Part shown: positions 1-55,137 of the stretch, piece by piece
How the letters are laid out: each line of letters starts with the position of its first letter
Numbering within the stretch: position 1 is the stretch's first letter
Assembly (NCBI GenBank): GCA_043742705.1
Contig: JAYTXY010000056.1
Coordinates: 1 to 55,137, forward strand
Reading direction: 5' to 3'
DNA length: 55,137 bases
Source of the DNA: Bacteroidota bacterium
Lineage (GTDB): Bacteria; Bacteroidota; Bacteroidia; AKYH767-A; 2013-40CM-41-45
Program-made: the position numbers and the translations under genes
The notes under the pieces: generated by a model
The model's database searches: none
Told to the model about the DNA's origin: nothing
What the model saw: only the letters and a program-made list of their open reading frames with translations

Positions 1-324
1 ATCGGCAAAGAAGTAAGACGGTTTAAATTCAACGGAGAAGAAAAAGAGTACCTGATGGAATATGCTTTTGAGCCGGAGTTCTCCATTGTAAAAGCATGGA
101 AAGGTGATGCACATGGAAATTTAGTTTTCCGGTTGACGGCACGCAACTTCAATCCGCTCGTTGCTATGGCGGGAAAAACAACAATAGCTGAAGTGGAAGA
201 ACTTGTTGAGCCGGGCGAACTTGATCCGCAACAGATTCATGTTCCCGGAATTTATGTTCACCGGATTTTTAAAGGAGAAAACTTTGAGAAGCGGATTGAG
301 CAGAGAACGGTACGAAAAAAATAA
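1..324 (+). CDS. scoA: 3-oxoacid (succinyl-CoA:3-ketoacid) CoA-transferase subunit A, C-terminal part; the 5' end lies outside the window
   Basis: Frame 1 is open from nt 1. The tail AWKGDAHGNLVFRLTARNFNPLVAMAGKTTIAEVEELVEPGELDP is the conserved C-terminus of family I CoA-transferase alpha subunits. The beta subunit follows downstream. Confidence 0.9.
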   Translation: MGKEVRRFKFNGEEKEYLMEYAFEPEFSIVKAWKGDAHGNLVFRLTARNFNPLVAMAGKTTIAEVEELVEPGELDPQQIHVPGIYVHRIFKGENFEKRIEQRTVRKK

Positions 325-793
325 TTTGATAATTTGATGATGTGCTGATTTGATAATTTATTTTTACTATTTCAAACTTTTCTAAACTTAAAATTATGCA
401 AACTAACAAAGAAAACATTATCGTAAACCTTACTTTTGAATTTGCTCTTTCAGTGATTAAGTATACAGAAATATTAGAAGCAAAAAGAAAGTACAATGTA
501 TCCAATCAGTTGTTTCGTTCAGGGACATCCATTGGAGCTAACGTAAGAGAGGCTCAAAATGCAGAAAGTAAAGTCGACTTTATTCATAAATTAAAAATTG
601 CAGCTAAAGAAGCCGAAGAAACAGAATACTGGATCCTGCTATGTCAACAGTCCGAAAACTATCCCGAGCCAGGTCCATTACGCGATCAAATAGGTTCGAT
701 TCACAAGGTTCTTTCAAAAATTATCTCAAGCTCAAAAATTAAGAACTAAAGTATTCCATCACCAAATCAGCACATCATCAAATTACCAAATTA
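322..793. mobile_element. Candidate inverted-repeat-bounded single-gene cassette (cargo: four-helix-bundle gene) filling the scoA-scoB gap
   Basis: The left arm 322-354 (taatttgataatttgatgatgtgctgatttgat) is the reverse complement of 761-793 with 2 mismatches. The arms start at the scoA stop codon and end 1 nt before the scoB ATG. Confidence 0.5.
396..749 (+). CDS. Four-helix-bundle protein (23S rRNA intervening-sequence protein / S23p / Avd-like family)
   Basis: 117 aa with the family pattern QLFRSGTSIGANVREAQNAES..DFIHKLKIAAKEAEETEYWILLC. It sits alone between scoA and scoB and is bounded by a 33-nt inverted repeat. Confidence 0.85.
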   Translation: MQTNKENIIVNLTFEFALSVIKYTEILEAKRKYNVSNQLFRSGTSIGANVREAQNAESKVDFIHKLKIAAKEAEETEYWILLCQQSENYPEPGPLRDQIGSIHKVLSKIISSSKIKN

Positions 794-794
794 A

Positions 795-1454
795 ATGCTT
801 GACAAAAACGGAATCGCAAAAAGAATTGCAAAAGAAATTAAAGATGGATATTACGTAAACCTCGGAATTGGTATTCCTACGTTATGCGCGAATTATATTC
901 CTGCAGGAATGAACGTGGTGCTGCAATCGGAAAACGGAATTCTCGGCATGGGCGCTTTTCCGTACGAGGGAAATGAAGATCCTGATCTGATTAACGCAGG
1001 AAAACAAACGGTGACACTGCTGAATGGTTCATCTATTTTTGATTCTGCAATGAGTTTCGGAATGATCCGCTCACAGAAAGTGAACCTCACCATTTTAGGC
1101 GCGATGGAAGTAAGCGAAGATGGCGACATCGCCAACTGGAAAATTCCCGGGAAGATGGTGAAAGGTATGGGCGGAGCAATGGATTTGGTGGCTTCTGCAA
1201 AAAATATTATTGTTGCAATGCAGCATGTCAACAAAGCAGGAGAATCCAAGTTACTTCCGAAATGTGAGTTGCCTTTGACAGGAAAACGTTGTGTGAAAAG
1301 AATTGTAACCGAACTTGCCGTGGTGGATGTATTGCCGCAGGGAGGATTCAAATTAATTGAACGCGCTCCGGGAGTAAGTGTTGAAGAAATAAAAAAAGCG
1401 ACAGCAGGAAGACTGCTCGTTGAAGGCGATATTCCAGAAATGAAAATTGACTGA
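795..1454 (+). CDS. scoB: 3-oxoacid CoA-transferase subunit B
   Basis: 219 aa. Contains the catalytic-Glu motif [11 protein letters not shown] and GGAMDLV, typical of beta subunits. Confidence 0.93.
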
Positions 1455-1479
1455 CCTTTTTAAACTGAAGCATCTTCAC

Positions 1480-2202
1480 ATGACTACAATTACTAAACTT
1501 TCCATCATCATTCCGTGTTACAACGAAGAACGAACTGTTCATCTCATTCTTGACAAGGTTATCAAGGTTCAACTTAGAAATAACATTCAGAAAGAACTCA
1601 TCATTGTAAATGATTGTTCAAAAGACAGCACGAAAGAAACCATTGAAAATTATTTTCGAAATCATCCCGGTGTTGATTACAAACTTTTCAATCATGAAGT
1701 GAATAAAGGAAAAGGTGCTGCCATTCACACAGGAATAACAAAGGCAACGGGAGAATACCTTATCATACAGGATGCGGATCTGGAATACGATCCGAATGAA
1801 TATAATTTATTGCTGCAACCCATCCTTGATGGTTTTGCAGATGTTGTTTTCGGTTCACGATTCATGGGAGGAAATCCTCACCGCATTTTATTTTTCTGGC
1901 ATTCCATCGGTAACAAATTACTGACTACGCTGTCGAACATGCTCACCAACATGAACTTGACGGACATGGAGACCTGTTACAAACTTTTCAGAACCGACAT
2001 CATTCAGAAAATTGATCTCAAAGAAAAACGATTTGGTTTTGAACCGGAAGTCACTGCAAAAATTGCCCGCGTTCCCAAGGTTCGTGTTTACGAAGTTGGC
2101 ATTTCATATTACGGTCGTACATACGAAGAAGGAAAAAAGATCGGATGGAAAGATGGATTTAGGGCGATCTGGTGTATTTTGAAATACAATTTGTTTAGTT
2201 GA
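1480..2202 (+). CDS. Family 2 glycosyltransferase, polyprenol-phosphate sugar synthase-like (DPM1/ArnC/GtrB type)
   Basis: Motifs [19 protein letters not shown] and [11 protein letters not shown] (DxD). The ORF-track start at 1447 is TTG and overlaps scoB, so ATG at 1480 is preferred. Confidence 0.85.
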
Positions 2203-2240
2203 ATTTCTGACTGCGCATTCCGGAATAAAACAAGAAACTC

Positions 2241-4109
2241 ATGACTGCATTAAAATCAAAATCTTTTTTAACAACCATCTTTCTTGCCCTGCTGATTGCC
2301 TTTTGCTTTTTCAAAAACCCGCGCCAGGAGAACAATAAATATTTTACCAACGATCTTGAATGGGATGTGTTCTCTTACTACATGTACCTTCCCTATACTT
2401 TTGTTTATCACGATATGGGAATGAAGGATCCGAAAATCGTGGAGAACATTTTCAAAAAATATAATTTTCCGGGAACCTATTACCAGGCGTATAAACTGGA
2501 AAATGGAAACTATACTCCAAATTATACGATGGGTTTTGCATTGCTCTGGTCGCCTTTCTTTTTCATCGGGCATACCTGGGCGAAAGCCGGCGGCTATGAT
2601 GTAGACGGCTGGTCCTTTCCCTATCAATTCAGCATTGCTGTCGGAGTATTGTTTTACATTCTCATCGGCTTATTCTTTCTTCGAAAAATATTGCTTCATT
2701 TTTTTTCGGAGAATCTTACTTCACTGGTTTTACTGTTGACCGTTCTCGGTACAAATTATTTGCACGAGGCATTCAACGATTACATGCAGCCACATGCGCA
2801 GATTTTTACGGGCTATGCCGTACTGATCTATTATACCATTCGCTGGCACCAGGAGCAGAAAAAAAAGTACATGATGATTGCAGGACTCGTCATGGGTTTT
2901 ATGATTCTCGCAAGACCCAGTGAAATTCTGTGCCTCTTCATTCCGCTTTTGTGGAATGTATACGATAAAGAATCATTTCAAAAAAAGATTCAGCTGGTTC
3001 GTGCAAATCTTTTTCAGTGTCTCATCCTGATCGGATTTGCTTTCATTCCGTTCATTCCCCAGATCCTGTATTGGAAACACGTTACAGGTGCCTGGTTGTT
3101 TTACAGTTATCAACGTTACGAAGGATTTGATTTTCTGGCTCCGCATATTTTTAATTGTCTCTTCAGCTTTAAGAAAAGCTTATTCATTTATACACCGATC
3201 ATCATATTTCCAATCATCGGAATTTTCCTGATGAAGAAATACAATAAGATGATCTTTCTTCCTTTCCTCCTTTACTTTCTCTCCAATTTTTATTTGCTGA
3301 CAAGCTGGGCTGCCTGGTGGAATGGCGGAAGTTATGGCATGCGGTATTTTGTAGAATCGTATCCGGTGATGGCAATTTCATTCGGATATGTGCTCACCGA
3401 TATTTGGAAAAGGAAATGGTTGCTGAAGTCAATTACTTCTGTGCTGTTGGTTTTATTTACAGCCTTGAATCTTTTTCAGACCTGGCAGTACATGCACTGG
3501 ATCATTCCGGAAGACCGGATGAACTGGGCGTATTACAAACAAATCTTTTTGAAAACAAAAGTGACGGATGATGACCGTAAACTTATGGAAGTACAACGTT
3601 CGTATGACTACACGGAAAGTTTTACTAATCCTGAAGAATATAATCGCCATACAGTGGTTTACCTGAGCTTCGACAATGTCAACACCTCAGATTACGATGA
3701 ATCAAAAAAGGACACCGCTCTTTTTCTTTCCGCTCCTTCTTCTTTTAAAATGACGGAGAACGATGAGTGGGGACCTAATTGCAAGATTCAATACGATCAC
3801 TTGGTTCCTTCCGATAAAGATCATGCATGGCTGAAACTCAGCGCCTGGTATTATTCCGATGCTGACATCAAAGACAATGAGACAAACTTTGTCATCAACA
3901 TGCCTCACCATAAGTATAACCTGAAGTACCGCGCATTTAATTTTTCTCAGTTCCCGTGGAAAAAAGGCGAGTGGAATAAAGTGGAGTTTAATTATATGAC
4001 TCCATTCCCGTATTCCGAAAAAGATCATTTTGAAATTTACATCTGGCATCGCGGCAAACAAACCATGTGGTTAGATAACATGCATGTAGAGGCTTACCTC
4101 AAAAAATAA
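2241..4109 (+). CDS. Large polytopic membrane protein, GT-C-like (ArnT/PMT-like) putative glycosyltransferase with a C-terminal soluble jelly-roll/CBM-like domain
   Basis: 622 aa. About 12 hydrophobic segments are followed by a soluble tail of roughly 190 aa. It is a paralog of 7728..9548: shared DVFSYYMYLPYTFVYHD / DVHWYYAYLPAQFIYHD and WWNGGSYGMRYFVESYP / WWYGGTYGQRSMIDSFP. The functional family is inferred from architecture only. Confidence 0.65.
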   Translation: MTALKSKSFLTTIFLALLIAFCFFKNPRQENNKYFTNDLEWDVFSYYMYLPYTFVYHDMGMKDPKIVENIFKKYNFPGTYYQAYKLENGNYTPNYTMGFALLWSPFFFIGHTWAKAGGYDVDGWSFPYQFSIAVGVLFYILIGLFFLRKILLHFFSENLTSLVLLLTVLGTNYLHEAFNDYMQPHAQIFTGYAVLIYYTIRWHQEQKKKYMMIAGLVMGFMILARPSEILCLFIPLLWNVYDKESFQKKIQLVRANLFQCLILIGFAFIPFIPQILYWKHVTGAWLFYSYQRYEGFDFLAPHIFNCLFSFKKSLFIYTPIIIFPIIGIFLMKKYNKMIFLPFLLYFLSNFYLLTSWAAWWNGGSYGMRYFVESYPVMAISFGYVLTDIWKRKWLLKSITSVLLVLFTALNLFQTWQYMHWIIPEDRMNWAYYKQIFLKTKVTDDDRKLMEVQRSYDYTESFTNPEEYNRHTVVYLSFDNVNTSDYDESKKDTALFLSAPSSFKMTENDEWGPNCKIQYDHLVPSDKDHAWLKLSAWYYSDADIKDNETNFVINMPHHKYNLKYRAFNFSQFPWKKGEWNKVEFNYMTPFPYSEKDHFEIYIWHRGKQTMWLDNMHVEAYLKK

Positions 4110-4126
4110 ATCACATAAAAGTTTTC

Positions 4127-5650
4127 ATGAAAAAATACATTCTCTTTTTTCTTTTTTTATCTGCGTTTGCATCTCTTTGTTTGTTATTCCCGGGTGAATC
4201 AACGGATGATTTTGTTTCAGTGGATAAAAACAAATTTAAAAAAGATGACTTTGTCTCCATTGGCAAACATTCCTTTCAGATGAACGGAAAAGATTTCTTT
4301 CCGGTTACTGTCAACTACATGGTGCACATGCAAACAGACGGAAAGGACTTTTGGGCGCGCCCGGCCATTGATTACACTGCCGATACAATACATGAAAATA
4401 AAACGAAAGAAACCTGTCTGAAAGAGTTGGGTACTGACTTTAAATTGATAAAACAGTTAGGATTTAATTCGGTGCGGGTTATCTCCATCGGTGAGGTAAA
4501 AATAGAAAATGATAGTGATCGGTTCAGCCCAATTTCATTCGGATATTTTGCAGGAGACCATAACGTTGCTTACTCTCCGCTTGCCGATGAGAATAGTTAC
4601 AAAAAATATTTTGAAACACTTTCTCAATTGCTGAACGAAGCCAACAATGCCGGGCTGAAAGTAATTTTAGTGGTGAGAATTCGTCCGCAGGTATTTACAA
4701 CAGAATTTTTCCTCGACAGAATCACCAAGTATTTCCGGAACGATGCAACCCTGATGGCGTATGATTTATTCAACGAGCCGTTATATTTTGATAAGCAGGC
4801 AAGGAACAAAGAAGAGATTAATGTAATCACAAGAAGGTGGAAAAAATTGTGTCATCAAAATGCACCGCATCAATTGATGACAATCGGGCTGGAAGGAATC
4901 CGGGAAGCATTTGCATGGGATCCGTCTATTATCAATGTTGATTTCGTTTCATTTCACCCTTATGAACATGAGCCTGACCAGGTACGAAATGAAATATACT
5001 GGTACAGCAAACATGTGAACAAACCATGGGTCATCGGAGAAACATCTATTCCTGCAGATAATGACTCAATCAAATATGACGAACAAAAATTATTTGCACA
5101 CAAAACACTAGTGCAAGCGCATAACTGCGGAGCGTGGGGTTACTCGTGGTGGCAGTATAAAGATGTTCGTTGGAAAACATATCATTCAAGATACATGGGA
5201 GTGGTTAACTGGAATGGAGAAACGCATGTACAAAATGAAAATCTTGCCGTGTACGGAACAGTAAAACCTGTTGCAGAAGAATTTAAAAACTTTGATCCGG
5301 CAACCGTGAAAGGAGAATGTGCGTGTTTGACAAATTACTACAACTATTCTCAATTCCACGATAGCAGAATTAAAGGACGATTGGTAGATGAAAAAAATAA
5401 TCCGGTTGAAGGCGGAGTTATTATGGCGTGGGACAAATCCTGGGTGATGCCCTATCACACCATCACAAAAGCAGATGGAAGTTTTGAACTCTTAGGCAAT
5501 GTTCCTTTTTATCATTGGATTGCATCTGCCAATGCCCACTCTATGATTCGCGGAGAGCTTTTGCCCGATACTGCAAAACAGGCTGCGGATAAAATTCCAA
5601 CGCTGGATCTCGGGGATTTAAAAATTAAGACGCTCCCGTTTGGGGATTGA
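4127..5650 (+). CDS. Secreted glycoside hydrolase, GH5 (clan GH-A) like, with a C-terminal carboxypeptidase-regulatory-like beta-sandwich
   Basis: N-terminal signal peptide. Contains LMAYDLFNEP (acid/base Glu in NEP) and WVIGETS (nucleophile Glu). The C-terminal GRLVDEKNNPVEGGVIMA...TKADGSFEL resembles a CarboxypepD_reg domain. Confidence 0.75.
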   Translation: MKKYILFFLFLSAFASLCLLFPGESTDDFVSVDKNKFKKDDFVSIGKHSFQMNGKDFFPVTVNYMVHMQTDGKDFWARPAIDYTADTIHENKTKETCLKELGTDFKLIKQLGFNSVRVISIGEVKIENDSDRFSPISFGYFAGDHNVAYSPLADENSYKKYFETLSQLLNEANNAGLKVILVVRIRPQVFTTEFFLDRITKYFRNDATLMAYDLFNEPLYFDKQARNKEEINVITRRWKKLCHQNAPHQLMTIGLEGIREAFAWDPSIINVDFVSFHPYEHEPDQVRNEIYWYSKHVNKPWVIGETSIPADNDSIKYDEQKLFAHKTLVQAHNCGAWGYSWWQYKDVRWKTYHSRYMGVVNWNGETHVQNENLAVYGTVKPVAEEFKNFDPATVKGECACLTNYYNYSQFHDSRIKGRLVDEKNNPVEGGVIMAWDKSWVMPYHTITKADGSFELLGNVPFYHWIASANAHSMIRGELLPDTAKQAADKIPTLDLGDLKIKTLPFGD

Positions 5651-5686
5651 GATCATTTATAATTTTCGATGTTGGCGTAGTGGAAC

Positions 5687-7684
5687 TTATTCCTTCTTCA
5701 CCTCAATCACCTTGAAGGTTTCATTTTTTCCGATGGAAGTGCTACGTGCAAAAAGTCGGAATGATTTTTCATCCACCGTTATGTATTTGCCATTAACGCC
5801 AATAAAAGCAGCGTGCTCTTTATCAAGCCATACCAGTTTAAATGTTTCCCACCCAAGAACGGTCGGTCGTGTAGCAGTGATTTCTTCACCACTTCCCAGT
5901 TCTTCGCATAAAAATCTGTCGTCATAAGCACGGATTGCACATTTGCTGCTGTCAAATAAAATTAAGGTAAATGTTTCCCATTGGTAAGCATCTCCGCGAT
6001 TTGCAATTATCCTGTCCTCTATTGTTTTGTCAGCACAGGCATACATACCATTCATCGCCTGGAGATGTATGCGTGATCTGCCCCTCTCTCGCTTTCCAAA
6101 ATCATTAATGATTTGCAGCCTGCTCATATCCAAGTGGCTGGATTCGCTCCACTTTCTTAAACCATCATAATTGACATTGTCAAAAAAGGAACTGTAATTT
6201 CCCGGATGAGCCCCTGAGTATGCATTGACACATGGAATGTTCAGCTCCTGGGCAGCCAGCATAACATTAAGATGCGTTATTACATTTTCCTTCAGCACTG
6301 ATGGCACGTAAGCTATCGCAGTATAATTTTTATCGTACTGATTTTTTATTTTCTCTTTTAAGACATCTATTTGTTTCTGCGACTCCGACTTGTCATATCG
6401 TTTAACTTCTTCCGGGTTAATAAGATTATCCGCAACGATTAAAAATGGAAAACTCAGCAACATCATTTTCGCAGCGCGGCTATATTTCTGAATCTCATTA
6501 AAAACAAAAACAAATATCAGAATAAAGAACATGACCTCCGTATTAATCACCCTGTTAATAGATCGCATGGAAGAAAATCCCGGCAACTGAAAAATGATTT
6601 TATACAATGTGATCCCCCTAATGTTTAAACAGAAAATGAAACTCAGAAAAAGTCCGAGCGAAAGGAAACCGATGAACTTTCTTTTCTCTCGCTCTATCTT
6701 TTTTGACAAAAGGATGAATGGAAGAATAAGAACTCCTAACCAAGGAAGCGCACCCATAAATAGAAAATGACACCACCAGTCTTTTAAGGACATTCCATGT
6801 TCTGACAATAAACTCGCCCACAATATCGGAGCCTTCGAGGTAAAAAAATAGGACCGCCAGGTTGGGATAGAACTGTATGCATCTTCAAATGTTCGCATGC
6901 CCAGCGTATGTGCAATTTCTATATACGGCATCATCAAGGGTGCAGACAAAATGCAGGCAAGTAAAATCACAGCTACGTGATAGCTCAGTGTTTTTATTTT
7001 CCTGAACTGATTAAAGAGTTCCCAGTCTCTGTATACGGAAATGTAAGCAATGAGTAGAAAAAGCAACGTGTACAGTAAAAAGAACCCGAGGTAGATGCCG
7101 CAATAAAACTGGTAGACAATTCCAAGCATGAGCAACAGAAAATATTTCAATTGCTTTTGTTGTAAATATTCCCAACTCCAGTAAAATATTAACGGAACCA
7201 TAAACCGTGGAAAGACCTGCACGTTTGTTATATGTCCAAGTATGAAAATGGAAAAAGCAAAAATGTAAGCTCCGGTCGCTGATAAAATTGAATTCCCTGA
7301 CCACTTTTTCAGAACCCAGTAACAAAAAATATAATTCAATAAAAACAAACTGAGGAGCCAAAACTGAAATGCACTTTCTCTATCTTGTCCAAATATCCTG
7401 AACATGGAATAGATTGGAACGGTTCCCAATAAATTATCTGATAATGCAATTACATTGTGATATGGATACATAAATGGAGCATCCCAATATTTATGAACGT
7501 CACCGATCAGGTATTTGTGACCGTGTTCGAGGATATAATTATTAAACCTGGCATCTCCCATATCTCCGGGGATTTTTGAAAAATCAGGTCCAAAAATTTT
7601 CATTGGAACTAAGTATAAACCGGCGACAAGAAGAATAGCGGGAAGTAAAAAAGATTTTATCTTTTTCATACGATCAGAATTCAT
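5687..7684 (-). CDS. Large polytopic membrane protein (GT-C-like candidate) with a C-terminal three-repeat WETF beta-trefoil (fascin/MIR-like) module
   Basis: 665 aa. The N-terminus reads GDMGDARFNNYILEH and is followed by many TM segments. The C-terminal ~125 aa has three repeats containing ANRGDAYQWETF, ATRPTVLGWETF and IGKNETF. Confidence 0.65.
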   Translation of the reverse strand: MNSDRMKKIKSFLLPAILLVAGLYLVPMKIFGPDFSKIPGDMGDARFNNYILEHGHKYLIGDVHKYWDAPFMYPYHNVIALSDNLLGTVPIYSMFRIFGQDRESAFQFWLLSLFLLNYIFCYWVLKKWSGNSILSATGAYIFAFSIFILGHITNVQVFPRFMVPLIFYWSWEYLQQKQLKYFLLLMLGIVYQFYCGIYLGFFLLYTLLFLLIAYISVYRDWELFNQFRKIKTLSYHVAVILLACILSAPLMMPYIEIAHTLGMRTFEDAYSSIPTWRSYFFTSKAPILWASLLSEHGMSLKDWWCHFLFMGALPWLGVLILPFILLSKKIEREKRKFIGFLSLGLFLSFIFCLNIRGITLYKIIFQLPGFSSMRSINRVINTEVMFFILIFVFVFNEIQKYSRAAKMMLLSFPFLIVADNLINPEEVKRYDKSESQKQIDVLKEKIKNQYDKNYTAIAYVPSVLKENVITHLNVMLAAQELNIPCVNAYSGAHPGNYSSFFDNVNYDGLRKWSESSHLDMSRLQIINDFGKRERGRSRIHLQAMNGMYACADKTIEDRIIANRGDAYQWETFTLILFDSSKCAIRAYDDRFLCEELGSGEEITATRPTVLGWETFKLVWLDKEHAAFIGVNGKYITVDEKSFRLFARSTSIGKNETFKVIEVKKE

Positions 7685-7727
7685 GTGTCAGGATTGAAGC
7701 TGTTATCAAAAGCTACTGCTATTTATT

Positions 7728-9548
7728 TTACTTAAACAGTATTTTAAATTTTTCCTTATCTCCTATCTCATCACTCGTTGCGAAAACCTGTCCCCCCATT
7801 TTTTTTTCATCCACAGTAAAATATTTTCCATCTACGGCTTTAAAGGCAACATAATCATTGGCAAAATCGATGCGTGTAAAACTCTCCCACCCACCCATGT
7901 CGGGCCTGGTCGCTGTAATTTCTGAATCTTCGTTCAACTCAACCGACAGGAAAAGATTTTTAAATGATTGAATGACACATTCATTATTTTCAAATGTAAC
8001 CAGTGAGAACGTTTCCCAGTTGCCTGTGTCGTCCCGGTTAGCAACAACAAAGTCCGAATTGGCTTCATCCGCACAAAGAAATTTATTATTAAACGCTTTG
8101 AAACAAACTCGCTTTTTGCTGAGAACTTTTTTCTTATTGTAGTTATTTTCACCGCCGGAGTTTGAAAGATCTGATAACTGGTTTTCGGAGCGCTCTCCTC
8201 TTTTTGCTGCTTCAGAACTTGGAACCTTTACCCACTTATAAAAATCTTTGATCGGGTCGAGCTTGCCGAATTGTTTCACGTACAATTCTTTTGTCATTCC
8301 ATCCCAGTGCAAAGAAGAAAATTCAAACTGATACGTTTGAAAAATATTCAACCAAATAAAAAAGACAGCTATGCAAATAAACAGTCCTTTATAAATCCAT
8401 TTTCTCCCGGATAAATATTGTACAAAGGAAGCGAATGGAATTGCGAGGATGGGGAATGAGTCAATCATGCTGCGTTGTCCGTATGTTCCGCCATACCACC
8501 AACACCACCATGAAAAAATAATATAGACGTTGACAACAAAGAACAGGATGATTGGTAGCCGTAACTTTTTCACAACTCCCTTCATCAAAAATAATCCAAC
8601 GAGGGAAAATGCCATCATGGGCGTATAAAGCAACCAGCCTTTTCGAAAGCCGAAAAAGCCGGACAGAATTTTAGGTTGCCCAAAAAAGAAACTTTCTCCG
8701 GGGTAAGAATCACACAGGTAATTTCCCGTAGTTGCTTTCCAGTACATGAATTGAGGAACCCAGATCAGGAAAGCAAAAAATCCAATTACATTAATGAGAA
8801 ACCAGTCTCTTTTCAAAAAGGTCATTCTCTCTTTTAATTCAGCAACTGTTGAAACACCGTAGAGAAAGAAAAAGATAAGGATGATTCCATTGGAAGGTCT
8901 GATCAATGAAATCAGACCCAGCGTCAATCCGAGAATGATGGTATTCTTTGCAGACTGAGATTCGTACCATCGTATGGTGTAAAAAATAAAAACCGCGAAG
9001 AGGAAAAAATTGTAAACATGCGGCATGGGAGCTGATTGCGAAGCGTAGCACAATAAATTTGTTCCAAGCCCAATCAGCAATAGCGTAATTGCAATGTGTG
9101 CTTCGGAAAAATTATAGTGTCGTAATATTTTTCGCACATAATCCAGCCCGACAAACAGGTAGAAGACGGCACTCAGCAAAAGAAAAATTTTATATGGCTC
9201 GGAAAAACCATTCTCTGCATAGTTGGTGAAATGAGCAAAGGTATGCGCAACAAAAAAGAACGGAGCGTAAAGTATTGATAGCCCCAGTGTTGACTTAATT
9301 ACATTTTTGCCTTCGGGAGTTTGGACTGTCCAAAACAAATCATGGAGATCTCCATACTTGTAATTAATGTTACTTAACGTTATGTCGTGATAAATAAATT
9401 GAGCCGGCAAATACGCATAGTACCAATGAACATCGTGTTCAATAACCCGGTTGCTTTTGTTCCAACTCTTTAAATCAAAATCAATCCACAGGGATGCAAA
9501 TACAATAATGGCAATTGCGATTGTAGAGAATTGAATTTTCCCTTTCAT
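7728..9548 (-). CDS. GT-C-like polytopic membrane protein (paralog of 2241..4109) with a C-terminal WETF beta-trefoil module
   Basis: 606 aa. The TM core is homologous to 2241..4109. The C-terminal repeats ANRDDTGNWETF, ATRPDMGGWESF and IGDKEKF closely match the tail of 5687..7684. Confidence 0.65.
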   Translation of the reverse strand: MKGKIQFSTIAIAIIVFASLWIDFDLKSWNKSNRVIEHDVHWYYAYLPAQFIYHDITLSNINYKYGDLHDLFWTVQTPEGKNVIKSTLGLSILYAPFFFVAHTFAHFTNYAENGFSEPYKIFLLLSAVFYLFVGLDYVRKILRHYNFSEAHIAITLLLIGLGTNLLCYASQSAPMPHVYNFFLFAVFIFYTIRWYESQSAKNTIILGLTLGLISLIRPSNGIILIFFFLYGVSTVAELKERMTFLKRDWFLINVIGFFAFLIWVPQFMYWKATTGNYLCDSYPGESFFFGQPKILSGFFGFRKGWLLYTPMMAFSLVGLFLMKGVVKKLRLPIILFFVVNVYIIFSWWCWWYGGTYGQRSMIDSFPILAIPFASFVQYLSGRKWIYKGLFICIAVFFIWLNIFQTYQFEFSSLHWDGMTKELYVKQFGKLDPIKDFYKWVKVPSSEAAKRGERSENQLSDLSNSGGENNYNKKKVLSKKRVCFKAFNNKFLCADEANSDFVVANRDDTGNWETFSLVTFENNECVIQSFKNLFLSVELNEDSEITATRPDMGGWESFTRIDFANDYVAFKAVDGKYFTVDEKKMGGQVFATSDEIGDKEKFKILFK

Positions 9549-9566
9549 ATTTTCAGTTTGATTTTT

Positions 9567-9932
9567 TCACCAGGGATTCTCAAGGTCTTCTCGGGTATAA
9601 ACATGATCACGGACGGTATAATACGAATTGCCTGATGTCTTTTTCAGCTGCAACGAATCCTTTTTAATAAACAACCTTGAGAGCAACGCGATTGGAAACA
9701 GGAAAACAAAAAACACCACGGAAAGAATAACTTTCGACATCACCGTTCCCATGACGTGGGAAAGTTTCATCCACAGCCAATGAATTTTTTCCGTCAGGTA
9801 GTTACTGAATAAACCAATTGAAGAAACAATCACAATCGCAGGAAGCAAGTAATGATTCTTTGTCACCCAATAGATGACAGCCAAACCGAGTACAATACTC
9901 AAGATGGTTTCTAACTGTTTCTCCCGTTTCAT
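9567..9932 (-). CDS. SxtJ-family small membrane protein
   Basis: 121 aa with 3-4 TM segments and a C-terminus ...REDLENPW. It lies directly downstream of a carbamoyltransferase and a DUF5989 mini-ORF, the arrangement known from sxtI-sxtJ-sxtK. Confidence 0.75.
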   Translation of the reverse strand: MKREKQLETILSIVLGLAVIYWVTKNHYLLPAIVIVSSIGLFSNYLTEKIHWLWMKLSHVMGTVMSKVILSVVFFVFLFPIALLSRLFIKKDSLQLKKTSGNSYYTVRDHVYTREDLENPW

Positions 9933-9938
9933 GCGTGA

Positions 9939-10088
9939 TTAAAAAAGTGTGTAAATAAACGGTGCCAGCGCAGATCCTCCGCCGATCACAATCAGGATGC
10001 CTAGCAAAAGCAATACGATGATGAGCGGAGCAAGCCAGAATTTTTTCCGGGCTCTTAGAAATTTCCAGAGGTCTTTTAAGAAATCCAT
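9939..10088 (-). CDS. DUF5989 (SxtK-like) small membrane protein, 49 aa; absent from the ORF track
   Basis: Manual translation of the minus strand gives MDFLKDLWKFLRARKKFWLAPLIIVLLLLGILIVIGGGSALAPFIYTLF*. ATG is at 10088 and TAA at 9939-9941, 6 nt upstream of the SxtJ start. Confidence 0.75.
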   Translation of the reverse strand: MDFLKDLWKFLRARKKFWLAPLIIVLLLLGILIVIGGGSALAPFIYTLF

Positions 10089-10092
10089 CTTC

Positions 10093-10125
10093 TACGAATT
10101 ACGAATCGGTTACGAATATACGAAT
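10093..10125. repeat. Four direct copies of tacgaat in the carbamoyltransferase-DUF5989 spacer
   Basis: tacgaat occurs at 10093, 10100, 10111 and 10119. The same heptamer builds the arms of the hairpin elements at 36987 and 49801. Confidence 0.8.
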
Positions 10126-10139
10126 ACACAACTATTTGA

Positions 10140-12005
10140 CTAATCGAGCTTGAACTCTTTTTTCCATTCATCGGGAGCTTCCTTCCATGCGGGTTGTTCC
10201 TTCTTTGAAAACAAATAATTGTTAATGACTAAGTAATCCATTTCTGTACGCATGAAACAACGGTATGAGTCTTCGGGCTTACAAACAATCGGTTCTCCAC
10301 GCACGTTGAAGCTTGTATTCACCACTACTCCGTAACCTGTTTTCTCTTTGAACTTACTGATCAGTTTCCAGTATCGTGGATTGGTATTTTTATGAACTGT
10401 TTGTACGCGTGCGGAAAAATCAAGGTGCGTGATGGACTGCACGTCTGATCGTTTTGTATACAAACGTTCCATCAACGGAAGATGGTTATAATTTCCAGGA
10501 AGCGTTGCTCTTCTTTCCTTTACAACATCAGCAACAATCAGCATGTAAGGAGAAATTGAATCCAGCTCAAAAAACTTTGATGAATCCTCTGCCAGAACTG
10601 AAGGAGCAAACGGTCTGAAACTTTCTCTGTATTTAATTTTCAGGTTTAATTTTTTCTGCATCTCATCGTTTCGCGCATCTCCTAAAATACTTCTGTTCCC
10701 CAATGCGCGTGGACCAAACTCCATTCTTCCCTGGTGCCATCCAACCACATTTCCTTCCGACAAAACGGTAGCAACTTTATCCGAAAGCTCATCGAAATTT
10801 TCAATCTTGTGATAAACTGCTTTGTAACGCTTCGCCATCATTTCAATTTCTTTATCAGAATCTTCCGGACCTAGATAAGAACCTTGCATTTCATCCTGTT
10901 CACCGGAATGAACTCTTTCCTTTTTAAAAGAAATGTAATACGCAGCCAACGCAGCTCCTAATGCCCCTCCTGCATCGCCCGCTGCAGGCTGAATGTAGAT
11001 ATTCTTAAATATTTTCTTGCGAAGAAGTTTTCCGTTTGCAACACAATTCAGCGCCACTCCACCAGCCATGCAAAGATTTTCCGAATTCGTTAAACGCTTC
11101 GCTTCTTCTGCCATTTTAAAAACAATCTCTTCAGTGACTTGTTGTATGGCAAGACCTAAATCACAATGATGTTGTTCCAGGTTCTCCTCCGATTCCCTTA
11201 CCGGAAATCCAAAAATCTTTTCAAACTTATCATCATAAACCATTCGCAAACCCGTGGAGTAATTAAAATATTCCTGGTTCAGCCACACTGATCCATCTTC
11301 TTTGATATCAACTAATTTTTCCTTGATGATGTTCACATATCTTTTTACTTCTTCCGATTCCGGATTTCCATAGGGGGCAAGTCCCATCAATTTATACTCG
11401 CCTGAATTAACGCGGAAGCCGAGATAGTATGTAAATGCGGAATAGAGAAGTCCAAGTGAGTGCGGAAACTTCAGCTCTTTCAGAATTTTAATTTCGTTTT
11501 TATTTCCATGACAGATTGAAGCAGTCGCCCATTCACCGACACCGTCAATGGTAAGAATCGCTGAATCTTCATACGGTGAAGGATAAAACGCGCTCGCTGC
11601 ATGCGACAAATGATGTTCAGGAAAGAGAAGCTTTACTTTTTTCTTATCGTACTCCTGGATTTCTTTCAGCTCGTCATAAATCAATCGCTTCAAAAACATT
11701 TTCTCTTTCAGCCAAACGGGAATTGACATGAGAAATGATTTTAATCCCTTCGGAGCAAAACCATAATACGTTTCAAGCAACCGCTCAAGTTTCAACAAAG
11801 GTTTGTCATAAAAAACGATGGCATCCAGATCGTCAATTGTCAACCCTGAAAATTCAAGACAATATTTTACTGCATTGGTTGGAAAAGCAGGATCGTGCTT
11901 TTTACGGGTGAACCGTTCTTCCTGCGCAGCAGCCACAATTTTTCCATCCTGTACCAGCGCGGCAGCAGAATCATGATAGAAGGCAGAAATACCGAGAATG
12001 TTCAT
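10140..12005 (-). CDS. Carbamoyltransferase, NodU/CmcH/SxtI family
   Basis: 621 aa. Contains the N-terminal ILGISAFYHDSAAALV motif and MAGGVALNCVANG, plus the C-terminal YrdC/Kae1-like carbamoyltransferase domain (VNTSFNVRGEPIV). Confidence 0.9.
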   Translation of the reverse strand: MNILGISAFYHDSAAALVQDGKIVAAAQEERFTRKKHDPAFPTNAVKYCLEFSGLTIDDLDAIVFYDKPLLKLERLLETYYGFAPKGLKSFLMSIPVWLKEKMFLKRLIYDELKEIQEYDKKKVKLLFPEHHLSHAASAFYPSPYEDSAILTIDGVGEWATASICHGNKNEIKILKELKFPHSLGLLYSAFTYYLGFRVNSGEYKLMGLAPYGNPESEEVKRYVNIIKEKLVDIKEDGSVWLNQEYFNYSTGLRMVYDDKFEKIFGFPVRESEENLEQHHCDLGLAIQQVTEEIVFKMAEEAKRLTNSENLCMAGGVALNCVANGKLLRKKIFKNIYIQPAAGDAGGALGAALAAYYISFKKERVHSGEQDEMQGSYLGPEDSDKEIEMMAKRYKAVYHKIENFDELSDKVATVLSEGNVVGWHQGRMEFGPRALGNRSILGDARNDEMQKKLNLKIKYRESFRPFAPSVLAEDSSKFFELDSISPYMLIVADVVKERRATLPGNYNHLPLMERLYTKRSDVQSITHLDFSARVQTVHKNTNPRYWKLISKFKEKTGYGVVVNTSFNVRGEPIVCKPEDSYRCFMRTEMDYLVINNYLFSKKEQPAWKEAPDEWKKEFKLD

Positions 12006-12065
12006 AGAAAGAAGTGTGGCAAAAATAGAAGAATATTCGAAGAAGAAACCAACTGCTGAAAAGGA

Positions 12066-13376
12066 TTAATGCAGGGTTTTATGTTCAGAAAAACTTGAAG
12101 AACCTTCTTCAACATAATTAAGGATCACTTTACCTATTGCCTCTGATTTCATCTTTCGCCCTTCGTCACTGACATGACCAAGATCTTTGAAAATTTCATT
12201 GTGTTTTCCTGTGATCATAGAATCAAGATCAACAAAAAATATTTTGTCTTTAAACTCTTCTCCCAGCTTTCGGTTGATGGCATTGCATTGATCGATGGAT
12301 TTCGAAGAAGAATACATTGAAATAGAAGTATCCGTGCTGTGAGGAAGGGTTGTAAGAATCACTTTTATCCTTCTTAACAGTGCGACATCAATCATATTTT
12401 CAAGATTCCGTTCGAAAGGTTTTAGTTCAGTCAAGTTTGAAAAACCCGAACTCCTCTCTTTATGTTCAACTTGTATCGATGTTCCAAGTGATGTCCACGA
12501 AGGTGTCTTATCAATCCTGAATTTTAACCAACGATAAATTGTACTTACGCGAATCAGGTAACGATCATACACTGTTGGCGGACTAAATGATTTGAAAGCA
12601 TGTGTGTAATCGCCACGAAATTCTTCCGGTGATGCATTTCGAATCTTTGCTTCATTCCAACCATGATGAATTACAACGTAGTCAGGATGAAAATCAAGAA
12701 CGTTTAATAAAAAATTCACCAGTGAATGATTCGTGGTCCAGTAAGCTTGCCCGAAGTTCATCACTTCAAAATGTTTTGCTTTGTTGCTGCGATTGCTGTT
12801 TAGATAAGTCTCCAGAACTGCGGGATAACCATCTGCCGTGGTCGATTCTCCGATGCATGCAATACGAATCACATCGCCCGGTTTTTCGTAATTGAAATCA
12901 TGTCCGACAAAACCAAAATTGTTGAATGGAGGAAGATCTCCAAGTGCTTCGTTGCCTTTCAACGCAGCAGAAGGTTTTCCTGTAAACTGAAGAAACGGAT
13001 GACCGACATATGCGGTGTGAGCAGGATACGACCAGTTGCATTGTTCACTCAATTTATTTTTCGCTTCGGGATTGGCAATCAGCTTTATCGAAGTCCGTGC
13101 TACGAGTTCAATGAACATCAGAATCAACAAAATAAAAAACAGGAAAGAGAAAGTCGCGCGGATCCTTTCTTTCATGAAAAGAAAAAGAATAGAAAAACAA
13201 AGCAAAAGAATACTTGCAATAAGAAGATAGCGTGATTCATTGTAAACGAATTCTCCTACGGTGAACATTTTCCCACAGATAAAAGGAAATAATAAGATGC
13301 TGAAACAGATTCCCGTTTTCCCCAGGAAAGAATTAAAACGCACAGAGAAATCTTTTTTTTCAGTTTGATTGTTCAT
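12066..13376 (-). CDS. Membrane-anchored SGNH/GDSL-type hydrolase (putative glycan esterase/acyltransferase)
   Basis: 436 aa. N-terminal TM segments are followed by IRIACIGESTTADGYP (block I Ser), HHGWNE and DLGHVSDEG (DxxH-like block V). Confidence 0.6.
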   Translation of the reverse strand: MNNQTEKKDFSVRFNSFLGKTGICFSILLFPFICGKMFTVGEFVYNESRYLLIASILLLCFSILFLFMKERIRATFSFLFFILLILMFIELVARTSIKLIANPEAKNKLSEQCNWSYPAHTAYVGHPFLQFTGKPSAALKGNEALGDLPPFNNFGFVGHDFNYEKPGDVIRIACIGESTTADGYPAVLETYLNSNRSNKAKHFEVMNFGQAYWTTNHSLVNFLLNVLDFHPDYVVIHHGWNEAKIRNASPEEFRGDYTHAFKSFSPPTVYDRYLIRVSTIYRWLKFRIDKTPSWTSLGTSIQVEHKERSSGFSNLTELKPFERNLENMIDVALLRRIKVILTTLPHSTDTSISMYSSSKSIDQCNAINRKLGEEFKDKIFFVDLDSMITGKHNEIFKDLGHVSDEGRKMKSEAIGKVILNYVEEGSSSFSEHKTLH

Positions 13377-13411
13377 CGGTCAACTTTAATATCCGTATCA
13401 GCTTCTTTCTT

Positions 13412-15202
13412 TCACGCAATCGTATTTCTTTTCGAAAAAGCGTTTTGGATATCTTCAAGTCGCCCTTTAGGAATGGCTGCGATCAATCGTTTCGTATAAT
13501 CTGTTTTCGGAGAATTATAAATTTCATCTGCATCTCCCATCTCTTCTATTTTTCCTTTATTCATCACCACCATTCTGTCACTCATAAATTTCACAACAGA
13601 TAAATCGTGAGAAATAAAAATGTAGGTGAATTCGAAATCACGCTTGAGTTCATTGAGAAGATTCAAGACCTGTGCTTGTATGGAAACATCAAGTGCGGAA
13701 ACTGATTCATCACAAATGATAAACTGCGGCTGCAATGCGAGTGCACGTGCAATACAGATTCGTTGTCGCTGCCCTCCGCTGAATTCATGTGGGTAACGGT
13801 TGTAATGCTCTTCTTTCATGTTGACACGCGAAAGTAATTCCATCACTTTTTCTTTCCGCTGCTTATCTCCGTCATGAAGTCCGTGTACTTTCATAGGTTC
13901 AAAAATAGCTTCGCCAATTGTCATTCTCGGATTGAGTGATGAATACGGATCCTGGAAAATAATCTGGATATGTTTTCTCATTTGACGCAACTCTTTCCCT
14001 TCAAGTATTGCAAAATCTTTTCCTTTGAATATTACCTGTCCTGATTTCGGTTCCGTCAGACGAATGATTGTTCTTCCCAATGTAGTTTTTCCGCAACCGC
14101 TTTCGCCCACCAAACCCAGCGTTTCACCCGGATACACATCAAAGCTGACATCGTCAACTGCTTTCACATAATCCGTTACTCGTCCAAAGACTCCTTTGCG
14201 AATCGGGAAATATGTTTTCAGGTTCTTTACTTCCAGCATTGGCTGCTGTGCGTAAAGTTTCTGATGATGAGTTGTTGTTTCCTCTTTAGTCACAACAAGA
14301 TTTCCAATCGTTTCATCAACTGTCTTTTTGATTTCAATAAACGAACCATCCTTTTCTTCTTTCATGAAATCAGAAATGGTTGGCAGTACACGCAATCGTT
14401 TTTCAAGTGGAGGGCGACATGCGAGTAACCCTTTTGTATAAGGATGTTGAGGATTGGAAAATATTTCGAGCACAGTTCCTTGTTCAACAATTTTTCCTTT
14501 GTACATCACCACAACTTTATCAGCCAGCTCTGCTATGACACCAAGATCGTGCGTAATGAAAATCAAACCCATTCCTGTTTCCTGCTGAAGCTGGCGCATT
14601 AAGTCGAGAATTGTTGCCTGTACAGTAACATCGAGTGCAGTGGTCGGTTCATCAGCAATAAGCAAGGAAGGATCACAGCTCATCGCCATGGCAATCATCA
14701 CACGCTGCTTTTGTCCGCCACTGAGTTGATGAGGATAGCTGTCAAAGATATTTGCCGGCCGTGGAAGTTTTACTTTTTCAAAAAGCGAAATAGTTTTTTC
14801 ACGCGCTTCCTTTTTCGACATTTTTTTGTGAAGTATCAGTGCTTCCGCAACCTGGTTGCCGCAGGTGAAAACAGGATTGAGCGAAGTCATCGGCTCCTGG
14901 AAGATCATGGCGATTTCGTTGCCGCGATACGATCTCATTTCTTTTTCCGGGAGAGAAAGTAAATTCACAGCACCTCTCTTTTCCGAATAAAAAATAATTT
15001 CTCCACCGGAAATTTTTCCGGGAGAAGAAATCAAACGCATGATCGATAACGATGTCACTGATTTACCCGAACCTGATTCTCCGACAACGCCAACGGTTTC
15101 TCCCTTGTTCACGGAAAAGCTGATTCCATTCACTGCCTTCACTACGGATTCTTCCGTTTGAAATTCGGTGATGAGATTTTTTAGTTCGAGCAGTTTATTC
15201 AT
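13412..15202 (-). CDS. ABC transporter ATP-binding protein with two fused NBDs (Dpp/Opp/YejF-GsiA type)
   Basis: Walker A GESGSGKS and GESGCGKT; signature LSGGQKQR and FSGGQRQR; two Walker B/D-loops. No permease or substrate-binding gene is adjacent. Confidence 0.9.
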
Positions 15203-15228
15203 TTAGCTATTTCAAAATGAGCGATTAT

Positions 15229-15253
15229 AACCGGTCGCAAATTGCGACCAGTT
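15229..15253. terminator. Short hairpin between the exonuclease stop and the ABC ATPase start
   Basis: aac-c-ggtcgc aaatt gcgacc-a-gtt. The stem is 6+3 bp with a weak U-tract. The function is uncertain. Confidence 0.3.
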
Positions 15254-15271
15254 GATTTTTCTCAGCAGGCA

Positions 15272-16009
15272 TTAATCCATGAATACAATATGTTCATCTG
15301 AAATAATCTCAACCTCAGAATCAGTCAATATTTTTTTTCCTTTAAACCTTAGCACAACTTGTGCAACGGTGAGGACATCCTTCTGACAATATGTTACAAT
15401 GCGTGCAAGATTTTTTTCCTTCCAGTAAACTTCCCATACCATACTTCCGTCAATATCATCCTTCGGAGTTGGGATGCCAAGTATCGTAGCAAGTAGCAAG
15501 AGTGATGTGTAGGATTTGTAATCTCCGAACTTCCAGAGTTCCATCGTGTCTAGGTGATTCACTTCCCAGGGTTTCTTCCCGGCGATGTTCAATGCTGTAG
15601 GAAGCTTGATGTTGTTGACAATCATTCTGCGGGAGAGAAAAGGAAAATCAAATTCCTTTCCGTTGTGCGCGCACAGTTGTTTGTCGCTTTTTGAAAAAAA
15701 TTTGTTGAGCATCGCTGCAAATTCTTCTAAGATGATTTTTTCATCGTCTCCATAAAACGATTTGATACGAAATTTTTTATCCGGAGAAAAATACCCGCAG
15801 GAAATGCAGATGACTTTTCCGAATTCCGCATAGATGCCGGCTTGTCGGTAAATAGAATCAGGCGTTTCATCATTCTCCCTGGTAAGGAATCTTGATTTCT
15901 TCTCCCACAAGTTCTGAATTACTTTTGGGGCTTCATCAAAAGATGAGTGCTGCGGTACCGTTTCAATGTCGAGGAAAAGGATGTTCGCAAGGTTGGTGTT
16001 TTCTAACAT
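15272..16009 (-). CDS. RNase H-fold 3'-5' exonuclease (PolB-exonuclease-like, DEDD type)
   Basis: 245 aa. Contains ILFLDIETVP (Exo I), CAHNGKEFDFPFL (Exo II) and YCQKDVLTVAQV (Exo III-like). Confidence 0.75.
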   Translation of the reverse strand: MLENTNLANILFLDIETVPQHSSFDEAPKVIQNLWEKKSRFLTRENDETPDSIYRQAGIYAEFGKVICISCGYFSPDKKFRIKSFYGDDEKIILEEFAAMLNKFFSKSDKQLCAHNGKEFDFPFLSRRMIVNNIKLPTALNIAGKKPWEVNHLDTMELWKFGDYKSYTSLLLLATILGIPTPKDDIDGSMVWEVYWKEKNLARIVTYCQKDVLTVAQVVLRFKGKKILTDSEVEIISDEHIVFMD

Positions 16010-16100
16010 GATTATAAAGGATTAAAAGTTAAAATGAAAAAGTTAAAAATAGCATTTGTCATTATTCAAAAGTAATAAAAACATTTTTCTACATCTACGC

Positions 16101-16134
16101 ATCTGCACATTTTCCAATCTGCACATCAATTACC
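16101..16134. repeat. Direct repeat atctgcacat x2, resembling the arm of the 4HB cassette
   Basis: atctgcacat occurs at 16101 and 16117. ccaatctgcacatcaattacc (16114-16134) compares with ccaaatcagcacatcatcaaattacc (762-787). Confidence 0.5.
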
Positions 16135-16534
16135 TGATCATCACCCCCTTCTTCCCCAGCACCGGAATCACCGTTAAATTGTCGTCCGTGATACTCTCCG
16201 GGAGAAAGATGTATTTCTTGTCGTACAGTTTTTTATTCAGGTAAAAACTTACCCAGTATTCATTGCTTAGTCCGAACACGTTTGTCATGATCGGTTCTAT
16301 TTTCGCATAGTCATGCGGATCAACTTCCCCGATCATATGCCGAAGCACCGTGGTTTTTACATCGCGCCCCTCATAACTTCCGTATCCTTTCGAACTTACC
16401 AAAACGCCTTCAATTTTATCGTTGTATAGATTGACGAGGTACACGTTCCAAACCCACTCGTCTTCTTCGTTCAATTCTTTCACTACGGCTATTACAATAT
16501 TTTCAACAACTAATTGTGGAATATCTTTCAGCAT
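16130..16534 (-). CDS. Hypothetical protein, 134 aa, soluble
   Basis: Clean ORF with an ATG start and no recognisable motif. It is bounded by related AT-rich repeat arms (see the repeat features). Confidence 0.6.
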   Translation of the reverse strand: MLKDIPQLVVENIVIAVVKELNEEDEWVWNVYLVNLYNDKIEGVLVSSKGYGSYEGRDVKTTVLRHMIGEVDPHDYAKIEPIMTNVFGLSNEYWVSFYLNKKLYDKKYIFLPESITDDNLTVIPVLGKKGVMIR

Positions 16535-16616
16535 TTTTTATCTCTAACTTAAAATTTAAAAGTTAAATAGAATGAAAGAGAGTTGTCTTAAACTTTTTAG
16601 TTTTCACTTTTAACCT

Positions 16617-17777
16617 CTACTTACTATACATCTTCAATACCTCATCAATGTAAACCACAAGGTCAGAAAGTCTGTGATCCGCTCCAGGTGTACCTCGCTT
16701 TTTTCCAAGACGGACAAAAATAATTTGTTGATCAGGAATACAAACGATGTATTGGCCGCTCAAGCCACGGGCATAAAAAATTTTGTGTCCTTTTTGTTCC
16801 GTCAACCACCATTGGTAGCCGTAACAATTCGGTTCGCTACCCTCAAAATCAAGCGGTGCCGGAGTCAACGACTCCCGAACATAATTTCGTGAAACAAGTT
16901 GTTGCCCATTCCACATTCCGCTGTCGAGATATAATTTTCCGAAGCGGGCAAAGTCGCGTGCATCAGAATAAAAGCAACAGTATGCTTTTTCATCTCCGTT
17001 GGTATGATCAAGCGACCACTGCGCGGAATGCTCTGCTCCTATTCGTTTCCAGATTTTTTCAGAAGCATACGCACTCAACGTCTTTCCCGTTGCTTTCTCG
17101 ACAATTAATGCAAGCATCTGGGTATTGCCGCTCATGTAATCAAATTTTTTCCCGGGCTCGTTCACGACATTCAAACCATTAATCAGTTTTTGAAGATTGG
17201 TTCCATAATAGGCTTTGGTGGTCACGCTGAAAAGACTGGAATAACTTTCATCCCAATTCAACCCCGCACTCATCTCAAGCAAATGACGAATGGTCAATTT
17301 CGAATTCTGTCCTTCTTTGAAATGCGGAAGATAATTTCCAACGGGATCATCGATGCTTTTAATTTTACCCTCATCAATTGCAACGCCCACCAGCAAACTC
17401 ACAATACTTTTCGCTACCGAAAAAGAATTGCTGAATGAATTCTGATCATAATGATCCCAATATTGCTCATGCCTGATGGAATCATTTTTAATAACCAGGA
17501 AAGCTACGCTCTGATTTTTTTCAAGTTCTTCGAGAAGGATTTTCGGAAGAGTTGCTTTGTTATAATCCGGTGCTGTCGCCCACGGTTGAGGAGTTGCATT
17601 TTCAACAACACGTGTATCGAAAATATCAAGGTCGTCAATATCAGCGTAGTTATAAATAACCGCTTTATAGATGTACGAGTTCCCGGTAATCTGGATCGCC
17701 ACATTTACACTCACAAAAAGAATGAGCAATGCCCCGAGAATTTTCGTCCACACCGATATTTTTTTTCTCCTGCTCAT
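16617..17777 (-). CDS. Serine hydrolase, beta-lactamase/PBP (class C-like) family, membrane anchored
   Basis: 386 aa. Has an N-terminal TM segment and the SxxK motif FSVAKS within a beta-lactamase-like length and pattern. Confidence 0.8.
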   Translation of the reverse strand: MSRRKKISVWTKILGALLILFVSVNVAIQITGNSYIYKAVIYNYADIDDLDIFDTRVVENATPQPWATAPDYNKATLPKILLEELEKNQSVAFLVIKNDSIRHEQYWDHYDQNSFSNSFSVAKSIVSLLVGVAIDEGKIKSIDDPVGNYLPHFKEGQNSKLTIRHLLEMSAGLNWDESYSSLFSVTTKAYYGTNLQKLINGLNVVNEPGKKFDYMSGNTQMLALIVEKATGKTLSAYASEKIWKRIGAEHSAQWSLDHTNGDEKAYCCFYSDARDFARFGKLYLDSGMWNGQQLVSRNYVRESLTPAPLDFEGSEPNCYGYQWWLTEQKGHKIFYARGLSGQYIVCIPDQQIIFVRLGKKRGTPGADHRLSDLVVYIDEVLKMYSK

Positions 17778-17898
17778 CTGTCATTTTAATGAGCAACAAA
17801 GTACGAAAAGAAAGCCAGTGATCTTAAACAGAAAATCGAATTTTTTCAAGGCAGATTGTTAAACTTTGCTTAACAGGCTACAAAGGTCTTAGTAAAAT

Positions 17899-18621
17899 TT
17901 AGTTCGAAGAAGAAACGGATTCCATCAGTTCCATCTCAAAAAGATCAGCCAAATGTTTTTTTACTTTTTCTTTCACTTCGCTGATGTCAACCTTGCGCCC
18001 GAGTTCTTTTTCAAGTGATGTAACTGCCTTGTCGTTGATGCCGCATGGAACTATGTTTCCGAAATAACTTAAATCAGTGTTCACATTAAAAGCAAAACCA
18101 TGCATTGTCACCCACCTTGAACAGCGCACACCGAATGCGCAGATCTTTCGCGCACGGATTTTATCCTCCGGATCCATCCAAACTCCCGTGAGCCCCGGAA
18201 TTCTTCCTGCTTCAATTCCATATTCTTTCAGTGTAAGAATAATTGCCTCTTCCAGATAGCGGAGATATTTATGAATGTCTGTGAAAAAATTATCCAGGTC
18301 TAAAATCGGGTATCCTACAATTTGTCCGGGACCATGATACGTAATATCTCCTCCGCGATTGTTCTTGTAAAAAGTTGCATCAATGGTTTTCAATGCTTCA
18401 TCATCAACCAATAAGTTCTTTTCATCACCGCTTCTGCCGAGAGTATATACATGTGGATGCTCACAGAATAGAAGATGGTTGGGAGTCGGGAGTTGTGAGT
18501 CGGGGAATGAATCGCGATTGGAAATTTTTTGAGTAACAATTTCCGCATGCAATTTTTCCTGCAAATCCCAGGAGGATTTGTAATCAATAAGCCCAAGGTC
18601 CCGGAAGATTACGGATTGCAT
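17899..18621 (-). CDS. lipB: Lipoyl(octanoyl) transferase
   Basis: 240 aa. Contains the RGGDITYHGPGQIVGYPI and KICAFGVR motifs. Confidence 0.92.
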   Translation of the reverse strand: MQSVIFRDLGLIDYKSSWDLQEKLHAEIVTQKISNRDSFPDSQLPTPNHLLFCEHPHVYTLGRSGDEKNLLVDDEALKTIDATFYKNNRGGDITYHGPGQIVGYPILDLDNFFTDIHKYLRYLEEAIILTLKEYGIEAGRIPGLTGVWMDPEDKIRARKICAFGVRCSRWVTMHGFAFNVNTDLSYFGNIVPCGINDKAVTSLEKELGRKVDISEVKEKVKKHLADLFEMELMESVSSSN

Positions 18622-18630
18622 GAGAGATGA

Positions 18631-18715
18631 GAATGAAAATTGAAGAATGAAAATTGAAGTTTAATAAAAATCGATTTTGTCTGAATATTCATTATTCAAT
18701 CTTCACTATTCAATG
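18631..18715. repeat. Intergenic hairpin with 14-nt duplicated-unit arms (lipB start / PGI-PMI stop)
   Basis: The left arm is (aatgaaaattgaag)x2 at 18632-18659. The right arm 18688-18715 is the imperfect reverse complement (units attgaatagtgaag / attgaataatgaat, 10-11 of 14 each). Confidence 0.6.
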
Positions 18716-18716
18716 A

Positions 18717-19709
18717 TTAGATTTTCGCCAACGAACTTTTCAAATGATTAATTACCTCAATCTCCATCGCATCCACGTTATTTTTATCTGCGAGGTAACA
18801 GGAAACCCAATCAGTCAGATTAATTAAATAGATACTGCGTTCAAGCTGCGAATTTCCTTTCGACCAAAGTTCATAAACATGAGGAGTGTATTTCGGAAAA
18901 ACTTCTTTGCAGATTTCAATGCGTGTCTGCGTACGTGAGTAATCTGTTTTATTACGAAGAAGAATTACTCCCAGATCACTCCATCCTCCTGCCCAACCCA
19001 CCAGTTCATTGTGGTTCATTTCAGGAATGATGTGATGCCAGCACAATACCTTGCTGTTTTCATTCAACTGCTGGCGAAACCGCGTTGCTACACCGTTGTA
19101 GCCATCGACAGCATAGATGACAGGAATTTTCTTGTACAGGAATTCAGCCATCTTCATCGCTTCTTCTTTGATGTTTTTTTCTTCCGAAGTGATTAATTCA
19201 ACAGCGCCTTTCAATTGCGCTTTAAACGAATCACCAATCAGTTTCATTCCGTGAAGAACAAAAAATAATTGTGTTAATGAATATCCGAGGCAGGCGCGTG
19301 GAGGCATTCCACCGGGAATAGTGATCAGTCCGCAGTTGTTGGCTTTTGCCATTTCGGAAATTTTTCCTCCGGAAGAAATGCAGACAATCGTTGCTTTCGC
19401 CTTCAAAGCAGCCTCCATGGCCTGGATGGTTTCTTCCGTGTTTCCTGAATAAGAGGAAACAATCACCAGCGTATTTTCATTTACAAAAGCCGGAAGAAAA
19501 TAATCTTTGTTGACAAGAATCGGAACCGAACATTCCTGCGCTACAATTTCTGAAACGATTGTGCCGCCAATGCCGGAACCGCCGAGTCCTGTAATCATAA
19601 CATTGCGGATTGCGGATTGCGGATTTTGGATCGTAGATTTTCCTCCGATTTCAATCGCTTCGCGAAGTTGATTGGGAAAATTTTGCACTAATTGTTTCAT
19701 CTCACTCAT
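18717..19709 (-). CDS. Bifunctional phosphoglucose/phosphomannose isomerase (SIS domain family)
   Basis: 330 aa. Contains [11 protein letters not shown] and SYSGNTEET (SIS motifs) and a C-terminal PGI/PMI-type domain. Confidence 0.85.
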
Positions 19710-19789
19710 GTAAAAAGATTTGTTTTAATTTCAGGGGGCAAAGATAAGAATTATGAGGGGTTTAACAGCAGGTCAACTATCTCAAATCT

Positions 19790-19819
19790 ATCCGCAATTT
19801 TAGATTCGAAATCCGCAAT
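19790..19819. repeat. atccgcaat x2 direct repeat in the PGI-PMI/lysS divergent region
   Basis: Copies lie at 19790-19798 and 19811-19819. They are complementary to (attgcgg)x3 at 19602-19622 inside the PGI/PMI CDS and closely resemble the right arm of the 32552-32625 hairpin. Confidence 0.7.
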
Positions 19820-19826
19820 CTCTGTA

Positions 19827-19834
19827 TATCTTTG
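19827..19834 (+). promoter_or_regulatory. Candidate Bacteroidota -7 promoter box for lysS
   Basis: TATCTTTG matches TAnnTTTG and lies 23 nt upstream of the lysS ATG. Confidence 0.45.
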
Positions 19835-19856
19835 CGCCCCTATTACTCTTATTTAT

Positions 19857-21395
19857 ATGGAACTCTCTGAACAGGAAATCATCCGCAGGCAAAAATTAGA
19901 CGACCTCATCAAACTCGACATCAATCCGTATCCGGCTGATTTATGGGAAGTTTCCCATTCGTCAAAATACATTCTCGATGTATTTGATACCAACCCTGAT
20001 GAGTTGAAAACCATTTCTTTTGCCGGTCGCATCATGAGTGTGCGTGATATGGGAAAAGCTGCATTTGCTGTACTTCAGGATAGCGCAGGAAAAATTCAGA
20101 TTTATGTGAAGCGGGATGAAATTTGTCCTGGAGAAGATAAGATGTTGTACGATGTTGTCTGGAAAAAAATGCTTGACATCGGTGACATCATCGGTGTAAA
20201 AGGATATGCATTCCGCACTAAAACAGGTGAGATTTCCATTCATGCGAATGAAGTTCGGCTGCTTACCAAATCACTTCGCCCTCTTCCTGTCGTAAAGAAA
20301 GATGCTGAAGGAAATATCTTTGATGCATTTACAGATCCTGAGCAGCGTTACCGTCAGCGTTATGTAGATTTAATTGTAAATCCTGAAGTGCGTGAAGCGT
20401 TTATCAAACGAACGCAGCTCACCAATTCAATGCGGTCTTACCTGAATGACAAGGGATATCTTGAAGTTGAAACTCCAATTCTTCAGCCATTGTATGGCGG
20501 TGCTGCAGCGCGTCCATTCAAAACACATCACAACACGCTTGATATGACGCTCTATTTGCGCATTGCCAATGAGCTCTACCTGAAACGCCTGATTGTTGGC
20601 GGATTTGACGGTGTATATGAATTTTCAAAAGATTTCAGGAATGAAGGAATGAGTCGTTTCCACAATCCTGAATTCACTCAAATGGAGTTGTATGTAGCTT
20701 ACAAGGATTACGAGTGGATGATGAACCTCGTGGAAGAAATGGTTGAAAAAATTGCACTCGACCTTCATAGAAAAACAGATATCACAGTTGGTGAACATGT
20801 GATTAATTTCAAACGTCCGTGGAAACGGTTTACGATGTACGAAGCCATTGCTCATTATTCAGGTGTTGACATCACCGATATGAATGAAGAGCAACTCGCT
20901 GCCGCTGCGCGTGGCATGGGAGTTCACATCGACAAGACGATGGGTCGCGGAAAAATGATTGATGAAATTTTCGGAGAGAAGTGTGAACCGCATCTCATCC
21001 AACCGACTTTTATTACGGACTATCCTGTAGAGATGAGTCCGCTTGCGAAGAAGCACCGTAGCAAACCCGGAATGGTGGAGCGTTTTGAAGCCATCTGCAA
21101 CGGAAAAGAAATCTGCAATGCATTCTCAGAATTAAATGATCCAATTGATCAGCGGAAACGTTTTGAAGAACAACTCGAGCTTGGAAAAAGAGGTGATGAA
21201 GAAGCGATGCAACTTGACGAAGATTTTCTGCGCGCCATCGAATACGGAATGCCTCCAACAGCAGGACTGGGTATCGGTATTGATCGTTTGACGATGATTA
21301 TGACGAACTCTGCTTCCATTCAGGATGTTTTGTTCTTTCCGCAAATGCGGCCCGAACATAAAGTTGAAATTGAGAATATCGGGACGCATTCATGA
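19857..21395 (+). CDS. lysS: Lysine--tRNA ligase (class II)
   Basis: The conserved N-terminus [17 protein letters not shown] starts at ATG 19857. Contains the motifs [20 protein letters not shown] and GLGIGIDRL. The track ORF start at 19692 overlaps the divergent gene and is rejected. Confidence 0.93.
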
Positions 21396-21405
21396 ACATC
21401 TTCTA

Positions 21406-21424
21406 AGCTACCTGTCAGGTAGCT
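21406..21424. terminator. Hairpin between convergent lysS and the AAA+ ATPase gene
   Basis: agctacct gtc aggtagct is a perfect 8-bp stem, followed by gttt. Confidence 0.55.
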
Positions 21425-21434
21425 GTTTCGCTAT

Positions 21435-22559
21435 TCACAATCTCTGCAACCACCTTGCAAAGAAAACATCATACACAAAATATTTTCCATCTTCCTGCAC
21501 AATCATTTCCCTTTCAAGCAATGCTTTGAGTGCCGTTCTTACAGAGCTGTTCGCCCCCAATTTATATTTGTGAATAAAGTCAGCTCCGCTGGGAGCTTTT
21601 ACTCCGTCTTCCTTTGCAACAGCCACTAAAAGATTCCATTGCTGCTGTGCAAGCAATGAGCGATAGTTAAAAAATCCTGCTTCGCGTTCTTTGATGATTT
21701 CGTAAAGCATTTCCCTGACCATCTCTGTTGTAAGGCTTTTTTCGTGACGGTAATACAACTTGTTGCAGACAGATTGAACGTAAAAAGTTACCGTTCTTGT
21801 CCAGTCTAATATGTACTGAATGTCTTCATCAGAAATTTTCTTCTCTCCTCTTTTGAAATGCATTTTAATAAAAGAAGAATAAACAGTGGCATTGATTTTA
21901 TTCAGCTCCATCAAATCCGTGCTTTGATAAAACGGACGCTTTGAATCAGTAAACATTTCCATCAACAGATGTTTCTGGCTCCCGGAAAAAATAAAAGAAA
22001 CATTCGGCAAAAACTGAATCTTTGAACGCAACAATGCTTCTGTATTTCTTTCAGGATAATCCAGCACCTGCTGGAATTCATCAATGGCAATAACTATTTT
22101 TGTTTTTCTGGAACGTTCTTTCAGGTATTTGAATATTTCCTCAAGCGTATGAACAGCTTCCTTTTCTGAACCGATGTCTATGGATATTTCCGGCTCTCCT
22201 GTAAGCGTATCATACGTTATTTTCGGGCGGAGCAATGAAATAATTTTCGTTGCCTTTTGCATGAGCTGAATTGCTTTCGCATCCAGTTTGCCAAGCACAG
22301 CTCCTGCAAATGCATTTACAAATTCCTTCAGGTTATTGGTGGCCATAATGTCGAGGTAAATCACTGCCGTGCTTTTCTTTTTTGAAAGCAGGTGAAATAC
22401 ATGTTGTATCAAGCCTGTCTTACCGATCTTTCTCTGGGCAAATAGCGTGATGTTTCTTTTGTTTTCGATGGACTTAAGAAGGGCTTGCGTTTCTTTCTCA
22501 CGGTCACAGAAATATTCCGGGCGTTCATAGCCGATCAGGGAAAACGGGTTATCAATCAT
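21435..22559 (-). CDS. AAA+ ATP-binding protein (Arch_ATPase/ATPase_2 plus DUF234-type wHTH tail)
   Basis: 374 aa. Walker A is AQRKIGKTG and Walker B is VIAIDEFQ. The C-terminal ~80 aa resemble the DUF234 winged helix. Confidence 0.75.
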   Translation of the reverse strand: MIDNPFSLIGYERPEYFCDREKETQALLKSIENKRNITLFAQRKIGKTGLIQHVFHLLSKKKSTAVIYLDIMATNNLKEFVNAFAGAVLGKLDAKAIQLMQKATKIISLLRPKITYDTLTGEPEISIDIGSEKEAVHTLEEIFKYLKERSRKTKIVIAIDEFQQVLDYPERNTEALLRSKIQFLPNVSFIFSGSQKHLLMEMFTDSKRPFYQSTDLMELNKINATVYSSFIKMHFKRGEKKISDEDIQYILDWTRTVTFYVQSVCNKLYYRHEKSLTTEMVREMLYEIIKEREAGFFNYRSLLAQQQWNLLVAVAKEDGVKAPSGADFIHKYKLGANSSVRTALKALLEREMIVQEDGKYFVYDVFFARWLQRL

Positions 22560-22572
22560 TTATCGCGGGTTT

Positions 22573-22607
22573 TACGTAGCGTACTTTATGTAGCGTAAAT
22601 TACGCTA
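22573..22607. promoter_or_regulatory. Candidate operator: repeated gtagcgta half-sites including a perfect 8-1-8 palindrome
   Basis: tacgtagcgta lies at 22573-22583. tagcgtaa-a-ttacgcta lies at 22591-22607, in the divergent region between the ATPase/wHTH gene and the M28-PDZ peptidase. Confidence 0.4.
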
Positions 22608-22668
22608 TTAAATATTTATTCTGCAACTTTTTTAAAGATTTTCTTACTTTGCATCAAATTCCCCTATC

Positions 22669-24357
22669 ATGTTTTACAAATACAGGCATTTTTTCTATTC
22701 TTTCCTGGTCGGCTCTTTCTTCTTTTCATGCAGCACCTCACAACATCTTCCCATTACCGATGATCAGTTAAAAATCAGCCTGAAGAAACATATTTCCACA
22801 CTTGCTTCCGATGCTTTCGAAGGACGTGAAACAGGGACGAACGGGGAACGGCTTGCTTCAGATTACATCATCTCTCAATTCAAAGAGATCGGGTTGAAAC
22901 CCAAAGGTGAAAAAAAATTCATCCAGGAATTTCCGTTTACAGAAGGTGCTGAGATTGGTAAGAGCACACAGCTTTACATCAACGCACGATCTTACAAACT
23001 CGACACTGATTTTTTCCCGCTGCAATATTCCGGAAATGGAATCGTAACCAATTACATTACGCGTGTTGGTTTTGGAATTTACGCTCCCGCTCTCAAGCAC
23101 GATGACTACGATGGAAAAATGAATCTCAACAAGAGAATTTTCCTGATTGAATCATCTTCTCCGGATGGAAGCAATCCGCACGGTAAATATGGAGATTATG
23201 ATTTGGCACAGCGTGTTGAGTATGCAAAATCGCGCGGAGCTGCTGCTGTAATTTTCATCAACTCCGATACAACCGTTGATAATCCGAAAGCGGATTTCAT
23301 GCATAAGTTTAAAGCGTCAACCATTCCTGTTCTTTTTGTAACCGGTCATGCAGCAAAAATTCTGAAAGACAGTGTGGTGACGAATTGCACCGTTGGTGCA
23401 GAAATTCATAAGATTGAAAAGGTCGGACACAATGTGATCGGTTTTCTCAATAATCAATCAGCAACAACCATAGTTATTGGCGCGCATTACGATCATCTTG
23501 GATATGGCGGAGAAGGTTCCTTGTATCGCGGTGAACGGGCCATTCACAACGGTGCCGATGACAATGCAAGCGGGACAGCTGCGTTGATTGAAATTGCAAG
23601 ACGATTAAAAAGTTCCGGTGACAAAAAAAATAATTACCTCTTCATCGCTTTCAGTGGTGAGGAAAAAGGATTGCTTGGTTCAAATTATTTTGTGAAACAT
23701 CCGACCATTGATTTAAGGTCTGTCAATTACATGATCAACATGGACATGGTCGGACGACTTAAGCCGGAAGAAAAAGTTTTGCAAGTGCATGGAATCGGAA
23801 CTTCTCCATTATGGAAAACAGTAGTTGATACTTTGGCTGATGGTATTAAAATTAAAGCCTTAGAATCAGGTGTTGGCCCTTCTGATCATACTTCTTTCTA
23901 TCTCGAAAATATTCCTGTGCTTCATTTTTTCAGTGGCACACATTCCGATTATCACAAGCCAAGTGATGATGAAGCATTAATCAATTATGACGGAGAAATT
24001 TCCATCGTAAAAATAATTCTGAAAACGATTGATCGCTTGAATGATTCCGGGAGACTTGTATTCGTCAAAACAAAAGATGACAGCAATGATGACGCTCCGA
24101 AATTCAAAGTAACGCTGGGCGTAATTCCTGATTATGCATTTGAAGGAGAGGGCATGCGCATTGATGGCGTAAGTGACGGAAGACCTGCAGCAAAAGCGGG
24201 ATTACTGAAAGGTGATGTTGTTCTCCAATTAGGCGAACATAAAATAACCGACATGATGACGTACATGAAAGCGCTCGGTAAATTTTCAAAAGGAGGAACA
24301 ACGAAAGTGAAAGTGAAACGAGAGAATCAAGTACTAGAGAAAGATATTACATTTTAA
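22669..24357 (+). CDS. M28 family metallopeptidase with PA domain and C-terminal PDZ domain
   Basis: Lipoprotein-like signal (FFFSCS). Contains HYDHLGYG, GADDNASG, FSGEEKGLLGS, NMDMVG and PSDH. The C-terminal GMRIDGVSDGRPAAKAGLLKGDVVLQLG is a PDZ domain. Confidence 0.88.
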   Translation: MFYKYRHFFYSFLVGSFFFSCSTSQHLPITDDQLKISLKKHISTLASDAFEGRETGTNGERLASDYIISQFKEIGLKPKGEKKFIQEFPFTEGAEIGKSTQLYINARSYKLDTDFFPLQYSGNGIVTNYITRVGFGIYAPALKHDDYDGKMNLNKRIFLIESSSPDGSNPHGKYGDYDLAQRVEYAKSRGAAAVIFINSDTTVDNPKADFMHKFKASTIPVLFVTGHAAKILKDSVVTNCTVGAEIHKIEKVGHNVIGFLNNQSATTIVIGAHYDHLGYGGEGSLYRGERAIHNGADDNASGTAALIEIARRLKSSGDKKNNYLFIAFSGEEKGLLGSNYFVKHPTIDLRSVNYMINMDMVGRLKPEEKVLQVHGIGTSPLWKTVVDTLADGIKIKALESGVGPSDHTSFYLENIPVLHFFSGTHSDYHKPSDDEALINYDGEISIVKIILKTIDRLNDSGRLVFVKTKDDSNDDAPKFKVTLGVIPDYAFEGEGMRIDGVSDGRPAAKAGLLKGDVVLQLGEHKITDMMTYMKALGKFSKGGTTKVKVKRENQVLEKDITF

Positions 24358-24807
24358 CTTTTTTCACGCAAAGGCGCAAAGTGCGCAAAGTTTTTTACAA
24401 TGACAGAGAATGATATTGCTAAAATTTTAGTCGATATTTTTTTGAATGTGCATAAAAAATTGGGGCCCGGTTTGTTGGAGTCTGTTTATGAAGAAGTAAT
24501 TTGCTATGAATTGAAACAAGCGGAATTAAATTACCTTCGTCAACAAGGAATCCGGGTAATGTATGACGATGTTGCTATGGATTTAGGATTTAGAGCAGAC
24601 ATTATTGTCGAAAACAAAGTTATCATTGAAATAAAATCCATAGACACAATTGCTCCTGTTCATAACAAACAACTTCTCACTTACCTCAAACTTTCAAATA
24701 TTAAACTGGGATTGCTCGTCAACTTCAATGTTGAATTAATAAAGGATGGAATAAAGAGGCTCGTAAACAATCTATAACTCTTTGCGCCTTTGCGCGAAAT
24801 AAAAAAA
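24358..24807. mobile_element. Candidate inverted-repeat-bounded single-gene cassette (cargo: GxxExxY gene) filling the peptidase-gpsA gap
   Basis: cacgcaaaggcgcaaag (24365-24381) and ctttgcgcctttgcgcg (24780-24796) are reverse complements, 16/17. They are extended by a T-run (24359-24364) pairing with an A-run (24797-24807). The unit gcgcaaag is repeated 2-3 times per arm. Confidence 0.5.
24400..24777 (+). CDS. GxxExxY protein (PD-(D/E)XK nuclease superfamily mini-protein)
   Basis: 125 aa. Contains GPGLLESVYEEVICYEL (GxxExxY) and RADIIVENKVIIEIKS (D...ExK). It is bounded by gcgcaaag-unit inverted repeats. Confidence 0.85.
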   Translation: MTENDIAKILVDIFLNVHKKLGPGLLESVYEEVICYELKQAELNYLRQQGIRVMYDDVAMDLGFRADIIVENKVIIEIKSIDTIAPVHNKQLLTYLKLSNIKLGLLVNFNVELIKDGIKRLVNNL

Positions 24808-24810
24808 CAC

Positions 24811-25809
24811 ATGGCTAATAAACCAACCGTATCAGTTATTGGAAGCGGAAGCTGGGCAACTGCTATTGTGAAAATACTTTCCAACAACGTAAACAAAATA
24901 CATTGGTGGTTCCGGAATCCAGAGACGGTTGAGTTTGTAAAAAAATATCATCACAACCCGAATTACCTTAGTGATGTTGCCATTGACCTCAAAAAAGTTG
25001 TCGTGAACAACGATCTTACTCATTCTATCAAAGAAGCCGACATTGTCATTCTCGCTGTTCCTTCTGCCTTTTTAAAATCTGCTCTTGAAAAAATAAAGCC
25101 GGAAGACTTCGGAGGCAAAATAGTTTTTTCCGCTATCAAGGGAATTGTTCCTGACGACCTGATGATCATCGGTGATTTTATGCATCATCAATACAAAGTT
25201 CCGATCAATAAAATTGGTGTCATCACGGGACCTTGTCATGCAGAAGAAGTAGCGATGGAACGCTTGTCTTACCTCACGCTTTCCTGCACCGATACTGCAA
25301 ACGCTTCTCTCCTGGCAGGACTAATGAATTGTCGTTACATTAAAACAACTGTGAGTGATGACATTTACGGAACAGAATATTCTGCAGTCTTGAAAAACGT
25401 GATTGCCATTGCAAGCGGAATTTGTCATGGTGTAGGTTTTGGCGATAACTTCCAGGCTGTGCTTGTATCGAATGCCATCCAGGAAATAAAACGATTTGTG
25501 GATGCTGTGCATCCGATCAGCCGCGACATCAACGACTCTGCTTACCTCGGAGATTTATTGGTGACTGCATATTCTCAGTTCTCGCGAAACAGGATGTTCG
25601 GTACAATGATCGGTAAAGGATACTCTGTGAAATTCGCGCAGCTTGAAATGAACATGATTGCAGAAGGATATTACGCCACGAAATGTATTCATGAGATAAA
25701 CAAAAAATTTAAAATTCACATGCCGATTACTTCTGCTGTGTATCACGTGTTGTATGAAAAAATTTCCCCTCGTATTGAGACCAAACTTCTCGCTGATCAA
25801 TTAAGTTGA
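24811..25809 (+). CDS. gpsA: NAD(P)H-dependent glycerol-3-phosphate dehydrogenase
   Basis: The GSGSWATA Rossmann motif lies near ATG 24811, and the GpsA C-terminal domain (AEGYYATK) is present. The track start at 24790 lies inside the repeat arm. Confidence 0.9.
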   Translation: MANKPTVSVIGSGSWATAIVKILSNNVNKIHWWFRNPETVEFVKKYHHNPNYLSDVAIDLKKVVVNNDLTHSIKEADIVILAVPSAFLKSALEKIKPEDFGGKIVFSAIKGIVPDDLMIIGDFMHHQYKVPINKIGVITGPCHAEEVAMERLSYLTLSCTDTANASLLAGLMNCRYIKTTVSDDIYGTEYSAVLKNVIAIASGICHGVGFGDNFQAVLVSNAIQEIKRFVDAVHPISRDINDSAYLGDLLVTAYSQFSRNRMFGTMIGKGYSVKFAQLEMNMIAEGYYATKCIHEINKKFKIHMPITSAVYHVLYEKISPRIETKLLADQLS

Positions 25810-25813
25810 GATC

Positions 25814-27820
25814 ATGGCTTTTCCAAAAAAAAATTTTCCGGAAACATTTTTCTTTTTTCTTATTGTCGGATTCCTGAGTTATTGGCTGTATGTCAGCCGG
25901 ATCAGTTTATTTCCTTCCTTCATTCATGCATGGACACAGAGTGATCGTTACGCTCTTGCATTGGGATTTCTCAACAACGGTTTTGATTTCTTCCACCCGC
26001 AGACTTTCAATCTCATTACTGTAAACGGAATCACACAGGTTGATTTTCCGATTCACGAATATGTTGTTGCGTTGCTAATGAAACTCTCGGGAATTCACGA
26101 ACCGGTAGTTTTCAGGATGTATACGCTTTGTTATGGAGTAGTTGGATTGTATTTTATTTTTCGCCTTGTGAAAGATTTCGGAGGAACATTCTTCCATGGT
26201 TTGTTTGTGGCACTATTTATAATGACGTGTCCTGTTTTCACGTATTACCTCGATGGATTTCTTCCTTCCATTCCATCTTTCGCAAATGCGATGATTGGTT
26301 ACTATTTTTTCTTTCGGTATAAAAGAGACTCCGTCCGGAGAGATTTTATTCTCTCTATTCTTTTCTTCACATTGGCTGCGTTGGCACGTTTGCCATTTAT
26401 CATTTTCCTTTTTGCGATTTGTGCCCAACAACTCCTGGACTATCTCCGGAGAAAAAAGATGAATCGTCCTGAACTTTCACTGATGGCAGGCGGATTAGGG
26501 TTTGTTCTGCTTTATTTATTCTACAACATCTTCCTTGCGAAAAAATACGGCTCTCAGTTTCTGCTTGCTTTAATGCCTGCGGAAAGCATTGCTGACTTCA
26601 AAGAACTCTTCTCCCGTGTAATTGCGCAGTGGAAGTATGAATATTTTTCAACCTTCCATTATTACACCTTGGTCGTGATTCTTGTTTTTACAATTTCTTT
26701 CATCCTGATTAAAAAAACAATTTCAGAAAACAAGTTCATGCTTACGCAACTAGTCATTGCATTCTGCGGAAGCGCTCTTTATTTAATTTTGATGACACAA
26801 CAATTTCCGGAACACGATTATTATTTCATTGACTCCTTTTATCCTGTTGTTGCTTTGCTTCTTGTTTACTGCATACTCAGAATACAAACACCTTCTCCCT
26901 TATCGAAGATCTTTTTTACGCTTGTCACCTGCTTGATGATTTATTTTTTCAGCACTGCGACAAGCAAGGTGCAGGATGAACGATACAAATTCCAAACGTG
27001 GGACCGGACAGAAATAACGCGACAGAATTTTACAGGTGCTGAACATTTTATTGATTCCATCGGAATTTCAAAAGATGCAAAAATGCTCGTGCTGGATGCA
27101 TATACGACCAACACTTCCTTGATCCTGATGAACAGAAAAGGCCATACACTGTTGTGGACAACAAAAGAAAATATAGACACCTTTCTGAAAAAAGATGTTG
27201 ATTATGTTGTCATGCAAAATTGCTTTCTTCCTTCCGACATCATTCATTTTGATCCTGAAATTATTGCGCAACTCGAAAAAGTGGCTGATAACGGAACCAT
27301 CAGCATTTATCGAAAAGAGAAAAAAGAAAATCGAACCCTGGACGAATTTCTTGGAATTAAAAAGGAAACAACTTTATACAATTGCTTTAATGATTTTGAA
27401 AGCGACAGTTCCTGTAAGAATGCAGACTTATCAAAACGATCCTCCGAAAATAAATTTGACGGAACATCTTCCCTGCTCGTGGACGGCATGACTGAAGATT
27501 CTCCGACATTTCATTTTGTTAAAACAGATCTTCCGTTTGTAAAGTCAACACAGGTTTTAATTCATTCGATGATCTTTCGGGAAAACGACATGAAAGATAT
27601 TTATGTGGTCGCATCACTGATTCACGGAAACGAAACTTATTTCTACAGAGACTTCAGCATGAATCAATACATTGGAAACACCACAGGCTGGCAGGAAATC
27701 ATGTTTCAATTTGTACTTCCAGAAATAAAAAGCAACGAAGATCGGTTAAGTATTTATTTCTCGAATAAAAGTAAAAGCAGATTTTATCTCGATGACTTCA
27801 GGCTGACGATGCACCGCTGA
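25814..27820 (+). CDS. GT-C-like (ArnT/GT39-83-like) polytopic membrane protein with a C-terminal jelly-roll/CBM-like domain
   Basis: 668 aa. Many TM segments are followed by a soluble tail of roughly 240 aa ending ...SRFYLDDFRLTMHR (a CBM-like final strand). The family is inferred from architecture. Confidence 0.6.
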   Translation: MAFPKKNFPETFFFFLIVGFLSYWLYVSRISLFPSFIHAWTQSDRYALALGFLNNGFDFFHPQTFNLITVNGITQVDFPIHEYVVALLMKLSGIHEPVVFRMYTLCYGVVGLYFIFRLVKDFGGTFFHGLFVALFIMTCPVFTYYLDGFLPSIPSFANAMIGYYFFFRYKRDSVRRDFILSILFFTLAALARLPFIIFLFAICAQQLLDYLRRKKMNRPELSLMAGGLGFVLLYLFYNIFLAKKYGSQFLLALMPAESIADFKELFSRVIAQWKYEYFSTFHYYTLVVILVFTISFILIKKTISENKFMLTQLVIAFCGSALYLILMTQQFPEHDYYFIDSFYPVVALLLVYCILRIQTPSPLSKIFFTLVTCLMIYFFSTATSKVQDERYKFQTWDRTEITRQNFTGAEHFIDSIGISKDAKMLVLDAYTTNTSLILMNRKGHTLLWTTKENIDTFLKKDVDYVVMQNCFLPSDIIHFDPEIIAQLEKVADNGTISIYRKEKKENRTLDEFLGIKKETTLYNCFNDFESDSSCKNADLSKRSSENKFDGTSSLLVDGMTEDSPTFHFVKTDLPFVKSTQVLIHSMIFRENDMKDIYVVASLIHGNETYFYRDFSMNQYIGNTTGWQEIMFQFVLPEIKSNEDRLSIYFSNKSKSRFYLDDFRLTMHR

Positions 27821-27860
27821 TTCAGGGTTGCTAAACAACCTTTAATCTCGTATTTCATTT

Positions 27861-27890
27861 CATAGCCCACGGATTAATCCGTGGGCTATG
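27861..27890. terminator. Perfect 13-bp hairpin between the convergent GT-C-like gene and uvrC
   Basis: catagcccacgga ttaa tccgtgggctatg. Confidence 0.6.
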
Positions 27891-27929
27891 TTGGAATAGA
27901 ATTTATAGCACAATGGATTTATCCATTTC

Positions 27930-29741
27930 TTATTGAAGAGAAGAACCTTTCGGATGAAAAAAAAGATATACAATTGTTGTTTTCGATTTACCAATCGTTG
28001 CTTCCAATTCTTCAATAGTCGCTTCCTTTATTTTCTTCACCGACTTAAAATGCCTGAGCAATTCTTCCGCTGTTTTTTCTCCGATTCCTTTAATCTCTGA
28101 TAGTTCTGTTTTCACTACACCTTTACTTCTCCGATTCCGGTGGTGCGTGATTCCGAAACGGTGAACTTCATCACGTAACTGCTGAATGATATGAAGCGTC
28201 TGACTTTTCTTATCAATGTACAACGGAACAGAATCTCCCGGATAATAAATTTCTTCAAGTCGCTTTGCAATTCCAATGACAGCAATCTTCCCGACCAGAT
28301 TCAATTTTTCTAAACTTGTCATCGCAGAACTTAATTGTCCTTTGCCGCCATCAATTACAATGAGTTGAGGAAGCTCCATTGCTTCATCGATCATCCGTTT
28401 ATACCTGCGATACACCACTTCTTCCATGGAAGCGAAATCATCCGGACCTTCCACAGTTTTAATGTTAAAATGGCGATAATCCTTCTTGCTCGGTTTTCCG
28501 TTTTTGAAAACACTCATCGCTGCAACAGGATAAGCTCCCTGGAAATTTGAGTTGTCGAAACATTCAATGTGTCGTGGCAATTCGGACAAGCGTAAATCCT
28601 TTTTCATTTGTTCCATCAGCTTCAAGACTTTGTTCTCAGGATTTTGTTTCTCCTGTTGAAGTTCTTTCTCCCGCATGTAATTGATAACATTCTTTTCAGA
28701 GAGTAATAACAAGTGCCTTTTATCTCCGATTTTTGGAACAGTAAAAACCAGTGAAGCATCTTCCATCTGCATTTCGAAAGGAACAAGAATTTCTGTTGCA
28801 TCACTTTGAAAGCGTGTACGCAAATCAGCGATGGCAATTTCCAAAAGTTCCTCTGGAGTCTCATCCAACTTTCGTTTCAGTTCAATAGTATGTCCCTGGA
28901 TGATTGAACCGTTCATCACTTTTAAAAAGTTTACGTAACCATAATCGTCTTCTGTTTTGATGGAGAAGACATCTACGTTATGAATGGCAGGATTCACCAC
29001 GACTGACTTGCTTCTGAATTTTTCCAGCAACTCCAGTTTCTCTTTGACAAGATGAGCGTCTTCAAATTTCATTTCCGTTGAAAACTGCTGCATCATTTCC
29101 TTCAGGTGATTGATGACCGAGCTGATGTTCCCTTTCAGAATGCTCCGAATTTCTTTAATGCTTTGTTCGTACTCGTCAAACGATTGCAATCCTTCGCATG
29201 GACCTTTGCAATTGCCGAGATGAAACTCCAGACACACTTTGAATTTTTTCTTTAAAATATTTTCTTCTGATAAATTCAGCGCGCAGTTGCGTAACTTGTA
29301 AAGCTGTGTAATCATATCCAATAACATGTGGACCATCTTCACCGAAGTATATGGACCGAAATATTCCGAACCGTCACGAATGAGTTTACGTGTGGAAAAA
29401 ATTCGTGGGAAACGTTCCTTCTTTATGCATATCCACGGAAATGTTTTGTCGTCTTTCAGGTTTGCATTGTAACGTGGTTGATATTTTTTGATAAGATTAT
29501 TTTCCAGCAACAACGCATCCATTTCCGTATCAACAACAATTGTTTTGATGTCGGCAATTTTTCTGACAAGCATCGTTGTTTTTCCACTCTCATGTCGGTC
29601 TTTTTGAAAATAGCTGCTGACGCGCTTCTTCAGCGACTTCGCTTTCCCTACATAAATTATCTTACCGTCTTTATCAAAATACTGATAGACTCCGGGTTTA
29701 TCGGGAAGGGTGGAAAGGATGGATTCGATTTGAGTGCTCAC
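27930..29741 (-). CDS. uvrC: Excinuclease ABC subunit C
   Basis: GIY-YIG N-terminus (GVYQYFDKDGKIIYVGKAKSLKKRVSSY), UVR domain, endonuclease V-like domain and C-terminal HhH2. The start is GTG. Confidence 0.93.
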   Translation of the reverse strand: MSTQIESILSTLPDKPGVYQYFDKDGKIIYVGKAKSLKKRVSSYFQKDRHESGKTTMLVRKIADIKTIVVDTEMDALLLENNLIKKYQPRYNANLKDDKTFPWICIKKERFPRIFSTRKLIRDGSEYFGPYTSVKMVHMLLDMITQLYKLRNCALNLSEENILKKKFKVCLEFHLGNCKGPCEGLQSFDEYEQSIKEIRSILKGNISSVINHLKEMMQQFSTEMKFEDAHLVKEKLELLEKFRSKSVVVNPAIHNVDVFSIKTEDDYGYVNFLKVMNGSIIQGHTIELKRKLDETPEELLEIAIADLRTRFQSDATEILVPFEMQMEDASLVFTVPKIGDKRHLLLLSEKNVINYMREKELQQEKQNPENKVLKLMEQMKKDLRLSELPRHIECFDNSNFQGAYPVAAMSVFKNGKPSKKDYRHFNIKTVEGPDDFASMEEVVYRRYKRMIDEAMELPQLIVIDGGKGQLSSAMTSLEKLNLVGKIAVIGIAKRLEEIYYPGDSVPLYIDKKSQTLHIIQQLRDEVHRFGITHHRNRRSKGVVKTELSEIKGIGEKTAEELLRHFKSVKKIKEATIEELEATIGKSKTTIVYLFFHPKGSSLQ

Positions 29742-29885
29742 AGAAACAAAGGTGAAAAGAATTTTGAAACTAGCTCACTTTTGATCAGATTATGAAATAT
29801 TAAATAAAACATTCACCAGCAATAATGCTCTGATTAGCTCACCGTCAACCCTCAATCTTGTGCGGAACACATTTCTCGCACACCA

Positions 29886-30275
29886 CTAATCTATCTTGAA
29901 AAAGAATGCTGTCAATAAAGAAACGAAACTTAAAAAAATAAAAAGTAGAACCATTGAATAGGTCTTCCATCTATTTTGTGGTAGGCTTAAATAGCTAAAT
30001 TTTGGTAAGAGTTTTTGAAATTTCCCGTTTCTAATAAATATAAAATAATTAACGAACATTGGAAGTAAAGCACAAATCAGTGTTATTGATTTTAGCTTAT
30101 TATCAAAATACAATATTTTGAATACGACTGTTTTCAATGAAATCAGAATTACTATCCAGTAAAAATTAAGAATATACTGTGCATTTAATTGGGGACTATT
30201 CTTTTCACCCAAATTATATGCTGTCCAATAACCACAAAAGAATAGATAATAATAGAGATCGGTTACCCTCTTCAT
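29886..30275 (-). CDS. Hypothetical small membrane protein, 129 aa, in a markedly AT-rich segment
   Basis: Four hydrophobic segments. The start lies 2 nt downstream of the stop of the M28 peptidase gene. No recognisable motif. Confidence 0.55.
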   Translation of the reverse strand: MKRVTDLYYYLFFCGYWTAYNLGEKNSPQLNAQYILNFYWIVILISLKTVVFKILYFDNKLKSITLICALLPMFVNYFIFIRNGKFQKLLPKFSYLSLPQNRWKTYSMVLLFIFLSFVSLLTAFFFKID

Positions 30276-30277
30276 AA

Positions 30278-31657
30278 TTAGAGACCGTAAAAGGACAGCA
30301 AATAAATCAACGAAGTCATCGCAGCAGTTCCAAGATGTAATTCGCGCTTGTTCACGTTTTCGATAACATCGGTTGCTGCATGATGAATTTCAAAGTAACG
30401 CTGCGAGTCAACCTGCAAACCTATACCGGGAAGTTTTCCATCTTCCGTCATCGGTGAAATATCTGCGCCATCACCGTCTCCTCCCCAATGCCAGATCAGG
30501 TAAGGAAGAAAGAGATCTTTCCATAGGAGAATTTTTTCCTTTTTTTCAGCGTTCATGTTTAATCCAAATCCGTATGGAGTAAATCCTCCCGCATCGCTTT
30601 CAATTGCCACAATATGTTTCTCGTGATTTTTCTCAGCGAGTTCTGCATATTTTTTTCCTCCACACAAACCGTTTTCTTCATTCATAAACGCAACACAGCG
30701 AATCGTTCGTTTTGGTTTGATGTGTAATGTTTTGAAAAGCCGCAGCACTTCCATCGACTGAACAACTCCGGCTCCGTCATCGTGCGCGCCTTTTCCGGTC
30801 TCCCATGAATCGAGATGTCCGCCAACCACAATAATTTCTTCCGGATGTTCTGTTCCTTTTATTTCTCCGATCACGTTGTAAGATAAAACGCTGTCCTCGA
30901 AATGGCAATTTTGTTTCAGGAAAAACTTTGTTTTGGGATCTGCTTTCAAAATCCTACTGAGAAGATTTGCTCCGTTCGTGCTGATCGCAGCACAAGGAAT
31001 TTCAGGAAGTGAATCATTGTATCGCTGCGCTCCCGTGTGCGGAAAATCATTGTCAGATGTTGACATGCTTCTCACGATTGATGCAACTGCTCCGTAACGT
31101 GAGGCTTCGCTTGCTCCGATGTAACGGTATTTTGCCGCTTCTCCATACGCTTCAAAAGTGTTTACAAAAGTCTGGTCAAACGGGTGGTTGTAGAAAACGA
31201 TTTTTCCTTTTATCTTTTCTGTTCCCAGTTTTTTTAATTCATCATAATCATGCACTTCAATAATCGCTGCCGTAATTCCGCTTTTTGCAGTTCCGATACT
31301 CATACCCAAAGCTGTTACAGGAACTTCCTGCCTCGCTCCATTCGACTGAATGATTTCTCCTTTTTCTTTTTCTCCGCGGACCCAATGCGGAACCATGACT
31401 TCCTGCAGCCACACGGAATCAGCGCCTGTCTCTTTCATTTTTTTTTCCGTCCACTTCACTGCCATTGCTGCTTGAGGAGATGCCGTCAATCGTGCACCAA
31501 TTCTCTCTGTCAGATCATACAGCCAGTAATATCCTTTACCATTCAGCAACTCTTCGTTGTAAATTCTCTTTAGCGTTGCGGAATCTGATTGAGAAAACAA
31601 ATCGTGAAAAGATAAGACACCAAAAATAAATATGAAGATTGGAAATATTTTTCTCAT
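30278..31657 (-). CDS. M28 family aminopeptidase with PA domain (secreted)
   Basis: 459 aa with a signal peptide. Contains GGHLDSW, AHDDGAGV, FMNEENGLCGG and IESDAGG motifs. Confidence 0.88.
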   Translation of the reverse strand: MRKIFPIFIFIFGVLSFHDLFSQSDSATLKRIYNEELLNGKGYYWLYDLTERIGARLTASPQAAMAVKWTEKKMKETGADSVWLQEVMVPHWVRGEKEKGEIIQSNGARQEVPVTALGMSIGTAKSGITAAIIEVHDYDELKKLGTEKIKGKIVFYNHPFDQTFVNTFEAYGEAAKYRYIGASEASRYGAVASIVRSMSTSDNDFPHTGAQRYNDSLPEIPCAAISTNGANLLSRILKADPKTKFFLKQNCHFEDSVLSYNVIGEIKGTEHPEEIIVVGGHLDSWETGKGAHDDGAGVVQSMEVLRLFKTLHIKPKRTIRCVAFMNEENGLCGGKKYAELAEKNHEKHIVAIESDAGGFTPYGFGLNMNAEKKEKILLWKDLFLPYLIWHWGGDGDGADISPMTEDGKLPGIGLQVDSQRYFEIHHAATDVIENVNKRELHLGTAAMTSLIYLLSFYGL

Positions 31658-31720
31658 TGTTGAATGCTTTATTATCCAAAAGTAAAATTTTAACCGACAA
31701 ATTCAATAGATAAAAACATG

Positions 31721-31844
31721 TTCTCCTGCATGGTCATGCAGGAGAAGGCTTCTCACAAAGTCATTCAGGAGGAAGCTATTCAAAAAGTGGTAGTCGTGTT
31801 AATGTTGATACAATTAATCAAAAAGATTCCTCCTGAATGACTTT
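31721..31844. repeat. Compound palindromic element of the gtcatKcaggag family, copy 1
   Basis: Hairpin ttctcctgcatg-gt-catgcaggagaa lies at 31721-31746. A perfect 18-bp inverted repeat follows: aaagtcattcaggaggaa (31757-31774) and ttcctcctgaatgacttt (31827-31844). Confidence 0.75.
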
Positions 31845-31885
31845 CGAAATCAATATTGTAGTGAAAACCGAATATTATTCAATAT

Positions 31886-32551
31886 TCAATTTTCTGCAAT
31901 AGGTTCCTGCAAAGAAGTTTCTACGGATGAAGTCGGCTCAGCATCTTCCGCCTTCTTCTCATGCTTGTAAAACTTCTTCTGAAAAATTAAGAGCAGAGCA
32001 ACGCCTACTGTAATGGAAGAATCTGCTATGTTGAAGACTTCACGGAAAAACGAAAACTGTTGTCCGCCCCAAACAGGAGACCATTGCGGGAAATGCCCAT
32101 CAAACAACGGGAAGTAAAACATGTCCACTACTCTGCCATGAAATAAATGCGAGTAACCGCCTTCAGCGGGAAAAAGTGTTGCCACTCCTGCATTGCTCTC
32201 TGAAAACATCAGTCCATAAAAAATGCTGTCAATAATGTTTCCGATGGCGCCTGCAAACACAAGTGAAAAACAAACGATCAATCCTTTGTGAGCATTGGTT
32301 TTGATAAGCCGCAAAAGATACCAGCCAATTCCGAAAACCAGAACAATGCGGAAAATGCTGAGAAAAAGTTTTCCAAAACTTCCGCCAAACTCTAGGCCGA
32401 AAGCCATGCCGTTATTTTCCGTAAAGTGAATGAGAAACCAATTACCAAAAACATGAAACTCCTGGCCGAGGTACATGTGCGTCTTGATCCAGATTTTAAC
32501 GACCTGGTCAATGAGCAGAATCAAAAAAATAATAAGGAGTGATTTTCTCAA
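31886..32551 (-). CDS. lspA: Lipoprotein signal peptidase II
   Basis: Contains ENNGMAFGL and FNIADSSITVG motifs and 4 TM segments. The start appears to be TTG. The C-terminal ~30 aa tail is extra. Confidence 0.88.
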   Translation of the reverse strand: MRKSLLIIFLILLIDQVVKIWIKTHMYLGQEFHVFGNWFLIHFTENNGMAFGLEFGGSFGKLFLSIFRIVLVFGIGWYLLRLIKTNAHKGLIVCFSLVFAGAIGNIIDSIFYGLMFSESNAGVATLFPAEGGYSHLFHGRVVDMFYFPLFDGHFPQWSPVWGGQQFSFFREVFNIADSSITVGVALLLIFQKKFYKHEKKAEDAEPTSSVETSLQEPIAEN

Positions 32552-32625
32552 TTTCGAATTGCGGATTTTAAATTGCGGATTGAGGAGATATTAATTCGCA
32601 ATTTAAAATCCGAAATCCGCAATTG
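32552..32625. repeat. Intergenic hairpin with duplicated aattgcggat(ttt) units (lspA start / dksA-like stop)
   Basis: The left arm is cgaattgcggattttaaattgcggatt. The right arm is aattcgcaatttaaaatccgaaatccgcaatt. They are imperfect reverse complements, and the loop is gaggagatatt. Confidence 0.65.
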
Positions 32626-32640
32626 GTTGAAATGAAAAAC

Positions 32641-33435
32641 TCAGTCTCTGTATTGATTGAGCTTCGCTTCAATACTTTGCGTGGTATGCGGAACAGCGCG
32701 CAAACGTTCTTTCGGAATCAACTTGCCTGTTACGCGGCAAATTCCGTAGGTTTTATTTTCAATTCTCACCAATGCGTTTTCCAATTGCTCAATGAATTTC
32801 CGCTGGCGGCTTGCAAGCTGTCCTGCTTCTTCCTTTGCAAGACTGTCTGAACCGTCTTCCAACATTTTAAATGTGTTGGCTGTATCGTCAGTGCCATGCT
32901 CATTCGCACTGGTAAGTTGTGCCTGAAGAGTAACGAGTTCTTTTCTTGCTGCTTCCAGTTTTTTATTAATGATGGCTCTGAATTCTTCCAGTTCCATATC
33001 AGAATATCTTGTCTTGTTCGGATCTGCCGGAGTATGCTTTCTGATGATCCGAACGTTTTCACGTTCTCTCTTGTATGGTATTTTACCAACAGTTACCGGT
33101 GGTTTTGCAGGCGCAACGGTTGCAGGTTTTTTAACAACTACTTCTTTTGGTGCAACCTGTTTTGGCGCAGCTGCTTTTGCAACAGGCTTCACTTTTACAG
33201 GTGCTGCTTTCTTAACTACTTTTTGTTTTGCTTTCGCAACAGGTTTTGCCTTTGCCTTTGCCTTTGCTTTTACTTTTACTTTTGGTTTAGCTTTCGCAAC
33301 AACTTTAGCTTTGGGCTTGGCTTTGGATTTAACTTTTGTTTTCACCGCAACTTTTTTCTTCACTACCTTTTTAGCAACAGCTTTTTTTGCCGGCTTTGAT
33401 TTCGGTTTCGCTTTCGACTTGTTCGTTTTTTTCAT
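32641..33435 (-). CDS. DksA/TraR-family protein with a ~135-aa N-terminal histone-H1-like Lys/Ala/Pro/Val-rich extension
   Basis: The C-terminal 125 aa (KTRYSDMELEEF...IENKTYGICRVTGKLIPKERLRAVPHTTQSIEAK) match the Bacteroidota DksA/TraR protein usually found next to ileS. The N-terminus consists of KAKPKAK/AKKVVKK repeats. ATG at 33435 is preferred over TTG at 33441. Confidence 0.8.
   Translation of the reverse strand: MKKTNKSKAKPKSKPAKKAVAKKVVKKKVAVKTKVKSKAKPKAKVVAKAKPKVKVKAKAKAKAKPVAKAKQKVVKKAAPVKVKPVAKAAAPKQVAPKEVVVKKPATVAPAKPPVTVGKIPYKRERENVRIIRKHTPADPNKTRYSDMELEEFRAIINKKLEAARKELVTLQAQLTSANEHGTDDTANTFKMLEDGSDSLAKEEAGQLASRQRKFIEQLENALVRIENKTYGICRVTGKLIPKERLRAVPHTTQSIEAKLNQYRD
33248..33283. 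repeat. In-frame hexamer microsatellites inside the Lys-rich extension of the DksA-like gene
   Basis: (gccttt)x3 then (ttttac)x2, encoding KAKAKAKAKVKVK on the minus strand. Confidence 0.8.
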
Positions 33436-33478
33436 AAGCAAAAGGGGTTGATTAAATACTGCAATCTCACTTTACAGG

Positions 33479-36400
33479 TCAATTTACCCGCAAAGCTTCG
33501 TTCTTTTTAATGGATATAGTTGTTCGTAAATCTTCGTCAACCTCAATGTTGACAGCATCTTTGTCATTTAATGAATCAACAAATTCAAGCGAAGTCGCTA
33601 AAATTTCCGCGCAAATATATACTTTATTATTTAATATGGAGGTCTTGATGGCTGCGTGATTCAGGACTTTCAGGTCGATTTTATCGGTCACTTCAAAACC
33701 CTTGTCTTTTCGTAAATTCTGAATCCTGTTAACGAATTCCCGGGCTATTCCTTCTTCCCGAAGTTGCTCATCAATTTTGATGTCGAGCGCAACAGTCAAC
33801 TTGCCTTCCGTGGCGACTTCCCATCCCGGAATGTCTTCGGAGAGGATTTCAACGTCTTCTTCTGAAAGAGATACAATTGTACCGTTCACCTGCAGATCAA
33901 ATTTTTTCTCCGCTTCTAACTGAAGAATATCTTCCTGTGAAAAATTCTGAACAGCTGCGGCAACATCTTTCATCAGTGCTCCGACTTTTTTTCCAAGTAC
34001 TTTAAAATTAGGTTTGATTTTCTTGACAAGAATTCCGGAAGTGTCTGTGATGTATTCAACTTGCTTCACATTTACTTCTGCAAGAATTAATTCTTTTATC
34101 GAATCTACTTTCGACTGAAACGATTTATCCAAAACAGGAACAAGGATTTTATTCAAAGGCTGACGAACACGGATATTTACTTTCTTTCGTAAAGACAATA
34201 CCATCGAAGAAATTTTCTGCGCCAGTTCCATTCGTTCTTCAAGCAACTTATCAATCAGTTGATCGTTGCTCACAGGAAAATCTCCAAGATGAACAGAAGA
34301 AACATTTTTCCGCTTTGCGATGTTGTTCAGATCCGTAAACAAACGATCGGAATAAAACGGTGCCACCGGTGACATCAGCAATGCAATGCTTTCAAGACAT
34401 GTGTACAACGTTTGGTAAGCAGCAGTTTTATCTTCTGAATAATCTCCTTTCCAGAATCTTCTCCGGCACAAACGAACGTACCAATTACTCAGGTGCTCCG
34501 TTACAAAATCCTGGATGGCGCGTGTAGCTTTTGTGGGTTCGTAATCTGCATAGCATTCATCCACGAATTTGATGAGTGAATTCAACTCTGATAAAATCCA
34601 TCGATCAATTTCAGGTCGTGCTGAAACAGGAATTTCCTTTTCAGCATACGCGAATCCGTCAATGTTTGCATACAATGCAAAAAAGGAATACGTGTTGTAA
34701 AGTGTTCCGAAAAATTTTCGCTGCACTTCACCGATTCCATCCACATTAAATTTCAGGTTGTCCCACGGCTGCGCATTGCTGATCAGGTACCATCGTGTTG
34801 CATCAGGTCCGTATTTCTCAATCGTCTCAAACGGATCAACAGCATTGCCTAAACGCTTCGACATTTTATTTCCGTTCTTGTCGAGTACCAAACCGTTACT
34901 CACCACATTTTTGAAAGCAACGGAATCGAACAACATCACAGCAATCGTATGAAGTGTGAAAAACCATCCGCGTGTCTGGTCAACTCCTTCAGCAATAAAA
35001 TCTGCGGGGAAAGCCCCTCCCTGACCCTCCCCAAAAGGGAGGGAACGAGGTTCTCCCATATAATGGTATTGTGCATACGGCATGGCACCGCTGTCGAACC
35101 ACACATCGATGAGATCCGCCTCACGGATCATTTTCTTTCCTGAATCAGAAACCAAAATAATGTTGTCGACATAAGGACGATGTAAATCAAAATCCGGTTT
35201 TGATGCATCCACATGTTCAAGATGAGATTTGTCCATGAACCCTGCAGCGATGGATTTCTCAATTTCCTTTTTCAATTCTTCAATGGAGCCAATGCATTTT
35301 TCTTCCTTCAAATCTTCGGTTCTCCAGATCGGAAGCGGAATTCCCCAAAAGCGTGAACGGGATAAATTCCAGTCGACCAAATTTTCAAGCCAGTTTCCAA
35401 AACGACCAGTTCCCGTGGACTCAGGTTTCCAGTTAATGGTTTTATTAAGTTCAATAAGTCTGTCCTTCGCTGCCGTTGTTTTGATGAACCATGAATCCAG
35501 CGGATAATAAAGAACAGGTTTATCAGTGCGCCAGCAATGCGGATAGCTGTGTTCGTACTTCTCAACTTTGAATGCTTTGTTTTCTTTTTTCAGTTTGATG
35601 GAAATGCGTTCATCCACCGATAAATATTTTTCTCCGCCTTGTTTCTTTCGTTCTGCTTCCTTTTCTTCTTCTGTTAAGTATTGTTCTTTCACATACTCAT
35701 TCGCAAAGTCTGTTACTTCAGAAACGAAGCGTCCTTGCTTGTCAACGAGCGTGAGTGAGCCTAAACCATTTTGTTTTGCTGTGCGAAAATCGTCTGCGCC
35801 AAAACTCGGAGCGATGTGAACGATTCCTGTTCCGTCTTCTGTCGTTACAAAATCTCCAAGCACCACTTTGAATGCTTCGCCATCGTTCGGCTTCACATAC
35901 GGAAGTAATTGATCGTAACGAATTCCTTCGAGTTCTTTTCCTTTAAATTCTGCAATGACTCTATATGGTATCAGCTTGTCGCCTTCTTTGTAATCTTCCA
36001 GTTTCAATTCAACATTCTTCTCTGAAAAATATTTTCCAAAAAGATCATTCGCAAGAATAACCGTGATCGGTTTGTGCGTATATTGATTAAACGTTTTTAC
36101 AGCGACATACGGAATGTCTTTCCCAACAGCAAGTGCAGTGTTCGAAGGTAGCGTCCATGGTGTGGTCGTCCAGGCAAGAAAAAATAAATCTCCTTCCAGC
36201 CCAACCAACTGAGAACTGTTGACTACAGATCGCACCTGAAATTGCGCAACAACGGTTGTATCTCTCACCATTTTGTACGTTCCCGGCTGATTCAGTTCAT
36301 GCGAACTCAATCCTGTTCCTGCTGCAGGAGAATATGGTTGAATGGTATATCCTTCGTACAACAATCCTTTCTTGTAAAGTTCCTTCAGCAAATACCAGCA

Positions 36401-36877
36401 GGTTTCGATGTAGTTGTTTTCAAACGTCACATACGGATGTTCGAGATCAACCCAATAACCCATCTTACGTGTGAGATCATCCCACACGTTTTTATATTTC
36501 ATGACTTCCTTGCGGCAAGCCTTGTTATAATCTTCAATCGAAATTTTTTTTCCGATGTCTTCCTTACGAATGCCCAATGTTTTCTCCACACTCAGTTCAA
36601 TCGGTAACCCGTGTGTATCCCATCCGCCTTTGCGTTTCACCTGGAAACCTTTCAATGTTTTGTAACGGCAGAAAATATCTTTGATCGCACGCGCCATCAC
36701 GTGATGAATGCCGGGCAAACCATTCGCTGATGGCGGACCTTCATAAAACGTAAAAGCAGGTTTACCTTCGCGGGTCGTCACACTTTGCTCAAAAGTTCTT
36801 TCCTTGTCCCATCGCAGCAATTCTTCTTTGCCGACAGAACCAAGATCAAGCTGTTTATATTCTCTGTACTTACTCAT
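33479..36877 (-). CDS. ileS: Isoleucine--tRNA ligase (long, type 2)
   Basis: 1132 aa. Contains PSANGLPGIHHVMARA (HIGH region), the editing CP1 domain, KMSKRLGN (KMSKS) and FPADFIAEGVDQTRGWF. Confidence 0.95.
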   Translation of the reverse strand: MSKYREYKQLDLGSVGKEELLRWDKERTFEQSVTTREGKPAFTFYEGPPSANGLPGIHHVMARAIKDIFCRYKTLKGFQVKRKGGWDTHGLPIELSVEKTLGIRKEDIGKKISIEDYNKACRKEVMKYKNVWDDLTRKMGYWVDLEHPYVTFENNYIETCWYLLKELYKKGLLYEGYTIQPYSPAAGTGLSSHELNQPGTYKMVRDTTVVAQFQVRSVVNSSQLVGLEGDLFFLAWTTTPWTLPSNTALAVGKDIPYVAVKTFNQYTHKPITVILANDLFGKYFSEKNVELKLEDYKEGDKLIPYRVIAEFKGKELEGIRYDQLLPYVKPNDGEAFKVVLGDFVTTEDGTGIVHIAPSFGADDFRTAKQNGLGSLTLVDKQGRFVSEVTDFANEYVKEQYLTEEEKEAERKKQGGEKYLSVDERISIKLKKENKAFKVEKYEHSYPHCWRTDKPVLYYPLDSWFIKTTAAKDRLIELNKTINWKPESTGTGRFGNWLENLVDWNLSRSRFWGIPLPIWRTEDLKEEKCIGSIEELKKEIEKSIAAGFMDKSHLEHVDASKPDFDLHRPYVDNIILVSDSGKKMIREADLIDVWFDSGAMPYAQYHYMGEPRSLPFGEGQGGAFPADFIAEGVDQTRGWFFTLHTIAVMLFDSVAFKNVVSNGLVLDKNGNKMSKRLGNAVDPFETIEKYGPDATRWYLISNAQPWDNLKFNVDGIGEVQRKFFGTLYNTYSFFALYANIDGFAYAEKEIPVSARPEIDRWILSELNSLIKFVDECYADYEPTKATRAIQDFVTEHLSNWYVRLCRRRFWKGDYSEDKTAAYQTLYTCLESIALLMSPVAPFYSDRLFTDLNNIAKRKNVSSVHLGDFPVSNDQLIDKLLEERMELAQKISSMVLSLRKKVNIRVRQPLNKILVPVLDKSFQSKVDSIKELILAEVNVKQVEYITDTSGILVKKIKPNFKVLGKKVGALMKDVAAAVQNFSQEDILQLEAEKKFDLQVNGTIVSLSEEDVEILSEDIPGWEVATEGKLTVALDIKIDEQLREEGIAREFVNRIQNLRKDKGFEVTDKIDLKVLNHAAIKTSILNNKVYICAEILATSLEFVDSLNDKDAVNIEVDEDLRTTISIKKNEALRVN
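35012..35059 (-). repeat. In-frame palindromic insert-like segment in ileS encoding MGEPRSLPFGEGQGGA
   Basis: The coding strand reads tccctcccttttggggagggtcagggaggggct (stem ccctccc/gggaggg). The 33-nt core at 35012-35044 is very similar to 54619-54650 in aspS. Confidence 0.6.
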
Positions 36878-36910
36878 AAAGCAGTATCACACGGGTTTGA
36901 AAAAGGTCAG

Positions 36911-36918
36911 CAAAAGTA
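36911..36918 (-). promoter_or_regulatory. Candidate -7 promoter box for ileS
   Basis: The minus strand reads TACTTTTG, matching TAnnTTTG, 34 nt upstream of the ileS ATG. Confidence 0.45.
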
Positions 36919-36986
36919 AGCATTTAAGACGTAGTTTCAGCAATGAAAAACAAGTAGTGCTTCGGTTTGATTATTATGCAATCGCT

Positions 36987-37064
36987 ATCTACGAATTACG
37001 AATTGATACTAATATACCTATCAAAGCGCATTCGTAAATTCCGACAAATTCGTAATTCGTAGAT
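36987..37064. repeat. Cargo-less hairpin element with perfect 18-bp tacgaat-unit arms, copy A
   Basis: atctacgaattacgaatt (36987-37004) and aattcgtaattcgtagat (37047-37064) are exact reverse complements. The 42-nt loop gatactaatatacc...gcattcgtaaattc is shared with copy B. Confidence 0.85.
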
Positions 37065-37109
37065 TGGATGTCACGTATCAAATTGGGATACTGCAACCAA
37101 CTTAAAATC

Positions 37110-39053
37110 TCAATGAACCTGTCGGTTTTTGATCATGGATTGCATGGTCTGAAGAGCTGCCTTGGTAAAGGTGATCATACTGTCGCTCCGTTGAGGATCA
37201 CCCATCATATCACAGCAACGCTCATCATTCCAAAGACGGAAAAGAGTTGTCTTTTCTTTTTGCTGAATGCAAAAACAATCTTTTGAAATACAACCCAGTT
37301 CATCGTCATAGGTGAACGGAAGAAATTTTCGTTCTTCCTTAAAAAGATTTACTCCGAAAGAGTTATTCGTATATGACAAGTTCAACAAACTCATCACCGT
37401 TGGAAATACATCAATCTGTCCGCCGAGCTTTTCAATGATTTGTGCTTTCAGAATTTTCGGAGCATACATAATAAGCGGAACGTGGTGATACGACAAATAA
37501 TGATCTGTCTGATCGTCAAGTATCGCTCCGTGATCTCCGGTAAAAACAAAAATCGTGCTGTCGAACCAATTTTGCGAAGAACATTCTTTCAGAAAATTTC
37601 CAATCGACCAGTCTGCATATTCTGTAGCTTGTTTTTTTTTGTCTGATGAGAGCGGATGAAAAGGAATGTCTGTCGGAATTTTGTAAGGACCGTGATCGCT
37701 CCCTGTCATGAATGCTGCAAAGAATGGTTTTCCATTTTGATGAAGCGTGTTGAATCGTGTCACCGCATCTTCAAACATCACATGATCGGGAACACCGAGT
37801 GTGCTCAATACTTTGTCCTGCGGATAATTCCGTTCGCTCACAATATTTTGAAAACCATTCGGCAAAAGAAATCCTGCCATGTTATCAAACTGATCATCGT
37901 GCGTTGTAAAAAAAACAGTCTGGTAATTTTCTTTTGAAACTATTCTTGCTATTCCTTCATACGGTTGCTGGTTCGCAAGATCTTTCATGTGATGAACCAT
38001 CGGAAGAGAAGGCATGCCGAACAAGGTTGAATAAATTCCATTGAAGGTGTGAATACCGTCTGAATAAACAGAGTTGAACAACACTGCATTTTTTGAAATG
38101 CTGTCAAGGCATGGAGTTAAATGATCTTTGTTTCCAAAGATTCCCATCTTCCTTGATGTCATGCTTTCCATGATAACAAGAACAACATTTAATTTTCGCG
38201 GCTCATTCGATGAAACAACTTTCCTTGCAACCGGAGAATACAACTTTTCATTCGGAGAAATTCCCAACGCGTTCTGAATCGTTTGAATGGCAAGTGCTTC
38301 ATCCATGTAATGAATGTCATTGCTCTTTCTGTTCTTCTGATCCAGCCAGCTTTGCATGAATGTGTAAACAGGATTCAGTCCGAGTTGATTCGTCAGGTTG
38401 TGCTGGCTTACAAAGGCTGTTCCCCAGCGAATCGGAGATTTGATAGCAATTCGCCCTCGAATTCCTAAAAACATAAATCCACAAGCCAGTAAATAAAAAA
38501 CTATTGCAGATGTTATTGATTTTTTTTCTTCCTGCTGTTCCAATGTTTTGTTCCTGATTTCTTTCATCGTTCCATAAAGAAGGATCAGCAACACAACATA
38601 TGCGATGAGAAAAGGGTAATTCTGAATGTCTTCGAAAATAATTTTAATCATCATTCCCGGAGTATTTGTCCATTGCAAGGATGCAACGGTCAATCTGGTT
38701 TGCTGATGATTGAACCATGGAATGTCAGCACAAACAATAAAAATTCCGACTGCATATATTAAGAAGATAAAAGCAAAAATAATTTTCTCTAAAAAAATAA
38801 TTCGTCTTTTAAAAAAAGAGAAAAGGAAAAACAGCACCAATGGAATTGCAAGAAAATAACCACTGATGACAGCATCGAAACGGATTCCTAAAACAAAAGC
38901 CTGAAGAACATACCTTGAGGGAATTGTTTTGATTTCGTTGAAGTGAAAAATAAAAAGCAATATCCGCAGCAATGAAAACACAATCATTCCACTTCCGTAA
39001 ATCAATACAATGAATTGCATTGGTCGTGGAAGTTTTTTGAAAAAAGATTTCAT
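37110..39053 (-). CDS. LTA synthase/sulfatase-family (alkaline phosphatase superfamily) membrane phosphotransferase
   Basis: Five N-terminal TM segments are followed by VVLVIMESMTS and FTGDHG motifs. ATG at 39053 is preferred over TTG at 39074, which overlaps the ridA-like stop. Confidence 0.8.
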   Translation of the reverse strand: MKSFFKKLPRPMQFIVLIYGSGMIVFSLLRILLFIFHFNEIKTIPSRYVLQAFVLGIRFDAVISGYFLAIPLVLFFLFSFFKRRIIFLEKIIFAFIFLIYAVGIFIVCADIPWFNHQQTRLTVASLQWTNTPGMMIKIIFEDIQNYPFLIAYVVLLILLYGTMKEIRNKTLEQQEEKKSITSAIVFYLLACGFMFLGIRGRIAIKSPIRWGTAFVSQHNLTNQLGLNPVYTFMQSWLDQKNRKSNDIHYMDEALAIQTIQNALGISPNEKLYSPVARKVVSSNEPRKLNVVLVIMESMTSRKMGIFGNKDHLTPCLDSISKNAVLFNSVYSDGIHTFNGIYSTLFGMPSLPMVHHMKDLANQQPYEGIARIVSKENYQTVFFTTHDDQFDNMAGFLLPNGFQNIVSERNYPQDKVLSTLGVPDHVMFEDAVTRFNTLHQNGKPFFAAFMTGSDHGPYKIPTDIPFHPLSSDKKKQATEYADWSIGNFLKECSSQNWFDSTIFVFTGDHGAILDDQTDHYLSYHHVPLIMYAPKILKAQIIEKLGGQIDVFPTVMSLLNLSYTNNSFGVNLFKEERKFLPFTYDDELGCISKDCFCIQQKEKTTLFRLWNDERCCDMMGDPQRSDSMITFTKAALQTMQSMIKNRQVH

Positions 39054-39060
39054 GCAGAAA

Positions 39061-39483
39061 TTAAACAGTGGCAATTACCTTCAACTCAATGGCAATCGGA
39101 GTTGGCAAACAATTAATTTCAAGCGTAGTTCTGCACGGAGGATTGTCTTTGAAATATTCAGCCCACAATTTATTATAAATAGGAAAATCATTTTTCATGT
39201 TCGTGAGATAAACTGTTACATCTACAATTTTATCCCACGATGTTCCGGCATCTTCAAGAATCAGTTTTACATTTTTAAAAACAGAATGACATTGCGTGGC
39301 GATATCATAGCTGATGATTTTTCCATTTGCATCCTGTTCAACTCCGGGAATTTTTTTTGTTCCGCGTTCGCGCGGACCAACTCCTGAAAGAAAAAGTAAG
39401 TTGCCGACTTTTCTTGCATGCGGATACAAGCCAACCGGCTCGGGAGCCTTACCGGAATTGATGGAAGAGTTTTCTGCTGTCAT
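39061..39483 (-). CDS. RidA/YjgF/L-PSP family protein
   Basis: 140 aa. Matches the typical RidA pattern: GLYPHARKVGNLLFLSGVGPR...VTVYLTNMKDF...PCRTTLE. Confidence 0.85.
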   Translation of the reverse strand: MTAENSSINSGKAPEPVGLYPHARKVGNLLFLSGVGPRERGTKKIPGVEQDANGKIISYDIATQCHSVFKNVKLILEDAGTSWDKIVDVTVYLTNMKNDFPIYNKLWAEYFKDNPPCRTTLEINCLPTPIAIELKVIATV

Positions 39484-39576
39484 TGTTTTAAAAAATCAGG
39501 AATTCATTTAATGAATTACGAAGATCAAGGTTTATTCGGGAATTGCGAAAAAATATTTCACTATAAAAATCAGCTT

Positions 39577-39646
39577 GTCATGCAGGAGGCATCCATTTAT
39601 GAATTGGTTCCACAACTGACTTAAAAATAGATTCCTCCTGAATGAC
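39577..39646. repeat. gtcatKcaggag-family palindromic element, copy 2
   Basis: gtcatgcaggagg (39577-39589) pairs with cctcctgaatgac (39634-39646), 12/13. The 3' end aaaatagattcctcctgaatgac is nearly identical to aaaaagattcctcctgaatgac at 31821-31841. Confidence 0.75.
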
Positions 39647-39696
39647 ATCTTGAGCCATTCCGTTCTTGAATTCACAAACCGTTTATTAAGAAAAGC

Positions 39697-40491
39697 CTAC
39701 TGAATATTTTCAGCAATTTTTTTTGAAAGCTCTTCTCCGGAAATTGCTCCGTTGTATTTCCATTTCTGCACTCCGCTTTTAAACAGGATGAAAACAGGAA
39801 CTCCCCGGATCTGGTATTTCGTTGCAACTTCTTTGCTGTTGTCAACATCGATTCGGATTACAACTGCTTTGCCTTTGAAATCCTCCGCAATTTTTTCCAC
39901 CACAGGAATCATCTTTCTGCAGGGCGCACACCATTTCGTGTGAAAGTCGACCAACACAGGTTGTTTCGTTTTCAGCATTTGATTGAATTCCGCCAACGTG
40001 AGTTGTTTAATATTTTCATCTTTTACGCTTTCGGGTTTTGTCACAGCAAATCCTTTTCCTGACCATGCAGTCAATCCACCTTCGAGGTTATATACTTTTT
40101 TAAAACCGTTCTTCTTCATGATCTCCGCTGCCTGTGCACTTCGTCCGCCCATTTTACAATACACATAAACCGGCTTGTCTTTCGGAATCAGATTCACCTT
40201 GCTTGCAAAATCATCATCATAAAAATCAATTGTGCTGGCTCCGCCAATATAACCTTGTTCAACTTCTTCGGAGGTGCGAACATCCAGCAATACACCTATT
40301 CCAGATTCAACAAGTTGTTTGAATTTTTCCGGAGTTGCGTTTTCAACAATCTGAGATTGGTTTTGTCCACTCGCAAAAGTGAAAATAAACAGTGCGATGA
40401 TTAAAGTAACAAGTTGTTTAATTGTTTTCACGGTTCTTGATTTATCTTTCAGTCTTGTCTCTTGATTCTTGCCTCTTGGTTCTACAAACAA
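39697..40491 (-). CDS. Exported rhodanese-thioredoxin fusion protein
   Basis: Rhodanese active-site loop YCKMGGRS, then a thioredoxin domain with WCAPC. The track start is TTG at 40491. An alternative GTG at 40430 gives a clean signal peptide (KTIKQLVTLIIALFIFTFASG). Confidence 0.8.
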   Translation of the reverse strand: MFVEPRGKNQETRLKDKSRTVKTIKQLVTLIIALFIFTFASGQNQSQIVENATPEKFKQLVESGIGVLLDVRTSEEVEQGYIGGASTIDFYDDDFASKVNLIPKDKPVYVYCKMGGRSAQAAEIMKKNGFKKVYNLEGGLTAWSGKGFAVTKPESVKDENIKQLTLAEFNQMLKTKQPVLVDFHTKWCAPCRKMIPVVEKIAEDFKGKAVVIRIDVDNSKEVATKYQIRGVPVFILFKSGVQKWKYNGAISGEELSKKIAENIQ

Positions 40492-41490
40492 TCATAGCCA
40501 TCCATTCGCCTTGTACCAGTCGATCGTTTCTTTCAGTCCGCGATCAAGATCGTATGCTGCACGAAAACCTATCTCGTCTTTTAACGGTGTTGTATCAACA
40601 CTCCAGTTGCGCGCTTCAAATTCATTCACACGTTCGCGGTTCAATGTTGCAATGTTTCCAAAAATGGAAGCAATGGTTTCCGTAACGAATGCAATCGGAC
40701 GTACAACAGCAGTAGGAACAGTAACGGAGATCGTTTTTTTACCTAGATGTTTTTTTGCAATGATGTTGAATTCTTTTGAATCATAAATGGATCCGTCCGA
40801 AACGAAATAATCTTTTTGTTTCAGTGGTGATTCCATTGCAAGAAAAATTGCGCTAACCAAATCTTTCACGAACACAAAACTCAACACTTGTTTTCCGAAA
40901 CCGATGTATGCCTCCACGTGTTTGTTGAGCATTTTCAATAAAATAAAAATGTCTTTGTCGCGCGGACCATACACTGCTGTAGGACGAATTATGATGTAAG
41001 GAAATCCATTCAGCGAACGCAGATAATTTTCCGATTCCAGTTTGCTCCTTCCATAGGAGGTCACCGGTTTTTGTTCATCCGTTTGCTTTATCGGATTTTG
41101 TGTTGTTCCGGGACCATGCGCAGCAAGACTACTCATGTAAACAAATTTTTCAGGAACGTTATTACTACTGATCAATCCATCCACAAAATTTTTCGTGTAC
41201 TGCGAGTTGACTGTAAAAAAATCCTGAATTGCTTTTGCTTTGGTGATTCCTGCATTATGAATGACGTAATCAAACTTGCCGTGCTTGCTGCTGAAATCAG
41301 AAATCTGATCTTTGAGTTTTTGAGAATCTGTGAAATCCAGTTCGAAGAATTTTATCCGCTCATCAGCGAGGTATTTCCTGCTACTGCTTTTACGAACACC
41401 GGCATATACCTCATACCCGCGTTTCAATGCTTCTTCAATCAGAGAACTTCCGATGAATCCGCTGGCGCCTGTGATGAGGATTTTTTTCAT
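40492..41490 (-). CDS. NAD-dependent epimerase/dehydratase-family SDR (candidate 3-keto reductase of the adjacent lipid operon)
   Basis: 332 aa. Has the ILITGASGFIGS Rossmann motif and an extended-SDR layout (YGRSK catalytic YxxxK). Confidence 0.8.
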   Translation of the reverse strand: MKKILITGASGFIGSSLIEEALKRGYEVYAGVRKSSSRKYLADERIKFFELDFTDSQKLKDQISDFSSKHGKFDYVIHNAGITKAKAIQDFFTVNSQYTKNFVDGLISSNNVPEKFVYMSSLAAHGPGTTQNPIKQTDEQKPVTSYGRSKLESENYLRSLNGFPYIIIRPTAVYGPRDKDIFILLKMLNKHVEAYIGFGKQVLSFVFVKDLVSAIFLAMESPLKQKDYFVSDGSIYDSKEFNIIAKKHLGKKTISVTVPTAVVRPIAFVTETIASIFGNIATLNRERVNEFEARNWSVDTTPLKDEIGFRAAYDLDRGLKETIDWYKANGWL

Positions 41491-41523
41491 GAGACGTTTT
41501 ACCTGTCTTCTAAAAATACATAA

Positions 41524-41622
41524 TCCCGCGTTATGCGGGACTACAAGTTAAATCGTGTGTTGGCAGGTGTTTCACCTACCACTTTTTTTTCACCTACCAG
41601 CGTTGCTTTCGGGTGAAACACC
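41524..41622. promoter_or_regulatory. Structured intercistronic spacer between the GNAT-like and SDR genes
   Basis: Hairpin tcccgc gttat gcggga lies at 41524-41540. An 11-bp inverted repeat ggtgtttcacc (41566-41576) / ggtgaaacacc (41612-41622) encloses a direct repeat tcacctacca x2 and a T8 run. Confidence 0.45.
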
Positions 41623-41635
41623 CGTCAGCACTTAA

Positions 41636-42772
41636 TCATTTCAACGGCAATTCGTAAACACGATACTTCTTGTAAACTTTTCCGCCAATGTGAAGCAATG
41701 CTTTGTTCATCATGTGGTTGTTTTCAAGAATCCATGATGCTTCTCCGTAGTTGATGCCTTTTCTGGCTGCAGCTTCTAAATTCATCGCATAAAAACAGGC
41801 ATCAATTCCGGCTTTACGATATCCTTCGATGACACCAAGTGTAATGATACGAACACTCTTTACTTTTTTCTGATTCATCAGAATCTTAAAAAGTCCGGTT
41901 GGAAATAATCGCCCCCGTTTAATCTTGATTGTGACTTCATTCAGATTGGGAATCGTCAATCCAAAACCAATTGCTTTGCCGTTGTGTTCGGCAACGTAAG
42001 CGAAATCGGTATCTACAATCGCTTTCATGTCGGACGCTGCAAAACGAAATTCGTCTTTTGTCATGGGAACAAAACCCCAGTTCTTTTCCCAGGCGGCATT
42101 GTAGACGTCATGGAGTTTATCCACTTCCTCTTTGAATTTTTTCATGTTGAACTTGCGGATGATGATACCGTCTCTCTTCAACCGATTTTCAAGAGAAGGA
42201 CGCAACGCAATCACACGCTGGTTCATATTTTCTTTCGTTCCGATTTTGTACGCGAGCATGTCCATCTTTTTCCGGAAACCGTAACGTTCCATGAAATCGT
42301 TGTAATACTTTTTGTTGTACGTCATCAGGATGACGGGAGGAACATCGTAACTGTCGATTAGCATTCCGCAGGTATCGTTCGTGGAAAAATTAACAGGACC
42401 AATAATTCCTGATAATCCTTTTTGCTTGCACCAATCCTTTACGGTATTGAGCAATGCTTCAGCTACAGCGTAATCTTCGATCACATCAAAGAATCCGAAA
42501 AAGCCATCGTTGTTGCCGGTGAATTTTTTGTACCCTCCGTTATCAACAGCAGCAACACGACCAACGATTTTTCCATCCCTGTATGCAAGAAAAAGATCTA
42601 CTTCCGCATGCTGGAAGAATGGATTTTTCTTCCGGTTAAAAAGTTTCTCCTGGGATATGTAAAGTTCCGGAACGTAATTGGAATCACCTGAATACAGATC
42701 GTGAGGAAAGTCGATGAACTTCTTTACCTCACCACCCGAAGATGCAATTTTCTTAACGGTGATTTGTGCCAT
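41636..42772 (-). CDS. GNAT-fold acyltransferase, about 380 aa (candidate N-acyltransferase)
   Basis: The C-terminal GNAT core reads LGVIEGYRKAGIDACFY...ASWILENNHMMN. The start overlaps the upstream alpha-oxoamine synthase stop by 20 nt. Confidence 0.65.
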   Translation of the reverse strand: MAQITVKKIASSGGEVKKFIDFPHDLYSGDSNYVPELYISQEKLFNRKKNPFFQHAEVDLFLAYRDGKIVGRVAAVDNGGYKKFTGNNDGFFGFFDVIEDYAVAEALLNTVKDWCKQKGLSGIIGPVNFSTNDTCGMLIDSYDVPPVILMTYNKKYYNDFMERYGFRKKMDMLAYKIGTKENMNQRVIALRPSLENRLKRDGIIIRKFNMKKFKEEVDKLHDVYNAAWEKNWGFVPMTKDEFRFAASDMKAIVDTDFAYVAEHNGKAIGFGLTIPNLNEVTIKIKRGRLFPTGLFKILMNQKKVKSVRIITLGVIEGYRKAGIDACFYAMNLEAAARKGINYGEASWILENNHMMNKALLHIGGKVYKKYRVYELPLK

Positions 42773-43982
42773 TGGCGATCATTTCCTGTAAAGCGAAAAC
42801 TCCCAGTTCTTTAGCCACCTTATGTATTTTATCAATCGCCTGTTCAATTTGTGCGATAGAGTGTGTAGCCATTAATGACATACGGATCAGTGATGAATCG
42901 CTTTTTACTGCAGGCGAAACAACAGGATTCACAAACACACCCTCTTCAAACAAACGGTTGGTAAATTTAAACGTGGTCATGTCATCACGAATGTAAATCG
43001 GGATGATTGGAGTCTCGGTTTTGCCAATGTCAAAGCCAAGGTTTTTTAAAGTCTCAGTGGCGTAACGCGTGTTTGCCCAAAGATGATCGAGACGATCCGG
43101 CTCACTTTGAATGATTTCAAGAGCAGCCAACGCAGCAGCTGCAGCTGACGGAGGAATGCTCGCGCTGAAAATCATCGAGCGTGCATTATGTTTGAGGTAA
43201 TTGATAATGTCTTTGTTACTTGCAACGAATCCGCCGAGTGATGCCAACGATTTGCTGAATGTGCTCATGATGAGATCAACCTCATTCGTCAATCCGAAAT
43301 GAGCAGCTGTCCCTTCACCATGTTTTCCGAGAACACCCAATGCATGCGCATCATCTACCATCAAAGCAGCACCATATTTATTGGCAAGCTTAACGATGGA
43401 AGGTAAATCAGCAATGTCACCTTCCATACTGAAGATTCCATCCACCACAATCATTCTTATCCTGTCATCATCAATTGAACGAAGTTGATTTTCAAGTTCG
43501 TTCATATCGTTGTGAGCAAATTTCAGAACTCTTGAAAAAGACAAACGGCTTCCTTCAATAATAGAAGCGTGGTCGAGTTCATCCAATAATAAAACTCCAT
43601 GACGACCGGTAAGCGTAGCTACAACACCTAAATTGGTTTGATAACCTGTGCTGAAAACCAACGCAGCTTCTTTGCCGACAAAGTCAGCCAGCCTTTCTTC
43701 CAACTCGATATGGAGCTTAGAGGTCCCGTTCAGGAAACGTGAGCCGGAGCAGCTGCTTCCATAACGTTCGAGAGCAATGCTCGCAGCTTCTTTCACCTTT
43801 GGGTGATTGGTTAAGCCCATGTAGCTGTTTGATCCGAACATCAGAACCCGCTTTCCCCCTATTGTAACTTCCGTATCGTGATTTTCCTCAATGGGCCTGA
43901 AGTAAGGATAAATACCTGCCTTCTTTAACTCGGCAGGTATTGTAAACTTCTTCATTTTCTGGTGAAGAGTAGTTGAAACCAT
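42753..43982 (-). CDS. PLP-dependent alpha-oxoamine synthase, serine palmitoyltransferase / cysteate-acyl transferase-like
   Basis: 409 aa. Contains YPYFRPIE, SNSYMGLTNHPKV, GSSCSGSRFLNGT (SPT-like rather than BioF/KBL-like), DDAHALG and the STFSKSLASLGG PLP-lysine motif. Confidence 0.8.
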   Translation of the reverse strand: MVSTTLHQKMKKFTIPAELKKAGIYPYFRPIEENHDTEVTIGGKRVLMFGSNSYMGLTNHPKVKEAASIALERYGSSCSGSRFLNGTSKLHIELEERLADFVGKEAALVFSTGYQTNLGVVATLTGRHGVLLLDELDHASIIEGSRLSFSRVLKFAHNDMNELENQLRSIDDDRIRMIVVDGIFSMEGDIADLPSIVKLANKYGAALMVDDAHALGVLGKHGEGTAAHFGLTNEVDLIMSTFSKSLASLGGFVASNKDIINYLKHNARSMIFSASIPPSAAAAALAALEIIQSEPDRLDHLWANTRYATETLKNLGFDIGKTETPIIPIYIRDDMTTFKFTNRLFEEGVFVNPVVSPAVKSDSSLIRMSLMATHSIAQIEQAIDKIHKVAKELGVFALQEMIANGTNHR

Positions 43983-44630
43983 TCTGTCTAATTTATGTTT
44001 TTAACCAGTTATTATCTAAATTCAATTAACCCTACTGCAAAGACAATCAAATCCTAAAACCTGACAAATAAATAACCCGCTGCCTTGTAAGGGCAAATTT
44101 TGGGTGCTCAAAATAAAGGATAAAAAAAGAAATGACCAAAGCAAATATCATGTGTGTTGATAACCAGTCGATTAGTTTGTAATCCATTATCATTTTAAGT
44201 CAGATAAACCTATCTGACTATTTAAGGGGATGAATATACAACGATTTCTTTGAACTCAAAATGTTCTTTAAGGCAACTGCTGCCTTTTCAACCCTTTCGT
44301 CAAAAATTCACGCAAAGAAATTCAATTTACAATGAATGTAAGATGATGGAAATCATCGAGCCACTTATAATGTAAAACCCGTTCAGGAAAGCTTTCTATC
44401 AATAAAGTATTTCCGGACTTTCGCCAAAGAGTTTCATGCTTTCGAGACGATGGCGGGAAACGAGAAAATTGTTTTTATTTCATAATATCTCAAAAAAGGA
44501 AACGTTATTTTGCAGCCGAAGTATAAGAACCTTAATTTTGAAGTAAAAACTGAAAGAATTACGATCAAATTAAGTTGACAAGACTCCGTTAAGATTGTAT
44601 CTTATAGAGAATTAGAAGATTAGCAAGGAC

Positions 44631-46121
44631 ATGAAAACTGCAAAAAGAAAACATACGTTTCTGAACACCATTTGTCTCGGTGTATGTTTACTCTTTTCTT
44701 TTATTTTGCCAGGCTCTTTTGCTTCAGGAAAAACTCCTGCTGATACTACTGCAATCATTAATTTTTATAATCCGGCAGGAAGTTTTTTATTCCAGCCTGA
44801 TGCTTCCATCTCTGTGAACGAAAGAGAAATGAGAGCCGGACTTCTTTACGATCTGGAGAATAAAAAAATAGTGTGGCAAAAAGAGATGAGCATGCCTTAC
44901 CCGATTGCATCACTTACAAAAATGATGGTTGCCTTGATTACCGTTGAAGATATTCACGCCGGAAAAGTCAACTGGACAGACAATGTTCACTGGACACGCG
45001 AAATCAGGATGGGAAGAGGAAAAAAGAAACGCACCGTTACTGAAAACGTAAATTATTCCCTACTCGATATTTTTAAAGCAGCCATGATTGCTTCCAATAA
45101 CGAAGCTGCAGAACAAATGGCGCGATATGTTGGCGGAGATGTTCAGTCGTTTGTTGATCGCATGAATACACGTGCAAGAGAAATAAACATGAACAGTACG
45201 TACTATGGAAATCCTACAGGACTCCCTGCCAGCGGAAAACTGTTCGACAATTCTGCTTCACCTACTGACTTGCTCATCCTCACTCTTGAAATGCTGAAGT
45301 ACGATGAGATTCTTCAGGTAACCGGAATGGGTTATGCAGACATCAACAACGGACGCAGCACCAGTGTGATCAGAAATCATAATCACCTTACTATTGATTA
45401 CAAAGGTGAAGTTGACGGAATGAAAACCGGTTACACGAAAAGAGCCGGGTTTTGTCTCGCTGCCACTTCCAACAAATGCGATCATCGGTTGATCAGCATT
45501 GTCCTTGGCTCCCGTTCTCCGAATCTCCGTAACGAAGTTGTAAAGGACATGATCAATGATTACTACAGTTCCATTGGTCTTGACAAATTAGGTCCGTATT
45601 GTGAGGCTCCTTCTTCCGTAAAATCTGTTTCGAGCATAACTCACGTTGTGAAGCACGGTGAAACGCTTGCTTCTGTTGCTTATAAATACAATTGCTCCGA
45701 AACAGATATTAAATCCTGGAACAAACTTCGTAAAGGAAGAATTGCTCCCGGACAAAAACTGACCATCGCGTCTTCTGCCAACGAGCAAGTTGCTGTTGTG
45801 AAGAGTAGTGAAGAAGATACGGAAGGAAGTGAGCAATTGGCATCCTCCGAAGAAAATCAATCAATCGATGCAACTGAAGAAACTGTTGACGTTCCAAAAG
45901 CTGTGACAACAGTATCGAAAGCAAAAGCAAAGTCTACGGTTAAGTCAGACAAATCAACTTCGAAGTACATTATTTACGTGGTGCAACCCGGCGACACGCT
46001 TTTCAGCATTGCCAAGCGTTATGACCTTGCTAACATCAACCAATTGAAAGCGGTGAACAAAATTTCCAAGGGCCATGTTTTGAAAGCCGGAGCGAAGATC
46101 AAGGTTCCTGTTAACAGCTGA
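44631..46121 (+). CDS. D-alanyl-D-alanine carboxypeptidase (S11, PBP5/6-like) with two C-terminal LysM domains
   Basis: Contains ASLTKMM (SxxK), ASNN (SxN) and KTGYT. Two LysM repeats are present (HVVKHGETLASVAYKY..., YVVQPGDTLFSIAKRY...). Confidence 0.88.
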   Translation: MKTAKRKHTFLNTICLGVCLLFSFILPGSFASGKTPADTTAIINFYNPAGSFLFQPDASISVNEREMRAGLLYDLENKKIVWQKEMSMPYPIASLTKMMVALITVEDIHAGKVNWTDNVHWTREIRMGRGKKKRTVTENVNYSLLDIFKAAMIASNNEAAEQMARYVGGDVQSFVDRMNTRAREINMNSTYYGNPTGLPASGKLFDNSASPTDLLILTLEMLKYDEILQVTGMGYADINNGRSTSVIRNHNHLTIDYKGEVDGMKTGYTKRAGFCLAATSNKCDHRLISIVLGSRSPNLRNEVVKDMINDYYSSIGLDKLGPYCEAPSSVKSVSSITHVVKHGETLASVAYKYNCSETDIKSWNKLRKGRIAPGQKLTIASSANEQVAVVKSSEEDTEGSEQLASSEENQSIDATEETVDVPKAVTTVSKAKAKSTVKSDKSTSKYIIYVVQPGDTLFSIAKRYDLANINQLKAVNKISKGHVLKAGAKIKVPVNS

Positions 46122-46194
46122 TTTTTTTCCGGGTTAATCATCACCTGTCATTCAGATTTTTCATTTAGTTTTACAACTCAAAACTATTCTTGTA

Positions 46195-46758
46195 ATGAAA
46201 AAACTGTCGATTGCATTTCTACTTCTTTCTGTTGTAACAATCCGCGTGAATGCACAAAAGCAACCCGCTGCTGTTGTTCAACTGCATATTGATTCCATCA
46301 CAAAGCTAATTACATATGAAGGCGTGACGGAAGTTGGCAACATAAAAGCAGATGTTCTTTACAAGCGGGCATTGAGTTGGTTCAACACTTTTTATAAAAA
46401 CCCGACAGAAGTCATTCGCGAAAACGATGAGTTGAAATTTAAGATTGTCGGAAAACCGCGTTTTAAAATCTATAATACTCCGGATAAAGATGGTTCGAAA
46501 TCAGATGCCGGACTGATTCAATACACAATTACCGTTGCTGCAAAAGATGGTCGCTTCAAATACGAGATTACGGAGTTTAACCTGAAACAAACATCCTATT
46601 TTCCCTGCGAGCGATGGATGGATGTGAAGACACAAACGTCACTTCCGGCTTATACCGGTTATCTCCAACAGCTCAACCAGTACACACTGGAACTTATCAG
46701 AGATCTGAAAAAAGCTGTAATGAATGAGAAGCCTGTAAAGGATAAAGACAGTTGGTAA
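46195..46758 (+). CDS. DUF4468-like secreted protein
   Basis: 187 aa with a signal peptide. The pattern ...KRALSWFNTFYKNPTEVIRENDELKFKIVGKPRF... resembles DUF4468. The family name is recalled from memory, not verified. Confidence 0.6.
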   Translation: MKKLSIAFLLLSVVTIRVNAQKQPAAVVQLHIDSITKLITYEGVTEVGNIKADVLYKRALSWFNTFYKNPTEVIRENDELKFKIVGKPRFKIYNTPDKDGSKSDAGLIQYTITVAAKDGRFKYEITEFNLKQTSYFPCERWMDVKTQTSLPAYTGYLQQLNQYTLELIRDLKKAVMNEKPVKDKDSW

Positions 46759-46779
46759 AAAAGCATCTAAAACTGCAAA

Positions 46780-46808
46780 GTCTGTGACAAAATCACAGGC
46801 TTTTTTTA
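46780..46808 (+). terminator. Rho-independent terminator after the DUF4468-like gene
   Basis: gtctgtga caaaa tcacaggc is an 8-bp stem with one G-U pair, followed by ttttttta. Confidence 0.75.
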
Positions 46809-46838
46809 TTTGATTACTTTTACAAAAAAATTCTTCCC

Positions 46839-47732
46839 ATGGATGCTTCTTCTACCTTAAGTTTTTCGCCGGTGATTATCGGTGTGATCGTGTTGTTCTT
46901 TCTTGGTGTCCGAATTGTTCGTCCTACTCACCGCGGATTAATCGAACGACTTGGAAAATACCATCACTTTGCGGTTCCTGGATTTCACTGGATTATTCCT
47001 TTTATCGATCGCATGTACCAGATTAATACAACAGAACAAATGATCAATGCCGAATCGCAGGAGATCATCACGTTCGACAACCTGAACGCGCGTGTGGATG
47101 CACAGGTTTATTTCAAAATTAAAATTGACGAAGACAGTGTTAAGAATTCACAATACAACGTCAACAACATTTCTTACCAGATCGTGAATCTTGCGCGAAC
47201 CACGTTAAGAAATATCATTGGTACGATGACGCTTAAATCTGCAAACAGCGAGCGTGGAAAAATCAACAAGAGTTTGTACGCAACCTTGCTGGAAGAAACG
47301 CATGATTGGGGAATTGAAATTGTACGGACAGAGTTGAAAGAAATTGATCCTCCAAAAGATGTTCAGGAAACGATGAATAAAATCGTGAAAGCGGAAAATG
47401 AAAAAATGGCTGCCATCGATTTTGCAACTGCCGTTGAAACCCGTGCTGATGGCGAGAAACGTGCAGAGATAAAAAAAGCGGAAGGAATCAAGATTGCAAA
47501 TATTTTACGTGCCGAAGGTGAAGCGCAGGCAATTGCATTGGTAAATGAAGCTGCAGAAAAATATTTTGTCGGTAATGCACAAACACTTCGCAAACTGGAA
47601 GCGTTGGAAAAAGCGCTTTCAAACAATTCAAAGATTATTGTTCCGTCCGACAAAGAACTGATTAATGTGATTGGTGAAATGGCGGGAGTTCTTCCGATGC
47701 CTCGAAGAAAAGAAGATGGCGGACAATCGTAA
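46839..47732 (+). CDS. SPFH/Band 7 (stomatin/prohibitin-like) protein
   Basis: An N-terminal TM segment, an SPFH core (VDAQVYFKI..., WGIEIVRTELKEIDPP) and a coiled-coil tail rich in A/E/K. Confidence 0.88.
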   Translation: MDASSTLSFSPVIIGVIVLFFLGVRIVRPTHRGLIERLGKYHHFAVPGFHWIIPFIDRMYQINTTEQMINAESQEIITFDNLNARVDAQVYFKIKIDEDSVKNSQYNVNNISYQIVNLARTTLRNIIGTMTLKSANSERGKINKSLYATLLEETHDWGIEIVRTELKEIDPPKDVQETMNKIVKAENEKMAAIDFATAVETRADGEKRAEIKKAEGIKIANILRAEGEAQAIALVNEAAEKYFVGNAQTLRKLEALEKALSNNSKIIVPSDKELINVIGEMAGVLPMPRRKEDGGQS

Positions 47733-47757
47733 GCATTAAAAAATGAATTCTAAAAGC

Positions 47758-47788
47758 GCAGGAAAAACTTCCTGCACTTTTTTATTTT
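47758..47788 (+). terminator. Rho-independent terminator after the SPFH gene, overlapping the ispD stop
   Basis: gcaggaa aaac ttcctgc followed by acttttttatttt. Confidence 0.75.
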
Positions 47789-48462
47789 CGGGGAAAATAT
47801 TTTTGGAGAATTAATTCTCCCGTGATCATGTCGAATGGATAAGTGATTTTAATATTCTCACGTTCTCCTTCAACAAGGTGTATTTTTTTTCCGGAATGCT
47901 CCACTACACTTGCATCATCTGTAAAAGTTGTTTGATACGTTAGTTCATACGCAGCCTTCAGAATTTCCGAATCGAAACATTGCGGAGTTTGAACAATTAC
48001 AAATGAAGAACGGTCTGCTATTGAATTCTTATCTCCTTCTGTTTTTCGGATGGAATCATTCAATGAAATTGCGGGAACAGCGCTTCCGTTTTTCTCAGCT
48101 TCTGTAAAGCATTTATTGATTAAAGCAGGACTTGCAAAAGGTCTGACTCCGTCATGAATTGCAACAATGGATTTTTCTTTAACAAAAGCTAATCCATTCT
48201 TCACAGAATGAAAACGCGTTTCTCCACCTTCAACAACAGTATGAGCAATTGAAAAGGAATATTTTTCACACAACGCTTTCCATCCATCGATTTCATTCTT
48301 CGGAAGAACAACAATGATCTCGATGGAAGCATCCGCTTCAGCAAAGCGCTGAGTGGTATGCATCAGGATTGGCTTTCCACCAAGCAAAACAAACTGCTTA
48401 GGAATGCCGGCATTCATCCTGTTTCCGCTTCCACCTGCAACGATGATGACACTTTGTTCCAT
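47782..48462 (-). CDS. ispD: 2-C-methyl-D-erythritol 4-phosphate cytidylyltransferase
   Basis: 226 aa. Contains IIVAGGSGNRM and IHDGVRPF motifs. Confidence 0.9.
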   Translation of the reverse strand: MEQSVIIVAGGSGNRMNAGIPKQFVLLGGKPILMHTTQRFAEADASIEIIVVLPKNEIDGWKALCEKYSFSIAHTVVEGGETRFHSVKNGLAFVKEKSIVAIHDGVRPFASPALINKCFTEAEKNGSAVPAISLNDSIRKTEGDKNSIADRSSFVIVQTPQCFDSEILKAAYELTYQTTFTDDASVVEHSGKKIHLVEGERENIKITYPFDMITGELILQKYFPRK

Positions 48463-48509
48463 TCCGGATAGTAATTTGAATCTTGACTTTATTCTCTTTT
48501 AACTTAAAT

Positions 48510-49751
48510 TTATTCGTCTGCTCTCACAGCTTGCAACGAAATCTTTTTCTCCACCAGCTTCTTTGCAGGATACCATGCTGCAAGCAATCCAATGATGGAC
48601 ACTGTGATGAAGACATAGATAAAATCAGTTGCCTGCATCTGTACAGGATACGCATCGATCACAAACGAACCGCTTCCGCTTAATTTTATCAACCCGAATT
48701 GTTGCTGAAGGAAACAAACCAATCCTCCTGTTACCAAACCGATGACTGCTCCGATAAATGTGATGAACAATCCTTCAGCGAGAAATATTTTTCGAAGCAA
48801 TTGTGTGTCTGCTCCCATGCTGTGAAGGATGGCAATGTCTTTTTGCTTTTCGATGATGAGCATGGTAAGCGAAGCGATGACATTAAAAGTAGCGATGAGT
48901 AAAATGAAGGCAAGAATAAGAAACACCGCCCATTTTTCACTCTTCATAATTTTATAAAGGATGGCATGCTGTTCATACCGGTCTTTTACATTGAACTTTT
49001 CTCCGAGTGTCTTTTTTATTTGCTGCTTTACATCCTGCACATCGGCATCCGGTTGCAATGCAATTTCAAGCGCTGACAATTGTGAGTCATATTCCAGTAT
49101 CTCTCTCGCAAAACGTAACGGGACAATCACATACTTTGTATCAAACTCCTGCTGCACGGCAAACGTTCCCGATGGTGTAATAAACCTGCGGTTAAATGCT
49201 TCTTCAGGATTTGACAACGAAGACGCGTTTCTTTTCGGTGCATAAATTTCAAGTTGGCTCATGAAATCACCGATGTTCATTTTCAGATTGTATGCAATCG
49301 CTCCACCAACAATTGCATAATCCGTATCGCCACGTTGAAGTAAAAAGCTTCCATCAGAAATCATGGAATCGAGCCCGCTTGTTTTTTGAAAATCATCGCT
49401 CACTCCCTTCACCGTAACAATGTATTGTTTGTCTCGGTATTTCACGAGTGCGTTTTCTTCCAACACTTCAGTTATCGCCTTCACCCCTTTCATTGACTTC
49501 AGTGAGGAAAGCGGAATTGTATTGGCATCAAATGTTTTTCCTTCATTCAGCGTAATTTTAATTCCGGGATCGAATGAGTTGTAAAGCGAAACGACCAGTT
49601 TTTCAAACCCATTGAAGACAGATAATACGATGATGAGTGCACCGGTGCCAATCATCACACCCAACACTGAGATCAGCGAAATGATGTTGATCGCACGCTG
49701 CGACTTCTTCGAAAAAAAATACCGCCTGGCAATGAAAAGGTGAAACGTCAT
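48510..49751 (-). CDS. FtsX/LolE-like ABC transporter permease
   Basis: 413 aa. One N-terminal TM segment, a large periplasmic loop, and a C-terminal FtsX 3-TM bundle (IASLTMLIIEKQKDIAILHSMGA). Confidence 0.85.
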   Translation of the reverse strand: MTFHLFIARRYFFSKKSQRAINIISLISVLGVMIGTGALIIVLSVFNGFEKLVVSLYNSFDPGIKITLNEGKTFDANTIPLSSLKSMKGVKAITEVLEENALVKYRDKQYIVTVKGVSDDFQKTSGLDSMISDGSFLLQRGDTDYAIVGGAIAYNLKMNIGDFMSQLEIYAPKRNASSLSNPEEAFNRRFITPSGTFAVQQEFDTKYVIVPLRFAREILEYDSQLSALEIALQPDADVQDVKQQIKKTLGEKFNVKDRYEQHAILYKIMKSEKWAVFLILAFILLIATFNVIASLTMLIIEKQKDIAILHSMGADTQLLRKIFLAEGLFITFIGAVIGLVTGGLVCFLQQQFGLIKLSGSGSFVIDAYPVQMQATDFIYVFITVSIIGLLAAWYPAKKLVEKKISLQAVRADE

Positions 49752-49797
49752 GAATGAATCTGAATTATTCGGAACGAATGTACGAATTGAATTTTCA

Positions 49798-49876
49798 CTC
49801 TACGAATTACGAATATATACTAATATACAAATCAGGTGCATTCGCAAATTCAAAACTGATTCACAATTCGCAAACC
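49798..49876. repeat. tacgaat-unit hairpin element, copy B (degenerate right arm)
   Basis: tctacgaattacgaat-atatactaatatac-aaatcaggtgcattcgcaaattc aligns with copy A over about 60 nt. The arms tacgaattacgaat (49801-49814) and attcacaattcgca (49859-49872) match 11/14. Confidence 0.75.
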
Positions 49877-49955
49877 GGATATCAAGAATCAAATTGAGAC
49901 ACAACCGAATGTCCGCTAACCTTTTCTATCCTTGAAAAAATTTAAAGTGCCTGAA

Positions 49956-50444
49956 TCAATACATCAATTGCATCATGTGGACATCAATGAACTTTCCAAA
50001 CTTGAATCCCACTTCTTTCATTACACCGATGTGACGGTAACCAAATTTTTCATGCAAATGAATACTGGCTTCATTTCCCTGCGCAATCCGTGAAATAACC
50101 GTATGGTTCTTTACTTTTTTTCCTTCGAGCGTTACCATTTCCAGCAGCTTTGATCCAATGCCTTGCTCACGAAAATCCTTGTGAACATATACTGACACTT
50201 CAACCGTTGTATCATAAGCACAACGGTCGCTCCACGGACTCAACGATGACCAGCCAATTACCTGTTTGTTCTCCACGGCAACAAACACAGGATGATTTTT
50301 TTTATGTTTTCTAAACCACTCCAACTGCTTTTCAAACGTTCTCAGATCTGTATCAAATGTTGCAGTCGTGTTGATCACAGCATCGTTGTATATATCGAGA
50401 ATGGCTTGCTGATCGGAATCGGTGGAGGGACGAATGTTAACCAT
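49956..50444 (-). CDS. GNAT N-acetyltransferase, phosphinothricin/methionine-sulfoximine acetyltransferase-like
   Basis: 162 aa. Contains IRPSTDSDQQAILDIYNDAVINTTATFD and REQGIGSKLL (the acetyl-CoA loop). Confidence 0.8.
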   Translation of the reverse strand: MVNIRPSTDSDQQAILDIYNDAVINTTATFDTDLRTFEKQLEWFRKHKKNHPVFVAVENKQVIGWSSLSPWSDRCAYDTTVEVSVYVHKDFREQGIGSKLLEMVTLEGKKVKNHTVISRIAQGNEASIHLHEKFGYRHIGVMKEVGFKFGKFIDVHMMQLMY

Positions 50445-50517
50445 TGAAACAATTGTTTGAATGCATATGTTAATTTAACAGTTGAATGTTTTGTAACGTC
50501 AATAAGGTGATCTGTAT

Positions 50518-50525
50518 TATATTTG
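50518..50525 (+). promoter_or_regulatory. Candidate -7 promoter box for the DUF885 gene
   Basis: TATATTTG matches TAnnTTTG, 53 nt upstream of the ATG. A TTG at 50491 is a possible -33 element. Confidence 0.4.
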
Positions 50526-50578
50526 CAATGTCACATTCGAATCAAAAGTAAAAACTTTCACTCACAATTTTTATCTGC

Positions 50579-52423
50579 ATGAAAAAAAGTAATTTATTTC
50601 TCGCTGCTATTTCAGTAACAGCAATGGTTGCCTGTCATTCTAATAAAACCCCGGGGCAAAAAAATTTCTCTGCGGAAGAAATTGCGTTGGAATCTGATCG
50701 TGTAAATGTTTTTTTTGACAGCACGTATGACGAAGCGGTAAACCGGAATCCTGAACGGCAAACATACCTGGGAATTAAAAAGGATTACGATTCATGGACG
50801 GATCGTTCTGATGAGTGGGCAGGAAAAGAAAATGAGATCACAAAAAAGGAACTTGAGCAATTGCGTAAGAGTTTCGATTTTGACAAACTTGACCAACAAA
50901 CAAAATTGAGTTACCGTTATTTTGAATACAATGCTCAGCAGGAACTCGATAATTTTAAATGGCGTTTTCACAATTACCCGGTTAACCAGATGGATGGAAT
51001 TCAATCCGGGCTTCCCGCTTTCCTCATTAACATGCATCGCGTTGACACAATTACAGACGCGCTTGCTTACATCGCTCGCCTTAACAAAGTAGGGCAGGTT
51101 TTCGAACAGGTGTTAGTTGGTTTAAAAATGCGCGACAGCATGAACATCATTCCCCCGAAGTTTGTTTTCCCGATGGTACAAAATGATTGTAAGAATGTAA
51201 TCATGGGTCAACCGTTTGATAACTCCTCTCAAAAAAGTCCGTTGTTTGATGATTTTATTTCGAAAGTCAACGACTTGAAAAATGTGGATGGAGCAACGAA
51301 GAGCAGGTTGATACAGGATGCAAAGAGTGCTTTAGTTAACGTGGTGAAACCAGCATATGAAAAACTTTCCGCTTTCCTCCGTGAAGAAGAGAAAAAATCA
51401 ACAACCGATGACGGAGCATGGAAATTTCCCAATGGTGACAAATTTTATGCGGCAGCGTTGAAGGTTACCACTACTACTGATATGACTCCTGATGAAATTT
51501 TTGAAACCGGAGAAAGGGAAGTGAAACGCATTCATGATGACATGAAGGCAATCATGAAACAGGTGAACTGGAAGAATGATAACCTGCATGAATTTTTCGA
51601 GTTCATGCGTACTGACAAACAATTTTATTTTCCCAATACTCCGGAAGGAAAAAAAGCATACAAGGACAAAGCAACTGCTATCATCGATACGATGCGCGCA
51701 AAGCTTGATCTTTTGTTTGTTACAAAACCGAAAGCGGATATCCTTGTGAAAGCCGTTGAACCCTTCCGTGAAAAATCTGCGGGCGGAGCATTTTACGAAG
51801 ACCCTTCTGAAGATGGAAAACGTCCGGGGACTTATTACATCAACCTGTACAACATGGACGATCAGCCGATTTATCAGATGGAATCACTCGCTCATCACGA
51901 AGGAATTCCCGGTCATCACATGCAGATTGCCATTGCACAGGAATTGAAAAACATTCCGAAGTTTCGTAAACATGGAGGCAACGTAGCGTACGTAGAAGGA
52001 TGGGCGCTGTATTCAGAACTTATTCCGAAAGAAATCGGTTTGTACAAAGATTCGTATTCTGATTTCGGTCGACTTGCCAATGAAGTTTTTCGCGCAGCAA
52101 GATTGGTGGTAGATGTCGGCATTCATTATAAGAAGTGGACGCGTCAGCAGGCGCTCGATTATTTTCTCACGAACACTCCGAATCCTGAGGGTGACAGCAG
52201 GAAAGAAATTGACCGTTATACAGTATGGCCTTCACAGGCTACCGGTTATAAAATCGGGATGCTTAAAATTCTTGAGTTGCGCGAGAAAGCAAAAAGAGAT
52301 CTCGGTGAAAAATTCGACCTGCGTGAATTTCATGATGTAATCCTCACCAATGGTTCGCTGCCATTAAATCTGCTTTCTGAAAATGTAAATAGCTGGATTG
52401 AGAAAAAGAAAAGAGGAAGTTGA
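50579..52423 (+). CDS. DUF885 family lipoprotein (putative metallopeptidase-like)
   Basis: Lipobox (MVACHS), HEGIPGHHMQ and YVEGWALY motifs, and a DUF885-typical length of 614 aa. Confidence 0.85.
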   Translation: MKKSNLFLAAISVTAMVACHSNKTPGQKNFSAEEIALESDRVNVFFDSTYDEAVNRNPERQTYLGIKKDYDSWTDRSDEWAGKENEITKKELEQLRKSFDFDKLDQQTKLSYRYFEYNAQQELDNFKWRFHNYPVNQMDGIQSGLPAFLINMHRVDTITDALAYIARLNKVGQVFEQVLVGLKMRDSMNIIPPKFVFPMVQNDCKNVIMGQPFDNSSQKSPLFDDFISKVNDLKNVDGATKSRLIQDAKSALVNVVKPAYEKLSAFLREEEKKSTTDDGAWKFPNGDKFYAAALKVTTTTDMTPDEIFETGEREVKRIHDDMKAIMKQVNWKNDNLHEFFEFMRTDKQFYFPNTPEGKKAYKDKATAIIDTMRAKLDLLFVTKPKADILVKAVEPFREKSAGGAFYEDPSEDGKRPGTYYINLYNMDDQPIYQMESLAHHEGIPGHHMQIAIAQELKNIPKFRKHGGNVAYVEGWALYSELIPKEIGLYKDSYSDFGRLANEVFRAARLVVDVGIHYKKWTRQQALDYFLTNTPNPEGDSRKEIDRYTVWPSQATGYKIGMLKILELREKAKRDLGEKFDLREFHDVILTNGSLPLNLLSENVNSWIEKKKRGS

Positions 52424-52441
52424 AAGTAGTATAAAAGATTG

Positions 52442-52495
52442 TTTATTGGTTCACTAGTTCATTGGTGGGAATACAAATGAACTAATGAACTAAAT
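52442..52495. repeat. Hairpin with tagttcattgg-type arms between the convergent DUF885 gene and pgk (likely a bidirectional terminator)
   Basis: tggttcactagttcattgg pairs with caaatgaactaatgaacta (about 16/19). The loop is tgggaata. Confidence 0.65.
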
Positions 52496-52497
52496 TA

Positions 52498-53709
52498 CTA
52501 CTCAACAATCGCTTTTACTCCGGGCAAAACTTTCCCTTCGAAATATTCCAGCAATGCTCCTCCACCGGTGGAAACATAACTTACTTTATCCGCCAATCCA
52601 AACTTGCTGATGGCAGCGGCAGAATCTCCTCCTCCTATTAGTGAGTAAGATCCTTTTGATGTTGCTTCCGCAATGGCTTCAGCCATTTTACGTGTTCCGT
52701 TTTCAAATTTTTTCATTTCAAAAACGCCCATCGGTCCGTTCCACAAAATAGTTTTCGAATTTTTTATCACATCACAAAATTCAGCAACGGCTTTTGGACC
52801 AAGATCCAATCCCATCCAGCCTGCTGGAATATTGTTGTTTTCTGCGACTGATGTGTTCGCTTCATTATCAAATTTATCTCCGATAATAGAATCAAACGGA
52901 AGAATAATTTCGCAATTTTTCTCCTCTGCTTTTTCTAACAGTTGTTTTGCGAGACCGAGTTTATCTTCCTCCACCAATGAATTTCCGACCTTCCCTCCCA
53001 ATGCTTTAAAGAAAGTGTAAGCCATTCCTCCGCCAATGATGATGTTGTCGGCTTTATCCAAAAGGTTTTCGATGATCAATATTTTATCAGACACTTTTGC
53101 TCCGCCCATTACAGCCGTGAACGGATGTTGTGCATTGTAAATAACCTTGTCGGCATTTGTCAATTCACTTGCCATGAGATAACCGAAGAACTTTTTTTCA
53201 GGAAAAAATTTTGCAATCACTGCCGTTGAAGCATGTGCACGATGAGCTGTTCCGAATGCATCATTCACATAAACGTCTCCATGAGCTGAAAGCTTTTTCG
53301 CAAACCCTTCGTCTCCTTTTTCTTCCTCTTTGTAAAAGCGGAGATTTTCCAATAACAAAACTTCTCCGGCTTTTAAATTGTGTGATAAATTAAATGCTTC
53401 GTCACTGATGCAGTCATTCGCAAACTTTACTTCGCGCCCAAGCAACTCTGCTGTTTTTTTAACGGTATGATTCAATGTGAATTTTTGAAAATCAACGGTA
53501 CCGTCTTCTTTCAATTTCTTCAACGGCCTTCCGAGATGGCTCATTAGTACCACACTTCCACCATCTTTTAGAATTTTGTTGATCGTTGGTAATGCACCGC
53601 GAATGCGGCTATCGTCTGTAACGTTGAATTGCTTATCAAGCGGAACGTTGAAGTCAACACGAACCAGGGCTCTGTGTCCCGAAAAATTATATTGATCGAT
53701 GGTTTTCAT
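52498..53709 (-). CDS. pgk: Phosphoglycerate kinase
   Basis: Contains [20 protein letters not shown] and [10 protein letters not shown] motifs. Confidence 0.95.
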
Positions 53710-53779
53710 TAGTTCATTGGTTTATTAGTTCATTGGTTCATTGGTAATCTTCACCAACGAACTAATGAACTATTGAACT
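53709..53779. repeat. Hairpin of the same tagttcattgg family between the aspS stop and the pgk start
   Basis: ttagttcattggtttattagttcattggttcattggt pairs with caccaacgaactaatgaactattgaact (about 17/20 in the core). The loop is aatctt. It abuts the pgk ATG. Confidence 0.65.
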
Positions 53780-53781
53780 GA

Positions 53782-55137
53782 TTACTTTACGTTAACGTTG
53801 ATACCCAATTCCTTCAACTGATCAGTATGAAGCGATGACGGAGCATCAATCATCACATCTCTTCCTGAATTATTTTTCGGAAAAGCAATGTAATCGCGGA
53901 TTGAGTCAGAACCTCCAAACAACGAACAAAGTCTATCAAAGCCAAAAGCAATACCTCCATGCGGTGGTGCTCCGAATTCAAATGCATTCATTAAAAAACC
54001 GAATTGGCTTTGCGCATCTTCCGGAGTAAACCCAAGAATGGAAAACATTTTTTGTTGCAACTCTTTGTTGTGAATACGAATAGAGCCTCCGCCCACTTCT
54101 GTTCCATTGATCACCATGTCGTACGCATTCGCTCTCACTTCACCCGGATTTTTTCCGAGCAATGCAATGTCTTCCGGTTTCGGTGACGTAAACGGATGAT
54201 GCATAGCATGCCAACGTTTTGTTTCATCGTTGTATTCCAGCAATGGAAAATCAAGCACCCACAATGCTTTGTACTCATCTTTGTTTCGCAAGCCAAGACG
54301 GTTTCCCATTTCAAGGCGAAGCTCACTCATCGCTTTGCGGGTTTTATTTTTTTCTCCGGCTAAAATCAAAATTAAATCTCCTTGCTGTCCTCCGCAGTTT
54401 TCAAACCATTTTTTTTGAGCGTCTGTGTCATAGAATTTATCTACTGATGATTTCAAAGAATCATCCGTGTTCCATCGTGCATACACCAATCCCGTTGCTC
54501 CAATCTGCGGACGCTTTACCCATTCTGTCAATTCATCCAGTTGTTTGCGTGTATACTCCACACATCCTTTTGCACAAATTGCAACAACTAATTCTGCATC
54601 ATCAAAGACTTTGAAACCAGCCCCACCTAAATCCTCCCCAAAGGGAAGGACTTTTCCGCCAGCGTTTACAGGTGGTTTCAATTCAACCAACTTCATCTCG
54701 AAACGAATGTCAGGCTTATCGTTTCCATATTGTTTCATTGCATCTTCAAACGTCATGCGCGGTAAAGAAGGAACATCCACTCCTTTCACTGTTTTAAAAA
54801 GATGACGAATCATTCCTTCAAATGTTTGAAGAATATCTTCTTGCTCAATAAAACTCATCTCGCAGTCAATCTGTGTGAACTCAGGTTGACGGTCGGCTCG
54901 CAAATCTTCATCACGAAAACATTTCACAACCTGGTAATATTTGTCCATTCCCGCCACCATCAATAACTGTTTAAATGTTTGGGGAGATTGCGGCAGCGCA
55001 TAAAATTCCCCCTGGTTCATGCGAGAAGGAACTACAAAATCACGCGCTCCTTCCGGAGTTGATTTAATAAGTACGGGAGTCTCCACTTCAACAAAATTTA
55101 TGGCGTTGAGATAATTTCTTGTTTCAGCAGCAACGCG
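53782..55137 (-). CDS. aspS: Aspartate--tRNA ligase, C-terminal ~450 aa; the N-terminus lies beyond the window end
   Basis: The frame stays open to nt 55137 (upstream reads ...[21 protein letters not shown]). Contains [18 protein letters not shown] (motif 2), GGGSIRIH and GIAFGFDRL (motif 3). Confidence 0.93.
54616..54678 (-). repeat. In-frame palindromic insert-like segment in aspS encoding [21 protein letters not shown]
   Basis: The coding strand reads ccacct...tccttccctttggggaggatttaggtggggct. There is an inner palindrome tccttccc/ggggagga and an outer 6-bp inverted repeat ccacct/aggtgg. The core at 54619-54650 matches 35012-35044 in ileS. Confidence 0.6.

Follow-up and report, generated by a model that had tools for sequence, protein, structure and literature searches.

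Three neighbouring genes in an uncultured Bacteroidota genome raise the question of which lipid their products build. They lie on the minus strand of the window, that is, of the whole 55,137-nucleotide stretch analysed here, which belongs to a metagenome-assembled genome that is 89% complete. A previous reading made from the sequence only had recognised a synthase, a GNAT and an extended-SDR gene in a co-oriented arrangement, all of which was confirmed, and had likened them to ceramide as well as to capnine genes on account of their shared three-activity logic. The homology of each protein goes beyond this logic and upholds the ceramide reading: very probably, the three genes represent the bacterial de novo ceramide pathway (Spt-bCerS-CerR), which is a known pathway. 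Each product is homologous to its pathway component and the gene order is strongly conserved; which substrates and chain lengths are used, and whether acylation or reduction comes first, is what we infer. In Caulobacter crescentus, ceramide is reportedly made by Spt, bCerS (CCNA_01212, the same gene as CC_1154) and CerR (CCNA_01222, the same as CC_1164), a pathway that Olea-Ozuna in 2021 and Stankeviciute in 2022 are said to have described. The window operon shares its three enzyme families with this system and with its counterpart cluster in E. coli BL21, ECD_02850-02854, arranged as yghO/acyl-AMP ligase/epimerase/ACP/spt.

The first gene, spt (positions 42753..43982, minus strand), encodes an alpha-oxoamine synthase of 409 aa with an Aminotran_1_2 domain (Pfam domain search, E 4e-56), and the two signatures that had drawn attention to it are both found in the translation, YPYFRPI as part of GIYPYFRPI, and GSRFLNGT. 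NF047600 SerpalmtaseCFB, the NCBIfam equivalog for Bacteroidota Spt, was matched with 682.7 bits where 640 are required, while the scores for KBL, BioF and other Spt-type models fell below each family's own cut-off. The top PDB matches were the structures of Sphingobacterium multivorum SPT (8guh/3a2b, 512 bits), with weaker scores for BioF/KBL-like proteins (303 bits), KBL (273 bits), CFAT 28eh (246 bits), and SulA 7u7h (234 bits). The S. multivorum enzyme (3A2B, 8GUH) is thus the best solved relative of the window synthase, although the host lineages differ. The proposed phylogeny with Spt, CFAT, BioF, and KBL enzymes groups the synthase with Spt, in agreement with the PDB scores; it branches among the Bacteroidota Spt on short branches, with SulA, Kbl, and BioF on long separate ones. 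Identity reached 58-59% with Spt of three other Sphingobacterium species, all encoded in an spt-GNAT-SDR operon, and 37% with Spt of E. coli BL21; the alphaproteobacterial Spt model gave 308.7 bits against a cut-off of 670. The window enzyme belongs to a Bacteroidota subgroup, unlike the Spt of the Caulobacter/E. coli BL21 system. These relationships class the synthase, by sequence, as a genuine serine palmitoyltransferase and not as a cysteate acyltransferase.

The same data bear on the possibility that the operon makes capnine and sulfonolipids, with the synthase acting as CapB/SulA, the SDR as dehydrocapnine reductase and the GNAT protein as capnine N-acyltransferase. The capnine route follows identical three-step chemistry, CapB/CFAT/SulA have the fold and the Claisen-type condensation of the window synthase, and the sulfonolipid potential of the lineage is clear, SulA being present in 25 of 26 relatives. 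Yet the synthase scored 234-246 bits to the solved SulA and CFAT structures against 512 to Spt, and it falls outside the SulA/CFAT clade in the tree. Its PLP lysine lies within TFSKS and is followed 30 positions on by an Ala (TFSKS...MIFSASIPP), at the site where Spt has Ala and SulA needs Lys281 (PMC9304779), the equivalent of Lys at CFAT-280. A separate, genuine SulA is encoded elsewhere in the genome (L003, contig C45), with Lys at the diagnostic position and 581 bits to PDB 7u7h, and the window SDR is an extended SDR as opposed to the classical short-chain reductase CapC/KCR. A capnine or sulfonolipid identity of the operon, which the sequence-only reading had kept as an option, is hardly credible and appears already largely refuted. 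Of the suggestion that the synthase stands nearer to Spt or to cysteate-acyl transferase than to BioF/KBL, the first half was borne out and the second was not. A search of the genome, itself only 89% complete, for cysteate synthase (TIGR03844) gave no match at E <= 1e-5.

The second gene, encoding a putative bCerS-type N-acyltransferase of 378 aa with a tandem GNAT architecture (41636..42772, minus strand), is translationally coupled to spt. As had been stated for a GNAT protein of about 380 aa, its ATG precedes the spt stop by an overlap of exactly 20 nt (42753-42772, ORF positions), which recurs in same-genus genomes. Pfam provided a weak GNAT match alone (PF00583, E 3e-8). The protein aligned to E. 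coli BL21 YghO with 34% identity over 378/380 residues (E 3e-76), and the hhalign comparison of both returned a probability of 100%. Its link to Caulobacter CC_1154 runs via YghO, since YghO and the epimerase of the E. coli cluster were described as the counterparts of CC_1154 and CC_1164 (PMC9386255). In a tree of the GNAT family, the window protein falls inside the spt-linked clade and YghO branches nearby. Its AF2 model (pLDDT 91) has a tandem-GNAT fold and matched tandem-GNAT proteins best, and among its matches were acetyltransferases and, more weakly, N-myristoyltransferases; a look-up in the ESM Atlas returned generic GNAT clusters only. Homology places it in the YghO/CC_1154 (bCerS) family. 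Of 301 Bacteroidota genomes sampled, 289 contained homologues, and this assignment would give a putative function to a widespread gene usually annotated as 'hypothetical' or 'GNAT family'. Separately, the Pfam family FemAB_like (PF04339), weakly matched by two relatives and also found in the Caulobacter control genome, was considered for this protein and rejected because E. coli YghO itself has zero Pfam matches, PF04339 included.

The third gene (40492..41490, minus strand) encodes a CerR-type extended SDR of 332 aa, with an Epimerase domain (PF01370, E 1e-36), TGASGFIGS as its N-terminal GxxGxxG motif and YGRSK as its YxxxK motif. This protein and the epimerase from the spt cluster of E. coli BL21 are reciprocal best hits. 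Their identity is only 24-26%, as is commonly seen between extended SDRs that are unrelated, so that there is moderate support for the window protein being a CerR-type reductase orthologous to the ceramide-cluster epimerase. The model of the BT_0972-type 3-ketosphinganine reductase (NF049977) gave it 42.7 bits, far short of the cut-off at 400, and no protein of the genome exceeded this cut-off, the best match scoring 125 bits.

The cellular location of the SDR is a point in itself. Caulobacter CerR was reported as periplasmic (PMC11087976), whereas no signal sequence is visible at the N-terminus of the window protein, which opens directly with the Rossmann motif, as the E. coli BL21 epimerase likewise does. 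This lack of any sign of export distinguishes the window from the Caulobacter/E. coli BL21 system and was counted against the three-gene ceramide reading.

Gene order lends the ceramide reading its second line of evidence. Of 80 named Bacteroidota loci, about 65 carry the spt-GNAT-SDR triad, among them loci of Sphingobacterium, Pedobacter, Mucilaginibacter, Dyadobacter, Chitinophagaceae, and Saprospiraceae; spt and the GNAT gene adjoin each other in most of the 80 and, among 20 loci belonging to other classes in the phylum, in 12. The named loci that were fetched come from environmental lineages, and in most of them the ceramide genes form a tight operon. For sphingolipid-producing Bacteroidota, the three had been stated not to lie near one another (PMC11334938). 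Otherwise, the locus is an expected instance of an already described pathway and of modest interest. B. fragilis Spt, CerS (BF9343_4218), and CerR (BF9343_4240) come from the same phylum and have the same proposed chemistry, but the ceramide genes are dispersed in Bacteroides, BF9343_4218 and BF9343_4240 being spaced by 22 genes, and are gathered in one operon in the window. Compared with the Caulobacter/E. coli BL21 system, the window likewise differs in having its three genes contiguous, with spt and bcerS translationally coupled.

In the proposed pathway, Spt would join L-serine and a long-chain acyl thioester into 3-ketodihydrosphingosine, whose amine would then be N-acylated by the tandem-GNAT protein of the bCerS/YghO family. 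The CerR-type extended SDR would finally use NAD(P)H to reduce the 3-keto group and yield dihydroceramide. Acylation before reduction is favoured because this order was reported in Caulobacter and B. fragilis, and because no BT_0972-type 3-ketosphinganine reductase in the genome reaches the curated cut-off. When the CerS and CerR homologues are knocked out in B. fragilis, 3-KDS and keto-dihydroceramide build up, so that acylation precedes reduction there. In contrast to the Caulobacter/E. coli BL21 system, the cluster has no dedicated gene for an acyl carrier protein or an acyl-ACP synthetase, and acyl-CoA or housekeeping acyl-ACP is therefore the likely acyl donor. As the sequence-only reading had cautioned for the exact lipid, the final head group is not readable from the locus.

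The nature of the amino acid substrate leads to another possibility, in which the main product of these ceramide-type enzymes would be an alanine-derived 1-deoxyceramide or a different N-acyl keto-amine lipid. The amino-acid preference of Spt is not fixed by sequence alone, and the same enzyme set yields 1-deoxyceramides when alanine replaces L-serine (PMC11334938, supplement); the same study suggested abundant Desulfobacterota and/or Bacteroidota as the 1-deoxyceramide producers of the Black Sea. Against these points, the Spt active-site signature and the 58-59% identity to Sphingobacterium Spt favour serine as the main substrate, and a deoxyceramide-type main product seems very improbable.

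A tentative extension of the ceramide reading concerns the sulfonolipids for which the genus is also equipped. A single bCerS/CerR pair may serve two lipid classes in this genus by N-acylating and reducing both the 3-ketosphinganine of Spt and the 3-ketocapnine of SulA, which we regard as unlikely. In its favour stand the occurrence of SulA in nearly all relatives, the single YghO-family member detected at E <= 0.001, the operon's own, in the same-genus genome G301 (100% complete), and the fact that the sulfonolipid literature examined names no N-acyltransferase for that pathway. Whatever the sharing of enzymes, this freshwater/peat lineage is a likely maker of both sphingolipids and sulfonolipids.

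Downstream of the operon are three further minus-strand genes whose pathway membership is conjectural. The first encodes a rhodanese-thioredoxin fusion of 264 aa (39697..40491), with a Rhodanese domain at residues 53-145 and a Thioredoxin domain at residues 161-260 after an N-terminal hydrophobic segment. The second encodes a RidA/Rid-family protein (39061..39483; PF01042, E 8e-25) and the third a membrane protein of 654 aa from the LtaS/sulfatase superfamily (37110..39074; PF00884, E 5e-39). LtaS-type enzymes move phosphoglycerol or phosphoethanolamine groups, and the three products could act with the operon as a larger unit, for example in head-group transfer to ceramide or in the removal of reactive enamines that the PLP enzyme sets free. 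All point the same way with little space between them: the SDR stop abuts the next ORF, and the RidA and LtaS-like genes overlap by 14 nt. The order of the operon and its neighbours is the same in the same-genus genome G303, which is also the only genome where the rhodanese-thioredoxin gene adjoins the operon. The link of the RidA and LtaS-like genes to the operon is likewise confined to the genus. None of the three lies beside the operon in the 80 named loci, in the 20 other-class loci or in the four genomes of the same family or order whose flanks were fetched. The gene for IleRS comes next in the same string, so that the close spacing seems ordinary. The scores of the LtaS-like protein fall far short of all curated cut-offs (LtaS 65 vs 970 bits; phosphoglycerol transferase I 66 vs 572). 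A larger functional unit is improbable on this evidence. The earlier hints of sulfur chemistry, drawn from the rhodanese-thioredoxin protein, and of head-group addition, drawn from the LtaS-like gene, are left unsupported because these neighbours stay linked only within the genus, with no conservation of gene order outside it.

A last observation concerns the 145-nt spacer between the GNAT and SDR genes (41491..41635, minus strand). The SDR gene had been said to follow the GNAT gene, and it does lie downstream, but the two do not abut directly. In the spacer, a consensus scan located a hairpin at 41519-41545 that resembles a terminator and has a T run behind it; an Rfam scan of positions 39000-45000 gave zero matches. 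The hairpin parts the SDR gene from spt and the GNAT gene, and it was counted against the three-gene ceramide reading. Among the 80 named loci, the gap between the GNAT and SDR genes is only 3-20 nt in most other taxa, and the spacer hairpin is kept in two same-genus genomes.

On the minus strand, the alpha-oxoamine synthase gene spt (42753-43982; 409 aa) is followed by a gene for a GNAT-type protein (41636-42772; 378 aa), whose ATG lies 20 nt ahead of the synthase stop, and by an extended SDR gene (40492-41490; 332 aa). The same string continues with genes for a rhodanese-thioredoxin fusion (39697-40491), the Rid-family protein RidA (39061-39483) and a membrane protein of 654 aa that carries a sulfatase/LtaS-type domain (37110-39074), and with ileS (33479-36877). 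The synthase, GNAT and SDR genes described in the sequence-only reading are real, with ORFs in place and domains borne out by Pfam and NCBIfam, as are those of the three products that follow, and the signature motifs it quoted were found in the synthase translation. Upstream, 648 nt without long ORFs (43983-44630) separate spt from a divergent PBP5-LysM gene; an Rfam scan of this region was empty at E <= 1, and the promoter-like sites in it are all weak.

Of the two pathways first proposed, ceramide-like or sulfonolipid, the synthase is consistent with the former. It passes NF047600, the NCBI equivalog model for Bacteroidota serine palmitoyltransferase (682.7 bits, cut-off 640), and falls below the NCBIfam cut-offs for KBL, BioF, ALAS and proteobacterial Spt. 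Among enzymes of solved structure, Sphingobacterium multivorum Spt scored highest (512 bits), followed by a BioF/KBL-like enzyme (303), KBL (273), Capnocytophaga CFAT (246) and Alistipes SulA (234). In SulA, Lys281, located 30 residues past the PLP lysine, is diagnostic, Spt having Ala there (Radka et al., PMC9304779), and a 2026 CFAT structure paper reported that Ala substitution of the analogous Lys280 reduced activity to <10%. The window synthase (TFSKS...MIFSASIPP) has Ala at this position. In a maximum-likelihood tree, the phylogeny called for earlier, it groups on short branches within Bacteroidota Spt, including three Sphingobacterium species, with the SulA pair, the Kbl pair and BioF each apart on long branches. 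Judged by its sequence, the enzyme is a serine palmitoyltransferase, and its reading as a cysteate acyltransferase is made very unlikely by the low SulA/CFAT scores, the diagnostic Ala and the tree.

The GNAT-type protein gave only a weak GNAT signal with Pfam, and NCBIfam and PDB sequence searches were without match. In E. coli BL21(DE3), ECD_02850 (yghO) and ECD_02852 were described as counterparts of the Caulobacter acyltransferase CC_1154 and epimerase/dehydrogenase CC_1164, respectively (Padilla-Gomez et al., PMC9386255), and the BL21 record shows a cluster of yghO, fatty acyl-AMP ligase, epimerase, ACP and spt genes. The window protein aligns with YghO over its full length (34% identity, E 3e-76; profile comparison probability 100%), and in the family tree it falls in an spt-linked Bacteroidia clade, near whose base YghO joins; two divergent clades, Flavobacterium with Chryseobacterium and Cryomorphaceae with Phnomibacter, stand apart. 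An AlphaFold model from an alignment of 25 sequences (pLDDT 91) displays two tandem GNAT domains and best matches tandem-GNAT proteins (a clavulanate-pathway protein, MshD, Eis), N-myristoyltransferases ranking lower. We know of no solved bCerS structure. By homology, the protein belongs to the bacterial ceramide synthase family, linked to CC_1154 through YghO.

The extended SDR, with N-terminal TGASGFIGS and YGRSK motifs, has the ceramide-cluster epimerase as its best match across the whole BL21 chromosome, and is itself that epimerase's best match in its own genome. Identity is just 24-26%, and assignment as a CerR-type reductase has moderate support. A BT_0972-type 3-ketosphinganine reductase was rejected (42.7 bits, cut-off 400), and no gene in the 89%-complete genome exceeded that model's cut-off. 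The 145-nt GNAT-SDR spacer (41491-41635) contains a terminator-like hairpin (41519-41545) kept in two same-genus genomes; the spacing is only 3-20 nt in most other taxa and 2.5 kb in the same-genus genome G303 (L123:6144-8704), enlarged by an opposite-strand gene whose Laminin_G_3 product bears a T9SS sorting tail.

The strongest independent evidence comes from gene order. Among 80 named genome loci retrieved through the GNAT family, about 65 had the three genes contiguous on one strand, a set including Sphingobacterium, Pedobacter, Mucilaginibacter, Nubsella, Dyadobacter, Runella, Pontibacter, Rufibacter, Chitinophagaceae, Saprospiraceae and Chryseolinea. For Cyclobacteriaceae and Reichenbachiella, the sampled loci read GNAT-spt-SDR. 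In other classes of the phylum, including the named lineages Ignavibacteria and Kapabacteria, spt adjoins the GNAT gene in 12 of 20 loci, often with a divergent SDR gene nearby; at the one confirmed Chlorobium locus it does not. PMC11334938 repeats the view that sphingolipid-producing Bacteroidota carry the three genes apart from one another; this may hold for Bacteroides, whereas the named loci sampled here mostly carry a tight operon, a small correction to the literature. A Cyclobacteriaceae genome shows the alternative order spt-SDR-GNAT (G215:C1:5772973-5776185; L108 is its 3' part, from 5773675), its GNAT protein being of the divergent Flavobacterium-type clade (27% identity) and its GNAT gene being followed by a classical SDR gene. 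A genome of the window's family (G314; 84% complete, 2% contamination) carries two Spt copies (G314:C165:6890-8092 and G314:C304:5470-6669), which share 67% and 66% identity with the window Spt, plus an orthologue of bCerS alongside a divergent paralogue.

From these directly observed homologies and linkage, we infer that Spt would condense serine with an acyl thioester to 3-ketodihydrosphingosine, bCerS would N-acylate it to keto-dihydroceramide, and CerR would reduce this with NAD(P)H to dihydroceramide. Acylation before reduction is proposed because of B. fragilis knock-out phenotypes and the Caulobacter model, and also fits a genome without a BT_0972-type reductase. Unlike proteobacterial ceramide clusters, the operon lacks a dedicated ACP and acyl-ACP synthetase. 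The locus very probably represents the known Spt-bCerS-CerR pathway, with an uncultured bacterium as its new host.

No conserved unit joins the downstream neighbours to the operon. In G303 the same series (rhodanese-thioredoxin, RidA, LtaS-like, ileS) comes after it in the same order, but not in four other operon carriers of the same family or order, and the neighbour genes are absent from the 80 named and the other-class loci. Since they are unlinked in the sampled loci beyond G303 and the LtaS-like protein lies far under every curated cut-off, the earlier hints at sulfur chemistry (rhodanese-thioredoxin) and head-group addition (LtaS-like) are unsupported and improbable.

Four alpha-oxoamine synthases are encoded in the window's genome, an 89%-complete MAG made up of 221 contigs: the window Spt, a clear Kbl, a divergent PRK07505-like protein and a genuine SulA (L003:1441-2682, plus strand; contig C45:7241-8479), which has the diagnostic Lys and matches SulA 7u7h at 581 bits and CFAT 28eh at 558. 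Its neighbours encode NIDO-like, DUF4878 and Peptidase_C92 proteins, with no GNAT or SDR gene beside it. Despite this SulA, the search for capA (cysteate synthase) suggested by the sequence-only reading found no TIGR03844 match at E <= 1e-5 in this incomplete genome. The divergent synthase (L004:1420-2805, minus strand, contig C123; 461-aa ORF, 27% identity to Spt) matched only NF005697 'hypothetical protein', under cut-off, and its gene adjoins a PKD/CHU_C type IX secretion cargo gene.

SulA was found in 25 of 26 relatives (74-92% identity), the exception being a 58%-complete genome, Spt in 10 and high-identity bCerS in 8; across the order, then, the potential for sulfonolipids is general and the ceramide operon patchy. 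The sulfonolipid literature searched names no N-acyltransferase for that pathway, and G301, a 100% complete same-genus genome, has just one YghO-family member at E <= 0.001. That one bCerS/CerR pair also processes the SulA product in this genus seems improbable. In Flavobacterium hankyongi, whose genome is without Spt, a divergent YghO-family tandem-GNAT gene (L107:1501-2619, plus strand), with 28% identity to that of the window, and a SulA-like gene (2678-3937, minus strand) are neighbours arranged tail to tail, an adjacency not seen in F. piscis or Chryseobacterium camelliae; the pairing could point to the N-acyltransferase of sulfonolipid synthesis.

Follow-up and report, generated by a model that had tools for sequence, protein, structure and literature searches.

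A translated hairpin insert in a Bacteroidota aspS gene as the probable remnant of a DUF559 endonuclease cassette

An in-frame insert in the aspartate–tRNA ligase gene (aspS) of a Bacteroidota bacterium is, as far as comparison of DNA can tell, probably the translated remnant of a selfish DNA cassette that is found across Bacteroidota. In this cassette, an ORF for a DUF559 endonuclease (Vsr-like, PD-(D/E)xK) is preceded by an inverted end and followed by a second end, each about 35 bp long. Both this anatomy and the in-frame placement of the cassettes are directly established, as is the identity with cassette right ends of the two copies present in the window (i.e., the entire 55,137-nucleotide stretch that we analyzed), one of them in aspS and the other in the isoleucine–tRNA ligase gene ileS. 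An initial examination of the letters alone (termed here the sequence-only reading) had proposed that the insert was a mobile palindrome tolerated in translation: The origin from mobile DNA and the in-frame palindrome both stand, but the palindrome is not the whole unit and is instead the terminal inverted repeat of the DUF559/Vsr-like cassette.

The portion of aspS within the window (53782–55137, minus strand) comprises the 3′ 451 codons and the stop; the gene continues beyond the window edge, where its 5′ end is cut off. Its product is 100% identical to P0001 (595 aa) across these 451 aa and matches the AspRS of PDB entry 6wom with E = 6e-201. Alignments to 6wom and 1efw, together with the corresponding loops of orthologs, delimit a loop of 21 codons between VEL and FKVF (54616–54678, minus strand), in place of the usual 8 residues and hence with a net gain of 13. 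Opposite the insert, HMMER alignments open a clean 13-residue gap in both solved structures (6wom, a Bacteroidota-type AspRS, and 1efw, from Thermus), and an 8-residue loop (e.g., VELNDVTKGKNFKVF) is present in most of the 120 closest AspRS orthologs. These alignments bear out the lengths of about 21 versus about 8 residues after VEL with which the sequence-only reading began and, as regards the indel boundaries that it had proposed to define by ortholog alignment, they give element-free orthologs the shorter loop. In an AF2 model of P0001, in which the loop corresponds to residues 298–318, residues 302–313 are coil with pLDDT below 50, such that the insert lies as low-confidence coil where the chain enters the GAD insertion domain, in keeping with the suggested loop placement; the model is only moderate (mean pLDDT 71, pTM 0.64) and backs a flexible coil but nothing finer. 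At the DNA level, the insert is a GC-rich hairpin in a window with a GC content of 0.40. The length of the AspRS loop also varies among orthologs without recognizable elements, as in the +5 variant NNxENNLIAG.

Within the insert lies an intact right-end element of subfamily A (54619–54653, minus strand; coding strand AAGTCCTTCCCTTTGGGGAGGATTTAGGTGGGGCT), which accounts for 11 residues after (K) and whose boundaries (AAGT, core, T) were taken from the subfamily A consensus, itself built on 27 copies. It matches the right end of the DUF559 cassette at locus L182 at 33 of 35 positions, and the same element occupies the same AspRS site in P0002/L001 and P0109/L206. In its hairpin core (54632–54650, minus strand), a 3-nt loop closes a pyrimidine/purine stem of 8 bp, one position of which is a T.G mismatch, and together they form the inner palindrome TCCTCCCC-AAA-GGGAAGGA. 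The stem reaches 11 bp once the AAGT/ATTT flanks are counted (minimum free energy −15.2 kcal/mol with 11 paired positions in ViennaRNA), and in the orthologous AspRS copy of L001 all 8 bp of the stem are matched. An outer palindrome, CCACCT/AGGTGG, is present at 54623–54628 and 54670–54675. Both of the nested palindromes described in the sequence-only reading are thus in the sequence, but the outer one is best read as the tails of two adjoining cassette ends, a decayed left end and the intact right end.

The probable left (inverted) end (54654–54678, minus strand; coding strand AAACCACCTGTAAACGCTGGCGGAA) includes a remnant of the C-rich tail, and the CCACCT of this putative end pairs with the AGGTGG of the right-end tail. 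In the homolog in L206, which is better preserved, AGCCCCC-ATGC-GGGAGGG stands immediately upstream of the right end, and the termini read AGCCCC...GGGGCT. Because the left-end similarity in the window is weak (score 7, equalled by 60 of 500 shuffles), the decayed left end is a feature that we infer for aspS, whose insert is a probable nuclease-less, two-ended remnant with its right end intact and its left end decayed. The fold of the aspS region alone is not significant (z = −1.25), so the case is built on comparative evidence and not on folding energy; this copy contains no canonical G-quadruplex and folds as a hairpin only (regular expression and ViennaRNA). A perfect 9-nt inverted repeat around the loop (TTGAAACCA/TGGTTTCAA, at 54611–54619 and 54673–54681), absent from the sequence-only reading, possibly arose by chance and is partly encoded by the conserved EL and FK codons; the chance of one such repeat within 300 nt is about 0.09, a rough estimate with no tool behind the figure.

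The second copy resides in ileS (isoleucine–tRNA ligase, 1132 aa; ORF at 33479–36877, minus strand) and is a right-end element of subfamily B (35012–35046, minus strand; coding strand GTTCCCTCCCTTTTGGGGAGGGTCAGGGAGGGGCT) that encodes SLPFGEGQGGA, within the stretch 35012–35044 that is the counterpart of the aspS core, and directly abuts FPADFIAEGVDQ. Its hairpin (35025–35043, minus strand), with a perfect 7-bp stem of CCCTCCC and GGGAGGG around a 5-nt loop (DNA fold z-score −2.3), is the sole perfect pyrimidine/purine GC-rich hairpin across the 55-kb window. The aspS and ileS copies agree at 26 of 33 positions with one gap, or at 23 of 30 when aligned ungapped in their shared frame, and the core pattern common to both occurs twice in the window versus 0.02 times expected, with two or more occurrences in none of 100 shuffles. 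The likeness of the two cores in the same frame, from which the sequence-only reading drew its argument, is therefore far above chance; its statement that both genes carry the same element does not hold, however, since the copies represent two subfamilies, A in aspS and B in ileS, of one family. The ileS copy also contains a canonical G-quadruplex motif, a four-run G-tract found by regular expression (GGGGAGGGTCAGGGAGGGG; 35014–35032, minus strand, on the coding strand) that overlaps the 3′ arm of the hairpin, and its predicted energy is −22.8 kcal/mol versus −15.7 kcal/mol for the hairpin (ViennaRNA with G-quadruplexes allowed, RNA parameters). We rejected the G-quadruplex as the defining feature of the family, the canonical motif being limited to subfamily B.

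A pattern scan of species-representative genomes recovered at least 127 copies of the element, nearly all in Bacteroidota, in two subfamilies that match the two in the window. Each copy extends over about 35 nt and is made up of a pyrimidine arm, a loop, a purine arm and a G-rich tail ending in GGGGCT, the consensus being AAGT or aCTC, a CCTYCCY-TTY-GGGGAGG hairpin, a 5-nt spacer and a GGNGGGGC(T) tail. Among the matches listed, the aspS copy fits the consensus of subfamily A (27 copies) and the ileS copy that of subfamily B (98 copies). Stop-free ORFs of at least 150 aa contain 76 of the 127 copies listed (~60%), 53 of them on the same strand as the ORF and 23 on the opposite strand, in several frames, and the isolate genomes of Arenibacter, Polaribacter and Flavobacterium glaciei also have solo copies inside ORFs. 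The genome-wide search that the sequence-only reading had called for thus places the element at more than 120 sites in other genomes, in unrelated genes as well as in intergenic DNA. For 51 of the 116 "solo" copies among the matches listed, a left-end-type hairpin lies within 200 nt upstream, versus 9 with one downstream (p = 3e-8), and pairs of elements arranged head-to-head are spaced 1–170 nt apart. Such pairs, and the AspRS copy of L206, are MITE-like in having an inverted repeat at each terminus and no coding region between.

The hairpin or G-quadruplex might conceivably be a selected nucleic-acid signal (acting in mRNA stability, translation pausing or a switch between the two structures) with an incidental peptide, but we consider this very improbable. 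In subfamily B, the G-quadruplex overlaps a hairpin arm and is predicted to be stabler than the hairpin, and a conserved switch of this kind has been proposed for E. coli (PMC5100583); regulatory hairpins upstream of Vsr-like endonuclease genes have been proposed by Dassa et al. (PMC2677866), and class I aminoacyl-tRNA synthetases (aaRS) make up 6 of the 74 host ORFs in a Pfam census of the matches listed. However, the subfamily A copy in aspS has no canonical G-quadruplex, and the copies of the element, which lie in several frames and in either orientation, are spread over intergenic DNA and dozens of unrelated genes. Moreover, it decays freely, as seen from the mismatch in the window hairpin and the complete disappearance of the structure in P0121, and close relatives do without it.

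The cassettes came to light in a scan of metagenome DNA, in which they lie within the reading frames of housekeeping genes; the DUF559 profile, run against a protein database, gave nothing but short called ORFs and revealed no host fusions. The element had also been tied to DUF559 by the Pfam census of host ORFs among the matches listed, 4 of the 74 having this domain. Although most examples come from metagenome-assembled genomes and metagenome contigs, the arrangement is seen again in many independent assemblies. In 57 of 80 metagenomic DUF559 loci, the nuclease has 100 or more in-frame codons on either side, and perfect pyrimidine/purine hairpins stand on both sides in 43 of the 80. In those of the 43 two-sided loci that were read individually, the hairpins upstream and downstream of the nuclease are reverse complements of each other (AAA versus TTT loops in L166 and L169; further pairs in L161, L172 and L193). 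When loci were clustered and representatives assigned with Pfam, the hosts proved to be MetH (23 loci), class I aaRS (19 loci; IleRS, LeuRS and MetRS among the aaRS hosts) and an IcmF-like mutase (10 loci), with RecG, CinA, a MiaB-like enzyme, RibD and others in addition. The DUF559 profile matches 3hrl with E = 2e-29, I-Bth0305I (3r3p) with E = 1e-6 and PF04480 with E of about 1e-32; the motif (I/V)E(I/L)DG.YH is conserved in all four cassette nucleases aligned, and VSR, DUF559 and 3r3p have been placed in one family (PMC3424549). Pfam assigned only DUF559 and MTES_1575, and no Hint/intein family, within 23 cassette-bearing host proteins, and because neither a Hint nor a splicing domain was detected in these hosts, the cassette presumably stays in the host protein. 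By eye, no target duplication is evident at two IleRS cassettes (bounded in L045 by TTTGAA on one side and TTATTC on the other).

Full cassettes are directly established at the site of the window's ileS element in other lineages. The IleRS loop that contains the element in the window encloses, in L045 and L100, an entire DUF559 domain in frame (E about 1e-32), with an inverted hairpin end ahead of it and the element immediately after, and in seven IleRS (L045, L100 and L126–L130), all from independent assemblies and from different orders, the junction between the element and FPADF is preceded by a full DUF559 cassette. The right end of the L129 cassette (TTCCCTCCCTTTGGGGGAGGGTCAGGGAGGGGCT) is nearly identical to the 35-nt ileS copy of the window (score 32 in a +1/−1 local alignment), and L114 has a solo copy at the very same junction, the window IleRS being 59–73% identical to the IleRS of L114, L126, L129 and L130. 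The site is empty in most Bacteroidota, according to a survey that is thinner than that of AspRS, as a fragment query gave mostly partial proteins. IleRS loop length varies across Bacteroidota. Neither the 120 AspRS orthologs nor the 80 DUF559 loci include a full cassette in the AspRS loop, so the link between aspS and the cassettes is drawn from the L182 end, which is in another gene, and from the two-ended structure in L206; no DUF559 gene occurs within the 55-kb window itself.

Repeated turnover between presence and absence is directly established for the AspRS loop: Across 117 orthologs on a loop-masked neighbor-joining tree, a Fitch count on element states only gives at least 16 state changes (gains or losses), a number that rises to an inflated 21 when the noisy "+5" class is included. 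Four element states occur in this loop, and for each of the three carriers of subfamily A the nearest neighbor has an empty site. Another type of element is present there in both orientations, encoding the unrelated peptides SPLLWRGAGGEA and TPDPSPKERGG, and these two inserts are identical at 33 of 34 nt after reverse complementing. Because inserts of opposite orientation encode unrelated peptides in the same loop, a motif maintained at the protein level is ruled out.

These observations also bear on the simplest of the alternatives, namely that the aspS insert is an ordinary lineage-specific loop expansion whose likeness to ileS is due to convergence or chance, or else an assembly artefact. 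The AspRS loop does vary in length without elements (+5 NNxENNLIAG), and so does the IleRS loop, but we give this explanation next to no credence: The pattern shared by the two genes exceeds chance expectation 100-fold, nucleotide identity links the insert to copies that other orders carry in intergenic DNA and in unrelated genes, and the same AspRS loop has received a reverse-complement insertion. In addition, the hairpin is made up of GGG-rich codons in a genome of 40% GC, and the same insert recurs in three independent assemblies (window/P0001, L001 and L206).

If the insert is a cassette remnant, as we favor, the states observed form a decay series, which proceeds from the full cassette (L045, L100 and L126–L130) to the solo end (window ileS and L114) and on to decayed loops (P0121, P0135 and P0147), with the hairpin structure entirely lost in P0121. 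The cassettes occupy loops of conserved housekeeping genes while keeping the host frame, and since they would do so with neither intron nor intein, the host protein would be translated through the cassette, the GC-rich ends of which encode Gly/Pro-rich linkers such as SLPFGEGxGGA. Under the mechanism that we propose, the putative nuclease would cut empty sites or extruded hairpins, whereupon recombinational repair would copy the cassette in, i.e., by homing. The nuclease ORF may later be lost through internal deletion, which would first leave two ends back to back (the state of window aspS, with its left end decayed) and subsequently a single end (the state of window ileS), until the remnant drifts to an ordinary lineage-specific loop.

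Alternatively, the ~35-nt hairpin could itself be a mobile, non-autonomous element (REP- or MITE-like) that is inserted singly or head-to-head by an enzyme acting in trans, DUF559 or other; the aspS and ileS inserts would then be primary insertions, and the DUF559 ORFs either the autonomous form or secondary invaders between paired hairpins. We regard this as possible, though rather unlikely. The LeuRS of L107 and L025 contains a clean 11-residue solo insertion relative to an exact empty site in L158, with no trace of a left end, and single ends that move on their own explain such insertions no less well than decay does. None of six LeuRS cassettes lies at the site of these solo copies, and in the LeuRS of L107 the element shares its ORF with a distant, degenerate DUF559. 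Nuclease-bearing copies are, moreover, far fewer than solo and paired ones: Only 3 of the 127 copies listed are in the same host ORF as DUF559, beside it or within ~80 codons (L045, L100 and L047), which would demand rapid loss of the nuclease if all solo copies were remnants. The near-identity of ~30-nt copies between different orders suggests recent spread, and the L182 cassette, whose left end belongs to subfamily B and whose right end belongs to subfamily A, is as expected if the nuclease gene lies between pre-existing elements; intragenic REPs have been recorded in other phyla, with tRNA synthetase genes among their hosts (PMC3733652). However, the seven independent IleRS cassettes all share one junction, for which homing of cassettes is a simpler account than repeated solo insertion followed by nuclease invasion. 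Furthermore, the element has neither the GTAG nor the CGTC tag of RAYT-mobilized REPs, and no recurrent transposase family was found among the 74 host ORFs of the Pfam census.

Cumulatively, the cassette interpretation of aspS may extend to a general picture, on which our belief and our doubt weigh about equally: Bacteroidota would harbor homing-type DUF559/Vsr-like endonuclease genes that are in frame and translated through, with ~35-bp hairpin/G-rich inverted ends serving as flexible linkers, and that invade loops of essential enzymes (IleRS, LeuRS, MetRS, AspRS, MetH, IcmF and RecG, among others), lose the nuclease and leave scars of 11–20 residues. We found no description in the literature of an in-frame endonuclease cassette between hairpin repeats in Bacteroidota housekeeping genes. 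The textbook ways for a nuclease gene to reside inside an essential gene are inteins and self-splicing introns; the cassettes suggest a third, in which the gene is in frame within a surface loop and is tolerated as an extra domain with built-in linkers. If true, many of the loop insertions that set the housekeeping proteins of particular lineages apart would have a major, recurring source, and this would supply a testable origin for many such indels in aaRS and other core enzymes, with a bearing on alignment-based phylogeny, on indels used as clade markers and on structure prediction. It would also suggest that DUF559, a large family of unknown function, includes mobile endonucleases, at least among its members in Bacteroidota, and would offer a candidate set of nucleases, possibly sequence- or structure-specific, as well as natural permissive sites and linkers in essential enzymes as candidates for protein engineering. 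For annotation, SLPFGEGxGGA, SPLLWRGAGGEA and PSPKERG peptides in Bacteroidota proteins could be flagged as element-derived.

Among known systems, inteins resemble the cassettes in their conserved sites within essential enzymes, their in-frame homing-type nuclease and their sporadic occurrence among orthologs, but the cassettes differ in that the 23 hosts scanned showed neither a Hint nor a splicing domain. Rickettsia palindromic elements (RPE) were reportedly described by Ogata et al. in 2000. They are palindromic selfish DNA of about 100–150 bp, not known outside Rickettsia, that is present in frame in functional genes and translated as an extra surface peptide but is also intergenic, and they are not known to have an associated enzyme. 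The element is similar to RPE in that it is in frame, stop-free and situated in conserved hosts, as well as being intergenic, all of this read here from DNA; unlike RPE, it is only ~35 bp long, is distributed phylum-wide in Bacteroidota and makes up both ends of an endonuclease cassette, and similarity in sequence to RPE is not expected. RPE are mentioned in PMC3733652, and PMC10969869 lists them.

REPs and REPINs are GC-rich imperfect palindromes of 20–40 bp, often in inverted pairs, and the term REPtron denotes a presumed mobilizing gene located between inverted REP copies (Di Nocera et al., 2013; PMC3733652). The element is likewise a short imperfect palindrome with many copies, and the DUF559 cassette resembles the REPtron in layout. 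We rejected membership in the REP/RAYT group, however, since neither strand bears GTAG or CGTC (the criterion in PMC3733652), the ends being AAGT or aCTC versus GGGGCT. Whereas the gene associated with REPs is an HUH Y1 transposase, that of the cassette is a PD-(D/E)xK nuclease. The gene between inverted ends is DUF559, and Y1_Tnp is not among the top Pfam families of the host ORFs in the census. In addition, ~60% of the copies listed are in ORFs, whereas REPs are mostly extragenic, and the associated gene is itself in frame within host genes. In place of the DDE transposase expected of a MITE parent, the presumed parent gene here encodes a PD-(D/E)xK nuclease.

Finally, the Vsr-like (EDxHD) homing endonucleases, represented by I-Bth0305I and by the endonucleases that Dassa et al. 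(2009) described from a "fractured gene" context (PMC2677866, PMC3239194), possess a nuclease homologous to that of the cassette. Both systems are located inside conserved housekeeping genes, with presence or absence at the same site among orthologs, and in both, conserved hairpins accompany the endonuclease gene; one locus even keeps its hairpin after loss of the endonuclease (PMC2677866). However, the known Vsr-like members are free-standing ORFs, situated between split-intein halves or in group I introns, such that splicing restores the host product, and their hosts are phages or phage-like loci from marine metagenomes. The cassettes, in contrast, are in Bacteroidota chromosomes and have the nuclease domain in the host frame with no intein found in the 23 hosts scanned, so that it is predicted to stay in the protein, and they are bounded on both sides by inverted hairpin-plus-G-tail ends.

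The aspS ORF (minus strand, 53782 to beyond 55137, where the window edge cuts it) contains a loop at 54616-54678 that comprises, as the sequence-only reading had placed it, exactly 21 codons between the conserved VEL and FKVF blocks. In a HMMER alignment (E = 6e-201 against 6wom), the insert forms a clean 13-residue gap opposite solved structures (6wom and Thermus 1efw), and most of the closest 120 AspRS orthologs (75-100 % identity, all labelled 'MAG Bacteroidia/Bacteroidota') lack it, having an 8-residue loop, VELNDVTKGKNFKVF. Both predicted palindromes are present, the inner one at 54632-54650 (TCCTCCCC-AAA-GGGAAGGA, with one T.G position) and the outer one as CCACCT/AGGTGG. The entire loop is also flanked by a perfect 9-nt inverted repeat (TTGAAACCA/TGGTTTCAA, 54611-54619 and 54673-54681), built in part from the conserved EL and FK codons, which may be due to chance or may extend the element termini. 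In an AF2 model of the window's full-length AspRS (mean pLDDT 71, pTM 0.64), the loop (residues 298-318) is coil, with a strand (295-298) before it and the GAD insertion domain after it, and pLDDT falls below 50 at residues 302-313; the model, though weak, is consistent with a flexible surface loop.

Among orthologs, this loop contains the window's 11-residue peptide in three proteins (P0001, which is the window's own, P0002 and P0109), SPLLWRGAGGEA in 11, SPxLSxGEG in 10, and TPDPSPKERGG in two (a third, truncated carrier is omitted from this count). The DNA of the SPLLWRGAGGEA insert (locus L002) reads CCCCTCTCC-TTT-GGAGAGGGG followed by CCGGGGGTGAGGCT, and the reverse complement of this sequence recurs, with 33/34 nt identical, as the TPDPSPKERGG insert (L003): because one DNA element in both orientations yields unrelated peptides, a protein-level motif is excluded as the cause. 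For each of the three carriers of the window-type insert the nearest neighbour is an empty-site protein, and 16 or more gains or losses of elements are needed on an NJ tree of 117 orthologs with the loop masked, making the loop an insertion hotspot. One empty-site locus, L004, encodes an AspRS 84 % identical to that of the window and has the same aspS-pgk synteny. Between pgk and a DUF885 gene, separated in the window by just 74 nt (~52424-52497), L004 (11401-11694) additionally has a LigB gene and an ORF for a 97-aa GIY-YIG nuclease, another small nuclease gene that is present or absent between close relatives.

The second host gene, ileS (33479-36877, minus strand), carries its element on the same strand at 35012-35044 (35012-35046 when delimited more widely), encoding SLPFGEGQGGA and leading directly into FPADFIAEGVDQ. 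The aspS and ileS copies are identical at 26/33 positions with one gap, or at 23/30 when aligned ungapped in their shared reading frame, and the likeness withstands statistical assessment: their common core occurs twice in the window (GC 40 %) against 0.02 occurrences expected. Of perfect pyrimidine/purine GC-rich hairpins, the 55 kb contain just one, that of ileS. The strongest perfect hairpin of the window, at 27863-27888 (TAGCCCACGG-ATTAAT-CCGTGGGCTA, 10-bp stem), lies between convergent ORFs (25814-27820, plus; 27930-29741, minus); it has no relation to the element family and probably serves as a bidirectional terminator.

A scan with the pattern CCTYCCYTTYGGGGAGGNNNNNGGNGGGGC, using one genome per species, returned at least 120 matches; almost all of those listed are from Bacteroidota (Chitinophagales, Cytophagales, Flavobacteriales, Prolixibacteraceae, Sphingobacteriales and Bacteroidales), with a few from Ignavibacteriota and isolated others. 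In all, at least 127 copies, in coding and intergenic DNA, sort into two subfamilies, one per window copy: A (aspS), AAGT-CCTCCCYTTYGGGGAGG-ATTTA-GGWGGGGC-T, and B (ileS), aCTC-CCTCCCYTTYGGGGAGG-GTNGG-GGWGGGGC-T. Because conservation ends at the boundaries of these consensuses, the element is ~35 nt long. Among the matches listed, 76 of 127 copies fall within ORFs that run for 150 aa or more without a stop; 53 of these share the orientation of the ORF and 23 are opposite to it. Isolate genomes (Arenibacter, Polaribacter porphyrae and Flavobacterium glaciei) also have such copies, an argument against assembly artefacts, and we regard a native loop or an artefact as extremely improbable. Subfamily B contains a canonical four-run G-quadruplex motif that overlaps the 3' arm of the hairpin (predicted energies of -22.8 kcal/mol for the G4 vs -15.7 for the hairpin); subfamily A lacks a canonical four-run motif, and it is very unlikely that the element is a functional hairpin or G4 signal.

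An uncultured Bacteroides MAG (CAZNGJ010000115; L071:1166-1419) contains five tandem subfamily B elements at ~60-nt spacing inside a 374-aa ORF, with repeated flanks (actgcgcagtYc...), in what looks like a tandem amplification of element plus flank; more than 12 pattern matches lie on further contigs of this MAG. Near-perfect elements also appear under the labels Paenibacillus sinensis (L022), Desulfamplus (L028), Hyphomicrobiales (L051), Caldilineaceae (L088) and Candidatus Magasanikbacteria (L103). The last is identical to a Bacteroidia locus (L094) over the element and 24 nt of flank, and their host ORFs fall in one cluster, which suggests bin contamination; the other four could reflect contamination or horizontal transfer.

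Pfam searches of 74 element-bearing ORFs identified class I aaRS (6 ORFs), PolA (3), methylmalonyl-CoA mutase (3), UvrA (2) and, unexpectedly, DUF559 (4). A complete in-frame DUF559 domain (E ~1e-32) lies inside the IleRS of L045 (Prolixibacteraceae) and L100 (Flammeovirgaceae), in the very loop of the window's ileS element, bounded by WFDSGAMPYAQ and FPADFIAEGVDQ. Immediately after this domain comes the element (SLPFGEGRGGA or SLPFGEGWGGA); before the domain stands an inverted hairpin end, C-rich tail first and then hairpin. A free-standing DUF559 gene (L092) has similar hairpins on either side, its stop codon falling within the loop of the downstream one, and in the protein database hairpin-encoded peptides stand at the beginning or end of many short DUF559 proteins. 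A metagenome scan with a DUF559 profile made both the anatomy and the in-frame placement of these cassettes evident: in 57 of 80 loci the nuclease frame stays open for 100 codons or more on both sides, and 43 have perfect pyrimidine/purine hairpins on both sides. In the subset of the 43 that was read, the upstream and downstream hairpins are reverse complements of each other. The hairpin sequence varies from cassette to cassette (e.g., TCCCCTCTCC-AAA-GGAGAGGGGA vs CCCCTCTCC-TTT-GGAGAGGGG in L166, and CCCCCTCCGGTGGAGGGGG vs CCCCCTCCACCGGAGGGGG in L172). The right end of the L129 IleRS cassette, TTCCCTCCCTTTGGGGGAGGGTCAGGGAGGGGCT, matches the window's ileS copy, that of L182, AAGTCCTCCCCTTTGGGGAGGATTTAGGAGGGGCT, is the same as the aspS copy at 33/35 positions, and the hairpin of the SPLLWRGAGGEA AspRS insert recurs in cassette ends of L166, L198 and L148.

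After clustering of the metagenome loci and Pfam annotation of representatives, the cassette hosts were MetH (23 loci, with DUF559 between the B12 cap and the B12-binding domain), class I aaRS (19, including IleRS, LeuRS and MetRS), IcmF-like mutase (10), CinA (3), adenine deaminase (2), RecG (2) and, at single loci, a MiaB-like enzyme, RibD, GDP-mannose dehydratase, UDP-GlcNAc 2-epimerase, SpoIIE and an AAA_11 helicase. In the IcmF-like B12-binding/MeaB/methylmalonyl-CoA-mutase fusions (including L047:1143-5315, L145, L161, L162, L172, L184, L185 and L190), DUF559 sits between the B12-binding and MeaB domains; with these 10 loci and the 23 of MetH, B12 enzymes outnumber every other kind of host in the metagenome sample. 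Pfam detected no intein families in 23 cassette-bearing host proteins. The IleRS cassettes of L126-L130 sit where the window's ileS element does, and that of L136 is at a second site. Among metagenomic LeuRS, one has two in-frame DUF559 domains (L205:1260-4382) and another an in-frame NUDIX domain (aa 542-657) besides DUF559 (L171:3125-6550), so additional domains may ride into such enzymes. A third (L160:3194-6325) has DUF559 in frame at aa 272-374; a different loop, upstream of KMSKS, contains three element-like peptides side by side (ILPFGEDSEG..SLSFGEGKGG.VLGEDLGGV), so that several remnants are stacked at one site.

Sharing of a site is evident at the IleRS loop, whose states form a series: a full cassette in L045, L100 and L126-130, a solo right end with the same junction in the window and L114, and decayed loops in P0121 (DPATAPFTKDTPA, codon by codon in parallel with the window copy), P0147 (LPFKDEYNSA) and P0135 (TPFNEGFGSA). 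Left-end-type hairpins with a 5' C-rich tail occur 1-170 nt upstream of 51/116 solo copies but downstream of only 9/116 (p = 3e-8), and many solo copies are therefore two-ended units without a nuclease. The AspRS insert appears to be such a unit: in L206 (encoding P0109) it reads, between AAA and GGC, AGCCCCC-ATGC-GGGAGGG-CAAGT-CCTCCCCTTTGGGGAGGATTTAGGAGGGGCT, with termini AGCCCC...GGGGCT, and the window's left end seems to have decayed to CCACCTGTAAACGCTGGCGG, a match that is weak in the window alone. This decayed left end would explain the outer palindrome of the window insert. The same IleRS loop in a Flavobacterium sp. (P0239) holds a different 21-residue insert, GSCHSELVSESNENQNQVKVD, whose CHSELVSES-type peptide looks like that of another palindromic repeat family of Flavobacteriia, which suggests that the loop accepts several element families. 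Many IleRS entries of 450-600 aa are called 'partial' even on contigs of 0.2-1.7 Mb (P0123, P0125, P0150, P0209 and others); gene callers may split IleRS at cassettes or at frameshifts in GC-rich hairpins.

Cumulatively, we think it probable that DUF559 cassettes gave rise to the two window inserts, which would be their translated remnants. These cassettes would have spread through cleavage by the endonuclease, followed by homing or gene conversion, and would later have lost the nuclease, leaving ends in the host gene to be translated as part of the host protein. However, LeuRS of L107 and L025 carry a clean 11-residue solo insertion relative to the empty site in L158, and no full-cassette AspRS was found among the 120 orthologs and 80 DUF559 loci compared. 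Both count against a view of remnants only, and the LeuRS insertion fits a distinctly less likely alternative, in which the 35-nt end is itself mobile (REP/MITE-like, moved in trans) and DUF559 genes are its autonomous form or secondary invaders. The mobile, translated palindrome that the sequence-only reading saw in two aaRS genes agrees with the phylum-wide distribution and turnover of the element, but the unit is better described as a cassette end, and we infer its translation.

The cassette nuclease profile matches the DUF559 structure 3hrl (E = 2e-29) and 3r3p (E = 1e-6), which is the catalytic domain of I-Bth0305I, a group I intron homing endonuclease; VSR, DUF559 and 3r3p have been grouped as one PD-(D/E)xK family (Steczkiewicz et al. 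2012, PMC3424549). L045, L100, L047 and L092 all conserve the motif (I/V)E(I/L)DG.YH; in the LeuRS copy of L107 it is degraded. Conserved genes fractured by Vsr-like homing endonuclease genes have been described; conserved hairpins accompany the endonuclease genes, and one locus keeps its hairpin after endonuclease loss (Dassa et al. 2009, PMC2677866). In addition, intragenic REPs are known, some in tRNA synthetase genes (PMC3733652). In the open-access literature, where mentions of DUF559 are incidental judging by titles and abstracts, we found no description of the Bacteroidota element, of DUF559 as a mobile in-frame cassette, or of intein-less, intron-less read-through with hairpin inverted ends, although earlier accounts of any of these may exist elsewhere. 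The RPEs of Rickettsia are in-frame palindromic DNA. The window inserts resemble these and the intragenic REPs in being palindromic DNA inside genes, and the cassette nuclease is related to a known class, the Vsr-like homing endonucleases.
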